Shown: piece after piece, positions 1 to 32,000 of the stretch | Layout of the letters: each line of letters begins with the position of its first letter | How positions within the stretch are numbered: the stretch's first letter is position 1 | Assembly: GCF_025273655.1 (NCBI RefSeq) | Contig: NZ_CP045921.1 | Location: forward strand, 750,001-782,000 | DNA length: 32,000 nucleotides | Origin: Candidatus Saccharimonadota bacterium | GTDB lineage: Bacteria; Patescibacteriota; Saccharimonadia; Saccharimonadales; Saccharimonadaceae | Reading direction: 5' to 3' | Notes under the pieces: generated by a model | Told to the model about the DNA's origin: nothing | The model's input: the letters and a program-made list of their open reading frames with translations, nothing else | The model's database searches: none | Made by a program: the position numbers and the translations under genes

Positions 1-2
1 CG

Positions 3-1508
3 ATGCAGCATGTGATTGATTACGCTATCGACCCGAAAAACGATATTGACGTTATCCTTGTCAAATCCATCGACCGTTTCACCCGCGCTGGTGCGATGGT
101 GTACGAGCAGCTCAAAAAACAGCTCGAACCCCGTGGTGTCCATCTTGAAGACATGTACGGCGTGATTAGTAATGCAAAGATCAACACGCTAGAGCATCTC
201 GGTATGGAGTATAAGTGGAGCGTTACCACACCGTCACGTAAAACAGAGTTACTTGAGGCAGAACGTGCCAAAGACGAGGTACGCGATATTCTAACGCGCA
301 TGATTGGCTCGGAAATCCGCTACACACAGATCGGCTACTGGTCACGTGCAGCGCTATACGGATATGAAACGAGCAAGCTTGAAACCGTGAACGGTAAACG
401 AGCTATTCTTGTGCCGCAAACCGACCAAGCGCCTATTATTCGTAAGATGTACGATATGCGAGCCTCTGGCATCTACAGTGACGACCAAATAGCCGATGAA
501 ATGAACCGGCTTGGTTTTCAAACTCCAATCAAGGTAATTCGCGACAAGCTAGACCGGACTAAGATTGTGAGGCGTTCTGGCGGCAAGAAAATGACCGGCA
601 AGCTGCTGCGCGTCTATGTTGCAAAGACTATTTATGCAGGCGTGAATACTGAAAAGTGGACTGGCGATAAGCCGGTGCTATGTAAGTTTGATGGTTTAGT
701 GTCTATCGAGTTATGGAATAAAGCCAATCGCGGCAAAATCAGTATTGCACTCAATCCTGATGATCCAGACCACCCAACCGTTACCCGTGCGCCTAAGCAA
801 GAGAAATTTGCAAAGAAGAACGTATATAACGAGGAGTTCCCATATCGCAAAGTGGTGCTCTGTCCTGAATGTAGCAATCCGTTGCTTGGGAGCGCTTCTC
901 GTGGCAAGTCGGGCAAATACTACCCTGCATATCACTGTAGTCACCACGGTCACTATTTCCGCGTTCCTAAAGGCGAGTTCGATGACAAGATAAATCAATT
1001 CATTGAGCGCGTTATCGTCGATCCTGCGCGTTTTGACGAGGTTCTAAAGGCCGTACAGACCGTGTGGGAGCAACGCCAAGTGCGTGTGCAGGACGAGGGT
1101 GAACTACGCGATAAGAAGCGCGAGGAGCTTGAGGCTCAGATGCGCGTTATTGTAGACAAAATGAGGCTTGTGTCATCACCGACGGCAATTAAATACATGG
1201 AGGAGGACTTAACTAAAATAGAGCAGCAAATTAACGATTTAGATGCTCGTAAAGGCGAGCTAGAAACGCAAGGAGGCGTCGATATGCCAACAATCTTGAA
1301 ATATATAGAATACTTTGTGGAACACCTCAAAGAATTGCTCATCGACCACTGTAACCCGATACTTCGAGCACGTTATTTTGGGGTATTATTCGACAAAATG
1401 CCAAGCTATGCAGAAATAGATTGTGGAACACCAGAAAATGAAAAAGTTCCAGAGGTCAACGAGCTTTTCAAGCTTGTATTGTCTGGAACGTCTTCATTGG
1501 TGCGGTGA
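3..1508 (+). CDS. Large serine recombinase, 5'-truncated by the window edge
   Basis: The frame is open from the window edge. It shows the resolvase-domain tail (VILVKSIDRFTRAG), a recombinase domain, a Zn-ribbon (CPECSNPLLG...YHCSHHGH) and a C-terminal coiled-coil. The catalytic Ser region should lie upstream of the window. The TGA stop at 1506-1508 lies inside the tRNA-Leu 3' end. Confidence 0.85.
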   Translation: MQHVIDYAIDPKNDIDVILVKSIDRFTRAGAMVYEQLKKQLEPRGVHLEDMYGVISNAKINTLEHLGMEYKWSVTTPSRKTELLEAERAKDEVRDILTRMIGSEIRYTQIGYWSRAALYGYETSKLETVNGKRAILVPQTDQAPIIRKMYDMRASGIYSDDQIADEMNRLGFQTPIKVIRDKLDRTKIVRRSGGKKMTGKLLRVYVAKTIYAGVNTEKWTGDKPVLCKFDGLVSIELWNKANRGKISIALNPDDPDHPTVTRAPKQEKFAKKNVYNEEFPYRKVVLCPECSNPLLGSASRGKSGKYYPAYHCSHHGHYFRVPKGEFDDKINQFIERVIVDPARFDEVLKAVQTVWEQRQVRVQDEGELRDKKREELEAQMRVIVDKMRLVSSPTAIKYMEEDLTKIEQQINDLDARKGELETQGGVDMPTILKYIEYFVEHLKELLIDHCNPILRARYFGVLFDKMPSYAEIDCGTPENEKVPEVNELFKLVLSGTSSLVR

Positions 1509-1585
1509 AGAGGACTTGAACCTCCACGAGCGCAATGCTCACTAGCCCCTCAAGCTAGCGCGTCTACCAATTCCGCCACCACCGC
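1498..1585 (-). tRNA. tRNA-Leu (anticodon GAG), type II with long variable arm, CCA encoded
   Basis: I folded the reverse complement GCGGTGGTGGCGGAATTGGTAGACGCGCTAGCTTGAGGGGCTAGTGAGCATTGCGCTCGTGGAGGTTCAAGTCCTCTTCACCGCACCA by hand. It gives a 7-bp acceptor stem, a 3-bp D stem, anticodon stem CTAGC/GCTAG with loop TTGAGGG (GAG, G37), variable arm GAGC-ATTGC-GCTC, and a T arm GGAGG-TTCAAGT-CCTCT. Confidence 0.9.
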
Positions 1586-1591
1586 AAAGTG

Positions 1592-1600
1592 GTTATGTCA
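1592..1600 (-). promoter_or_regulatory. Extended -10-like element (TGaCATAAC) 6 nt upstream of the tRNA-Leu 5' end
   Basis: The minus strand reads tgacataac-cacttt-GCGG(tRNA +1). Confidence 0.3.
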
Positions 1601-1769
1601 ATGTGACTTTTGTGTCGCCACTGGACTTTCGCTTGTCGCGCTATCGCGTCTACATAATATTCACGTTTCACGCAGCCGCCACAAGAGTGGTTATATAGTG
1701 TCAGTTTAGTGTCGTGAGCGGGACATACTAGCAATTCCCTCTGGAATAGCTCAGATCATTGTACCGGTT

Positions 1770-3572
1770 TTACGGTGTTTTGTAAACAGGTGCTTGATGC
1801 GTCGACCAGTAAATGACATCGTTAAATCGGTCCGTAGCAGTGATAAGTGTCGTGCCAGAGTCGAAAGCTGTCGAGTCTTTTGTGTGCACATACGTCATTT
1901 GCGACTGGTAAAGACCAAGTGCCGGTGCATCTTTGAGCCATTGGCGTACAAATGCCTGGTACTTGGCGTTGCGCAGGCCATCTTCGAGGCGCAGTCTCGC
2001 ACTCACCAGCGCATCATCACTAATACCATTGCTGTAGTTTGAGAAATTAAGTCCACGTTCCACGGCCTGCGACGAATGCCAAAACGCATAGACATCCGGA
2101 TCGGCACCCAAATACAACTCGTGCACCAGCACATCGAAATCACGCGGCTGCAGCACACTACTTGCTAAATTCTGCGTAGGATCGCTTGTGTCGACGGTGC
2201 GCAGCTGCGCCTTGACACCTAGGCGACGCCACTGCGAGACCAGACTTTCCACCACGCCCTCGTAGTCAGCCCCCTTGATGGTCACGACATTGAGCGTCAA
2301 GACTTCGTCGCCTTTTTTACGCTCACCTGTGGGAGATTTCTTCCAACCCGCCTCATCGAGTAGCCGCTCGGCGCGTGTCTTATCGTAGGCAGGCTTGGCT
2401 ATACCCGAAACATCCGTCTGACTAGAGAGTATCGGCGTCTCTAGCGGAGATACTTTTACCGGCAGTGACTTGAGTGCGGCATTGATATCCGTGCCCGCCT
2501 GCAACGCCTGGCGCACCTCCACACTGCTTAATGCTCCCGTAGAACGTGTGTTGAAAAGCGCATACACGCCGGCATGCACCGGACTAAGCGAGGCGGCATA
2601 CGCCGGATCGTCCACAAACTGACTATAGTCCGCAAGAGATACGCCGTTGACCGCATTGACAGCATGGCTACGAATCGCTCGTGACAAACTATCGCTCGCA
2701 CCATAAGAATGCAGCTGGAAACGCTCGATCTTGGGCGTGCCACCATAATAGCTCGCATTTTGATTCATGTGCACGACTACATGCGCGTCTCGGCCTTGAA
2801 TATCTTGACGCAACTTGAAGCTAAATGGGCCTGAACCAACAGGCTGCGCGCTAAATCGACTATCGCGCAACGCGCCGGGAGTAATCTTCTGCAATATATG
2901 TTGGGGAACAACGGCAAATGTGAGTGCGTTTGGAAACGGCGCGTATGTCGACGGCAACATGAAATCAACAGTTCGAGTATCGATTTTTTTTACCTCGACA
3001 TTTTGCCAGCTTGCACTAGTTGGTATGCTGGTAGCTGGATTTTTGATCAGACCAACCGTAAACACCACATCGTCGGCCGTAAGCTTCGCATGATCGTGCC
3101 AAAGTACATTTGGGCGGAGCGTTACCCTATAGCGCTTACCTTCGTCGAGCACAGACACGTTTTCGGCCAGATCGCCGCGTAGCTTGCCTGTTTTGTCATA
3201 GGTAAGAAGACTGGAAAACATCAAGCGCGAGACAGCTTGTTCACCGGGTGTCGATGCATAAAGCGGATTGAGCGTCTTGATTTCGCCCCGCACGCCTTCC
3301 GCATACGTGCCGCCGGATCCTCCCGCGTATGTGATGTATGACGACTGAAACAAAAAAAATTGAGTTGCTGCAACTGCAATCAACACACCCATGCCGAGCA
3401 ACCACAGTGCAATATTACGCCGAACTTCACGAGCACTATGCAGCCGTTTGATAATGAAGCGATGTGCGTGCTTCACAGAAGCATTTTCGGCACGTTTCGC
3501 TCTCTCCGAAAACTTTCCCGACTTCACACTCAGGCGCTGAAATCGGTTCCATTTCTTTTCAGAATCGGCCAC
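1770..3572 (-). CDS. Membrane-anchored ABC transporter substrate-binding protein, family 5 (Opp/Dpp peptide type)
   Basis: The 600-aa ORF has a basic N-terminus and one TM helix (IALWLLGMGVLIAVAATQFFLF), followed by a large SBP_bac_5-like domain. It has a GTG start. It is co-directional with and close to secG. Confidence 0.75.
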   Translation of the reverse strand: MADSEKKWNRFQRLSVKSGKFSERAKRAENASVKHAHRFIIKRLHSAREVRRNIALWLLGMGVLIAVAATQFFLFQSSYITYAGGSGGTYAEGVRGEIKTLNPLYASTPGEQAVSRLMFSSLLTYDKTGKLRGDLAENVSVLDEGKRYRVTLRPNVLWHDHAKLTADDVVFTVGLIKNPATSIPTSASWQNVEVKKIDTRTVDFMLPSTYAPFPNALTFAVVPQHILQKITPGALRDSRFSAQPVGSGPFSFKLRQDIQGRDAHVVVHMNQNASYYGGTPKIERFQLHSYGASDSLSRAIRSHAVNAVNGVSLADYSQFVDDPAYAASLSPVHAGVYALFNTRSTGALSSVEVRQALQAGTDINAALKSLPVKVSPLETPILSSQTDVSGIAKPAYDKTRAERLLDEAGWKKSPTGERKKGDEVLTLNVVTIKGADYEGVVESLVSQWRRLGVKAQLRTVDTSDPTQNLASSVLQPRDFDVLVHELYLGADPDVYAFWHSSQAVERGLNFSNYSNGISDDALVSARLRLEDGLRNAKYQAFVRQWLKDAPALGLYQSQMTYVHTKDSTAFDSGTTLITATDRFNDVIYWSTHQAPVYKTP

Positions 3573-3579
3573 TGAAGTA

Positions 3580-3810
3580 TTACGCTCCTAGAGCAGGTAG
3601 CAGCAATGATGCCAAGATAGACAGCACAAACACAACTGCCACGATAATAGTGAACTCGAACAGGTTTTTGTCGATACCACGACGCGATGTAAACAACTCG
3701 CCCGAGCTACCGAATCCCGCACCAAGACTTGCGCCACGCTGCTGTAGCAAAATTGCCGTCGTCATCAAAATTCCCGAGCCCACAATCGCAATCTGTAATG
3801 CTGTATCCAT
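3580..3810 (-). CDS. secG: Preprotein translocase subunit SecG
   Basis: The 76-aa product has two TM helices flanking the Gly-rich loop LLQQRGASLGAGFGSSGELF. An SD (gagaggaag) lies upstream. Confidence 0.8.
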   Translation of the reverse strand: MDTALQIAIVGSGILMTTAILLQQRGASLGAGFGSSGELFTSRRGIDKNLFEFTIIVAVVFVLSILASLLLPALGA

Positions 3811-3812
3811 AT

Positions 3813-4205
3813 CTATGCTTCCTCTCTCTTTTTGATCACCTGGAGTTCCAAGGCGCTACTTACTATATAGTTTATCAGACTTAATAGCATTCCGGCAAAA
3901 ATCGAGTTGAGGAATGTCATCTCAAGCCCAGGAGTAAGCTGAATCGCGAGCCACACCACAAAGCCATTGACGATAAAAATGAAGAGGCCTAGTGTCACTA
4001 GTATCGCGGGTAGCGATAGAATAATCACCACGGGTCGAAGTAGCGTATTGAGAATCGAGAACACAAGACCAGCTAGCAGAAAAAGCCAGATGCTTTCGTC
4101 GATCTGCTGATCCGACACACCTGTGCCGAGCAGACGTACAGCCACCCACAACCCAAATGAATTGAGAAGCCAGCGGACTATAAATACGGCAAATTGACGT
4201 CGCAT
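3813..4205 (-). CDS. 4-TM membrane protein of the 'phage holin 4 / YvlD-like' family
   Basis: The 130-aa product has four hydrophobic helices and an N-terminus (FIVRWLLNSFGLWVAVRLL) typical of that family. Confidence 0.6.
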   Translation of the reverse strand: MRRQFAVFIVRWLLNSFGLWVAVRLLGTGVSDQQIDESIWLFLLAGLVFSILNTLLRPVVIILSLPAILVTLGLFIFIVNGFVVWLAIQLTPGLEMTFLNSIFAGMLLSLINYIVSSALELQVIKKREEA

Positions 4206-4217
4206 ACTATGCTTTAA

Positions 4218-4226
4218 AGTATATCA
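4218..4226 (-). promoter_or_regulatory. Extended -10 (TGaTATACT) 12 nt upstream of the holin-like start
   Basis: The minus strand reads tga-tatact. The TG comes from the TGA stop codon of the upstream aminopeptidase gene. Confidence 0.4.
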
Positions 4227-5438
4227 TAACTCTGTCTCGAGTTTGGCACTCAGATTACGGTGACCTTTGGCCGTGACGAGTATATCGTCTTCTATCCGCA
4301 CACCTATGCCTTCTTCGGGGATATAGATACCCGGCTCGACCGTGAGCACCATACCCTCTTGCAGGTATTTAGGACGACCTAGTGCATCGTGTACGTCAAC
4401 ACCCAGGCCATGGCTAATTGCATGCGGAAAATATTTTCGATAGGCGTCATCATCCATATCCCGCATAAGACCAAGGCCGAGAAGTGCACGCTTCATAATT
4501 ACATCTACTTGTCGGTGATACTCTTCGATACCAAGAAGCGGCTCGATGAGCGAGATGATCTGGGTCTGCGCACCTGCTACAGCTGCATGCACTTCCAGCT
4601 GCCGCTTAGTAGGCTTGCCGACAGCGTAGGTTCGGGTAATATCAGCAGCATATCCGTTCACGCGCGCGCCGATGTCAAGCAGCAGTAGTGTACCTTTTTT
4701 GAGCACAGCGCTATTTGTCCCATAGTGCAGTGTACACGCATTACCGCCACCCGCTACGATAGGATCGTACGCATGTCCTATCGCACCCCGAGAGCGGAAG
4801 TAGTGAGAGAAATCCGCCTCGACTTCATACTCGTGTTTGTATGAATCAAGTTTTGATTTCACTTCGCGGAATCCATCGATCGTCAAATTGATTGCCGCCT
4901 GCATAGCAGCAATTTCTTCTGGATGCTTAATCGCACGAAGCTCGGCAAGTTTGGGCCGAAAATCCTGCACCTGTGTAAATATACGCTGGCACTGTTCCCG
5001 CAAGTCATGCGCAGCGGGGTTGAGCGTGAAACCAAAATGCTCATGATACTGGGGTTGGTCAACAACGTAGATAAACTGCCGAGTGCGCGCTTCGCGGCGG
5101 AGAAGCTCGAGCGCTTCGTTTCTATCGATTACATCAGCAACACCACTGATGTCGCGCGCATGCTGAGCAGACAAACTCCCGTCGAACAGTGCATGAACCT
5201 CGTCGACTTCTGGTGATACAAGCCACGATTTACCCCGCGTCCCGTCCATAATCAACCACCAGTTTGCATGTTCAACACCCGTCAGGTACCAGAAATTTGC
5301 CTCTTGCTCGAAACTATGCGCCGCATCATTGCCTCGCTGCATTTCACTATACGCCGACACTATCAATAAACTGCCTTCGAGCTTCTGCATGGCAGCCTGG
5401 CGATTTGTTTCGAAAAATGTCGCGTCCAGCTTTTTCAT
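4224..5438 (-). CDS. pepP: Xaa-Pro aminopeptidase (peptidase M24B)
   Basis: The M24 metal-ligand motifs are present: LDIGARVNGYAADITRT, HGLGVDVHD, VEPGIY and IEDD. An SD (gagggaag) lies upstream. Confidence 0.85.
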   Translation of the reverse strand: MKKLDATFFETNRQAAMQKLEGSLLIVSAYSEMQRGNDAAHSFEQEANFWYLTGVEHANWWLIMDGTRGKSWLVSPEVDEVHALFDGSLSAQHARDISGVADVIDRNEALELLRREARTRQFIYVVDQPQYHEHFGFTLNPAAHDLREQCQRIFTQVQDFRPKLAELRAIKHPEEIAAMQAAINLTIDGFREVKSKLDSYKHEYEVEADFSHYFRSRGAIGHAYDPIVAGGGNACTLHYGTNSAVLKKGTLLLLDIGARVNGYAADITRTYAVGKPTKRQLEVHAAVAGAQTQIISLIEPLLGIEEYHRQVDVIMKRALLGLGLMRDMDDDAYRKYFPHAISHGLGVDVHDALGRPKYLQEGMVLTVEPGIYIPEEGIGVRIEDDILVTAKGHRNLSAKLETEL

Positions 5439-5453
5439 CTTCCCTCTAGCGTA

Positions 5454-6998
5454 TCACAAAAACTTTTTGATTTCGGTAGCTTTTGCCTGCCCAACAAGAG
5501 CCGCCACCTCTGCTTCTGGCGCCGCTTTGACTGCACGCAAACTGCCAAACGTCTTGATTAGTTTCTTGCGTGTCGCGGGGCCAATACCCGGTATATCCTC
5601 GAGTATGCTTTCCGTCTGCTTCTGCTTGCGGAGCACCGTGTGATAGCTCACAGCAAATCGATGCGATTCGTCGCGGATGCGCTGAAACAGCTTCACCACG
5701 TCTGTATGCGGATAGACCTGCGTGCCTGCACGAAGGTTGCGCGAATGCGAACCGGCATTGCGCTGACCAGGGTGCAGATTGACGACATAGAATTCACCGC
5801 TCTGCTGCACATCAATCCCCTCCTGTGCAGCATGCGCAAGACCATCGAGATATGTCGCGTCGATACATGAGCGTGTCCGGTGTACGATCATCTCTTCTTC
5901 GCGCTTGGCTATGCTGATTACGGGCACGGTAACTCCTCGTTCATCCAGTGCTTTTATGGCCGACTCGAGTTGCCCTTTGCCGCCGTCGATCAGCAGTAGG
6001 TCGGGCATACCCCATGCAGTAATATTTTTTGGACTCAGGCGCCTGAGGAGTGTGTCGTACATATTTGCATAGTCATCGTTTTGCTGCAGCTTAGCCTTGA
6101 ACTTACGATACTCGGCACGATCACTCACACCGTTGGTAAACACTACCATACTCGCCACTACGTTGGTGCCACCCATATGACTAATATCGTAGCCCTCGAT
6201 ACGAGTAGGTAGCTTATCGAGACCTAAGAGCAGCTTGATATCCACGAGTGCCTTGTCTTTAGAAATATCCAGAAATTCACGGTCGCCAAACATCACCCGG
6301 CGCTGCAACTCTCGCATGTGCCCAAGCTTGTTGCGCAGGTGTGCAGCCCGTTCAAACTCATGTAGACCCGCAGCCGTTTTCATCTCCTGCTCTATCTCGT
6401 TGGCAAGTTGTTTGCGGTTGCCTTTTATGTAGCTTACGAGCTTACGGAGATTAGCCTTGTATGCTTCGCTACCATCCTCTCGGCGAGGACTGAGCCCCAA
6501 GTCTTCATCCAGCCGCGACTGACCTGGTTTTGGTTCGCGGGTAAAATACGGAAATACTTTACGAAGATACCGCAGAGCCTTTTTGAGCGCGTAGCTGTTA
6601 TAAAACGGCCCGTAGTAATCTGCATTGTCATCGGCAGGATTACGGGTGAAACTGACTGTCGGCCACTCGCTCTTCATATCGATCCGCACGAACATCTGCG
6701 ACTTGTCATCACGCAGCAGTATGTTGTAGCGTGGCATATAGCGCTTGACCATCTCGCTTTCGAGAAACAGCGCATCGATTTCGCTTTCTGTCTCTACCCA
6801 ATCAGTGTCAAAAATTTCCGCTACGAGCGCCTGGGTCTTAATGTCTTTATCGCGTGAATCTTGAAAATACTGCCGTACACGATTGCGAAGTACCGCCGCC
6901 TTGCCAACATAGATAATCTCACCTGCCGCATCTTTGTGAAAATAGACGCCTGGATTGCGAGGTAAAGTCTTGAGCTTGGCTTCGAGTTGTGCGTTCAC
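5454..6998 (-). CDS. uvrC: Excinuclease ABC subunit C
   Basis: It has a GIY-YIG N-terminus (GVYFHKDAAGEIIYVGKA...RNRVRQYF), a UVR motif (FERAAHLRNKL), an endonuclease core (IEGYDISHMGG) and a C-terminal (HhH)2 (LEDIPGIGPATRKKL). It has a GTG start. Confidence 0.9.
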   Translation of the reverse strand: MNAQLEAKLKTLPRNPGVYFHKDAAGEIIYVGKAAVLRNRVRQYFQDSRDKDIKTQALVAEIFDTDWVETESEIDALFLESEMVKRYMPRYNILLRDDKSQMFVRIDMKSEWPTVSFTRNPADDNADYYGPFYNSYALKKALRYLRKVFPYFTREPKPGQSRLDEDLGLSPRREDGSEAYKANLRKLVSYIKGNRKQLANEIEQEMKTAAGLHEFERAAHLRNKLGHMRELQRRVMFGDREFLDISKDKALVDIKLLLGLDKLPTRIEGYDISHMGGTNVVASMVVFTNGVSDRAEYRKFKAKLQQNDDYANMYDTLLRRLSPKNITAWGMPDLLLIDGGKGQLESAIKALDERGVTVPVISIAKREEEMIVHRTRSCIDATYLDGLAHAAQEGIDVQQSGEFYVVNLHPGQRNAGSHSRNLRAGTQVYPHTDVVKLFQRIRDESHRFAVSYHTVLRKQKQTESILEDIPGIGPATRKKLIKTFGSLRAVKAAPEAEVAALVGQAKATEIKKFL

Positions 6999-7004
6999 TT
7001 TTCT

Positions 7005-7010
7005 AGTATA
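7005..7010 (-). promoter_or_regulatory. -10 box TATACT, 6 nt upstream of the uvrC GTG
   Basis: The minus strand reads gcgTATACTagaaaaGTG, with no SD. Confidence 0.45.
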
Positions 7011-7017
7011 CGCTAGG

Positions 7018-7491
7018 CTAATTCAGCACGGCAACGCCGATAGTCAGGTATATCGCGAAACCTACCCACAGTAAATACGGCGCAAGTAAAGCAGATGCGA
7101 CTTTACTCACCTTCGCAAACTCATGCATGGTCCAAATAATCGCACCAAGTAGCACAAGTATGATCGCAACGCCCATATCCGGCTGATGTAAGCCAAAAAA
7201 TACAAGAGACCATATTGTATTGAGCGCGAGCTGACAAAAAAACGCCACATATGCCAGGCTGGGCTTTTGGGTCTGAGCTGTCCACACGAGAAATAGCGCT
7301 ATCCCCATGAGAAGATACAGCACCGACCATACCGGACCAAACACTTCGTTTGGTGGCAAAAATGGCGGCTTAGCTAAAGTAGTATACCAGGTTGGTATAT
7401 TAGAGGTAGTTGCGAGTGAACCAATTCCTCCAGCAGCAAATGATATTCCTACAGCTGCGATAAATTGACCGACGCGCTTAAATACTGTCAT
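7018..7491 (-). CDS. tspO: TspO/MBR family tryptophan-rich sensory protein
   Basis: It has 5 TM helices and the motif PTWYTTLAKPPFLPPNEVFGPVWSVLYLLMG. I trimmed the start to MTVFKRV, 1 nt downstream of the gnd stop. Confidence 0.8.
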   Translation of the reverse strand: MTVFKRVGQFIAAVGISFAAGGIGSLATTSNIPTWYTTLAKPPFLPPNEVFGPVWSVLYLLMGIALFLVWTAQTQKPSLAYVAFFCQLALNTIWSLVFFGLHQPDMGVAIILVLLGAIIWTMHEFAKVSKVASALLAPYLLWVGFAIYLTIGVAVLN

Positions 7492-7492
7492 T

Positions 7493-8401
7493 CTACTGCT
7501 TGCCGTTAATATCGTGGCCGCCGAACTTGTTGCGCTGTGCAGCAAGCAGTTTAGTCGCGAAGTTCACGTCGCCTGCCTGAGACGCCAGCCGTACATCAAA
7601 AGATGCTTGAATAGCCGGCAATGGAATACCAAGATCCGCCGCCGTCTCAAGAGTCCAGCGTGCCTCGCCACTCTCGGCTACTACTCCATCAATTCCATCG
7701 AGAGTTGGTGATTCACTCAGCGCCTCGGCACTCAGCTCGTTAAGCCAAGAAGTGATGACACTGCTATGCTGCCACACTTCACCCGCACGAGCGAGATCTA
7801 TATCGGCAATTGGTCCTTCACGAAGCATGCGGTAACCTTCTGCCAGGCTTTGCATCATGCCGTATTCAATCGCATTGTGCACCATCTTGACATAATGTCC
7901 TGCACCGTTGGGACCAAAGTGACTATGGGCGCCACTAGGAGCGGCAAGTGTATCGAGAAGAGGCGAGACATATTCATAGATAGAGCGATTACCACCCACC
8001 ATCATGCAGAAACCGCGCTTAAATCCGTGCACACCACCGCTCGTACCTATGTCAAGCAGGTTGCAGCCTTTGGCGCTCACGCGCTCTGCACGCGCCGAGT
8101 CGCCACGATAGTCGCTATTACCGCCATCGATGATGTTACTTCCCTCCGGTGCAAGCGCGAGCCACTCGTCGATTGCGGTGTCGATCACATTGGCCGGAAT
8201 CATGACCCACACGAGGATTGGTTCGCCCGCAAATGCCGCTACGGCCTCTTCCTTGCTGTACGCAGCAATTGCGCCTTTGTCGGCCATGACTTTTACCGGC
8301 TCAGGGCTGCGGTTGTGCGCCACAACTTCGTGGCCATCCGCCAGTAGCTTCTCAGCAATTTGTCCGCCCATGCGTCCGAGGCCATCGATAATAATCTTCA
8401 T
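7493..8401 (-). CDS. gnd: 6-phosphogluconate dehydrogenase (decarboxylating), short about 300-aa form
   Basis: It has an N-terminal Rossmann motif (MKIIIDGLGRMGGQIAEKL) and NAD-binding plus 6PGD C-terminal features. I chose the start at 8401 because AGGAGGG lies 7 nt upstream. Confidence 0.8.
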   Translation of the reverse strand: MKIIIDGLGRMGGQIAEKLLADGHEVVAHNRSPEPVKVMADKGAIAAYSKEEAVAAFAGEPILVWVMIPANVIDTAIDEWLALAPEGSNIIDGGNSDYRGDSARAERVSAKGCNLLDIGTSGGVHGFKRGFCMMVGGNRSIYEYVSPLLDTLAAPSGAHSHFGPNGAGHYVKMVHNAIEYGMMQSLAEGYRMLREGPIADIDLARAGEVWQHSSVITSWLNELSAEALSESPTLDGIDGVVAESGEARWTLETAADLGIPLPAIQASFDVRLASQAGDVNFATKLLAAQRNKFGGHDINGKQ

Positions 8402-8429
8402 AGTACTCCCTCCTTGTTGGTGTGTGATG

Positions 8430-9095
8430 TCAGTCAGCAAAATCGCTGAAAAGCGTACTCCGTGGCACGGTTTTCAACGCTTGTGCGGGCTGATCTAATA
8501 GTGGTACATCTTCGTGCAGCAGCTGACGCAGCGCTGGGTATTTGTCTGTGCCGTGCGCGTAGGCTACTACCTCATCTAGCTCGGAAATCGCTTTTGGCGT
8601 CATAGTGACGCGAGCAAAATCAGCACCCATGAATTGCGCTGCGTACTCATCGCTTGTCACCGCCACAGTATGCGGCTTGATACCCGCCGTATGCCCATCG
8701 GCACCGATACCGAAAAGGCCGATTTTGTAGTCGTAGGTGGCAAACAACCGCTCCAACTTATCGCCGAAATCTTGTGCTGTCGTCTCGGCATCTTCGCCGC
8801 GCAGCACTCGATATGCGTTGATAGTACTCACATTGAAACCAAGCTGCTCGAGCTGGATCCAGTTTTCGTCTGGGTGATTCGGTCGACCATACCGCTCATC
8901 TGTCAGTGTGATGCATAGCTTGGAGGTATCGACGTCTTCAAGTCCCACCAATACTTTAGTGGCCACCTTCATAGCCGAACCACCCGGCACTAGCCAGAGC
9001 ACAGATTCGTCCGCCTGCAGATGGGCGACAAGAGTAGAAGTCAGATATTCGACGATTTGCAGGTCATCTTGTTCGGTCACTAACTTCATAGACAT
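8430..9095 (-). CDS. pgl: 6-phosphogluconolactonase (NagB/Pgl fold)
   Basis: The 221-aa product carries the GIGADGHTAG motif typical of Pgl/DevB. It lies immediately upstream of gnd. Confidence 0.75.
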   Translation of the reverse strand: MSMKLVTEQDDLQIVEYLTSTLVAHLQADESVLWLVPGGSAMKVATKVLVGLEDVDTSKLCITLTDERYGRPNHPDENWIQLEQLGFNVSTINAYRVLRGEDAETTAQDFGDKLERLFATYDYKIGLFGIGADGHTAGIKPHTVAVTSDEYAAQFMGADFARVTMTPKAISELDEVVAYAHGTDKYPALRQLLHEDVPLLDQPAQALKTVPRSTLFSDFAD

Positions 9096-9106
9096 CCTTG
9101 AAATTC

Positions 9107-9112
9107 AGTATA
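9107..9112 (-). promoter_or_regulatory. -10 box TATACT, 11 nt upstream of the pgl ATG
   Basis: The minus strand reads gagTATACTgaatttcaaggATG. Confidence 0.4.
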
Positions 9113-9140
9113 CTCGCTTGTCGATGAGTCTGCAAATGAG

Positions 9141-9803
9141 CTAGTTTTTTATCTCTACTCCAGCCATGATTACATCGCCAATTACGTAGAGTACTGGTGC
9201 ATCTTTGGCTGCATCTTGATCCGTCTTGTCTTCGACGCCACCAAGAATAGCCGAGGTTTGGTTACGCACAATCACATTGCGAGGTACGATCAACTCTATT
9301 CCACCCCAAAACGTAAACAATTCGACGGTCGCCTCTTTCTTGATTTTCGCCTTGCGCAGGTCGAGCTTCGTACCACCCATCACAGCAGTAAGTTTACTAC
9401 CCTTGAAGTCGGTCGATGTATTCATCTGTTCACTACCGCCCAGTATGGCCGTCATGTCGTCGCGTTCGGCCTTGCTCACCTTGTGGCCAGGCGAACGACT
9501 AAATACGATAGAAAGCCCAACGACAATCACCACTGCTGGCCAAAATAATTGCCAGGGATCAACATCCACTACATCAAGTTCGCGCAGCTGAAACAGCACA
9601 CCGACACCCGTCACTACAATTGCCCACAAGTAGCTGCGGGTGTCGTTGATAAACATCACTAGTCCAGCCAATATCACAAGCAGAGGCCACCATGTCGCGG
9701 CAAACTCGCCAAATTCGATAACATTTGCACTATCAAGCAAGAAGCCCACGCCTACTGCTACGATTACAAGTCCTGTCACTATACGTACAATTTGTGATTT
9801 CAT
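9141..9803 (-). CDS. LiaF-like cell wall-active antibiotic response protein (DUF2154)
   Basis: It has N-terminal TM helices and a C-terminal beta-rich region (LTAVMGGTKLDLRKAKI...FWGGIELIVP). I trimmed the start to MKSQIV. Confidence 0.6.
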   Translation of the reverse strand: MKSQIVRIVTGLVIVAVGVGFLLDSANVIEFGEFAATWWPLLVILAGLVMFINDTRSYLWAIVVTGVGVLFQLRELDVVDVDPWQLFWPAVVIVVGLSIVFSRSPGHKVSKAERDDMTAILGGSEQMNTSTDFKGSKLTAVMGGTKLDLRKAKIKKEATVELFTFWGGIELIVPRNVIVRNQTSAILGGVEDKTDQDAAKDAPVLYVIGDVIMAGVEIKN

Positions 9804-9809
9804 ACATTC

Positions 9810-9815
9810 ATCATA
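9810..9815 (-). promoter_or_regulatory. -10 box TATGAT, 6 nt upstream of the LiaF-like ATG
   Basis: The minus strand reads gagTATGATgaatgtATG. Confidence 0.35.
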
Positions 9816-9849
9816 CTCTCTTAAGAGTACTCTCGGCAACTCTTTCCGG

Positions 9850-9855
9850 TATACT
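9850..9855 (+). promoter_or_regulatory. -10 box TATACT, 8 nt upstream of the Erm-like ATG
   Basis: The sequence reads cggTATACTagtagcagATG, with no SD. Confidence 0.45.
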
Positions 9856-9863
9856 AGTAGCAG

Positions 9864-10580
9864 ATGAAACGCCTCCACACCAAATCGCAAAACTTCCTCC
9901 GCAGCCCGAGCATTGTAAAAACACTCGTTGGGCACAGCAATATCAAGAGGTCTGACACAGTCTACGACATCGGGGCCGGCAGCGGTATCATATCGTATGT
10001 GCTATCCGATGCATGTCGGCAGGTTGTGGCGGTTGAGCAGGACTCTCGCATGATCACAAAACTCCACGACAACCTGGACGACCTTCATAATGTCACCATC
10101 CAAAAAGGCGATGCACTTACCATCACACTCCCGACCACTCCCTACAAGGTCTTCGCCAACATTCCGTTTCACCTCAGCTCGCCTATCTTGCGTCGTTTCA
10201 CTGAAGCCGAGCGTCCGCCGACCGCGATCTATCTCATCGTCCAGAAGCAATTTGCCGAAAAACTCCTTATTGGCAATGAAAATTTTACCGGCCTCCTAGG
10301 TGTATATATTGCTCCGCACTTCACGACGCGTATCCGCTACAAACTACTGCGCAGTGATTATCGCCCCGCTCCCGCCGTCGATACTGTACTCGTCGAGCTT
10401 CTACGCAGAAACGAGCCGCTCCTGCCGTCTACCGACATGGTAAGCTACCGAGAATTTGTCGAGCGGTGTTTTTCTAGGCAAAAATATTTTGATACACTCA
10501 GCACAGGCAAGCGACCATCACAGCTTTCGCTAGGCGAGTGGCTTGGGCTCTTTGCCCGACACTCAAAAAAGTCCAAGTAG
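9864..10580 (+). CDS. rRNA adenine N6-methyltransferase family protein, Erm-like
   Basis: The 238-aa product is colinear with my recollection of ErmB: SQNFL at residues 8-12, DTVYDIGAGSG, YKVFANIPFHLSS, AIYLIVQKQF, and YRPAPAVDTVLVEL followed by a short C-terminal domain. Confidence 0.75.
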   Translation: MKRLHTKSQNFLRSPSIVKTLVGHSNIKRSDTVYDIGAGSGIISYVLSDACRQVVAVEQDSRMITKLHDNLDDLHNVTIQKGDALTITLPTTPYKVFANIPFHLSSPILRRFTEAERPPTAIYLIVQKQFAEKLLIGNENFTGLLGVYIAPHFTTRIRYKLLRSDYRPAPAVDTVLVELLRRNEPLLPSTDMVSYREFVERCFSRQKYFDTLSTGKRPSQLSLGEWLGLFARHSKKSK

Positions 10581-11099
10581 CTTCTTAGCAGTGGTAGAAC
10601 TGCGCATTGTTACCCGTTTGTAGATTGACGTTCCAATCATTTTCGGTACAACGCTTTTGTTATACTCTGCCATGGGCAATGTCCAAAACACCACTTGACC
10701 ATACAATGCCAATTTGTCGACGACCGACGTTTTTTTCGTCAGCTCGGCAATTACTTCCTGCGCAGTCGTCGGAGGTATCACAAATAGTGCGTCATTGCGC
10801 GTCTTGTCCGTACCATTTGCCCACCATGTAGGCGCATGCCGTAGGGCATCTTCGTAGTCGGCCTGTGCTATCACAGTCACGACTACGGCAAACCCGAACC
10901 TCTTCTCTATCATAGCTTCACACTGCTCGACCAATTCTATCAAGTCAGTTTTGTCACTGTCAAAAAATATATTACCACTATTGATATAGGTCGATACGCG
11001 CGTAAACCCAGCCTCTTCGAAGCAAGCACGTAGTTCACTCATGGCCACTTTGTTATTGCCGCCGACATTGATGCCGCGTAGCAGTGCAAGATACGTCAT
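10563..11099 (-). CDS. DUF1697 domain protein
   Basis: It has the typical N-terminus MTYLALLRGINVGGNNKVAMSELR. I trimmed the start from the 208-aa track ORF. Its 3' end overlaps the Erm-like gene by 18 nt. Confidence 0.75.
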   Translation of the reverse strand: MTYLALLRGINVGGNNKVAMSELRACFEEAGFTRVSTYINSGNIFFDSDKTDLIELVEQCEAMIEKRFGFAVVVTVIAQADYEDALRHAPTWWANGTDKTRNDALFVIPPTTAQEVIAELTKKTSVVDKLALYGQVVFWTLPMAEYNKSVVPKMIGTSIYKRVTMRSSTTAKKLLGLF

Positions 11100-11105
11100 A
11101 GCTAT

Positions 11106-11111
11106 ATTATA
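11106..11111 (-). promoter_or_regulatory. -10 box TATAAT, 6 nt upstream of the DUF1697 ATG
   Basis: The minus strand reads gcaTATAATatagctATG. Confidence 0.45.
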
Positions 11112-11120
11112 TGCTATAAT
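11112..11120 (+). promoter_or_regulatory. Extended -10 (TGcTATAAT) facing the 58-aa sORF
   Basis: It lies back-to-back with the DUF1697 -10 box. It would give a leader of about 110 nt. A nearer CATAAC-like element at about 11207 is an alternative. Confidence 0.35.
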
Positions 11121-11236
11121 TTCGTGTAGTGCATAAGCCCAGCCTGTCCGCGAGCCTACTGATGGGGAACAACTCGTTTCTGGCACCACATACTTGCATC
11201 GGAACTTTTATTACATAACACTATAGGAGTTTTCTG

Positions 11237-11413
11237 ATGGCAGACAAACTAACCGCCGAAGAAAAAAAGAAGTACGAGCGAGACTGGTACGAACTCAGCC
11301 ACAAGAACTGGCGTGCCTGGGGCAGCTGGTTTAGCTGGGGTTCACCTGTCGGCCTTGGCCTATTCTTCATCGAAATCGCTGGAGCGATTTGGATCATAGC
11401 GCAGGTCTTCTGA
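11237..11413 (+). CDS. Hypothetical 58-aa Trp-rich, C-terminally membrane-anchored protein (below the ORF-track cutoff)
   Basis: The product is MADKLTAEEKKKYERDWYELSHKNWRAWGSWFSWGSPVGLGLFFIEIAGAIWIIAQVF. An SD (taggag) lies 7 nt upstream, and a perfect terminator follows immediately. Confidence 0.5.
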   Translation: MADKLTAEEKKKYERDWYELSHKNWRAWGSWFSWGSPVGLGLFFIEIAGAIWIIAQVF

Positions 11414-11420
11414 CTCAAAA

Positions 11421-11449
11421 ACACCCTGCCGCATTGCAGGGTGTTTTTA
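11421..11449. terminator. Bidirectional rho-independent terminator
   Basis: The 9-bp stem is acaccctgc/gcagggtgt with a 6-nt loop. It is flanked by an A-run (5') and a T-run (3'). It sits between the convergent sORF and the PhnB-like gene. Confidence 0.75.
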
Positions 11450-11559
11450 TATTGGTAAGACAAGCCTTTCGTCCAACTAGCACGTACTACAACATCGCCC
11501 CCTGCTGATCTGCTACAACGCATCGGGGCACTTGAATGCTTTTTGTACAAAGAAACTGT

Positions 11560-12462
11560 CTAGTACTCTGCGATGACGATTTTGTGCTGCTGCATCATGG
11601 TTTTGAACGCGCCAGGCCTCTGCATCAACTCGTCGATATTCGCAGGGACGATTTGCCACGATACACCGAACTTGTCTTTGCACCAACCACACTGTTCGGC
11701 CTCTGGCACTGTTGAGAGTATACCCCATAGCTTGTCAATCTCGGCTTGATCTTTACACGCGACAGAAAGTGAGACGCCCTCAGTGAAGTTGAATTTATGC
11801 TCCACACCCCCGTTGTCCATCACGGCCAACCACTGCTCACCTATTCGGAAATCACCATAGGCTATCGAATCTGCTTTGGCAGGACCCATATCTTGTCCAT
11901 AGGTACTCATGTTGCCGACTGCAGCATCGTCAAACAGTGACACATAGAGTTCCGCCGCATAGTGCGCTTGGTTTTGTGATTTGTCAGTAAAAAGTAGCGA
12001 CGGTACTATCGTCGGACGCGGCTCGCCGTCGGGATTCGTGAGTATCAGCTGCCAGCTCACGCCAAATTTATCTTGTATCCAGCCGTAGTGCGGACTAAAC
12101 GGATATTCGCCCAGCTCCATCAGCACCGTTCCGTCATCGCTGAGCTTGCCCCATAGTTCATCGAGCTGCTCCTGCGTCTGTCCACGCGATGGATCGAAGT
12201 TTACAAAAAACGAAATGGACGGATTTGGCGTAAACTCCGGCCCGGCGTTGATCGCGACAAATTCCAGATCGTGCACACGGAACTGAATTGTGAGTACCTT
12301 ACCCGCCAGGTCTTGCTGAAAATCCGCCAAGCCTTCGTCTCTCGACTCCGGATAATTCTCGGTATGCAGTACCTCGAAGTCAGTAAACGCATTTCTGTAA
12401 AAATCCACCATCTCTTCGGCATTGCCGTTGCACCATAGGTTTGGTGTTATTTTTTGTACCAT
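11560..12462 (-). CDS. VOC-superfamily protein with a duplicated PhnB-like ('3-demethylubiquinone-9 3-methyltransferase', PF06983) domain
   Basis: It has two similar halves (KITPNLWCNGNAEE...FGVSWQL and ...VACKDQAEIDKLW...DKFGVSWQIVP). An SD (aaaggaga) precedes the 12462 start. Confidence 0.75.
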   Translation of the reverse strand: MVQKITPNLWCNGNAEEMVDFYRNAFTDFEVLHTENYPESRDEGLADFQQDLAGKVLTIQFRVHDLEFVAINAGPEFTPNPSISFFVNFDPSRGQTQEQLDELWGKLSDDGTVLMELGEYPFSPHYGWIQDKFGVSWQLILTNPDGEPRPTIVPSLLFTDKSQNQAHYAAELYVSLFDDAAVGNMSTYGQDMGPAKADSIAYGDFRIGEQWLAVMDNGGVEHKFNFTEGVSLSVACKDQAEIDKLWGILSTVPEAEQCGWCKDKFGVSWQIVPANIDELMQRPGAFKTMMQQHKIVIAEY

Positions 12463-12463
12463 A

Positions 12464-12742
12464 TTAATTCTCCTTTCCATCTAGTTTCAACGTTACGCTT
12501 GGGTCGCTATGTACCCCACTGCTATTCACATGTTTGTCACTAATCGCTGCCCCGTGTTTGATCACATGCACAAGAGCCATAGCATGTCCACGCCCCAGGT
12601 CATAATCCTCTGCCAACCACTGCACGATTTCACCGGCTTTCGTATTATCGCCGAAGCCTTTTGCATGAGCTTTGTCTATGAATTGCTGTGGCACCAGACC
12701 AGTCTTGGTCTCGATATTGTCCAGGTATGCTTGAAACGACAT
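12464..12742 (-). CDS. DUF4287 domain protein
   Basis: It has the typical N-terminus MSFQAYLDNIETKTGLVPQQFI...GHAMALVHVI. Its stop is 1 nt from the next start. Confidence 0.7.
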   Translation of the reverse strand: MSFQAYLDNIETKTGLVPQQFIDKAHAKGFGDNTKAGEIVQWLAEDYDLGRGHAMALVHVIKHGAAISDKHVNSSGVHSDPSVTLKLDGKEN

Positions 12743-13123
12743 TTACTCCTCCACCAATGCTAAAATATTTCCACTCGGGTCTTCGAACCATGCGATATTT
12801 GGGCCCATGCCCGCATCTTTGCCGCGCAATACTCCGCGACTGTCCTGCTCCGCAGGTAAGTTATCATACCTCAAAAACGTCACGTTTTTTGCCATCAGCT
12901 CATCGATCGCCACATCGATATTGGGTACAACAAGATTAAGCACCGTAAACGTCGCCGGCGTATGATCATCCTTAGGATAAATAAATACTTGGTGGCCATT
13001 CACCTTGAAGCCAATGCCGCCCATGCTGTCTTCGCAAGTAAGCCCGAGCACGTCACTATAAAATGTTTTACACGCCGGTATGTCACTACTCGAATATCCA
13101 CTGAATGCAGCCAACATATTCAT
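12743..13123 (-). CDS. VOC / glyoxalase-bleomycin resistance family protein
   Basis: The 126-aa product has FYSDVLGL and a C-terminal WFEDPSGNILALVE, typical of the glyoxalase fold. Confidence 0.75.
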   Translation of the reverse strand: MNMLAAFSGYSSSDIPACKTFYSDVLGLTCEDSMGGIGFKVNGHQVFIYPKDDHTPATFTVLNLVVPNIDVAIDELMAKNVTFLRYDNLPAEQDSRGVLRGKDAGMGPNIAWFEDPSGNILALVEE

Positions 13124-13533
13124 AATAATTCCTTTGACTTTTCATACGCACTTGCGATCAACTGCTCAAGCGCGCCGAGATCAGCATGGTCAAGGTTTTT
13201 AAGATAGATGCAACCCTTGCCCACTTCATGCTTGCCTACCCTCCCTAAGGCATCTGTGAATTCGGCGGCATCGTATGTAAGATAGAGCGATAGTTTACCT
13301 TTTCGTGGTGCGAAGCCAATCAATGGCCAATCCGCCTCGATGCCGCTTTTTGACTTATAGTGATATTTACCGAAGCCGATGATTTTTCCCCAGAGCATTG
13401 GCGGTTTGCCTGAAACCCGTTCCATCATGCCAACAAGAAGCTGACTATCTCGCTGCTGCGAGTCGTCGAGCGTCGCCAGATAGTCTATCACGCTATCTTG
13501 TGTCGCCACTGTCTTCGGCTCGTACTTTGCCAT
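13120..13533 (-). CDS. DUF1801 (YdhG-like) domain protein
   Basis: The 137-aa product has ...MLWGKIIGFGKYHYKSKSG...GFAPRKGKLSLYL. It overlaps the VOC start by 4 nt. Confidence 0.7.
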   Translation of the reverse strand: MAKYEPKTVATQDSVIDYLATLDDSQQRDSQLLVGMMERVSGKPPMLWGKIIGFGKYHYKSKSGIEADWPLIGFAPRKGKLSLYLTYDAAEFTDALGRVGKHEVGKGCIYLKNLDHADLGALEQLIASAYEKSKELL

Positions 13534-13534
13534 A

Positions 13535-13879
13535 CTAGCCTCCCAGCTTCTGCTTATTAAACTTCACCATACGCTTCACTAGATCAATAGGTAGTGGCTG
13601 GTCAAGTGGAAACTGCACTGAGCCTTTGCCTTGCTTGTATTTCGACAAATCTTCTGCAAATGCTTCGTGACCCTGCGGTGTGGCGTAAAATCCGATATGA
13701 TGTGCAAACCCGCCGAAATACACCAGCGGCTTTTTGTGCAGTTTGTACCCTACGAGCCCATACATAATTCCTTCTTCGGCGTCCGGTGCCCCGGCTCGCA
13801 CGGTCTCTCGAAGCCGCACAAGTCTTGCTTTCACCTCGCCATCGAACTGATTTATATATTCTTCAAATGTATCCGCCAC
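13535..13879 (-). CDS. DUF1801 (YdhG-like) domain protein, short form
   Basis: The 114-aa product has ...GYKLHKKPLVYFGGFAHHIGFYATP. It has a GTG start with SD AAGGAGG 5 nt upstream and a TATACT box about 20 nt upstream. Confidence 0.7.
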   Translation of the reverse strand: MADTFEEYINQFDGEVKARLVRLRETVRAGAPDAEEGIMYGLVGYKLHKKPLVYFGGFAHHIGFYATPQGHEAFAEDLSKYKQGKGSVQFPLDQPLPIDLVKRMVKFNKQKLGG

Positions 13880-13908
13880 GATAGCCTCCTTATATACTTA
13901 GTATACGC

Positions 13909-14166
13909 TTATAGCTGCGTCTGTTCCACTACGGGCAATGCTTCGATGGGAGTATCGAGAATACCTGCAAGTTTATCGATTTTTTGAAATTTACCGTACG
14001 GCACTTGGCTGCCATTCTGACTATAGAGTCGGTAATAATGATCGTAGCTCACCACCTCACCGCGAAAATTTTTGGTGGTGGTCGGTTCGTCGATACGCAC
14101 GATGTACCAGCCGGCATCGAGTTCGGCGACGATGCGTCCAAGCTTGGCGTAGTGATTAAACGTCAT
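13909..14166 (-). CDS. Hypothetical protein (85 aa), no family recognised
   Basis: The ORF sits 3 nt downstream of the DUF2177 stop and is co-oriented within the cluster. I see no recognisable motifs. Confidence 0.45.
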   Translation of the reverse strand: MTFNHYAKLGRIVAELDAGWYIVRIDEPTTTKNFRGEVVSYDHYYRLYSQNGSQVPYGKFQKIDKLAGILDTPIEALPVVEQTQL

Positions 14167-14169
14167 AAT

Positions 14170-14568
14170 CTACGTCAGCGCCCGGATGATGAAAAAAGAT
14201 CCGACCGATACCGCAGCAGTAATGAGCATACCCCAAGCTAGGTCGATGATGACGATTTTGAGCGGGAAATCTTTCATAGTGGCGAGGTTCGTGAGGTCGT
14301 AGGTAGCGTAGGCGACAAGGCCGAAGAGCGCCCCAATGCCCAGTGCATACTGCCACGACTCTTTCGCAAGCGCAGGATTGATGACAAATACCAGCACGCC
14401 GACAACGTAAATGAGATAAAACGCCAATGCCGCACCCATATTTGGTTTGTCGAGCAGCAGCTTGCCCATTTCTGCATAGTATAATTTCTTGGCGATGAAG
14501 CCGAGCCAGATGTAGTCGAGAATACCCATGATACCGCCGACAGCGAGAAGTTTGATAAGAAGTTCCAT
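14170..14568 (-). CDS. DUF2177 family membrane protein
   Basis: The 132-aa product has 4 TM helices and the N-terminus MELLIKLLAVGGIMGILDYIWLGFIAKKLY. Confidence 0.7.
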   Translation of the reverse strand: MELLIKLLAVGGIMGILDYIWLGFIAKKLYYAEMGKLLLDKPNMGAALAFYLIYVVGVLVFVINPALAKESWQYALGIGALFGLVAYATYDLTNLATMKDFPLKIVIIDLAWGMLITAAVSVGSFFIIRALT

Positions 14569-14574
14569 ATTACC

Positions 14575-14580
14575 AGTATA
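14575..14580 (-). promoter_or_regulatory. -10 box TATACT, 6 nt upstream of the DUF2177 ATG
   Basis: The minus strand reads cgtTATACTggtaatATG. Confidence 0.45.
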
Positions 14581-14584
14581 ACGC

Positions 14585-14590
14585 TATACT
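14585..14590 (+). promoter_or_regulatory. -10 box TATACT, 6 nt upstream of the AlkA-like ATG
   Basis: The sequence reads cgcTATACTagaaatATG. The whole divergent intergenic region is 28 nt. Confidence 0.45.
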
Positions 14591-14596
14591 AGAAAT

Positions 14597-15193
14597 ATGA
14601 CACTCACACATGCCGAAGTCAAGCTGGCGCGACTTGATCCATTGCTAGGGGAGTTGATTCATGCACACGGCACGATTCCGCTGCGGCCACCACGAAACTA
14701 CTTCGAAGCACTTGGCAGCTCGATCGTATCACAGCAAATTTCTGTGAAGGCTGCTGCCAAGATTTTTGAACGATTCCGCGAGGCTACCCAACTACTACCA
14801 GAGAACATACTCGCGCTTGACGAAGATGGTTTGCGCGCGGTGGGTCTGAGCGGTCAGAAATCGCGCTATATTCGTGACCTTGCAGCGCACTTTGTCGAAG
14901 ATTCTGCTGTGTTTAATCATCTGGGGAATTTGAGCGACGACGAAGTAATCGTAGAACTTACACGCGTGAAAGGTATCGGTGTGTGGACCGCGCAAATGTT
15001 CCTAATCTTTACCCTACATCGTCCAGATGTCTTCGCACCCGACGATCGCGGCCTGCAACTGGCTGTCGAGAAACTATATGAGCGCATATCTACTCGCGTC
15101 GAGCTCGAAGATTTGGCGCAAAAATGGTCACCTTACCGATCGACCGCCTGTCTCCATTTGTGGCGCTCGCTCGATAATAAACCTACTGCCTAG
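14597..15193 (+). CDS. DNA-3-methyladenine glycosylase II family (HhH-GPD, AlkA-like)
   Basis: The 198-aa product has an HhH motif (LTRVKGIGVWTAQMFLIF) followed by PDVFAPDDRGL with the catalytic Asp region. Confidence 0.8.
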   Translation: MTLTHAEVKLARLDPLLGELIHAHGTIPLRPPRNYFEALGSSIVSQQISVKAAAKIFERFREATQLLPENILALDEDGLRAVGLSGQKSRYIRDLAAHFVEDSAVFNHLGNLSDDEVIVELTRVKGIGVWTAQMFLIFTLHRPDVFAPDDRGLQLAVEKLYERISTRVELEDLAQKWSPYRSTACLHLWRSLDNKPTA

Positions 15194-15695
15194 CGTTGGG
15201 GTGTTTTTTGAAATATTCGTAACTAATATGGTTATATTCATCAATAGGGTAAATATCAGCACCGTTGTTGTTCCATAATGCAAACTCAGCCACACCAGCT
15301 TGCATGCTAATACGACTACATACTGTGCAATATGGCTCACCGGCATCCGTAAAGTCGCCACATTCATCTACACGCATGAAGTAGAGTCGTGAACCCTCAA
15401 GCTGATCCTTCGATGCGTTGGCGCAAGCGTCAAGTGCCGCATTCCATTCGGCATGCACACAACATGTCTTGTCATATTTCGGCTTTTTATCTTGAGCAAA
15501 ATCCGCTTCACACATACGTTGAGTCTCATCGCCAAGCGGTGGTGCATTAAATCCAGTGCCGAGCACGACTCCGCTTCTCGACACGATTGCCGACCCACAT
15601 TTAGCCCTGAGGCAAGTTGCCCTACGAGCCTCGAATGCGGCTTCTTCGAAATGCTCGCGAATTGATTCTAGTGTAGCACCCTCTACGCGCTTCAT
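15183..15695 (-). CDS. Cytidine/deoxycytidylate deaminase family protein (ComEB/dCMP deaminase-like)
   Basis: It has the Zn motifs CVHAE and YCTVC. Its start overlaps the trhO stop (ATGA), and its 3' end overlaps the AlkA-like gene by 11 nt. Confidence 0.75.
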   Translation of the reverse strand: MKRVEGATLESIREHFEEAAFEARRATCLRAKCGSAIVSRSGVVLGTGFNAPPLGDETQRMCEADFAQDKKPKYDKTCCVHAEWNAALDACANASKDQLEGSRLYFMRVDECGDFTDAGEPYCTVCSRISMQAGVAEFALWNNNGADIYPIDEYNHISYEYFKKHPNARQ

Positions 15696-16609
15696 GCATT
15701 TACCGAGGCGCCAAGTTTAGCCTCGTGCTTATAGCGACACTCGTCGGTGTGAAACAGCAGGTTTGGATTTTGCTTGCACTGCAAGCAAATCAACACGAGA
15801 TCATTGCATTCCATATGCGCACAGTTTTCAAAATTATTCGTCGGGCCACCACAGTGTGTACACTCACCAATCGTCTTGGCATGGTCGCTGAAATCAACCG
15901 TCATGCGATTGTCAAACACGCGCAAGCTACCTTCCCATAGGCCATCGTCTCCGTATGACTCGCCGTATTTGACGATACCGCCGTCGATTTGATAGACATC
16001 GGTGAAGCCGCGCTTTTTCATCATGGCAGAAATCGCTTCGCAGCGGATACCGCCCGTACAGTACGTGATTACTTTTTTGTTTTTGATATCGTCGTATTTG
16101 TCGCTTTCGAGCTCAGCGATGAAGTCGCGTGAGGTATTAGTATTTGGTACCACCGCGTTTTTGAACTTGCCAATTTTGGCTTCGTGCGCATTGCGACCAT
16201 CAAAAAAGACTACATCGTCGCCATGCTTCTCGACCATCTCGTGCACCTCACGCGGCTTGATGTGTATACCGCCGCCGATCACACCGTTTTCGTCTACGTC
16301 GAATTCGTCGTCGCTATTTTGAAATCCAACCAGCTCGCGGCGAGCTTTGACGCTCATGCGCGGAAAGTCTTCACGTCCACCGTCGCTCCATTTGAACACT
16401 ATGTCTTTGAAGCCAGCGAACTTCTTCGTCTCTTTGATGTATTTCTTGAGATCCTCTACTTCACCGCCCACAGTGCCGTTGAGCCCCTGCGTGCTCACAA
16501 GGATACGACCACGCAGATTTAGACTGTCGGTCAGTGTCTTTTGCCAAAGTTTCACCGCTTCCGGATCGGTAATAGGTGTAAATTTATAGTAGAGAAGTAT
16601 CTTTTGCAT
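15692..16609 (-). CDS. trhO: Rhodanese-domain tRNA uridine(34) hydroxylase (YceA/TrhO family)
   Basis: It has the N-terminus ILLYYKFTPI, a rhodanese active-site loop (YCTGGIRCE) and a C-terminal Cys-rich tail. Confidence 0.85.
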   Translation of the reverse strand: MQKILLYYKFTPITDPEAVKLWQKTLTDSLNLRGRILVSTQGLNGTVGGEVEDLKKYIKETKKFAGFKDIVFKWSDGGREDFPRMSVKARRELVGFQNSDDEFDVDENGVIGGGIHIKPREVHEMVEKHGDDVVFFDGRNAHEAKIGKFKNAVVPNTNTSRDFIAELESDKYDDIKNKKVITYCTGGIRCEAISAMMKKRGFTDVYQIDGGIVKYGESYGDDGLWEGSLRVFDNRMTVDFSDHAKTIGECTHCGGPTNNFENCAHMECNDLVLICLQCKQNPNLLFHTDECRYKHEAKLGASVNA

Positions 16610-16617
16610 CGGAGACT

Positions 16618-16626
16618 ATTATACCA
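16618..16626 (-). promoter_or_regulatory. Extended -10 (TGgTATAAT), 8 nt upstream of the trhO ATG
   Basis: The minus strand reads atggTATAATagtctccgATG. Confidence 0.45.
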
Positions 16627-16629
16627 TAA

Positions 16630-17925
16630 TTACACTTTTGCGTAATAAGCTGAAAGTCGCCGATACGGCTTAGATAGAAATGCCGCAATGACGATAGCGA
16701 GCATAACTAAACTCGCCAGCACAAACACCAATGCTATACCGCGCGCCTCGCCGTCTCCAAGTAGCCAACCAAATGCCGCCTTGCCTTCGGGCGTTTTCAT
16801 AAAAGGTATAATGACAAACTCTGCGATCGGACCGATCAAAAATGCACTGATAGGGGTAGATGCAGATTCTATCGCCTGCGCCAGCCCAAACACTCGGCCT
16901 TGTCGCTTGAGCGGCACCACCCGTTGGATGATGGTCTGTTCGGCCGCTTCGGCAATCGGCATGATGACCATAAACAACCAGATACCTATCGCGTACAGCC
17001 ACCACCACTCGCGAATCGCAAATGTCATACCTAGCAGTGCCACGCCAATATTGACCAGTAGCATTGTGCGCACTGGGTTTTTACCTAGGCCAAACTTCGC
17101 TACCAACATGCCACCCAATATAAAGCCGGTGCTCGTAATACCCAGTACAGTTCCCCACCACTCCACAGAGAAAAGCGTGAGTCCATATGGATCCATCAGC
17201 GCCATGAACACCCCGCCTACGAGATTGTTGAACGTCGTAAAGATGATGAGCCACCACAGACCAGGAATCGCACGAATCGCCGTGAAGCTCCCATGCAAAT
17301 CAATCTTTTTGTCCCCGAGCTCCGGGTCGTGCACGATATGGTCTTCGGGGATTTTAACAAGCAGCAGGTGTGCAAGCGCAAGGCCCGTAAGCACCGTTGC
17401 GATAGCCAACGTCCAGCCCATGCCGAGTAGGCCTATGGATAGACCGCTAAACACGCTTGTCACCATAAACGCCACACCTTGAACGGTGCCCACGAGGCCA
17501 TTCGCCCTGTCCCTGGCTTCTTTTGGCACGAGTATTGTCACTGTTGTCGACAACGCGATGTTGCGCATGTTTTCAATCACCCCGCCTGCTAGGATGATTC
17601 CTGCAAATAACCAGAAAAGCCAGGATTGCCAGTCGACCAACGAACTTTTGGGCGCCAATATGTAGATAACTCCCGCTAGTACAAACGTAGCAAACGTAAA
17701 CACGCTCGAATATACCATGACCGTCTTTTTCTTGTTATGATCCACGATGGTGCCGAAAATGATACTACACACCGCCACAAACAGCATATATGTACCGCCA
17801 ATAATCGCTGTCGCGAGCACCGATTTGGTCTCGAGATACACCCAAAACGTCAGCGCAAACCACAAATAGCTGGTAGTGACATTAGCGATGAGTGTATTGA
17901 TTAAGACTTGGTAAAAATATTTCAC
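16630..17925 (-). CDS. MFS transporter
   Basis: It has about 12 TM helices. The track ORF has no in-frame ATG near TM1, so I propose the GTG at 17925, 4 nt after the DUF2127 stop. That gives the N-terminus (M)KYFYQVLINTLIANV. Confidence 0.8.
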   Translation of the reverse strand: MKYFYQVLINTLIANVTTSYLWFALTFWVYLETKSVLATAIIGGTYMLFVAVCSIIFGTIVDHNKKKTVMVYSSVFTFATFVLAGVIYILAPKSSLVDWQSWLFWLFAGIILAGGVIENMRNIALSTTVTILVPKEARDRANGLVGTVQGVAFMVTSVFSGLSIGLLGMGWTLAIATVLTGLALAHLLLVKIPEDHIVHDPELGDKKIDLHGSFTAIRAIPGLWWLIIFTTFNNLVGGVFMALMDPYGLTLFSVEWWGTVLGITSTGFILGGMLVAKFGLGKNPVRTMLLVNIGVALLGMTFAIREWWWLYAIGIWLFMVIMPIAEAAEQTIIQRVVPLKRQGRVFGLAQAIESASTPISAFLIGPIAEFVIIPFMKTPEGKAAFGWLLGDGEARGIALVFVLASLVMLAIVIAAFLSKPYRRLSAYYAKV

Positions 17926-17929
17926 ATAC

Positions 17930-18436
17930 TTATTGTACAGGTTCGCGAGAGTTTTCGCGTAGATCTTGCCATTCGCCCCATACAAGCCAGATGATAAGCG
18001 TGTCGAGCAAAGTAAATAGCCACATGCCAGGCGACAACGGATCGAGCACAAGTACATACAGTTGGTAAAGCAGGAAGAAACCAAGCACAGCCAATGCGTA
18101 CGGATACGCCCAGACAATGCGGCGCAGGAGGCAGTAGACGAGCACTAGTTTGACGACACCGTGGCCTATGAGAAACACGATCAGAAATGTGATACCGTTT
18201 TTCGCCGCCTCGGCGTCCAGCCTAGCTACGTAACTCGCGATAAACTGTGCGGTGTGCCCGTCGTGCAGGTGCGTTGCCCGAAAGATTGCCGACAATGTCG
18301 TGTGCACGAGACCAGGTGCCACTAGCAGCGCTATGCCAGCAAACACCTCCATAAGTCCGTCGAAGCCCTTGACGGCAATACCGAGGCGATACGCGTTTTC
18401 GAACCAGGGAGCATGCCGAAGAGAGTATATAGCCAT
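17930..18436 (-). CDS. DUF2127 domain membrane protein
   Basis: The motif is ...AYRLGIAVKGFDGLMEVFAGIALLV. I prefer the ATG at 18436 over the adjacent GTG at 18439. Confidence 0.7.
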   Translation of the reverse strand: MAIYSLRHAPWFENAYRLGIAVKGFDGLMEVFAGIALLVAPGLVHTTLSAIFRATHLHDGHTAQFIASYVARLDAEAAKNGITFLIVFLIGHGVVKLVLVYCLLRRIVWAYPYALAVLGFFLLYQLYVLVLDPLSPGMWLFTLLDTLIIWLVWGEWQDLRENSREPVQ

Positions 18437-18443
18437 CACCTCA

Positions 18444-18449
18444 ATTATA
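18444..18449 (-). promoter_or_regulatory. -10 box TATAAT, 7 nt upstream of the DUF2127 ATG
   Basis: The minus strand reads gcgTATAATtgaggtgATG. Confidence 0.4.
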
Positions 18450-18599
18450 CGCCCTTTTCTGCTTGCAGGCTTAAAAACACTATGACATAATAAAATTCAC
18501 TATGATTCCACTGGAATCCTCTACTCACACATGTTCGGATGAGTCGAACCGCTAGTGACATATCACTTTTTCATTTACAATTAACTACGGGAGGTTCGC

Positions 18600-20381
18600 T
18601 TGAAACTTTTTAGCAGAACAAACAGCAGCACAACTAAAAAAACGATTAATATATACAAGGAAGAGCTCAAAGAAGATAAAAAGCAATTCATCATTGCGAC
18701 AATTCTTGTGCCCATGCAGCATCTGCTCTACGTTGTACTGCTCCCATTGATCATCAGCTTCTTCACACAGTCGCTAATCACCAGCTCGCATAATTTCACT
18801 ACACCACTGCTTCTCATAGGTTTTATGGCACTTATATCACTCATGGCAATTATCGTAGGACACTTCGGCTACCTTGCTCTTTTCAAACATGAGGAAAGTA
18901 TGACCACAAAGCTCACTGAGCGCGCGCTCACTGGCCTACTTCGCCATAGCCACAGTTTCTTCGCAAACAACAAAGTCGGCGCGTTAGCCGGTGACGTCAA
19001 CACGTTCAGCCGTTCGTACATGTCAATATTTGACACTATTGCCCTACAAGCGACAAGTATTGTTGTCAACTATACCGCTAGCCTCATCATTGTCGCATTC
19101 ATCGCACCGATTATGTTGCCTGCGCTCATCTTGTTAACCGGCTTCATCATCTACGACGCGCTTCGTTCGTACAGTGCGCGTGCTGAGTATCGCACTGAGC
19201 GCAAAGAGCTTCAGTCAAAACTTTTTGGTAATTTCGCCGATATACTCGGAAATCAAACGCTTGTGCGCATGTTCGGCACAAGTCGCCAAGAGATAAAAAA
19301 CACTGTCGCACAACGCCGTCATATAGAATCAATTGCCAATCAAGAAATCGATATACTCCAGCGCGGTGCCGAGACTCGCATGGGTGTACTGTTTTCGTTT
19401 CAGATTCTGACACTTCTACTATGTCTAGTCCTGATCACACGTGATGCACTCTCTATTGCGGCGCTGATATTTATCATCACCTATCTCGGACGCGTTACGG
19501 GCTCACTTTTTGCTATTAATGGCATTATAAGAGGGCTCGAACAGGCATTTCTCGACGCAGCGAAAGTTACGGAGATTCTCGACCAGCCGCCAGAAATAGT
19601 TGATCAACCACATGCCAAAAAACTTGAAGTGTCGCATGGCAATATCTCACTGAACGATGTCTCATTCACCTACCAAGATGCCAAAGATAGACCCGTGTTC
19701 AAACGTGTACAGTTGGACATACCTGCTGGTCAAAGTGTCGGACTTGTCGGCAAGAGTGGTGGGGGTAAATCAACCCTCACGCACCTGCTTCTCAGATATA
19801 TGGATATCGGCTCTGGCGAGATATCCATAGATGGACATAATATCGCTACAGTCACGCAAGATAGTCTGCGCTCACACATCGCTTATGTCCCTCAAGATCC
19901 CTATCTGTTTCATCGTAGCCTTTCCGAAAACATCGCTTACGGCAAACCAGACGCCACCGAGCCAGAGATTCGTGCAGCAGCAGAGAAGGCTCACGCAGTC
20001 GAGTTCATCGATAATTTACCGCAAGGACTTGATACAATCGTAGGCGAGCGTGGCGTCAAACTAAGTGGCGGGCAGCGGCAGCGCATCGCTATTGCTCGCG
20101 CAATACTCAAAGACGCGCCAATCCTCGTACTCGACGAAGCAACATCTGCGCTAGACTCGGAGAGCGAAAAGCTCATCCAGGAATCACTCGAAACGCTCAT
20201 GCGTGGTCGAACTAGCATAGTGATCGCTCATCGACTCTCCACCATCGCCAAACTCGATCGCATCATCGTGCTTGAACAAGGCAAAATTATCGAAGATGGA
20301 ACACATACTGAACTCCTGAATAAGAGGGGTATCTATGCCAAGCTCTGGAAACACCAAAGCGGCGGCTTTATCGAAGAGTAA
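18600..20381 (+). CDS. ABC transporter permease/ATP-binding protein (type I exporter, MsbA-like half transporter)
   Basis: It has six N-terminal TM helices, Walker A (GKSGGGKST), the signature LSGGQRQR, and Walker B (ILVLDEATSALD). It has a TTG start with GGGAGG 5 nt upstream. Confidence 0.9.
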   Translation: MKLFSRTNSSTTKKTINIYKEELKEDKKQFIIATILVPMQHLLYVVLLPLIISFFTQSLITSSHNFTTPLLLIGFMALISLMAIIVGHFGYLALFKHEESMTTKLTERALTGLLRHSHSFFANNKVGALAGDVNTFSRSYMSIFDTIALQATSIVVNYTASLIIVAFIAPIMLPALILLTGFIIYDALRSYSARAEYRTERKELQSKLFGNFADILGNQTLVRMFGTSRQEIKNTVAQRRHIESIANQEIDILQRGAETRMGVLFSFQILTLLLCLVLITRDALSIAALIFIITYLGRVTGSLFAINGIIRGLEQAFLDAAKVTEILDQPPEIVDQPHAKKLEVSHGNISLNDVSFTYQDAKDRPVFKRVQLDIPAGQSVGLVGKSGGGKSTLTHLLLRYMDIGSGEISIDGHNIATVTQDSLRSHIAYVPQDPYLFHRSLSENIAYGKPDATEPEIRAAAEKAHAVEFIDNLPQGLDTIVGERGVKLSGGQRQRIAIARAILKDAPILVLDEATSALDSESEKLIQESLETLMRGRTSIVIAHRLSTIAKLDRIIVLEQGKIIEDGTHTELLNKRGIYAKLWKHQSGGFIEE

Positions 20382-22727
20382 TTACTCATCATAGTGCTGA
20401 CAATACACGTCAAATTGCCGATTAGTTATGTACAGCGCTCTCAAGCTTTTGGTCGCGTCCGTCCAATATTCTCTTGGAGCCTCTCCCAGATGAGTCAGGC
20501 GCCGGCATAACAAGTTCACATTTATATCGAACTCGCGCGCGCAATCGTCTAAGGTGTATGCATCATCAGGACAAACCTCAACACCTTCTTCCTCATTCAC
20601 TTTTTCCTGTTGTGTAGCTTGCACCTGCGTAGCAAGTTGATTCAAGATGAACTCTCCATCACTTGGCGTATAGCCTTTTCGAAGACCATGCGGGCCAACG
20701 GCTGCAAGCGATTCTATCTCATGATTTTTCGCGACCTGCTGTATCAACCCGGTGCTATGTCCAGAGAAATTCGCCATATCGTCAAGCGTCATCATCTCCT
20801 CTATAGCCACCTGCTGCACCCCAGCAGCTCTCCTGAGTTTCGCGAGAGAACCGAACACCTCATCCACACGTGCCATATCCGGCATTACAGAATCATTGAC
20901 TTGGTTGATATCCAGTTTTGTCGGCAGTCTGCCAAGCGAACGCATGAGATCAATATACTGACTAACTATAACTCGCCGCGTGGCTTTGGGGGGTGAATCT
21001 AAAGCGGCGCCCCGCCTCCTTAGTGGCTTGTCGTGGCCTTGGAACGCAAGTAGTCGGACTGCATCTGCCAGCTTGACTGCACGCGCGCTACGACCATCAC
21101 GCCACGAGAGAGACGTAATTTCTATACCTTCTTGCTCTGCTGCATCCAAGAAAGCCTGTTGATCTGTAATGTAGTCATCACAAAACTGTGCCACGCTCAC
21201 CATCTCTGGACTGTTCTCAAAAAATCGCCCTTCGGACGCTCTGCGAAGTCGTATGAGCGAATCACCAAAAGGTCGAAGCATCTGCCGTCGTACATCGACA
21301 CCAACATACTCGTCCACTTCCTTGAGACTCGCGCGACTTGAGGCATATCCTAATTCACTATTGATCCATGCGTAAAACTTTACCGCGTGTTCAGGACTCC
21401 ATACCTCCTCACGTGCACGCTCTTGCTGCTCGGTATGTTGATTGAGTAGCTCGACAATATCAATAATATGACCGTCGAATTGAAATGAAGCCTTTGGCAT
21501 AATAACCTCGGGCTTAAGACGATCGATTGACCCGTCTGTATCCCGCTTCGCCAAATCACCCCGACGCACATCATGTACCATACTTTCTTCGAGTGAGCCG
21601 AGCAAGCGGCCAAGCATCTTGAGTCGCTCATAGCCAGCCACGTAATCAAAAACATACACCGTATCTTTTCCTTGTGCACGTCGCAAACCTCTACCAAGAT
21701 GCTGCAAAAAAGTCGCTTCCGATGACGTTGATCGCGCAAAGAAAATTGTATCAATATCTGGCACATCAATACCTTCGCCCATAATATCAACAGAAGTAAC
21801 TGTTCGCAGTTCACCCCGGCGAAAGGCGTCAAGTAACATGCGGCGCTCCAGTAGAGGTAACTTGGAATGAATAGCCCGGGCACCCGGAATAAGACTTGCG
21901 TAATGCTCGGCTTCTTCTATCGTCCTGCAATAACCAAGTGTCTTCGGGTCTTCAACATATTCACGCGATCGCCTCAAAAAATCCTCAACAACGCTCTCTG
22001 CGCTCAATGCAAAGTTTGGCTTCAAGTTTTTTGCTTTTACCGCTTCTTCGTATACCATGCCTACCGTGTCCTCCGGAATGGTGGCGATATAGTGCGGCTG
22101 AGCTAATATACCTTCTTGAATGCCATGGGCAAGTGATTTTGTGTATCGCTCATGTCCAAAAATGCTGCGAATATTTTTTCCATCTAGCCGGTTGGGCGTT
22201 GCAGTCATGCCAAGCAAAAACTGTGGCTCAAAATATTTGATAGTCCTGCGGAATGTTGGTGCCTCCGCATGATGCGCTTCATCCACGACTACATAATCGA
22301 AGTCATCGGGCTCGAATATCTCACGAGCATGCGCAAGTCCGTCTATAGGCGTATGCATCGACTGGAGCGTCGCAAAAACGATAGAGTTTGAAAGCGCAAT
22401 ATCTGGATCATTGTCACTACGAAATGTGTGACCTTCCACCGCATGGCGACCAAGTGTTTTTTCGAGAAATTTTTTTGCTTGGACATTTATTTCATCGCGG
22501 TGGCTCAAAAACAACACCCGCGCATCTGGATACTGCTCAAAATAGCGATCAAGGTCCAATGCAAGCATGACTGTCTTGCCAAGGCCAGTTGCCATATGGA
22601 CGAGGGCTTTCCGCTCACCACTATCGCGAACTCGCACCAACTCATTCACGCAGTCTTGCTGGTAACTTCGATATTCAACACCGGGTAATACTTCTCCTGC
22701 GGAAAGTTTTGGTTCACCTCTAATCAT
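20382..22727 (-). CDS. SF2 helicase (ResIII/DEAH + Helicase_C core) with an approximately 350-aa repetitive C-terminal extension
   Basis: The helicase motifs are motif I (MATGLGKT), motif II (VVDEAHH), motif III (MTATP) and motif VI (QHLGRGLRR). The C-terminal half contains internally repeated modules (see findings). Confidence 0.85.
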   Translation of the reverse strand: MIRGEPKLSAGEVLPGVEYRSYQQDCVNELVRVRDSGERKALVHMATGLGKTVMLALDLDRYFEQYPDARVLFLSHRDEINVQAKKFLEKTLGRHAVEGHTFRSDNDPDIALSNSIVFATLQSMHTPIDGLAHAREIFEPDDFDYVVVDEAHHAEAPTFRRTIKYFEPQFLLGMTATPNRLDGKNIRSIFGHERYTKSLAHGIQEGILAQPHYIATIPEDTVGMVYEEAVKAKNLKPNFALSAESVVEDFLRRSREYVEDPKTLGYCRTIEEAEHYASLIPGARAIHSKLPLLERRMLLDAFRRGELRTVTSVDIMGEGIDVPDIDTIFFARSTSSEATFLQHLGRGLRRAQGKDTVYVFDYVAGYERLKMLGRLLGSLEESMVHDVRRGDLAKRDTDGSIDRLKPEVIMPKASFQFDGHIIDIVELLNQHTEQQERAREEVWSPEHAVKFYAWINSELGYASSRASLKEVDEYVGVDVRRQMLRPFGDSLIRLRRASEGRFFENSPEMVSVAQFCDDYITDQQAFLDAAEQEGIEITSLSWRDGRSARAVKLADAVRLLAFQGHDKPLRRRGAALDSPPKATRRVIVSQYIDLMRSLGRLPTKLDINQVNDSVMPDMARVDEVFGSLAKLRRAAGVQQVAIEEMMTLDDMANFSGHSTGLIQQVAKNHEIESLAAVGPHGLRKGYTPSDGEFILNQLATQVQATQQEKVNEEEGVEVCPDDAYTLDDCAREFDINVNLLCRRLTHLGEAPREYWTDATKSLRALYITNRQFDVYCQHYDE

Positions 22728-22735
22728 TTCTCGTG

Positions 22736-22741
22736 ATTATA
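22736..22741 (-). promoter_or_regulatory. -10 box TATAAT, 8 nt upstream of the helicase ATG, with a TTGCGA -35 at 17-nt spacing
   Basis: The minus strand reads TTGCGAtgtagttgaatatatttTATAATcacgagaaATG. Confidence 0.5.
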
Positions 22742-22770
22742 AAATATATTCAACTACATCGCAATATAAT

Positions 22771-22810
22771 AAGAAAAAGAAGTGCTATCATCCTAGCACT
22801 TCTTTTTCAG
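22771..22810 (-). terminator. Rho-independent terminator downstream of rplY
   Basis: The arms aaaaagaagtgcta (22774-22787) and tagcacttcttttt (22794-22807) are perfectly complementary with a 6-nt loop. A T-run follows on the minus strand. Confidence 0.7.
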
Positions 22811-22821
22811 AGTCAGCGATG

Positions 22822-23535
22822 TTACTCGGATTTCTCTTCCGAAGTCTCTTCTTCGCTACCTTTTTCTGCCTCAACACTGTCTGCCGACGCATCTTCGGCA
22901 TCGCCACCAGCTGCGTCATTGGCAGCCTGCAGTGCGCTCGGTTCGTAGACACTGGCGATAGCGAGATCCATGATAGTTACCTCGTCATCTGCCGTACCTT
23001 CACGTCCGTCGTCGTTGTCCACGATCTCGACGTTGGTCGGTACTGTGATATCTGCAACAGTCAATTTATCTCCTGCTTCTTTGAGTTCGGCAATAGACAC
23101 TTCAAATGCTTCAGGGAGATCCATCGGCAACGCCTTCACTTCGATCTTTTCGAGTGATTGCAGCACGATCAAACCAGCTTTCTCGGCTTCGCTTTCGCCC
23201 TGACCAATCAGATGAATCGGAATCTCGGCATTTACAGGTTCATTAGCCTTGACCGCATGGAACGACACGTGGTTGATTGTGTGTTTCACTACGTCGAATT
23301 CGACATCTTTGATCATAGCGATACGCTTCTTGCTGCCAATGGTGAGATGGACAGGTGAGTGACTGCCGGCCTGCTGATGCACCTTCTTCAATACGTTGTG
23401 ATCTGCCTGCACACTGACAGGTTTCATACCTGGACCATATACTACCGCCGGTACGATTGACTGTTTGCGCAGCTGCGCTACTTTCTTACCGTGTACCTCG
23501 CGCTCGTCGAGCTTAAGTTCGATTTTATTTCCCAT
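22822..23535 (-). CDS. rplY: 50S ribosomal protein L25 / general stress protein Ctc, with an acidic C-terminal tail
   Basis: The N-terminus is ...REVHGKKVAQLRKQSIVPAVVYG. It has a two-domain Ctc-type length and the tail ...GDAEDASADSVEAEKGSEEETSEEKSE. A strong SD (aaaggagag) lies upstream. Confidence 0.9.
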   Translation of the reverse strand: MGNKIELKLDEREVHGKKVAQLRKQSIVPAVVYGPGMKPVSVQADHNVLKKVHQQAGSHSPVHLTIGSKKRIAMIKDVEFDVVKHTINHVSFHAVKANEPVNAEIPIHLIGQGESEAEKAGLIVLQSLEKIEVKALPMDLPEAFEVSIAELKEAGDKLTVADITVPTNVEIVDNDDGREGTADDEVTIMDLAIASVYEPSALQAANDAAGGDAEDASADSVEAEKGSEEETSEEKSE

Positions 23536-23582
23536 ATCTCTCCTTTCGTTTAGGATACTTGTTCGGAAATAACCGTAACTCT

Positions 23583-23588
23583 AGTATA
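23583..23588 (-). promoter_or_regulatory. -10 box TATACT for rplY (about 40-nt leader containing the SD)
   Basis: The minus strand reads tggTATACTagagtt, the same gTATACTAG context as other promoters in the window. Confidence 0.4.
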
Positions 23589-23617
23589 CCACTCCATCGG
23601 CAAACGCGTCGAATTCA

Positions 23618-23626
23618 TGCTAAGAT
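23618..23626 (+). promoter_or_regulatory. Extended -10 (TGcTAAGAT), 8 nt upstream of the dedA ATG
   Basis: The sequence reads caTGcTAAGATagaaaggtATG. Confidence 0.4.
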
Positions 23627-23634
23627 AGAAAGGT

Positions 23635-24306
23635 ATGATTCCTGGCATGGACCTACTAGACTTCATCAAACTTGTTGGCCTCCTTGGAGTGGCAGCAGTT
23701 GTATTTGCCGAGTCTGGCCTCCTCATCGGCTTCTTTCTACCAGGTGACAGTCTGCTGTTTACGACAGGATTTCTGGTACATACCGGCGTGTTGCCGTACA
23801 ATATCCATCTCGTTGTGCTCATCTTGTTCCTTGCCGCAGTACTAGGGGACAGTGTCGGCTATACATTTGGTCGCTCGACTGGCCATCGCCTCTTCAACCG
23901 ACCAAACTCGCGTCTTTTCAAGCAAGAATACCTCCATCAGGCTCAAGAGTTTTATCAAAAACATGGCGGCAAAACGATCATCATGGCACGCTTTATCCCA
24001 ATCGTGCGTACATTTGCACCAGTTGTCGCTGGAGCGGGCAAGATGGAATACCGTAAATTCCTCACCTACAACATCATCGGAGGGGCGCTATGGGCGGCTG
24101 GTATCACGTATCTCGGCTACGGACTCGGTGCCTGGTTCGAGAGTATAGGGATTGAGATAGACCACATATTGCTACCCATCATCTTTCTCATCATTCTCAT
24201 CTCAATCACACCGCCACTCTACCATCTACTCAAAGATAAAAAGAATCGTGACCTGCTCTGGAATGGAACAATACGCGAAGTCAAGTCGATGTTTGCCAAG
24301 AAATAG
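23635..24306 (+). CDS. dedA: DedA family (SNARE-associated/VTT domain) membrane protein
   Basis: The motifs are ...VFAESGLLIGFFLPGDSLLFTTG... and ...IMARFIPIVRTFAPVVAGAGKM. Confidence 0.85.
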   Translation: MIPGMDLLDFIKLVGLLGVAAVVFAESGLLIGFFLPGDSLLFTTGFLVHTGVLPYNIHLVVLILFLAAVLGDSVGYTFGRSTGHRLFNRPNSRLFKQEYLHQAQEFYQKHGGKTIIMARFIPIVRTFAPVVAGAGKMEYRKFLTYNIIGGALWAAGITYLGYGLGAWFESIGIEIDHILLPIIFLIILISITPPLYHLLKDKKNRDLLWNGTIREVKSMFAKK

Positions 24307-24345
24307 CAATCTCATAAACGAGTATGCTGCGAAAGTTGACGGTGC

Positions 24346-27159
24346 CTAAAGTAACGTCTTGAGATATTTGCCAGTAAACGAAGCTGCGACTTTTGTGAGC
24401 TCTTCTGGTGTACCAGTTGCCACCACAGTACCGCCACCGCTACCACCTTCGGGGCCCATATCGATCAGATGATCGGCTGTCTTGATGACGTCGAGATTGT
24501 GCTCGATGATGACCATGCTATTACCGCCCTCAACAAGTTTCTGGAGTATGCCAAGTAGGCGCTTGACGTCCGCCGAGTGCAGACCTGTCGTCGGTTCGTC
24601 CAGAATGTAGAGTGTCTTGCCAGTACTACGACGAGACAGCTCAGTCGCGAGTTTGATACGCTGCGCTTCGCCGCCGCTAAATGTCGTGGCAGGCTGGCCC
24701 AAGCGAATATAGCCGAGGCCCACATCCACCAATGTCTCGAGCTTGCGTTGCACAGCTGGTACATTTTCGAAGAACTCTGCTGCCGTCTCTACTGTCATCT
24801 CTAGGACGTCGCTGATAGTTTTGCCTTTGTATTTGATCTCGAGCGCCTCTTGGTTGTAGCGTTTGCCCTTACACACATCACATGTCACATATACGTCTGG
24901 CAGGAAGTGCATCTCGATCTTGATCATACCGTCGCCCTGACAGTTTTCACAGCGGCCGCCTTTGACATTGAAGCTGAAGCGCCCTGCTTTGTACCCACGA
25001 ATATTTGCCTCTGGTGTACTGGCGAAGAGCTCGCGAATCGGCGTAAAGATACCCGTGTAGGTAGCAGGATTGGAGCGGGGAGTGCGTCCGATAGCCGACT
25101 GGTCGATGATAATGACCTTATCAAGCTGGCCGATACCTTCGATATCATCGTGTGCTCCAGGTACAGTCTGGGCACGATGTAGGCGAGCAGAAAGCTCTTT
25201 AGCCAAGATGTCATTCACCAGCGTCGATTTGCCACTGCCGCTCACGCCGCTTACTACCGTCATCAGGCCAAGCGGGAACTCGACATCAACGTTTTTGAGG
25301 TTATTTTCGCGGGCACCACGAATGATAAGCTTGCGATCTTTCTCCACTGTGCGACGCTTCTTTGGCACCTCTATTTTGTCAGTTCCACTCAGGTAGCGAC
25401 CAGTGATACTGTCTGGATTTTTGGCAACTTCGGCCGGTGTACCCGCAGCCACCACTTCTCCACCCTTCACCCCTGCCCCAGGGCCGATATCAAGCAGGTA
25501 GTCGGCTTCGCGAATAGTGTCTTCGTCGTGCTCGACCACTAGCACCGTATTGCCGAGATCGCGTAGGCGTTTAAGTGTAGCAATCAGACGGTCATTGTCG
25601 CGCTGATGCAAGCCGATAGATGGTTCGTCAAGCACATATAGTACTCCTTGCAGGCCAGAACCAATCTGCGTCGCCAAGCGGATACGTTGTGCCTCTCCGC
25701 CACTGAGTGTATTAGCGGCACGACCAAGCTCTAGATAATTCAGCCCTACGTTGCTCATAAATGTCAGGCGAGATACGATTTCTTTCATAATAGCGCGAGC
25801 GATGAACTGCTCCTGCTCTGTGAGTTCAAAATGATTCCGGAACAAGTCCAACGCCTCATCAATACCAAGTCCGCAAATATCCATGATATTGTAGCCATGC
25901 ACTGTCACTGCCAACACCACAGGTTTGAGACGCTTGCCACCGCAGGCGTGACATTTTTTCTCACGCATGAAACGCTCGATATCTTTGCGCATAAACTCGC
26001 TATCGGTCTCTTTGTGACGGCGCTCCAAATTCGGAATTACGCCTTCATACGTGGAGTCATAATAGCGACCGGTACCGAGTTTAACCCTATATTTCTGATT
26101 ACCCGTACCATAGAGAACTTTCTGGATCGCCTCTTCGGATAATTCTTTCACCGGCACCTGTAGATTAAACCTATGCGCACTTGCCACTTCGGCCAGCTTC
26201 TTGAGCCACCATGCATCTTGATTCACACGGTTATACGGGCGGATTGCACCTTCGGCAATTGTCAGATTTGGGTTGAACACTAGCTCCGGATCAACTTCGA
26301 GCCGAGTACCTAGGCCAGTACAGACTGGGCATGCGCCTTGTGGTGTGTTGTAGCTAAACAGGCGCGGCTCGAGCTCTGGTATCTCGATATCGGGGTTGTC
26401 TAGCGAAGCGTAACGCTGACTGAGCATGTGCACTTCGTCCGTATCGGCATAGTAAATACCAATGATTCCCCCACCTACGTCGAGTGCTTGCTCGATACTT
26501 TGCGCCACTCGCGTACGCATGTCGGCAGCCATAACCAGGCGATCCACTACTATTTCGATGGTATGGCGATCGTTCTTCTTGAGCGTAGGGAATTCGTCGA
26601 GCGCATATACTACACCGTCGACACGCGCACGTGCGAATCCGGCGCGAGTGTACTGTTCGGGTACGTGAGCAAATTCGCCTTTTTTGTCTTTGGCGATAGG
26701 CGCTAGTAACATCAGTCGCGTGCCTTCGGCAATCTGCATCACTTCGTCGATAATGTCGTCCTTCGTCCGGCGCGTGACTTCACGTCCGGTAATAGGATCA
26801 TGGGGCACACCGATGCGGGCATAGAGCAAGCGCAGGTAATCGTAGATTTCTGTGACAGTCGCCACAGTACTGCGCGGATTGCGGCTGGTCGATTTCTGGT
26901 CGATCGAGATTGCCGGACTCAGGCCATCGATACTTTCCACGTCCGGTTTGTCCATGATACCGAGGAATTGGCGTGCGTAGCTACTGAGACTCTCCACGTA
27001 ACGACGCTGGCCTTCAGCATAGATAGTGTCAAACGCCAAGCTGGACTTGCCCGATCCGCTAAGACCCGTAATCACCACTAATTTATCGCGCGGTATCTCT
27101 ACCGACACATCTTTGAGATTGTGCTCTTTGGCACCTGTAACCCGTATCACCTCTGGCAT
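24346..27159 (-). CDS. uvrA: Excinuclease ABC subunit A
   Basis: The 937-aa product has two ABC ATPase modules ([18 protein letters not shown], 2x LSGGEAQR) and Zn-finger Cys clusters. Confidence 0.95.
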
Positions 27160-27168
27160 ATCTGTACT

Positions 27169-27174
27169 AGTATA
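27169..27174 (-). promoter_or_regulatory. -10 box TATACT, 9 nt upstream of the uvrA ATG
   Basis: The minus strand reads tggTATACTagtacagatATG, with no SD. Confidence 0.45.
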
Positions 27175-27256
27175 CCACTTTATCTTACATCAAATCCAGG
27201 GGCATACACTTTGAAACTTTTACGGCACACTGCATTAAGCTTATGATTGCATGTTT

Positions 27257-27284
27257 TTGACCGTACTGCTACATTATGTATAAG
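27257..27284 (+). promoter_or_regulatory. Candidate sigma70-type promoter (TTGACC-16 nt-TATAAG) for the 98-aa membrane protein
   Basis: The sequence reads ttgacc gtactgctacattatg tataag. An SD (ggtggag) lies 6 nt before the ATG at 27309. Confidence 0.4.
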
Positions 27285-27308
27285 TAACTAAACATGGTGG
27301 AGTAATCT

Positions 27309-27605
27309 ATGAAACAGCGAGTCGTAGTACTGGGTATCGTCTTTTTGCTACTCTTTGCATTGGCCAAATCCGGTATCATCGATTCACTGTTTATCTTCCT
27401 GCTCGTCGGCGCCATACCGGGCACAACCTGGTCATTGCCAGCTAGTTTTATGCTCACAGTATCGTTTGTGGCCGTCACCCTTCTGGCGATCCGCTACACC
27501 ATCGTCGCAATCCTCGACGAGCGAGACCTGCGGCGCCGCACGCAGAAATACATCGCCCGGCGCGAGCGTATGCCAAAGAAGCGCTTTCGCTCTATTCCTC
27601 GCTAG
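27309..27605 (+). CDS. Hypothetical small membrane protein with a basic C-terminal tail
   Basis: The 98-aa product has 2-3 hydrophobic helices and then RDLRRRTQKYIARRERMPKKRFRS. An SD is present. Its 3' end overlaps sbcB by 14 nt. Confidence 0.5.
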   Translation: MKQRVVVLGIVFLLLFALAKSGIIDSLFIFLLVGAIPGTTWSLPASFMLTVSFVAVTLLAIRYTIVAILDERDLRRRTQKYIARRERMPKKRFRSIPR

Positions 27606-29025
27606 TATCCGGCTCGGCTGGCTCTGGCATGATCGATTCAAACCATAGTTTGAGCTCGGTGAGCACGAACTGCTGATGATCGGTCAACTCAGCAGCAGCG
27701 ACTTTCTGCATATCCTGCATGAACTGCGGCGCTTTTGCCTGCAGATGTGCGGCTCGCCACGTTTCGTAACTCGCCAACTCCTCCGGTGTCGACTGCCGCG
27801 GAAAATTACGAGCTTTGTAGCGAGGGAAGAGCGCGGACAGGCGCGCATCATCGAACTCTGGTTTGTAGAGTTTGAGATCTTTCATGTCCGTATTGCGCAG
27901 CACTTCACTACGGAGTTTGTCACGGTCGCTTATGAAGCCATCGTACAGTTGCCCCTCTGCATCAGATATCGGTGGCCAGTCGGGCTTCTTCATAAGTACG
28001 TTCGCCACTCGCCCGGCGAATTCAGGATGCGAGAGGAGTAGTGCACGATGTTTTTCTATTGTCGCTTGGTTGAGTTGTAGCTTGGCCCAGCCGTCTTCTT
28101 GACTTAGCACGCCGAGGGGTGCCACTGCTGGCGCACGGTTGTATTGCAGCTTCTTTACAGGCAGCTTCCGATAGTCATCACCGCGATCGGCGTATGGAGT
28201 AAACAGAATATCGGCCAACTCTTTCTCGCTCTTACTGGTCCAATCCGTCGGATCGTAACGTAGATCATACACAAACACATTGCCATAATCTGCCGCGGCG
28301 AGTGGAAGCGCTACGGTCGTCTTATCGTGGTCGGCATCATAGCGACCCGAGCTGTAGACAAACGGCTGCTTGTCGTCGAGATTTACCAATTTCTGAATCT
28401 CTTTCTTGTTACGAAGTTTGAGAAGATACTGGAAAAGTTGCGGCTGCTGCGCGGCGATCAGTTTCGTCACGCCGATCAGTGCTACCACATCGCTTAGTGC
28501 ATCGTGCGCTTTCTCATGCGCTAGCCCGTTTTCTGCGCTCAGAAGCTCGAGCTTATTAACAGCTTTGCCGTCAACTGTCGGCCATTTGATACCATCTGGT
28601 CGCAGTGCCCGCGTCATGCGCACCACGTCGAGCATATCCCAGCGCGAACGACCGTCTTTCCAGGTCCATTCGTACGGATCGTAATAATTTCGCCACAAAA
28701 ACGCACGCATAAACTCATCGTCGAAACGGATACTGTTGTAACCCAGCATGATAGTGTCCGGCGTAGCGATCTCCTCCATGAAGATCTTGGCAAACTGTGC
28801 CTCGGTATAGCCGTCTGCCACCGTTTCCTGTGGCGTCACACCTGTCACCATGAGTGCATACGGACTTGGCAGTGTATCGTCGTTTAGCGCTACCAGCAGA
28901 TTGTACGACTCGCCTATTGGGTTGAAATTCATGTCAGTGCGCTGCCCGGCGAACTGCATGATCCGGTCTTCGCGCGGGTTGAGGCCGGTCGTCTCGAGGT
29001 CGTAAAAGAAGAAAGTTTGTGCCAT
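27592..29025 (-). CDS. sbcB: Exodeoxyribonuclease I
   Basis: It has a DEDDh exonuclease N-terminus (FFFYDLETTGLNPREDRIMQFAG, ...HDALSDV) and ExoI SH3-like/C-terminal regions. At 477 aa the length is typical. Confidence 0.85.
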   Translation of the reverse strand: MAQTFFFYDLETTGLNPREDRIMQFAGQRTDMNFNPIGESYNLLVALNDDTLPSPYALMVTGVTPQETVADGYTEAQFAKIFMEEIATPDTIMLGYNSIRFDDEFMRAFLWRNYYDPYEWTWKDGRSRWDMLDVVRMTRALRPDGIKWPTVDGKAVNKLELLSAENGLAHEKAHDALSDVVALIGVTKLIAAQQPQLFQYLLKLRNKKEIQKLVNLDDKQPFVYSSGRYDADHDKTTVALPLAAADYGNVFVYDLRYDPTDWTSKSEKELADILFTPYADRGDDYRKLPVKKLQYNRAPAVAPLGVLSQEDGWAKLQLNQATIEKHRALLLSHPEFAGRVANVLMKKPDWPPISDAEGQLYDGFISDRDKLRSEVLRNTDMKDLKLYKPEFDDARLSALFPRYKARNFPRQSTPEELASYETWRAAHLQAKAPQFMQDMQKVAAAELTDHQQFVLTELKLWFESIMPEPAEPDTSEE

Positions 29026-29034
29026 CTATGTACT

Positions 29035-29040
29035 ACTATA
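29035..29040 (-). promoter_or_regulatory. -10 box TATAGT, 9 nt upstream of the sbcB ATG
   Basis: The minus strand reads gtgTATAGTagtacatagATG. Confidence 0.4.
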
Positions 29041-29097
29041 CACGATCCCTCTGTCATTCTTGCTTCGATCCAGAGTAACAGATGGAGACTTTTGCCC

Positions 29098-29129
29098 AAA
29101 AAAGCGAAGAGTCCTGCTAGGCAGGACTC
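29098..29129 (-). terminator. Rho-independent terminator closing the GC-rich unit
   Basis: The minus strand reads gagtcctgc-cta-gcaggactc followed by ttcgctttttt. It lies just upstream of the sbcB promoter. Confidence 0.6.
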
Positions 29130-29295
29130 GTATGTGCGGATGGTTTAGATACATCGGTCGTGGCCCGCAGGAGGCGCAGCTAAATCAATCGATATACATC
29201 GAGATTACTGCAGCACTCACTGCGGACCGCACGTGTTCCGGAATCAACCTGCTCGCAATGCAGGGAGCCGTAGAACACAAAATACAAAGTTGGGT

Positions 29296-29348
29296 GGCCA
29301 CCCAGGACGATGAGACGATCGATTGTCTCCGGCGCGTCCTGGGTGGCC
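29296..29348. repeat. 14-bp perfect inverted repeat (ggccacccaggacg / cgtcctgggtggcc), 25-nt spacer with a nested 5-bp stem
   Basis: The arms are 29296-29309 and 29335-29348. The spacer contains gagac-gatcgatt-gtctc. The left arm is part of the palindrome tgggtggccaccca. Confidence 0.8.
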
Positions 29349-29563
29349 CGGTGTTCCCTACGATGGCAAAGCTGATGCTCTACCTGGGCGGCGACCGGAT
29401 AGCCACTTGTACTCCTTCCGAAAAAATCATTCGACAGAGTTCCTGGCGGACGTCAGGAAATCGACAGGTGTCCGCTGTAGCATGAACCACCGGGGCTCAT
29501 CGCGGATGCGGTGCATCCAAATCTCCTTTCAGTAAACTTCGGGCACGCGGCACCGGCTGATGG

Positions 29564-29731
29564 TCAGGACTTGGAACTGATTCCGACGTCGGGGACGCCG
29601 CCGATCGCGGTGCCGGACAGGTAGCCGCTGGTGAGAACGCCGGAGGTGACGAGGGGCTCGAAGCCGGTCTGGTTGACCTTGGCGATTTCGGGACTCTTCT
29701 TCAGGGAGATGGTGGAACCGGAGGGGGCCAT
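29564..29731 (-). CDS. Candidate 55-aa Gly/Ser/Thr-rich small protein, no family recognised
   Basis: The product is MAPSGSTISLKKSPEIAKVNQTGFEPLVTSGVLTSGYLSGTAIGGVPDVGISSKS. An SD (aggag) lies 5 nt upstream of the ATG. 48 of 54 internal codons end in G/C. Confidence 0.45.
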   Translation of the reverse strand: MAPSGSTISLKKSPEIAKVNQTGFEPLVTSGVLTSGYLSGTAIGGVPDVGISSKS

Positions 29732-29778
29732 GATGGCTCCTGTTCTGCGCCGAAGCACATTGTTGGGTACCAGACTGG

Positions 29779-29832
29779 ATTGTGTCGGGCTTCACACTCA
29801 CCCACTTAGATGACCACAAAGCCCGACACAAT
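29779..29832. repeat. 14-bp perfect inverted repeat (attgtgtcgggctt / aagcccgacacaat), 26-nt spacer, in the sORF leader
   Basis: The arms are 29779-29792 and 29819-29832. A TAGAAT hexamer (minus strand) overlaps the promoter-proximal arm by 2 nt. Confidence 0.8.
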
Positions 29833-29914
29833 TCTACAAACTTGTATGAAGTATCTAAATTGTCAACGTACATGTACCAAAGGAAGTATGCACCTCAACT
29901 TTAGCATTGTATAC

Positions 29915-29943
29915 ATATTAGCATATTTTGTATTTTTTGTCAA
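29915..29943 (-). promoter_or_regulatory. Near-consensus sigma70 promoter: TTGACA - 17 nt (ending TGc) - TAATAT
   Basis: The minus strand reads ttgaca aaaaatacaaaatatgc taatat. It starts 10 nt after the obg stop and fires toward the GC-rich unit. Confidence 0.55.
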
Positions 29944-29952
29944 TTATATTTC

Positions 29953-31269
<1,317 letters not shown>

Positions 31270-31271
31270 TT

Positions 31272-31280
31272 ATTATAGCA
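31272..31280 (-). promoter_or_regulatory. Extended -10 (TGcTATAAT), 11 nt upstream of the obg ATG
   Basis: The minus strand reads ttTGcTATAATaaatagctgatATG. Confidence 0.45.
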
Positions 31281-31281
31281 A

Positions 31282-31309
31282 AATTGCCTCTATATTGATA
31301 GAGGCAATT
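31282..31309 (-). terminator. Hairpin terminator downstream of the CHAP hydrolase gene
   Basis: The 11-bp perfect stem is aattgcctcta/tagaggcaatt with a 6-nt loop, followed by a short T-run on the minus strand. Confidence 0.5.
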
Positions 31310-31332
31310 TGCGTATTTGTCAAACCTAGATC

Positions 31333-32000
31333 CTAGTGAATAAAGTTGTAGTTACTAGCTTGGCTCATAGGAATAGTACGACTCGAGACAACATTGAAGC
31401 CTGCGTAATTCATCTCACTGATCGTAAATGAATCTCCATTGATTGTTTCTACAATTGCAACGTGTCCGTAACCAGCATAGCCACCACCATTTTGCAGGAT
31501 TGCGCCCGGTGCAGGTGTCTTGTTCACAGTGAAGCCTGCCGCCTGTGCATTGATAGCCCAGGTCGAAGCGTTACCCCAGAAGCTACCGATAGGGCGACCC
31601 AGTTGAGCACGGCGCTCATATGCGTACCATGTACAGTTACCAAATGCATAACGGTTGCCGACAGATGCAGACGCGTTTGCAAGTCCCGCCGTGCTACTGA
31701 ATGAGCCTGTACTTTGGCCATTCGACATTTGTGTAGAAGCGGCCGCTGGAGTCGACGCAGGGTCGGCTGGCTTTTGGCCGCCAGGCACGATGAGTTGCAT
31801 ATTGCCATGAATTCCATTTACCTCGAGATCATTGAAGCTAACAATACGCTCAGGCTGCGTCTTCATCTGATCGGCAATCGATTGAACCGAATCTCCGTCT
31901 TTCGTAGTATAGAGCACGCCATCGACCGGCAAGATGACAACATCTCTTCCGGCTTCAACCGCGTCCGACTGAAGGTTATTTGCCCATTTAACAGTCTGCG
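31333..32000 (-). CDS. LysM-like + CHAP (NlpC/P60 superfamily) peptidoglycan hydrolase, 5'-truncated by the window edge
   Basis: It has a CHAP domain (FGNCTWYAYERR...GYGHVAIVE) preceded by LysM-like segments (YTTKDGDSVQSIADQM...). The reading frame stays open upstream of the track's TTG to position 32000. Confidence 0.8.
   Translation of the reverse strand, partial: QTVKWANNLQSDAVEAGRDVVILPVDGVLYTTKDGDSVQSIADQMKTQPERIVSFNDLEVNGIHGNMQLIVPGGQKPADPASTPAAASTQMSNGQSTGSFSSTAGLANASASVGNRYAFGNCTWYAYERRAQLGRPIGSFWGNASTWAINAQAAGFTVNKTPAPGAILQNGGGYAGYGHVAIVETINGDSFTISEMNYAGFNVVSSRTIPMSQASNYNFIH

What the first reader, a model, noticed from the sequence alone, without database searches (positions are those of the whole stretch)
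29098..29952. Self-contained, compositionally foreign transcription unit between obg and sbcB
The 927-nt gap between obg (stop at 29953) and sbcB (start at 29025) is far longer than any other co-directional gap in this window, which are typically 0-40 nt.

Reading the minus strand, the gap contains in order:
1. a near-consensus promoter (TTGACA-17-TAATAT with TGn, 29943-29915);
2. a leader carrying a 14-bp perfect hairpin;
3. a 55-aa sORF with an AGGAG SD;
4. about 430 nt with no credible ORF but a second 14-bp perfect hairpin;
5. a dedicated terminator (29129-29098) just before sbcB's own -10 box.

The core at about 29130-29830 is visibly more G+C-rich than the flanking genes and the AT-rich promoter segment. 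Together these suggest either an acquired cassette or a structured-RNA/sORF locus that ordinary gene finders would leave blank. The donor may be a high-GC organism such as an actinobacterium.
Basis: partly seen in the sequence, partly recalled or inferred. Interest (0 to 1): 0.8.

Follow-up and report, generated by a model that had tools for sequence, protein, structure and literature searches.

The report
Structured RNA carrying a swappable mini-gene
Between two housekeeping genes of an ultra-small parasitic bacterium lies a separately transcribed, tightly folded RNA of about 0.8 kb that related species share, but its embedded 55-codon mini-gene is replaced by unrelated mini-genes in those relatives and uses codons unlike the rest of the genome, so it looks like an undescribed native RNA/small-protein module rather than DNA taken from the host.

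Summary
The window is Candidatus Mycosynbacter amalyticus (Saccharibacteria). The 927-nt obg–sbcB gap carries a near-consensus extended -10 promoter, two perfect 14-bp hairpins, an SD-led 55-codon ORF and a terminator. Its core has the most deviant composition in the 32 kb.

The "foreign cassette" reading is not supported.
- The promoter, 5' leader, both hairpins, the 3' domain and the terminator are homologous to the same junction in related species, with compensatory base changes.
- The module occurs in several deep Saccharibacteria lineages and is absent from others, which suggests old presence with repeated loss.
- A leader box (29859-29851) pairs with a segment just before the terminator (29152-29144). 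Twelve units in ten loci have this 5'–3' helix with different, co-varying sequences, so one RNA of about 810 nt is made.

The small ORF is the variable part. Its peptides are unrelated between lineages. Between two genomes that are 90-94% identical it is replaced almost exactly from start to stop codon. GC3 is 0.82-0.95 against about 0.5 genome-wide. No homologue was found anywhere.

The opposite-strand 117-aa ORF overlies conserved RNA structure and is probably spurious. No Rfam, Pfam, phage or plasmid match exists. Function is unknown. The closest analogues are 5'–3'-closed small-ORF mRNAs (hok, aapA) and dual-function RNAs.

The parts
29915..29943 (-). Promoter: -35 TTGACA (29943-29938), 17-nt spacer, TG (29923-29922), -10 TAATAT (29920-29915). 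The predicted transcription start is near 29908.
   Evidence: Promoter scan and whole-window scan. TTGAC, TG and TAnnAT are invariant in a 12-sequence alignment of related units.
29875..29906 (-). 5'-terminal leader hairpin P1.
   Evidence: RNAalifold consensus of four species. Most pairs are kept, with one compensatory change.
29848..29866 (-). Conserved leader box TTGACAATTTAGATAC. Positions 29859-29851 (TTTAGATAC), extending to 29848, form the 5' strand of the long-range closing helix.
   Evidence: The box is conserved in 12 units. It is complementary to 29152-29144. The repeat finder reported the same pair independently as I5.
29779..29832 (-). Hairpin 1 (P3): 14-bp perfect stem with a 26-nt loop, upstream of the small ORF.
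   Evidence: I3. Conserved in L005, L006 and L084 with two compensatory pairs. Covariance model R1 matches at 169-182 bits.
29564..29741 (-). SD AGGAG (29741-29737) plus the 55-codon small ORF (ATG 29731, stop 29566-29564; annotated as GII36_04330). This is the variable, C-rich part, with GC3 0.89.
   Evidence: Relatives carry unrelated small ORFs at the same offset, with GC3 0.82-0.95.
29427..29530 (-). Lineage-specific spacer holding a possible second mini-ORF (SD AAAGGAGA, ATG 29516, 29 codons, GC3 0.76). Its status is uncertain.
   Evidence: Frame plots show a phase-shifted GC periodicity continuing to about 29440. No counterpart exists in relatives.
29296..29348 (-). Hairpin 2: 14-bp perfect stem enclosing a 5-bp inner stem.
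   Evidence: I2. Homologous to a 17-bp hairpin in L084 and L006, with four compensatory pairs. Covariance model R2 scores 66.7 bits.
29274..29304 (-). Small hairpin TGGGTGGCCACCCA (29304-29291), which overlaps the 3' arm of hairpin 2, followed by a U-rich tract (29290-29274). It could be an internal attenuator or pause site.
   Evidence: The terminator scan flagged it. It aligns with the T-run after the L084/L006 hairpin. A functional role is inferred only.
29135..29248 (-). Structured 3' domain with a long-range stem. It contains the 3' strand of the closing helix, GTATCTAAA (29152-29144).
   Evidence: Homologous to L084 and L006, with conserved and compensatory pairs. Closing helix.
29098..29129 (-). 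Intrinsic terminator: 9-bp stem, 3-nt loop, then TTCGCTTTTTT.
   Evidence: In 11 of the 12 related units, a terminator follows the closing-helix partner within about 5-25 nt.
29132..29485 (+). 117-aa ORF called by gene finders on the opposite strand. It is most likely not a gene.
   Evidence: It overlies the conserved RNA elements. No equivalent ORF exists in L084 or L006. No + strand promoter was found. Its AGGA lies inside the terminator stem. GC2 is 0.49 and the codon score is below all 18 real genes. The only homologue is from the same species.
29023..29042 (-). sbcB's own promoter-like TG-TATAGT (29042-29035) and its ATG (29025-23). This marks the downstream boundary and is not part of the unit.
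   Evidence: The motif is conserved 6-9 nt before the sbcB ATG across Saccharibacteria, including genomes with an empty junction.

Best explanation
The gap encodes one native RNA of about 810 nt, old within Saccharibacteria, that is both highly structured and carries a translated small ORF.

Proposed mechanism:
1. A strong constitutive promoter starts transcription near 29908.
2. The RNA forms a 5'-terminal hairpin and then a long hairpin (P3).
3. After the 3' end is made, the leader box (29859-29851) pairs with a segment 14 nt upstream of the terminator hairpin (29152-29144).
4. Both ends are then tucked into a closed, nuclease-resistant fold.
5. The SD-led small ORF sits in the region between hairpin 1 and hairpin 2.

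The conserved, selected parts are RNA: leader, hairpins, closing helix and terminator. The small ORF is a fast-turnover insert. It is translated, and its peptide sequence is lineage-specific. What is kept is its position, its SD and start codon, and an extreme preference for C/G-ending codons that makes this stretch C-rich.

The most likely function is a stabilised expression and regulatory module for a small lineage-specific peptide, possibly with a second role for the RNA itself. It works like the 5'-3'-closed mRNAs of small ORFs (hok, aapA) or like dual-function RNAs such as RNAIII.

Shown here: the unit boundaries, conservation, helices with covariation, coding-type periodicity, ORF replacement, and absence of homologues.

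Inferred only: translation, stabilisation by closure, and any peptide or regulatory function.
For: Organism.

Junction survey:
- obg-sbcB adjacency is conserved. The gap is at most 100 nt in 49 of 73 genome loci and 57 of 74 metagenome loci, and 0.3-4.8 kb in the rest.

Homology and structure:
- Leader homology: blastn 77-78%, nhmmer E 1e-33 to 1e-48 in L005, L006 and L084, with weaker hits in L109, L098, L075, L141, L011, L079 and L058.
- Compensatory pairs in hairpin 1, hairpin 2 (four pairs) and the 3' domain.
- 5'-3' helix: perfect Watson-Crick runs of 8-16 nt in 12 of 12 units, with different sequences. Cross-locus controls give mean 6.2 and maximum 9. Shuffle P is at most 0.05 in each unit and below 0.001 in six. 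In 11 of 12 units the partner lies 5-25 nt before the terminator. The repeat finder found the same pair independently.
- In L098 versus L109, the leader and a 200-nt 3' block are about 90-95% identical (by eye from the alignment) while sbcB is 77%.

Independence and age:
- sbcB has its own conserved promoter.
- A tree of Obg+SbcB places units in several deep lineages, with losses in L004, L007, L080 and the oral clade.

The small ORF:
- It has the highest GC3 (0.89) of 240 ORFs in the window.
- Eight lineages have SD-led small ORFs of 23-55 codons at the same offset. Third positions are C 56%, G 32%, T 8%, A 4%.
- The ribosomal protein L25 gene in the window has GC3 0.52.
- L006 and L084 are 90-94% identical, yet 153 versus 130 nt between the SD/start codon and about 4 codons before the stop do not align.
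Against: - No expression data exist for this locus.
- The closing helix in the window clade is only 8-9 bp (shuffle P 0.01-0.05). The case rests on the family as a whole.
- Four of about 14 units (L079, L075, L109b, L036) lack a long GC3-rich ORF and carry only 7-15-codon mini-ORFs. A sizeable peptide is therefore not universal.
- The GC3 bias has no demonstrated cause.
- Long-range sequestration of the SD, expected if the module worked like hok or aapA, was no better than the control.
- A strain about 99% identical (L003) has a 1-nt deletion inside the 55-codon ORF. It lies 24 nt from a contig end, so it may be an assembly error.
- ORF replacement between near-identical genomes was seen cleanly in only one pair, and partly in a second.
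Confidence: 0.6

Rival explanations
1. Foreign insert: the body of the small ORF, with or without its spacer (about 29361-29731), is a fragment recently captured from a high-GC organism. The actinobacterial host is the obvious candidate. The fragment landed in a pre-existing native expression scaffold.
For: - GC3 is 0.89 and codon choices resemble those of Actinobacteria (my own knowledge of their usage), unlike any of the 18 genes in the window.
- The periodic signal continues in a shifted frame after the stop codon, as a decaying gene fragment would.
- Replacement between the near-identical genomes L006 and L084 is abrupt.
- The cultured host is Gordonia amarae (abstracts listed).
- This is the most deviant composition in the window.
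Against: - No homologue of the 55-aa peptide, of nine concatenated sequences (seven relatives' small-ORF peptides, the window's 29-aa ORF and an opposite-strand translation of the ORF55 region), or of the DNA was found in any collection searched.
- The replaced segment begins at the SD/start codon and ends about 4 codons before the stop, which random capture does not predict.
- Eight independent lineages all show the same bias.
- GC1 is not above GC2, which is atypical of real high-GC genes.
- No flanking repeats or mobility genes are present.
Confidence: 0.12
2. Purely non-coding large RNA: the conserved scaffold is the functional molecule. The small ORF is not translated, or only incidentally, and the C-rich stretch serves as a single-stranded platform, for example for Rho or for pairing with G-rich targets.
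For: - Only RNA elements are conserved, and the peptides are unrelated.
- Some units have only mini-ORFs.
- The ORF region is C-rich and G-poor: C 0.41, G 0.24.
- A possible frameshift exists in a 99%-identical strain.
Against: - Strong three-base periodicity (GC3 0.88 against GC1 0.49 and GC2 0.54, pooled over 321 codons) is a coding signature.
- An SD and ATG are kept at the same offset in most units.
- The open frames are far longer than expected by chance.
Confidence: 0.13
3. Type I toxin-antitoxin-like locus: the small ORF is a toxic peptide whose mRNA is kept inert by the 5'-3' interaction, and an undetected RNA antitoxin exists.
For: - The locus has a 5'-3' long-distance interaction, a long structured 5' UTR, a strong promoter and a small ORF under 60 aa.
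- It is intergenic, patchily distributed and tandemly duplicated in L006 and L109.
- The small ORFs of L005 and of the second L006 unit are hydrophobic.
- This mRNA logic is described for hok and aapA (PMC6733600).
Against: - The window peptide and most others are hydrophilic. The window peptide has mean hydropathy 0.16 and a maximum 15-residue window of 1.09.
- No antisense promoter was found in the window, L006 or L084.
- No SD/anti-SD long-range pairing rises above the control.
- The units are 0.55-0.8 kb, longer than known toxin mRNAs.
- The peptide is not conserved even within a genus.
Confidence: 0.08
4. The + strand 117-aa ORF (29132-29485) is the real gene, and the minus-strand features regulate it or are incidental.
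For: - A gene finder calls it.
- A 98%-identical copy exists in another sample.
- Its own frame scores best of the six frames.
Against: - It overlies hairpin 2, the 3' domain and the closing-helix partner. All of these are conserved as RNA in species that lack any such ORF.
- No promoter precedes it, and its start codon abuts the terminator stem.
- Its GC2 and codon score fall outside the range of all real genes.
- Its only non-self hits are tandem-repeat artefacts.
Confidence: 0.05
5. Long regulatory leader (leader-peptide attenuator) of sbcB.
For: - The unit stays next to sbcB even where obg is elsewhere (L058, L079).
- Translated mini-ORFs are followed by hairpins and U-tracts.
- The small hairpin at 29304-29291 competes with hairpin 2.
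Against: - A strong terminator lies between the unit and sbcB.
- sbcB has a conserved promoter of its own directly before its ATG, including in genomes with no unit.
- Tandem units each have their own terminator.
Confidence: 0.05

Closest known systems
hok and aapA-type type I toxin mRNAs (5'-3' long-distance interaction; PMC6733600)
   Same: Both are strongly transcribed small-ORF mRNAs with a long structured 5' UTR. The 5' region pairs with a segment next to the 3' end, and that pairing is supported by covariation. Both are intergenic, patchily distributed and tandemly duplicated.
   Different: Most peptides here are hydrophilic and unrelated to each other. No antisense antitoxin promoter was found. 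The closing helix does not sequester the SD. The RNA is two to three times longer. The ORF body is swapped between near-identical genomes and has extreme GC3.
Dual-function regulatory RNAs with an embedded small ORF (Staphylococcus RNAIII/hld, SgrS/SgrT, SR1/SR1P; from my own knowledge)
   Same: Both are multi-hairpin RNAs of several hundred nt from their own promoter and terminator, carrying a 20-55-codon ORF. RNA ends and helices are better conserved than the coding part. C-rich stretches are present.
   Different: No target pairing or regulator link is known here. There is no sequence or Rfam relationship. The ORF turnover and codon bias have no counterpart in these RNAs.
Large bacterial RNAs of unknown function in Rfam (OLE, GOLLD, ROOL, HEARO, raiA) and TM7-specific motifs (lysM-TM7, MDR-NUDIX)
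   Same: Size class, strong covariation, G+C enrichment relative to the genome, and restriction to particular lineages.
   Different: No covariance model matches, even at E up to 10. Those RNAs do not carry an SD-led ORF with coding periodicity.
Small horizontally acquired genomic islets
   Same: Atypical composition, and presence or absence at a conserved junction that also holds other cargo in other lineages.
   Different: Most of the segment is orthologous in related species. No donor, repeats or mobility genes were found.

Membership tests
Type I toxin-antitoxin (hok/sok, aapA/IsoA type) | Small hydrophobic, membrane-active toxin peptide | tested here: not met
   The 55-aa peptide has mean Kyte-Doolittle hydropathy 0.16 and a maximum 15-residue window of 1.09. 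Only 2 of 11 related small-ORF peptides are hydrophobic.
Type I toxin-antitoxin (hok/sok, aapA/IsoA type) | RNA antitoxin with its own promoter, antisense to or near the toxin mRNA | tested here: not met
   No sigma-70-like or extended -10 site lies on the + strand of the unit in the window, L006 or L084. A trans-encoded antitoxin cannot be excluded.
Type I toxin-antitoxin (hok/sok, aapA/IsoA type) | 5'-3' long-distance interaction in the full-length mRNA | tested here: met
   29859-29851 pairs with 29152-29144. The helix co-varies in 12 units.
Type I toxin-antitoxin (hok/sok, aapA/IsoA type) | SD sequestered by a distant anti-SD in the closed form | tested here: not met
   The best complementarity between the SD region and the 3' region is 5-7 nt, matching the cross-locus control (mean 6.3).
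Type I toxin-antitoxin (hok/sok, aapA/IsoA type) | Toxicity on expression | not testable with these tools
   This requires an experiment.
Any Rfam 15 RNA family (including tmRNA, 6S, RNase P, OLE, GOLLD, ROOL, HEARO) | Covariance-model match at or near the gathering score | tested here: not met
   Only chance hairpin hits (at most 28 bits, against gathering scores of 37-245) appear in the window gap and in the L098 and L084 gaps. The gathering-threshold scans of the window and of 13 relatives found nothing in the gaps. ARAGORN finds no tmRNA.
Recently acquired foreign islet (actinobacterial donor) | Atypical composition | tested here: met
   The core is at the top of the window for both GC and tetranucleotide deviation. 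GC3 of the small ORF is 0.89.
Recently acquired foreign islet (actinobacterial donor) | Segment absent from the same junction in relatives | tested here: not met
   The junction is empty in L004 and L007. However, the leader, hairpins, 3' domain and terminator are homologous in L005, L006 and L084, and the leader also in deeper lineages.
Recently acquired foreign islet (actinobacterial donor) | Detectable homologue in a donor lineage | tested here: not met
   No protein or DNA hit was found.
Recently acquired foreign islet (actinobacterial donor) | Flanking direct repeats or mobility genes | tested here: not met
   No direct repeats occur in 28900-30100. The neighbours are obg and sbcB.
Leader-peptide attenuator of the downstream gene | Downstream gene depends on read-through and has no promoter of its own | tested here: not met
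   A conserved TGnTATAnT box lies 6-9 nt before the sbcB ATG in nearly all loci, and a terminator precedes it.
Dual-function RNA (RNAIII-like) | Translated small ORF inside a conserved structured RNA | tested here: inconclusive
   The structure is conserved and the ORF shows coding periodicity and an SD. Translation is not demonstrated.
Dual-function RNA (RNAIII-like) | Base-pairing regulation of target mRNAs | not testable with these tools
   This needs the whole genome and expression data.

The most novel reading that the evidence does not exclude
The conserved RNA is a scaffold that displays an exchangeable coding cassette written in host-like (actinobacterial-type) codons. Cassettes would be swapped between strains by recombination at the conserved flanks, or captured from host DNA taken up by these naturally competent parasites. 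The product, peptide or RNA, would act in the parasite-host interaction. That would make this a programmable, fast-evolving host-interaction locus with no described counterpart.
Probability: 0.07. Interest if true: 0.95.

Novelty: new variant of a known kind. Interest (0 to 1): 0.7.

Why it matters
Saccharibacteria are obligate parasites with tiny genomes in which almost every intergenic base is accounted for. An 0.8-kb RNA module kept across deep lineages is therefore likely to matter.

- It would add an RNA family with strong covariation that is absent from Rfam.
- It shows an unusual evolutionary pattern. The RNA scaffold is conserved better than the neighbouring protein genes, while the embedded mini-gene is replaced wholesale and written in codons foreign to the genome.
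- M. amalyticus is cultivable with Gordonia amarae. The transcript, the peptide, the 5'-3' closure and any role in host interaction can therefore be tested directly.
- It warns annotators about two things. The 117-aa ORF called here is probably an artefact. High G+C in a small segment is not in itself evidence of transfer.

Tried and rejected
- Known RNA families: Rfam at gathering and permissive thresholds on the window and on relatives gave only chance hairpin hits in the gaps. ARAGORN found no tmRNA.
- Protein families: Pfam, NCBIfam, PHROGs and PADLOC gave nothing for the 55-, 117- and 29-aa ORFs, and Pfam gave nothing for relatives' ORFs. The one PHROG hit (E 0.028) was taken as chance.
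- Phages and plasmids: blastn and tblastn found no match.
- Exhaustive HMMER search with the 117-aa ORF returned three large proteins. They are tandem-repeat proteins whose repeat-summed scores inflate significance, so they were rejected.
- A concatenated query of seven relatives' small-ORF peptides, the window's 29-aa ORF and an antisense-frame translation found no hit.
- Silent cassette copies or inversion as the source of the swapped ORFs: none lies within 5 kb either side in any locus.
- Antisense promoter for an antitoxin: none in the window clade.
- Long-range SD/anti-SD pairing: not above the control.
- Flanking direct repeats: none.
- The hairpin-2 covariance model found no members outside the three sequences it was built from.
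- Translational selection as the cause of GC3: the ribosomal protein L25 gene in the window has GC3 0.52, which gives no support.
- Literature: the locus tag GII36_04330 is not mentioned in the papers searched, and the one M. amalyticus paper read (PMC11880426) contains no transcriptome data.
- Structure prediction was not run. With an alignment of one species it would not be informative.
Full report
**Identity and observation**

The 55-aa ORF in the gap is annotated as hypothetical protein GII36_04330 of Candidatus Mycosynbacter amalyticus. This organism is a cultivated Saccharibacteria parasite of the actinobacterium Gordonia amarae (abstracts listed).
- a 927-nt gap between obg and sbcB;
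- a promoter TTGACA-17-TGcTAATAT;
- two perfect 14-bp hairpins;
- an AGGAG-led 55-codon ORF;
- a terminator at 29129-29098.

The core 29130-29830 has GC 0.581, equal to the highest of 626 windows in the 32 kb. It also has the largest tetranucleotide deviation of 313 windows. The 818-nt minus-strand RNA folds far better than shuffles, with z = -7.45. Gene finders do call genes here: the 55-aa ORF, and a 117-aa ORF on the opposite strand.

**The junction in relatives**

I scanned species-representative genomes and metagenomes with SbcB and obtained 160 Saccharibacteria loci.
- obg-sbcB adjacency is conserved.
- The gap is at most 100 nt in 49 of 73 genome loci and 57 of 74 metagenome loci. Elsewhere it is 0.3-4.8 kb with varied content.
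- Among the closest relatives (about 80% SbcB identity), L004 and L007 are empty, while L005, L006 and L084 have 600-1334 nt.

**Most of the window's gap is orthologous RNA, not foreign DNA**

- The first ~210 nt (promoter, leader, hairpin 1, SD) align with L005, L006 and L084. Hairpin 1 shows compensatory pairs.
- A covariance model of the leader also detects weaker copies in L109, L058, L036 and a second unit in L006.
- nhmmer and a 12-sequence alignment extend the leader to L098, L075, L141, L011, L078 and L079.
- Hairpin 2 is homologous to a 17-bp hairpin in L084 and L006, with four compensatory pairs.
- The 3' domain is also shared.
- A tree of Obg+SbcB puts unit-bearing genomes in several deep lineages. 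Empty junctions are nested among them and also characterise the oral Nanosynbacter clade. This fits old presence with repeated loss.
- sbcB has its own conserved TGnTATAnT box 6-9 nt before its ATG in nearly all loci, preceded by a terminator wherever the gap is long. The unit is therefore self-contained.

**A co-varying 5'-3' helix**

The conserved leader box (window TTGACAATTTAGATAC) is complementary to a segment just upstream of the final terminator: TTTAGATAC (29859-29851) pairs with GTATCTAAA (29152-29144).
- All 12 units have such a pair, and the sequences differ between lineages. Examples are ACAAGTTGAGTAAG/CTTACTCAACTTGT in L098, TAACATGTCAGAGAG/CTCTCTGACATGTTA in L075 and GAAAATTCAGATA/TATCTGAATTTTC in the second L109 unit.
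- Perfect runs are 8-16 nt. Cross-locus controls give mean 6.2 and maximum 9.
- Shuffle P is at most 0.05 in every unit and below 0.001 in six.
- In 11 of 12 units the partner sits 5-25 nt before the terminator.
- The repeat finder reported the window pair independently (I5).

This is comparative evidence that one RNA spans from the leader to the terminator and is closed by end-to-end pairing. That feature is known from hok and aapA toxin mRNAs (PMC6733600) and from the closing stems of stable RNAs.

**The small ORF is the variable and compositionally odd part**

- ORF55 has GC1/2/3 = 0.51/0.55/0.89, the highest GC3 of 240 ATG-ORFs in the window. The 18 long genes have GC3 0.44-0.60, and the ribosomal protein L25 gene has 0.52.
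- Eight lineages carry SD-led ORFs of 23-55 codons at the same offset behind the leader. All have GC3 0.82-0.95, and third positions are C 56%, G 32%, T 8%, A 4%. They are rich in Ser, Gly, Thr and Pro.
- The peptides are unrelated to each other, except for L098 and L109a.
- L006 and L084 are 90-94% identical across 11 kb. Yet the stretch from the SD/start codon to about four codons before the stop codon (153 versus 130 nt) cannot be aligned.
- L098 and L109a keep the first four and last six codons but differ in the middle.
- Four units (L079, L075, L109b, L036) lack a long GC3-rich ORF and have only 7-15-codon mini-ORFs at this position; in L079 and L036 these are followed by a hairpin that holds the stop codon.
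- In the window, a weaker periodic signal continues in another frame for about 150 nt. There a 29-codon ORF with a good SD lies.
- No homologue of any of these peptides was found. The same holds for the DNA in phages and plasmids.

**The 117-aa ORF**

The 117-aa ORF (29132-29485, +) overlies hairpin 2, the 3' domain and the closing-helix partner. These are conserved as RNA in L084 and L006, which have no such ORF. Several other points count against it:
- no promoter precedes it;
- its AGGA lies in the terminator stem;
- its GC2 (0.49) and codon score fall outside the range of all real genes;
- its only homologue is from the same species;
- the three other hits are tandem-repeat artefacts.

I regard it as spurious, with about 0.9 confidence.

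**Interpretation**

The best-supported reading is a native, ancient RNA of about 810 nt. Its conserved elements are structural, and it carries a translated, rapidly replaced small ORF.
- Closure of the ends, terminal hairpins and a strong promoter suggest a very stable, abundant transcript.
- The consistent SD and start codon and the three-base periodicity suggest translation.
- The lack of peptide conservation, together with biases in both codons and amino acids towards C-rich RNA, suggests that something other than peptide sequence is under selection. That property is not identified.

Tests for type I toxin features beyond the end-to-end helix failed. Hydropathy, an antisense promoter and SD sequestration were all negative. 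The module may therefore work like such mRNAs, but it is not a member of that family.

Capture of host DNA remains possible for the ORF body only. No database support was found for it, and it does not explain why the replaced segment coincides almost exactly with the ORF.

**Limits**

- No expression data exist for this locus.
- The window-clade closing helix is short (8-9 bp).
- A clean ORF swap is seen in only one closely related pair.
- Whole genomes could not be scanned for further copies or for actinobacterial matches.

Noticed in passing
window 18499-18558 (+): An Rfam MDR-NUDIX RNA motif (66.4 bits, gathering score 54.9) lies directly upstream of an ABC-transporter-like ORF (18600-20381).
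   Followed up: no
window 3-1508 (+) and 1498-1585 (-): A large serine-recombinase-like ORF ends 11 nt inside a tRNA-Leu(GAG) gene on the other strand. This looks like the edge of an element integrated at a tRNA gene, running off the left end of the window.
   Followed up: no
L005, L006, L008, L011, L013, L063, L075, L078, L084, L109 (about 2-3.5 kb upstream of obg): The Rfam lysM-TM7 RNA (79-112 bits) lies upstream of the LysM/CHAP gene that precedes obg. In the window this position would fall just beyond base 32000.
   Followed up: partly
window 29023-29042, and the 85 nt upstream of sbcB in about 30 loci: sbcB has a conserved TGnTATAnT box only 6-9 nt before its ATG and no recognisable SD. 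This suggests a leaderless or nearly leaderless mRNA throughout Saccharibacteria.
   Followed up: partly
obg-sbcB junction in L020, L021, L026 and similar loci (971 nt), L013, L090, L014, L018, L065 and L058: The same junction holds other lineage-specific cargo with no Pfam match where tested: a 301-aa ORF in a Nanosynbacter group, a 274-aa ORF (L013) and a 166-aa ORF with GC3 0.77 (L090). L014, L018, L065 and L058 carry 4-4.8-kb inserts that were not examined. The junction is a hot spot for variable content.
   Followed up: partly
L098 3100-3310 and L109 4040-4250: A block of about 200 nt in the 3' part of the unit is roughly 93-95% identical (by eye) between two genomes whose sbcB genes are 77% identical. 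Its substitutions fall at first and second positions of the only ORF through it, so the constraint is at RNA level. It contains a conserved antisense TGGTATGAT box.
   Followed up: partly
L006 4462-5000 and L109 4278-5000: Second, diverged copies of the whole unit (own promoter, box, closing-helix partner and terminator; a small ORF only in the L006 copy) lie in tandem with the first. The module can therefore duplicate.
   Followed up: partly
L003 about 1200 (window about 29629): A strain about 99% identical has a 1-nt deletion inside the 55-codon ORF and a T-to-G change in an arm of hairpin 2. The deletion is 24 nt from the contig end and may be an assembly error.
   Followed up: partly
L079 4320-4520 and L036 4330-4370: Mini-ORFs of 8-10 codons (MRVKRLPTLA, MRIKRELVLA, MKREFMLA) each end in a stop codon placed in the loop of a CTGGC-ATAG-GCCAG hairpin. 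Two occur in tandem in L079. They look like regulatory leader peptides.
   Followed up: no

Follow-up and report, generated by a model that had tools for sequence, protein, structure and literature searches.

Two perfect inverted repeats that lie between the obg and exoI genes of a member of the Saccharibacteria are best explained as helices at the base of two long stem-loops in the RNA of a single minus-strand unit with its own transcription, an interpretation to which we assign a probability of about 0.6. The hairpins themselves are real: they are conserved with compensatory changes in other species, and they are flanked by a promoter and a terminator that are conserved as well. The models used here suggest that the unit is transcribed and translated, and its hairpins probably stabilise or process the RNA.

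Two conserved hairpins between obg and exoI

Both repeats, IR1 and IR2, lie on the minus strand within the 927-bp obg–exoI spacer of the window, by which we mean the whole 32,000-nt stretch of DNA that was analysed. The arms of IR1 span 29779-29792 and 29819-29832 (ATTGTGTCGGGCTT / AAGCCCGACACAAT) and are 26 nt apart, and those of IR2 span 29296-29309 and 29335-29348 (GGCCACCCAGGACG / CGTCCTGGGTGGCC) and are 25 nt apart; in each case the 14 nt are 100% complementary. Our repeat search agrees exactly with the coordinates, arm length, perfect pairing, and spacers of the initial annotation, which had also described a nested gagac/gtctc stem in the IR2 spacer. This stem is present (29312-29316 and 29325-29329) and is predicted by folding to pair. 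The placement of IR1 inside the leader of a small ORF (sORF) was correct: 47 nt separate its end from the ATG of a 55-aa sORF (29731..29564, minus strand). IR2, which had been put about 215 nt downstream of this sORF, begins 216 nt past its stop.

Such repeats had been called unexpected in 32 kb, and they are. None of at least 14 bp with a spacer of 3-60 nt occurred in 60 first-order Markov simulations of the 32-kb window, those of at least 12 bp had a mean of 0.08 per simulated window in the same simulations, and the analytic expectation for 14-bp inverted repeats is ~32000 x 58 / 4^14, or ~0.007 per window. The real window has three of at least 14 bp. The third, at 22773-22808, ends in T/A runs and we read it as a bidirectional terminator. 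The arms of IR1 and IR2 are unrelated, and no further copy of them was found in the 32-kb window with up to 2 mismatches. Each is confined to its own hairpin and hence there is no dispersed repeat family, which fits the earlier view that the arms are not copies of one repeat. A MITE, a REP element, or an IS200/IS605-type end was rejected on similar grounds, given single-copy, unrelated arms and the lack of a transposase domain in the 32-kb window.

In minus-strand RNA, IR1 is the base of a hairpin that we call P1 (29779..29832), with 14 perfect basal pairs, about 24 pairs in total when G·U pairs are included, and a 4-nt loop (folding z-score of -6.9). The predicted energy is -33.9 kcal/mol for minus-strand RNA against -27.4 for the plus strand. 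In the window and in the homologues L004, L005a, and L083, the sense strand gives the better fold by 5.5 to 14.7 kcal/mol, and it is 7–11 kcal/mol more stable in 8 of the 9 family leader hairpins scanned, and also in L005a. In these folding models, the asymmetry of IR1 favours minus-strand RNA. The P1 stem is kept in the three homologues, with compensatory changes from C-G to A-U and from G-C to A-U. Across these 4 sequences, which amount to few independent lineages, 92.9% of the cells are paired, compared with 27-46% when the partners are slid, two pairs show a double compensatory change, and one has become U·G. The upper part of the stem is unalignable between species, though it is paired in every homologue. 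The arms are 26, 28, 33, and 41 nt apart across homologues, a variability that fits a hairpin, which tolerates it, and not a protein operator with two half-sites. The sequence that follows IR1 is CCAGUCUGGUACCC, without a U run.

As the first hairpin of a conserved 3' domain, IR2 (29296..29348, minus strand) combines a perfect basal stem of 14 bp with an asymmetric internal loop, an inner stem of 5 bp, and a loop of 8 nt; its predicted energy is -39.3 kcal/mol (z = -5.3 on the minus strand). Its homologue in L005a and L083 reads GGTCACCCGAGACAG, 23 nt, CTGTCTCGGGTGACC. Across the three sequences, effectively 2 lineages, 14 of the 14 pairs are kept with 100% pairing, and there are four double changes and no single ones. 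This pairing score was reached by only 5 of 500 shuffles, and RNAalifold yields the same helix. The pair counts for both hairpins left out the alignment made by the covariance model, which mixed in reverse-strand palindrome matches. IR2-type hairpins are purely Watson-Crick and have no strand asymmetry; it is from their context that we argue for a role at the RNA level. After IR2 comes ACCCAACUUUGUAUUUUG, where a U-rich stretch begins 7 nt past the stem. In a second strain, 99.1% identical, one substitution in the stem of IR2 (T29340G) is left uncompensated, and the 55-aa sORF has a 1-nt deletion, although this lies 24 nt from a contig end. Hence, neither the IR2 stem nor this sORF is strictly invariant within the species. 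The initial annotation had offered RNA hairpins acting in processing or stability as one candidate function, and this reading survives the tests of conservation with compensation, strand, and coding frame.

A predicted transcription unit with small ORFs

The hairpins are framed by predicted expression signals, all on the minus strand. A promoter scan identified TTGACA, 17 nt, and TAATAT at 29915..29943, with 10 of 12 consensus matches and a TG extension before the -10 element. The promoter starts 10 nt past the obg stop codon; an alignment shows that L004 and L005 conserve it, and the same promoter type heads every related module. About 3-4 nt past the predicted transcription start lies the hairpin P0 (29877..29904; CUAAAG..GAGG..CUUC..CUUUGG), which belongs to the RNAalifold consensus. 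All 15 leaders examined have a predicted hairpin, which in 14 is at the place of P0; the window's own 48-nt fold puts it elsewhere, and the call there comes from the RNAalifold consensus. The P0 stem varies in sequence by module (CUAAAG/CUUUGG, CUUCAG/CUGAGG, AUCAAG/CUUGAU, and GGUCGGG/CCCGAACC). Between P0 and P1, a single-stranded box at 29852..29866 reads TTGACAATTTAGATA, with the family consensus TTGAYARKYTRRATA (UUGACAAnUUrGAUA). Between P1 and the ribosome-binding site there is a small hairpin, P2 (29746..29759; UGUGC-UUCG-GCGCA), found in the minimum free energy (MFE) folds of both the transcript and the leader, and a small hairpin occupies the equivalent place in L005a, L083, L097, and L108a. 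Another promoter-like site, TTTAGA, 17 nt, TAGAAT (29859-29831), overlaps IR1; we attribute it to chance, as homologues do not conserve it.

On the 3' side, the domain from IR2 to the terminator is alignable between the window and L005a/L083. It includes a helix at 29162..29228, present in the MFE fold, in which GGUCCGCAG (29228-29220) pairs with CUGCGGGCC (29170-29162) around a local hairpin; it aligns with the L005a/L083 helix GCCCGCAGAG, 59 nt, CTCTGCGGGC. An intrinsic terminator at 29099..29129, GAGTCCTGC-cta-GCAGGACTC followed by TTCGCTTTTTT, was found both by a terminator scan (29129-29109) and in the transcript fold, and equivalent terminators end the modules of L004, L005a, L083, L030, L062, L108, and L057. 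Intrinsic terminators consist of a G+C-rich stem, a loop of 3-8 nt, and a U run immediately after it. We rejected this class for IR1 and IR2, which have no immediate U run and arms 25-26 nt apart, above the loop size. The suggestion that they are terminators lacking a T tract finds no support either, because the canonical terminator lies further downstream.

These elements predict that the spacer is its own minus-strand unit of ~0.8 kb, from a start at ~29908 to the terminator at ~29100. The predicted RNA of 811 nt folds as a whole with -320 kcal/mol (z = -6.8). The MFE fold also contained a hok-like fold-back of the 5' end on the 3' end, which we discarded since neither in the window nor in L005a or L083 were the duplex energies better than with shuffled partners.

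The first sORF, sORF1, was called by the gene caller and encodes 55 aa (MAPSGSTISLKKSPEIAKVNQTGFEPLVTSGVLTSGYLSGTAIGGVPDVGISSKS). With its Shine-Dalgarno (SD) sequence, AGGAG at 29741-29737, it spans 29564..29741 (ATG at 29731, stop ending at 29564). Its GC content by codon position is 0.50/0.55/0.88, with C at 0.71 of third positions (C3), against a GC3 of 0.44-0.60 and a C3 of 0.27-0.29 in the neighbouring genes; no ribosomal protein gene is available for codon comparison within the 32-kb window. A predicted sORF2 follows (29427..29529), with AAAGGAG at 29529-29523 and an ORF of 29 aa (MHRIRDEPRWFMLQRTPVDFLTSARNSVE) at 29516..29427. Its frame has a secondary GC3 signal of 0.7-0.8, and on this sequence evidence it may be coding. 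A frameshifted pseudogene of a high-GC gene was also considered for this region and rejected, as the GC3 signal past sORF1 is only weak and secondary and is better explained by sORF2. Reading the sequence further, we noted an SD (GGAAGGAG, 29419-29412) before a putative mini-ORF of 8 codons starting with GTG at 29406 (MAIRSPPR*; 29380..29419 in all), and SD plus mini-ORF units of similar kind occur in L004, L108, and L057. The codon bias is common in the family: the first sORF has a GC3 of 0.82–0.95 in 9 of 11 cases, whereas exoI has 0.36–0.64 in the same genomes. Word-indexed and exhaustive phmmer searches of 5.8 billion and 1.84 billion proteins retrieved only sORF1 itself, and Pfam gave no match for sORF1, a 117-aa plus-strand ORF, or the 114-aa and 70-aa ORFs of the spacer.

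A family of modules upstream of exoI

The same layout is found upstream of exoI in ~15 other Saccharibacteria loci, and the window has all the ordered parts of this module, from promoter through terminator. The order is a near-consensus promoter, P0, the box, the long G·U-containing P1, and P2, then a strong SD with at least one tiny ORF of extreme C-ending codon bias, and finally at least one long, nearly perfect hairpin such as IR2 and the intrinsic terminator. The box was aligned across 15 modules. Its motif has 11 matches on both strands of 1.24 Mb, and all 11 are inside exoI-upstream modules in the sense of exoI. All leaders found by the covariance model R1 lie upstream of exoI, and the independent members have scores of 39 bits for L108b, 27 for L005b, and 18-25 for L057, L062, L078, L035, and L030; the window scores 137.6 bits as one of the 4 training sequences. 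Some genomes have tandem copies (L108, L005, and L089).

The position itself is variable. The gap upstream of exoI is below 100 bp in 104 loci and 300-1400 bp in the remainder, with differing cargo. This cargo includes a 166-aa protein in L089 that has close relatives only, and proteins of ~300 aa in oral TM7 for which we found no significant Pfam domain. A blastn search of the whole module against phage and plasmid collections gave no match that would point to a mobile-element origin.

The leader and trailer are conserved, while the part between them, which appears to be coding, is replaced wholesale between species. The coding sequences (CDS) of the window, L005a, and L083 have no similarity above that of shuffles, and the flanks score 230. 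The segment that diverges completely among the three lies between IR1/P2 and IR2; in L005a/L083, one exchange boundary falls on the start codon and the other on the last few codons, at 40-50 nt from the hairpins. L005a and L083 are 87% identical in the leader and 94% in the 3' domain, and their CDS are unrelated. L097 and L108a share 190 nt of the 3' domain at ~93% identity (an estimate from the alignment), with a frame-breaking 2-nt indel in a hairpin loop; their sORFs differ by indels that are in frame (6 and 12 nt) and have a poorly conserved interior. The 3'-domain sequence differs between clades, and blastn identified no 3' core common to the modules.

At gathering thresholds, none of the 4227 families of Rfam 15 matches the spacer of the window or of 14 related loci, and with E values up to 10 there are only chance-level matches to eukaryotic families. 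ARAGORN found no tRNA or tmRNA in the spacer. Two Rfam motifs of TM7, lysM-TM7 (RF03005) and MDR-NUDIX (RF02918), are also lineage-restricted structured RNAs of Saccharibacteria intergenic regions. An Rfam scan placed the former two genes away in relatives and the latter within the window. Yet neither model matches the obg-exoI spacer, and both precede a fixed gene family, whereas the exoI-upstream leader precedes variable sORFs. Literature searches returned no description of the exoI-upstream element. The family is an undescribed, locus-specific one, found in a subset of Saccharibacteria immediately upstream of exoI.

Interpretation and significance

Under the preferred explanation, P0 and P1 on the 5' side, and IR2 and the terminator on the 3' side, would shield the transcript from exonucleases. 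The hairpins may double as RNase III-type processing sites that delimit a stable core RNA. Together with the promoter, the SD, and the codon bias, they would make a very-high-expression cassette for a fast-evolving micropeptide. RNase III sites are double-stranded stems of about two helical turns, at least 20 bp, with internal loops allowed. In the predicted folds, P1 with ~24 bp is long enough for a double-strand-specific RNase, IR2 is borderline (14 + 5 bp with an internal loop), and the leader hairpins of other modules have 20-27 bp. Hairpins that stabilise cistrons or flank them as RNase III sites are known from the R1.1-type sites of phage T7 early mRNA, the 5' stabiliser of Bacillus phage SP82, and the 5' stem-loops of ompA and ermC. 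The likeness lies in long stem-loops in both UTRs of a short, strongly expressed message (here predicted), in P0 lying within a few nt of the predicted 5' end, and, for the T7 sites, in the asymmetric internal loop of IR2. Unlike these systems, the exoI-upstream leader has a conserved single-stranded box and is restricted to a single locus, the upper P1 stem is hypervariable and rich in G·U, and the message between the hairpins is exchanged among species. A point against this explanation is that P0 is already a 5'-terminal hairpin, ahead of the far longer P1.

A dual-function or purely regulatory structured RNA is a rather unlikely alternative. In this case, IR1 and IR2 would be within the conserved 5' and 3' domains of an RNAIII-like scaffold with other RNAs or proteins as its targets, and the sORFs would be secondary or incidental. 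Dual-function RNAs with an embedded small ORF include RNAIII/hld of Staphylococcus aureus, SR1/SR1P of Bacillus, and SgrS/SgrT. Like them, the present unit is predicted to yield an RNA in the range of 0.5-0.8 kb with extensive structure, driven by a strong promoter of its own and closed by its own terminator; a small ORF occupies the 5' half, and the non-coding domains exceed the ORF in conservation. The excess of flank over sORF conservation between L005a and L083, the frame-breaking indel in the 3' domain of L097/L108a next to a poorly kept sORF interior, the strong structure of the whole transcript, and the possible frameshift of sORF1 in the second strain all speak for it. However, the strong SDs and the very strong third-position GC bias are difficult to account for unless the sORFs are translated, those of L097 and L108a differ by in-frame indels, and the 3' domains differ between clades with no core shared by blastn. 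In contrast to the known examples, the unit has several heavily codon-biased sORFs that are unrelated between species, and no C-rich seed loops, regulator, target, or partner could be named for it.

That the hairpins act as DNA, as cruciform or single-strand sites for a recombinase or transposase that swaps cassettes, or as regulator sites, is quite improbable. The initial annotation had listed sites of this kind, and the position upstream of exoI is indeed a variable hotspot whose swapped segment (in the window, L005a, and L083) lies between IR1/P2 and IR2. IR2-type hairpins, being perfectly Watson-Crick and free of strand bias, look as expected for pairing in DNA. Yet IR1 and the other leader hairpins have many G·U pairs, whose counterparts in the opposite strand and in double-stranded DNA are mismatched, and the arms of IR1 and IR2 are unrelated, so a single site-specific enzyme would not recognise both. 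Moreover, the exchange boundaries lie off the hairpins, the arms have no other copies in 32 kb and their spacing differs between homologues, and a Pfam survey of the surroundings returned housekeeping genes with no nearby recombinase, integrase, or transposase (a faint Recombinase match is 28 kb off). The recombinase-site reading is therefore disfavoured overall, least firmly for IR2. We also rejected an integron attC site. These sites are imperfect palindromes with RYYYAAC/GTTRRRY core sites, in cassette arrays beside an IntI integrase. Neither hairpin has such core sites, each module has its own promoter, and there is no integrase among the neighbouring genes, which are obg, exoI, uvrA, and a LysM/CHAP gene.

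A type I toxin-antitoxin-like system, where the structured 5' UTR with IR1 blocks translation of a small toxic peptide until the RNA is processed and an antisense RNA counteracts the toxin, is very improbable. Type I toxins are small, hydrophobic, membrane-active peptides, and the antitoxin RNA is antisense or adjacent with its own promoter. As in the mRNAs of hok/sok, fst, aapA/IsoA, and zorO/orzO, a strong promoter and a long structured leader precede an sORF of less than 60 aa, the 3' part is structured, and the locus is intergenic between conserved genes with tandem duplications (L108, L005, and L089). Of the 10 family sORFs, only that of L004, with 23 aa, exceeds a Kyte-Doolittle mean of 1.6 over 19 residues; its maximum of 2.0 makes it strongly hydrophobic. 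The other nine reach at most 0.98 and lack a transmembrane-like segment, including sORF1 of the window (0.98; sORF2 has 0.02), and most of the peptides are hydrophilic, with much Ser, Thr, and Gly. A consensus scan of 28900-30100, from which weak or non-canonical promoters could escape, found no sigma-70-like promoter on the plus strand for an antisense RNA. Furthermore, in contrast to the type I mRNAs, sequestration of the SD is inconsistent across the predicted folds, and the extreme codon optimisation would be unexpected in a silenced toxin.

Finally, it is hardly credible that the repeats are functionless, as chance palindromes or as part of the plus-strand 117-aa ORF (29132-29485) that the gene caller predicted over IR2, even if a close strain tolerates an IR2 mismatch, because the simulations contained no such repeat, other species keep both stems through compensatory changes, and the arms lie outside any conserved frame: the ORF has a flat GC by codon position (0.57/0.50/0.59) and no Pfam match, its sole match is a 98%-identical copy in the same species, it has no counterpart in the homologous L005 region, and the L005 and L083 hairpins are in no related ORF.

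Returning to the two stem-loops of a minus-strand unit, one may tentatively go further and consider the obg/exoI spacer as a Saccharibacteria-specific expression scaffold, in which an ancient structured leader and trailer are kept and a micropeptide core, always in extreme C/G-ending codons that set it apart from the rest of the genome, is swapped wholesale between lineages, the long hairpins making the cassette both stable and exchangeable. Such loci, hypervariable and very highly expressed, would form a class of micropeptide or dual-function RNA genes in episymbionts that had escaped notice, and their products could be effectors or signals toward high-G+C actinobacterial hosts or phages. Like other Patescibacteria, Saccharibacteria are ultrasmall episymbionts. 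Small RNAs, noncoding RNAs, and small proteins go unmentioned in a 2024 perspective on the biology of these organisms, and none of the papers listed by a full-text search links Saccharibacteria with 'small ORF' or 'structured RNA'.

If the hairpins were merely ordinary UTR stabilisers, they would still be a clean case of compensatory evolution, and the automatic gene call of the 117-aa ORF is corrected in any case. The element would give this phylum one more RNA motif family, and its promoter, stabilising hairpins, and SD would be a natural high-expression cassette for the emerging genetic tools of Saccharibacteria. More broadly, a conserved, locus-specific structured leader and trailer around hypervariable, codon-optimised micro-ORFs would open a new way into the expression of fast-evolving small products by these bacteria, which may use them in interactions with hosts or phages.

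Genomic setting and anatomy of the obg-exoI spacer

Both 14-bp perfect inverted repeats lie in the 927-bp spacer (29952..29026) between obg (31260..29953) and exoI/sbcB (29025..27592), in a minus-strand series of genes running from a LysM/CHAP gene through obg and exoI to uvrA. A repeat search recovered them as initially annotated: the arms of IR1 are at 29779-29792 and 29819-29832 (26-nt spacer) and those of IR2 at 29296-29309 and 29335-29348 (25-nt spacer), with 14 nt and 100% complementarity in each case, and the spacer of IR2 does contain the nested stem gagac/gtctc. Such repeats had been considered unexpected by chance. In agreement with this, no inverted repeat of at least 14 bp with a spacer of 3-60 nt arose when the window was simulated 60 times with a first-order Markov model, whereas the window itself has three. 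The arms have no other copies within the 32-kb window with up to two mismatches, as expected from the claim that they are not a repeat family. The third repeat of at least 14 bp (22773-22808) ends in T/A runs. Together with 11417-11448 and 31281-31310 it accounts for the remaining long palindromes of the window, which are perfect repeats of 13-15 bp with loops of 4-6 nt. Two of these three have A-run/T-run ends (AAATT/AATTT in 31281-31310), and we read 22773-22808 and 31281-31310 as bidirectional intrinsic terminators.

The spacer holds a promoter-to-terminator unit on the minus strand, hereafter the module. A near-consensus promoter (TTGACA, 17 nt, TAATAT, with TG; 29943-29915) is found 10 nt past the obg stop, followed by a 5'-proximal hairpin, P0 (29904-29877), the conserved box TTGACAATTTAGATA (29866-29852), IR1 (29832-29779), and a small hairpin with a UUCG loop, P2 (29759-29746). 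Then come a small ORF of 55 aa, sORF1 (29731..29564), with an AGGAG Shine-Dalgarno (SD) 5 nt ahead of its ATG, and two mini-ORFs with SD, one of 29 aa (29516..29427) and one of 8 codons (29406..29380). The 3' part comprises IR2 (29348-29296), an additional helix (29228-29220 paired with 29170-29162), and a canonical intrinsic terminator with a T run (29129-29109). The unit's predicted RNA, 811 nt long, has a folding energy of -320 kcal/mol; shuffled sequences give -272 ± 7 (z = -6.8). The gene caller placed in the spacer the 55-aa sORF and an opposite-strand ORF of 117 aa spanning IR2.

The window is from a Saccharibacteria (TM7) genome: the best 80 relatives of its exoI in the genome collection all come from Saccharibacteria-type assemblies, one of which is titled Chloroflexi, and it has the TM7-associated MDR-NUDIX RNA described below. 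In the 140 related loci having both genes, obg and exoI are neighbours; their gap is below 100 bp in 104 and 300-1400 bp in the remainder, which makes the site immediately upstream of exoI a variable spot. Oral Saccharibacteria (L018, L020, L025, and similar loci) have a gap of ~970-1006 bp where the gene of a ~300-aa protein with no significant Pfam domain replaces the RNA/sORF module, and in L012 the spot is occupied by an unrelated ORF of 274 aa. A -10-like TATAGT with a preceding TG (29035-29040, minus strand), just 9 nt ahead of the exoI ATG (29025), is kept in relatives both with and without the module, and the exoI mRNA may be leaderless or nearly so.

Other features were observed in the window and its relatives. 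An MDR-NUDIX RNA (RF02918, 66.4 bits; 18499-18558, plus strand), a known TM7-associated cis-regulatory motif, lies directly 5' of an ABC-transporter ORF (18600-20381). The lysM-TM7 RNA (RF03005, 65-112 bits) was found upstream of obg, ~3 kb 5' of exoI, in L004, L005, L007, L010, L062, and L077, where it is placed before the LysM/CHAP gene (by synteny with L002); projected on the window, this position falls at base 32000 or beyond. An ORF of 501 aa (3-1508, plus strand) has only a faint match to Pfam 'Recombinase' (E = 0.008) and ends in or against tRNA-Leu(GAG) (1498-1585, minus strand), a junction that may mark the border of an integrated element or reflect an over-extended ORF. Finally, an ORF of 130 aa (3813-4205, minus strand), flanked by aminopeptidase P and solute-binding protein genes, matches 'Mycobacterial 4 TMS phage holin, superfamily IV' (E = 8e-21).

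IR1 and IR2 as probable RNA structures

The arms of IR1 stood as annotated, but its 26-nt "spacer" did not: it continues the stem, which reaches ~24 pairs via G·U on the minus-strand RNA. Four sequences could be aligned; in their 14-bp basal stem, standard pairs fill 92.9% of 56 cells, a share that falls to 27-46% once the 3' partners are slid. At two pairs both sides changed (C-G to A-U and G-C to A-U), and there is also one U·G pair and, in L005a, one U·U mismatch. The hairpin is more stable on the minus-strand RNA than on the plus strand (-33.9 vs. -27.4 kcal/mol), as are its homologues in L004 (-43.5 vs. -28.8), L005a (-28.0 vs. -17.8), and L083 (-41.3 vs. -33.3), and across the wider family 8 of the 9 leader hairpins prefer the sense strand by 7-11 kcal/mol. 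The upper stems are unalignable across species, yet paired in all, and the conserved arms are 26, 28, 33, or 41 nt apart. Compensation, strand asymmetry, always-paired upper stems, and variable arm distance, as judged from aligned sequences and predicted folds, argue for an RNA hairpin transcribed in the obg/exoI direction and against a two-half-site DNA operator. The functional hairpin proposed initially is thus favoured by both the compensatory changes and the minus-strand stability of the homologues.

The IR2 hairpin aligns base for base with that of L005a and L083 (GGTCACCCGAGACAG, 23 nt, CTGTCTCGGGTGACC), and all 14 pairs are retained in the three sequences. The compensatory covariation suggested as a check was found: there are double changes at four pairs and single-sided changes at none, a score reached by only 5 of 500 shuffles, and RNAalifold also recovered the helix. 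Few lineages underlie these structural comparisons of IR1 and IR2. In a second strain (99.1% identity over 28429-29653), the IR2 stem has one change that is not compensated (T29340G), and sORF1 has lost 1 nt close to the end of that strain's short contig. Hairpins of the IR2 type are pure Watson-Crick, with no strand bias; we infer that IR2 acts at the RNA level from its position within a conserved promoter-to-terminator unit.

Related modules and their putative coding cores

The promoter, P0, box, and IR1-type hairpin are common to the window and the spacers of L004, L005, and L083 (ExoI 79-82% identical), and the trailer, from IR2 to the terminator, is additionally shared with L005 and L083. 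More distant modules have different sequences in the same order: L108 (two in tandem), L097, L030, L062, L057, L078, L035, L010, L084, and L007, as well as L074, L077, L071, and L089, which have the order without the box. The order consists of a promoter of the TTGACA-17-TAnAAT type, with an upstream TG in most, a 5'-proximal hairpin followed by the box TTGAYARKYTRRATA, a long (20-27 bp) hairpin followed by SD and sORF, and one or more long near-perfect hairpins before a terminator. A covariance model built on four leaders, the window's own included, found further leaders solely upstream of exoI (L108b 39 bits, L005b 27, L057 25, L062 24.5, L078 22.7, L035 20.4, L030 18.6). The 11 matches of the box motif in 1.24 Mb, both strands searched, are all within modules and all in the exoI sense. 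The loci of L057, L078, and L035 have no match to obg (the upstream gene in L057 is another ORF), which links the module to the exoI side. No Rfam family matches the spacer of the window or the related modules, and the phage and plasmid collections gave no match to the module.

Tandem pairs of complete modules occur between obg and exoI in L108 (1619-3000), L005 (2667-4000), and L089 (1718-3000), where every module has a separate promoter and separate leader hairpins, plus a separate terminator where inspected (L108, L005). In L007 (3323-4000) and L084 (416-718) a strong SD, a mini-ORF of 3-4 codons (MLSM* and MRSI*, respectively), and a small GC hairpin come after the leader; L007 has four repeats of this ~103-155-nt unit at 100% identity. 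The motif GG(U/C)UUCAC(A)CCUAG, absent from the window's module, recurs in the 3' part of distant ones (L057 ~3570-3597; L108 ~1912-1925 and ~2663-2690; L074 ~3488-3535) and in three cases is the end of a mini-ORF (...RGFT* twice, ...SGFT* in L074).

The codon usage of sORF1 is strongly biased, with GC of 0.50/0.55/0.88 by codon position and C3 of 0.71, compared with GC3 of 0.44-0.60 and C3 of ~0.27-0.29 in window genes. The first post-leader sORF has a GC3 of 0.82-0.95 in 9 of 11 modules (0.36-0.64 in exoI of the same genomes). The peptides are mutually unrelated and mostly hydrophilic, half of them with at least 50% Ser, Thr, Gly, Pro, and Ala, and only one of ten has a transmembrane-like stretch. 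No relative of sORF1 was found by a word search of 5.8 billion proteins or by exhaustive phmmer on 1.84 billion representatives. The leaders of L005a and L083 are 87% identical and their trailers 94%, whereas the coding sequences (54 and 47 aa) are wholly different: homology extends up to the base preceding the ATG and restarts ~10 nt short of the stop codon's last base. A third, unrelated core occupies the window; its scores are no different from those of shuffles, against 230 for the flanks. The L097 and L108a sORFs have the same ends (MSPPS...GGFGD) and differ by in-frame indels of 6 and 12 nt; their trailers are ~93% identical over a stretch of 190 nt, in which the loop of a hairpin has a 2-nt indel. 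In our reading of these patterns, the sORFs would be translated and subject to fast turnover, and the flanks would be conserved functional RNA.

A candidate high-expression cassette

The best-supported explanation is that IR1 and IR2 are stem-loops in the 5' and 3' untranslated parts of an independently transcribed unit, predicted to be strongly expressed, whose coding core would evolve through replacement. The near-consensus promoter, the hairpin a few nt from the predicted 5' end, the second long hairpin, the strong SDs, the C-ending codons, and the hairpin-rich 3' end together point to a high-expression cassette. Judging from 5' stabilisers and phage T7-type sites, its hairpins may shield the RNA against exonucleases and/or act as RNase III-type processing sites. 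The main rival is an RNAIII-like dual-function or regulatory RNA, a reading supported by flanks that are better conserved than the sORFs. We disfavour the hairpins as DNA-level recombination sites for cassette exchange, given the G·U asymmetry, the unrelated arms of IR1 and IR2, the exchange breakpoints away from the hairpins, and the lack of a recombinase nearby. We likewise disfavour a locus of the type I toxin-antitoxin kind, because the peptides are mostly hydrophilic and a consensus scan of 28900-30100 showed no antisense promoter. Chance or coding sequence as the origin of the repeats is rejected.

Hairpins in untranslated regions are, as such, familiar elements. Rfam 15 has no entry for the module, no description of it was found in the literature searched, and we know of no earlier work describing its leader/trailer, box, and micro-ORF features together. 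The combination consists of a locus-specific conserved leader/trailer structure with a conserved single-stranded box and hypervariable, heavily codon-biased micro-ORFs.

Follow-up and report, generated by a model that had tools for sequence, protein, structure and literature searches.

The obg–exoI insertion

The window, that is, the whole 32,000-nucleotide stretch of DNA that was analysed, has a gap of 930 nt between obg and exoI. Of 80 Saccharibacteria loci (denoted here by L and a number), most have a gap of only 35–50 nt, and the insertion is lineage-specific. L002 and L005, the closest relatives, are without the insertion, the interior of which is G+C-rich throughout in the window. Its parts, all on the minus strand, are a strong promoter, a leader with two hairpins, a Shine-Dalgarno (SD) sequence with a slot for an open reading frame, mini-ORFs with strong SD sequences, a 3′ module and terminators. 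The cassette is found upstream of exoI in some Saccharibacteria, and its place in the closest relatives that carry it is between obg and exoI. For one locus, L117, the contig extends only 153 nt upstream of exoI.

The promoter (29943..29915) is a near-consensus sigma-70 promoter with a −35 element TTGACA (29943..29938), a 17-nt spacer and a −10 element TAATAT (29920..29915) extended by TG. It matches the consensus at 10/12 positions, with TG preceding the −10 element, and a TTGACA-17-TAtAAT promoter is present ahead of the leader in every related cassette.

The small ORF (sORF) occupies 29731..29564, and conserved sequence begins again a few nucleotides ahead of its stop codon. This stop junction, TCCTGACCATCAGCCGG (29569..29553), has similar counterparts in L107, L056, L076, L003 and L061. 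A second strong SD sequence (GAAAGGAG, 29530..29523) follows, with an ORF of 29 aa at 29516..29427 (whole feature 29530..29427) and a start that sits within a hairpin, GGATGCaccGCATCC (29518..29504). In L107 this ORF meets a stop after 8 codons (MHRIRDEP*), and its nucleotides are still about 90% conserved in spite of the early stop, which points to constraint on 29516..29427 at the RNA level. The third strong SD sequence (GGAAGGAG) precedes an 8-codon mini-ORF, MAIRSPPR* (29406..29380; whole feature 29419..29380), which L107 keeps apart from a single synonymous difference (GCT>GCC); the mini-ORFs of L009 read MSRSPP* and MNRSPP*.

Further downstream is a long GC-rich hairpin with arms at 29348..29335 and 29309..29296 and a U-rich tail, ACUUUGUAUUUUGUGUUC (29348..29273 in all), where transcription may terminate internally or the RNA may be processed. 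The hairpin is conserved in L107 with a change from A-U to G.U, and the tail is conserved in L108. The 3′ module (29290..29096) is common to the window, L107, L004 and L093, and it is 91% identical to positions 2156–2352 of L108. It has a stem, CCGCAG...CUGCGG (29225..29208 and 29173..29162), a box designated box′, GTATCTAAA (29152..29144), and, as found by a terminator scan, a terminator hairpin with a T-run (29129..29109).

A cassette far more conserved than its flanks was considered in the comparison of the window with L102 and was rejected: the tract of 99.3% identity covers about 25200..30000 and extends through exoI and most of uvrA, and therefore the similarity reflects a general recombination tract.

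Start signals and composition of the sORF

The sORF has 55 codons and the translation MAPSGSTISLKKSPEIAKVNQTGFEPLVTSGVLTSGYLSGTAIGGVPDVGISSKS. Its SD sequence, AGGAG (29741..29737), is separated from the ATG by the 5-nt spacer CCATC, and L107 has AAAGGA at the same position. G or C ends 48 of the 54 internal codons; in the first 54 codons of obg the count is 28 of 54. These counts, the coordinates and sequence, and the AGGAG 5 nt before the ATG are the same as those in the earlier note on this DNA. Its observation that codon usage is unlike that of the neighbors also holds, since the fraction of third positions that are G or C (GC3) is 0.89 in the sORF and 0.42–0.60 in the 22 resident genes of the window. 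For C alone (C3) the values are 0.72 and 0.16–0.36, respectively, and the G+C content of the sORF at codon positions 1, 2 and 3 is 0.52, 0.56 and 0.89. When every segment of 54 codons in the 32 kb was scanned, a codon phase with at least 0.80 G+C was found in the sORF region only (median 0.61, 99th percentile 0.76). In the sORF, TCC accounts for 7 of 10 Ser codons, all 4 Pro codons are CCC and all 5 Thr codons are ACC; in the window's genes these represent 5%, 13% and 19% of the codons for Ser, Pro and Thr, respectively. Thus in composition and codon usage the sORF differs from the resident genome, as a horizontally acquired gene might. It should be noted that G+C periodicity alone does not separate the sORF from the frame that shadows it on the plus strand (29631..29813), because the third positions are common to both.

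High expression as the cause of the bias toward codons ending in C was also considered, and found no support in the one gene that could be used, L25 (22822..23535), the sole ribosomal-protein gene in the window. Its GC3 is 0.52 and its C3 is 0.27, and among Ser codons TCC is used least. The sORF mRNA is rich in C (0.40) and poor in G (0.24), of which Rho utilisation is one possible reading that was considered.

The peptide

The peptide is 100% identical to the annotated protein WP_260762840.1 (GII36_04330) of Candidatus Mycosynbacter amalyticus, the organism to which the window belongs. It has no Cys, and the maximum Kyte-Doolittle hydropathy over 19 residues (KD19) is 0.98, which indicates no transmembrane helix. 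There are 5 charged residues in the first 27 and 2 in the last 28, while Gly, Ser and Thr make up 8/27 and 15/28 of these segments. The peptide is therefore as it had been described at first sight, i.e., without Cys or a transmembrane helix, charged in its N-terminal half and Gly/Ser/Thr-rich in its C-terminal half. A single-sequence AlphaFold2 model has a pLDDT of 59.5 and no secondary structure; the model is informative only in that it suggests disorder, and the peptide is accordingly described here as predicted to be disordered.

No family in Pfam, NCBIfam or PHROGs matches the peptide, and thus no match was obtained to a known family of ribosomally synthesized and modified peptide (RiPP) precursors. 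Nor are genes for modification, processing or export found beside it: the neighbors encode Obg, ExoI, LysM/CHAP and UvrA proteins, and a Pfam search of the whole window detects no RiPP enzyme. In the Mycosynbacter papers and one supplement that were searched, GII36_04330 was neither mentioned nor matched, and expression or proteomic evidence for it was not found.

Homologues and selection

Searches with the peptide against about 15 billion proteins and against metagenomes, phages and plasmids returned self-matches only. These comprised a word-indexed protein index of 5.8 billion clusters, the same index searched with a profile of three members of the sORF family, a full HMMER search of 1.84 billion representatives, JGI metagenome contigs and IMG/VR, phages (blastn and tblastn) and plasmids. 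With a 55-aa query in databases of this size, the searches would detect only relatives above roughly 50–60% identity, and they covered sense frames only. The earlier note had proposed a host-derived gene among other roles; this is unsupported because only the peptide itself was retrieved, and in addition the high GC3 recurs in unrelated ORFs of the slot in other genomes.

Two relatives of the sORF are present in other loci. The allele of L102 differs by K54E. L107 has a diverged homologue of 73 aa, with an SD sequence, a GTG start and an identical stop context (the TCC-TGA junction), and it differs from the sORF by in-frame indels of 39 and 15 nt, while the non-coding sequence adjoining the sORF accumulates indels of 1–2 nt between the window and L107. 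Thus homologues preserve the frame, the start and the stop, as expected of a coding sequence, and the GC3 bias is kept up and is not decaying, because it is still 0.93 in the diverged L107 homologue. The contigs L115 and L116 are of low coverage, with extra differences and frameshifts, and are not counted as alleles.

Other measures do not show selection on the peptide. Between the window and L107, the only informative pair, substitutions fall 21/15/16 at the three codon positions and thus are not codon-periodic, a result that the earlier note had named as evidence against a gene. The pN is 0.34 and the pS is 0.28 (pN/pS about 1.2; dN/dS about 1), so that purifying selection is not seen, and among the six frames that of the sORF does not rank first in conservation. 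The chance of two indels in multiples of three without selection is about 11%, and an intact frame is by itself weak evidence because stop-free frames are common in C-rich sequence. Of the initial proposal of a genuine coding sequence from a high-GC genome, the first part stands to the extent that the sORF frame is coding-like, as shown by the L107 homologue; for the high-GC origin, support from homology was not found. The note also passes over the setting of the sORF, which belongs to a conserved cassette of RNA and small ORFs.

A variable slot

The ORFs that occupy the slot in relatives are unrelated, though in every case GC3-rich, and some relatives have none. In about 9–10 other Saccharibacteria cassettes, the unrelated slot ORFs have a GC3 of 0.71–0.95 in genomes with a G+C content of 0.45–0.53; L108, L003, L056 and L076 are among those with such ORFs. 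Thus the compositional anomaly of the sORF is not a one-off island. Each slot ORF begins 5–9 nt past an SD-like motif, and four cassettes are without a long ORF. The slot ORF of L003 encodes a peptide of 23 aa with a KD19 of 2.0, the only clearly hydrophobic one, and the slot peptide of L004 has a non-significant match to a YxzE-like bacteriocin (E=0.15).

The limits of the slot are sharp. Between L004 and L093 homology is lost at the ATG and returns 9 nt before the stop, and close relatives that are 93–94% identical on both sides of the slot carry unrelated ORFs. The slot appears to be exchanged by homologous recombination via the conserved flanks. L004 has a tandem duplication.

The leader RNA and a proposed fold-back helix

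The conserved 5′ leader RNA is about 135 nt long (29908..29776). Between hairpin 1 (29905..29876) and a long hairpin 2 of about 24 bp (29831..29780) it has a single-stranded TTGACA box with TTTAGATAC after it (29867..29851). The two-hairpin fold was obtained from alignments A1, A3 and A4 with RNAalifold, with compensatory changes at 12 of the 34 pairs. A covariance model of the leader, R1, scores 139.7 bits at the window leader, its one match in the window, and finds full-length, same-strand matches in 15 loci upstream of exoI.

A search of 28900..30050 with Rfam 15 gave nothing at E≤10 beyond chance matches of the microRNA and snoRNA types, and L102, L107, L108 and L109 gave nothing at E≤0.1; with both gathering and permissive or E-value thresholds, no Rfam family was found for the leader region. 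Two Rfam families of TM7, lysM-TM7 (RF03005) and MDR-NUDIX (RF02918), are also lineage-restricted, promoter-proximal structured RNAs, and both lie in or beside the sORF neighborhood. However the leader matches neither.

The leader box TTTAGATAC (29859..29851) is a perfect complement of box′ (29152..29144), which is just upstream of the final terminator. The pairing of the two boxes covaries in 13 cassettes: offsets 9–13 of the helix are Watson-Crick in 13/13, with swaps between A-T and G-C, and in L004 and L093 the helix is lengthened by G.U pairs. Nearly every cassette has a perfect box complement of 8–16 nt at 66–126 nt upstream of exoI, and for complements of 12–16 nt shuffled sequences give P≤0.001. 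In addition, MFE and centroid folding of the 809-nt transcript both recover the helix, and the transcript is far more stable than shuffles (z=−6.3). We infer that box and box′ pair in RNA, and thus that the transcript is closed by a 5′–3′ fold-back. The hairpin and U-rich tail at 29348..29273 might end transcription ahead of box′, in which case the two boxes would be on different RNAs.

Interpretation

The explanation favored here, with somewhat better than even confidence, is that the sORF is real in sequence, probably translated, and, far from standing alone as a gene, the variable cargo of a self-contained RNA cassette between obg and exoI. The cassette itself, for which there is no earlier description, joins a strong promoter to a highly structured RNA; its sORF is probably a translated, fast-evolving cargo. 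By its sequence, the unit of about 0.85 kb has the near-consensus sigma-70 promoter to drive it. The predicted RNA opens with the leader of about 135 nt, then presents the SD sequence and the ORF slot, and past the slot come the mini-ORFs with strong SD sequences, the large hairpin and the 3′ module, with an intrinsic terminator at the end. A fold-back of this kind stabilises the mRNAs of the hok or aapA type and gates their translation. Purifying selection on the peptide is below detection, while its frame, its signals for translation and its extreme bias to codons ending in C appear to be retained.

A recent horizontal transfer from a high-GC organism, be it the host Gordonia amarae, another actinomycete, a phage or a plasmid, would give the sORF its donor's codon usage, and should be considered in view of codons that are rare in the genome, the contrast in GC3 with the 22 resident genes, the G+C-rich interior of the whole insertion and its absence from L002 and L005. 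The organism, moreover, is described as an obligate parasite of Gordonia (PMC11880426). A transfer is nonetheless distinctly unlikely, as no homologue was recovered from the protein index, the profile search, the 1.84 billion representatives, metagenome and viral contigs, phages or plasmids. The bias runs exactly from ATG to stop within a platform that is native to Saccharibacteria, it is common to unrelated slot ORFs of many of these bacteria, and it is undiminished in the L107 homologue. A structured non-coding RNA of about 800 nt, in which the ORF is an accident of C-rich sequence and is untranslated or translated to no effect, is also unlikely. It would account for the folding energy of the transcript relative to shuffles and the conserved closing helix, the lack of codon periodicity and a dN/dS of about 1, several open frames, the four cassettes without a long ORF, and sORF flanks that are conserved at the nucleotide but not the codon level. 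It leaves unexplained the strict period-3 pattern of G+C (0.5/0.55/0.9), which stays in phase across the 39- and 15-nt indels between the two homologues and recurs in about 9 other, unrelated ORFs of the slot; nor does it account for the SD-like motif 5–9 nt ahead of each of them or for a variable segment which in L004 and L093 is the body of the ORF from start to stop. A true gene on the plus strand is highly improbable. One candidate, an ORF of 117 aa (29132..29485, plus strand), is predicted as a gene by automatic calling of Logan and ENA contigs, although not by NCBI, and its 4 differences from L102 are all third-position and synonymous. It was rejected as a gene: it is split over two to three frames in L107 and L108, the alignment has indels that are not multiples of three, it has no SD sequence and no Pfam or NCBIfam family, and it is judged spurious because the conserved RNA region overlaps it. 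The other candidate, the shadow frame, runs without a stop through 101 codons of L107, but in the window it has a stop and no SD sequence, and with 40% identity and a BLOSUM sum of 72 it ranks last of the six frames in conservation. A plus-strand gene is thus largely refuted.

Two further explanations bear on the long-distance pairing. The boxes may act in DNA and not as an RNA helix, if they are inverted repeats that belong to a small mobile element or to a phase-variable segment able to invert; perfect inverted repeats of 8–16 bp do flank the ORF segment in every cassette and stay complementary while differing between lineages, and the locus is an insertion hotspot. This is very doubtful, since in the assembled contigs 15 of 15 cassettes have the same orientation, with no reversed SD sequence and GC3-rich ORF. 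The limits of the variable segment do not coincide with the repeats, and the conserved unit takes in the promoter and hairpin 1, both of which are outside the left repeat. Pfam detects no recombinase in the window, and both the G.U pairs that lengthen the helix in L004 and L093 and its recovery by thermodynamic folding also argue against a role in DNA. Alternatively the cassette may be a module like the type I toxin-antitoxin systems, in which a toxin mRNA is kept inert by its fold-back and an antisense or small RNA is the antitoxin. Type I toxin mRNAs with a 5′–3′ fold-back include those of hok/sok (plasmid R1) and aapA1/IsoA1 (Helicobacter pylori). As in these, the cassette has a small ORF on a strongly structured mRNA with a strong promoter and a long structured 5′ UTR, predicted leader-to-3′-end pairing that covaries between homologues (in 13 cassettes, with MFE and centroid folds), small coupled reading frames, and a patchy, insertion-like distribution with tandem copies (L004); the hydrophobic slot ORF of L003 is also in keeping with a toxin. 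However, the window peptide is hydrophilic, predicted to be disordered and no membrane toxin, and its L107 homologue is acidic (pI 4.4, compared with 8.1). A consensus scan of the cassette region (28900..30100), a method that may miss a promoter, found no plus-strand sigma-70-like promoter for an antisense antitoxin, and Pfam, NCBIfam and PHROGs gave no match. The cassette also departs from hok/sok and aapA1/IsoA1 in that its ORF is swapped or absent within one conserved platform and its extra mini-ORFs are downstream of the ORF, with no overlap. A toxin-antitoxin module of this type is thus very unlikely.

Other known systems share some properties with the cassette. Dual-function small RNAs that also code, such as RNAIII/hld of S. 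aureus, SgrS/SgrT and SR1/SR1P, are likewise structured RNAs of several hundred nucleotides with their own promoter and terminator and a short peptide. In contrast to these, the cassette has a hypervariable ORF with an aberrant codon bias, and its RNA is absent from Rfam and without known base-pairing targets. The agrD locus, the comX/comC pherotypes and bacteriocin cassettes are allelic, hypervariable peptide loci with conserved flanks. There too, unrelated short peptide ORFs are found between conserved flanks in close relatives, and the slot peptides, at 20–75 aa and with no signal peptide, are similar to theirs. The cassette differs in its neighbors, obg and exoI, with no adjacent genes for processing, export or a receptor, and in that its slot peptides have no match to a family HMM (the only hint being the non-significant match of L004).

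Significance

To return to the sORF as the variable cargo of an RNA cassette, our best guess is that it encodes a strain-specific, rapidly diversifying peptide, with a role for example in antagonism, addiction or host interaction, from an mRNA controlled by its fold-back. A close alternative is that translation of the slot matters to the RNA, and the peptide itself does not. A bolder reading, which is a long shot, is that the cassette represents a new class of Saccharibacteria element, in which a strongly expressed RNA closed by a fold-back carries exchangeable hypervariable peptides written in a selected, host-like dialect of C-ending codons and functions in an arms race between parasite and host or between parasites. 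In its extreme version, the RNA or the peptide would act inside the high-GC host.

Extreme GC3 is usually taken as a sign of foreign origin, and the present case calls for caution, as in this instance it marks a single locus systematically in many genomes. Even if the peptide should prove unimportant, the analysis adds a new conserved RNA motif, composed of the leader and a covarying 5′–3′ helix, a set of conserved, probably translated mini-ORFs, and a recombination hotspot in Saccharibacteria genomes. Candidatus Mycosynbacter amalyticus is among the very few cultured parasites of the CPR/Patescibacteria, and we know of no established mechanism by which it kills Gordonia. A cassette with a strong promoter, an elaborate structure and strain-specific peptides of a maintained, non-native codon bias is a concrete and testable candidate for interaction with the host or with competitors at the level of the strain.

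The 55-codon ORF and its codon usage

The 55-codon ORF (29731..29564, minus strand) is preceded by the Shine-Dalgarno (SD) sequence AGGAG at 29741..29737 and a 5-nt spacer before its ATG; coordinates, strand, length, peptide and SD spacing are all as the earlier note stated. The peptide is 100% identical to the hypothetical protein GII36_04330 (QHN43056.1 / WP_260762840.1) of Candidatus Mycosynbacter amalyticus, described as a cultured Saccharibacteria parasite of Gordonia amarae (PMC11880426). It has this hypothetical annotation only and is not mentioned in the Mycosynbacter literature examined. As previously described, it lacks Cys, shows no transmembrane-grade hydrophobic stretch (max KD19 0.98) and has a Gly/Ser/Thr-rich C-terminal half. 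AlphaFold2 predicted no structure (pLDDT 59.5).

A direct recount reproduced the third-position bias, with 48 of 54 internal codons ending in G or C versus 28 of 54 over the first obg codons. The three codon positions have G+C of 0.52/0.56/0.89, and C makes up 72% of third positions. When all 32 kb were scanned with a 54-codon sliding window, a codon phase of at least 0.80 G+C occurred only at the ORF region (background median 0.61, 99th percentile 0.76). Third-position G+C (GC3) of the 22 resident genes is 0.42-0.60, and the ORF favours codons that are scarce in them, i.e., TCC (5% of Ser), CCC (13% of Pro) and ACC (19% of Thr). The codon anomaly is thus far beyond chance. An expression-level cause of the extreme C-ending bias is weakly disfavoured because the sole ribosomal-protein gene in the window (n=1) has ordinary codon usage.

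The earlier note had proposed a search for homologues in Actinomycetes and metagenomes, and database searches matched the peptide itself only. No other match was found in a 5.8-billion-cluster index, queried with the peptide alone or with a profile of 3 members, in a full HMMER search of 1.84 billion representatives, in JGI metagenome contigs or IMG/VR, or among phage and plasmid collections, and no family in Pfam, NCBIfam or PHROGs; with a 55-residue query, databases this large reveal only fairly close relatives. Still, a gene recently imported from a sequenced actinomycete would be expected among the matches.

Insertions between obg and exoI

ExoI-centred loci were compared in 80 Saccharibacteria species (L-numbers denote exoI loci or contigs of relatives). 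The obg and exoI genes are usually adjacent, 35-50 nt apart; in the window the gap is 930 nt. At species level the nearest relatives are L002 and L005, whose gaps measure 87 and 35 nt, without any remnant of the ORF. Inserts are present in L003 and L004, of sequence unlike that of the window, and all three inserts start with the same promoter TTGACA-17-TAATAT, the same ~135-nt leader and the same long hairpin, and close with similar terminators just upstream of the native exoI -10 box. Other, unrelated insertions occupy the same site in the L017/L019/L024 group, L011, L012/L016/L063 and L112. Inserts found there include a ~300-aa gene (gaps of ~975 nt), a 274-aa gene, ~4.1-kb segments and a 323-aa hexapeptide-repeat-like gene. 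This variety of unrelated insertions marks the site as a general insertion hotspot.

Positions 25200..30000 are ~99.3% identical to L102 (ENA ERZ28620716 scaffold_2) over a ~4.8-kb tract that takes in the cassette, exoI, a 98-aa ORF and most of uvrA. The flanks, obg and the LysM/CHAP gene above 30000 and the end of uvrA below 25200, are only ~80-85% identical. On these identities the tract looks like a recent import by homologous recombination, with its left breakpoint at the 3′ end of obg. The 98-aa hydrophobic ORF (27309..27605, plus strand) is convergent with exoI, whose 3′ end it overlaps; it is called in every relative examined and matches no Pfam family.

Other features of the region were also recorded. 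An MDR-NUDIX RNA motif (RF02918, 66.4 bits) lies at 18499..18558 (plus strand), directly upstream of an ABC-transporter gene (18600..20381), and the window has a single tRNA gene, tRNA-Leu(GAG), at 1498..1585 (minus strand). In 10 relatives (loci L002-L011, L061, L073, L076; e.g., L002 2231-2383), the LysM/CHAP gene that lies upstream of obg has a lysM-TM7 RNA (RF03005) on its 5′ side. The window counterpart of this site would fall past base 32000, since the CHAP gene (31333..31932) runs towards that edge.

Promoter and leader RNA

The window promoter scores 10/12 in a consensus scan, with a TG extension. The leader folds into two hairpins (z=-3.6), and alignments of 7-8 leaders show two consensus hairpins with a conserved single-stranded box between them and double-sided changes in 12 of 34 pairs. 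A covariance model, R1, built from 7 leaders, has a single match across the whole window, and full-length, same-strand matches upstream of exoI at 15 loci in all, each with a near-consensus promoter immediately 5′. These include the distant loci L077, L056, L034, L076, L061, L009 and L029, whose ExoI is only ~60% identical. No Rfam 15 family matches this leader, a conserved RNA motif.

Mini-ORFs and the 3′ module

Downstream of the ORF, on the minus strand, are a second strong SD, GAAAGGAG, with an ATG at 29516, and a third, GGAAGGAG, with a GTG at 29406. The ORF from 29516 has 29 codons in the window and 8 in L107, and its nucleotides are ~90% conserved. The mini-ORF MAIRSPPR-stop (29406..29380) is conserved with one synonymous change in L107. 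Related cassettes have mini-ORFs of 5-10 codons with strong SDs. Gly-Phe-Thr-stop endings occur in six copies of 7-8 codons: L108 1882-1908, L056 4570-4596, L109 2522-2548, L029 1765-1791 and one more copy there, and L061 4558-4581. The last four codons vary only at third positions (GGY TTY ACY TAR), which argues that these mini-ORFs are translated and suggests a possibly regulatory nascent peptide. Other mini-ORFs end in Pro-stop or hold RSPP, i.e., MAIRSPPR, MSRSPP and MNRSPP (L009 4577-4597 and 4714-4734), and MQMHRYRP, MVQPRGP and MHRIRDEP, with further sites at L107 2586-2612, L076 4766-4792 and L034 4649-4672. For many of them the SD is GAAAGGAUG, a sequence that is also similar to a CsrA-type site. 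Pro-stop and RSPP are contexts at which slow termination or stalling is known to occur.

A large GC-rich hairpin with a U-rich tail follows (29348..29273, minus strand), and then a 3′ module (29290..29096, minus strand) that holds a terminator and box′, the complement of the leader box. The module is common to the window, L107, L108, L004 and L093, and has a conserved stem CCGCAG...CUGCGG around a variable hairpin. It is 91% identical to L108 2156-2352, although the ExoI proteins are only 85% identical, and could be an independent small RNA.

Proposed pairing of the leader with the 3′ module

The leader box TTTAGATAC (29859..29851, minus strand) has a perfect reverse complement, GTATCTAAA, at 29152..29144; the final terminator hairpin lies ~15 nt further downstream. 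Nearly every cassette has an equivalent complement of 8-16 nt located 66-126 nt upstream of exoI, e.g., TCTAGATA with TATCTAGA in L107, TGAAGATA with TATCTTCA in L109, ACAAGTTGGATA with TATCCAACTTGT in L061, and 16 nt with 16 nt in L029. Complements of 12-16 nt arose never or almost never in 1000 shuffles (P<=0.001); those of 8-9 nt are individually marginal. In 13 of 13 cassettes, offsets 9-13 past the TTGAYA anchor form Watson-Crick pairs; offset 10 is A-T in 7 cassettes and G-C in 6, and offset 11 is G-C in 10, A-T in 2 and T-A in 1. The register was picked by maximal complementarity, which inflates these counts; it has no bearing on the positions of the two partners, which are constant. 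G.U pairs are found at the helix edges. In folds of the whole 809-nt transcript the helix is present in both MFE and centroid structures, and the fold is much more stable than those of shuffled sequences (z=-6.3, 20 shuffles). From these models we read box and box′ as an RNA fold-back.

Variable content of the slot

The variable ORF position downstream of the second hairpin (the slot), which is opened by an SD, holds the 55-aa peptide in the window and L102, a 73-aa homologue of it in L107, and ORFs of 52 aa in L108, 54 aa (Ser/Gly-rich) in L004 module 1, 47 aa in L004 module 2, 47 aa (basic) in L093, 23 aa (hydrophobic) in L003, 35 aa in L056 and 40 aa in L076. No long ORF is present in L077, L034, L009 and L029. 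The sharpest contrast is between L004 and L093, with 93-94% identity on both sides and unrelated sequence between; homology ends at the start codon and restarts 9 nt before the stop. Slot ORFs of at least 22 codons have GC3 of 0.71-0.95 in every case, most of them C-rich, in genomes of 0.45-0.53 G+C. Thus the odd codon usage belongs to the slot and not to the 55-codon ORF alone. L004 module 2 (4461-4957) is a second, tandem cassette with its own promoter and a diverged leader (R1 E=0.03). It is missing from the close relative L093, and its ORF is related to that of L108 through a common ..YRY..YG.. motif.

Coding capacity and alternative explanations

The period-3 G+C signal begins at the ATG and stops at the stop codon. 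The L107 homologue (ExoI 86% identical) keeps the frame, with an SD and GTG, the same stop junction and GC3 of 0.93; the two indels are of 39 and 15 nt, whereas the adjoining non-coding stretch gathers indels of 1-2 nt. Aligned over 54 residues, the two peptides match at 26, with a pI of 8.1 in the window and 4.4 in L107, and among the six frames the sense frame does not rank first in conservation. The codon-periodic substitution for which the earlier note proposed a test did not appear: differences number 21/15/16 by codon position (pN 0.34, pS 0.28). The L102 allele, K54E, is no independent witness, since it lies within the recombination tract. Our reading of these comparisons is that frame and translation signals are maintained, with an amino acid sequence that is not detectably constrained. 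Of the earlier proposal of genuine coding sequence from a high-GC genome, the coding part is supported by the periodicity and the L107 frame; the high-GC origin is not supported, given the missing homologues and the slot-wide bias.

A purely non-coding RNA is unlikely, as it would leave the period-3 pattern without explanation. A host-derived gene, suggested by composition and nothing more, is quite unlikely, the bias being systematic across slot ORFs. The fold-back would fit a type I toxin, but the peptide does not, and this identity is very unlikely; the closest functional likeness of the cassette is to hok/aapA-type fold-back-controlled small-ORF mRNAs and dual-function RNAs, and it falls outside the type I toxin family on its peptide. 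That box and box′ are DNA-level inverted repeats is highly improbable, no inverted cassette having been seen. A plus-strand gene is largely refuted and has a minimal chance: the shadow frame, raised as an alternative in the earlier note, is interrupted by a stop in the window and is the least conserved of the six frames, and a 117-aa ORF (29132..29485) falls into pieces in different frames in L107 and L108 and is probably spurious, lying over conserved RNA. The latter is called by automatic callers (ENA, Logan assemblies) and not by NCBI, and all four changes that separate it from L102 are synonymous and at third positions.

A literature search found no account of such cassettes, and the leader motif, covarying 5′-3′ helix, exchangeable GC3-rich slot and conserved mini-ORFs are not described in Rfam 15 or the literature searched. 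There is a small chance that the cassette is something categorically new tied to a parasite-host arms race. We favour, as slightly more likely than not, the explanation that the ORF is the translated cargo of a small-ORF expression cassette closed by fold-back, and that the slot is swapped by recombination through the conserved flanks. The peptide may then be a fast-diversifying, strain-specific effector, or else it may be translation of the slot itself that matters.
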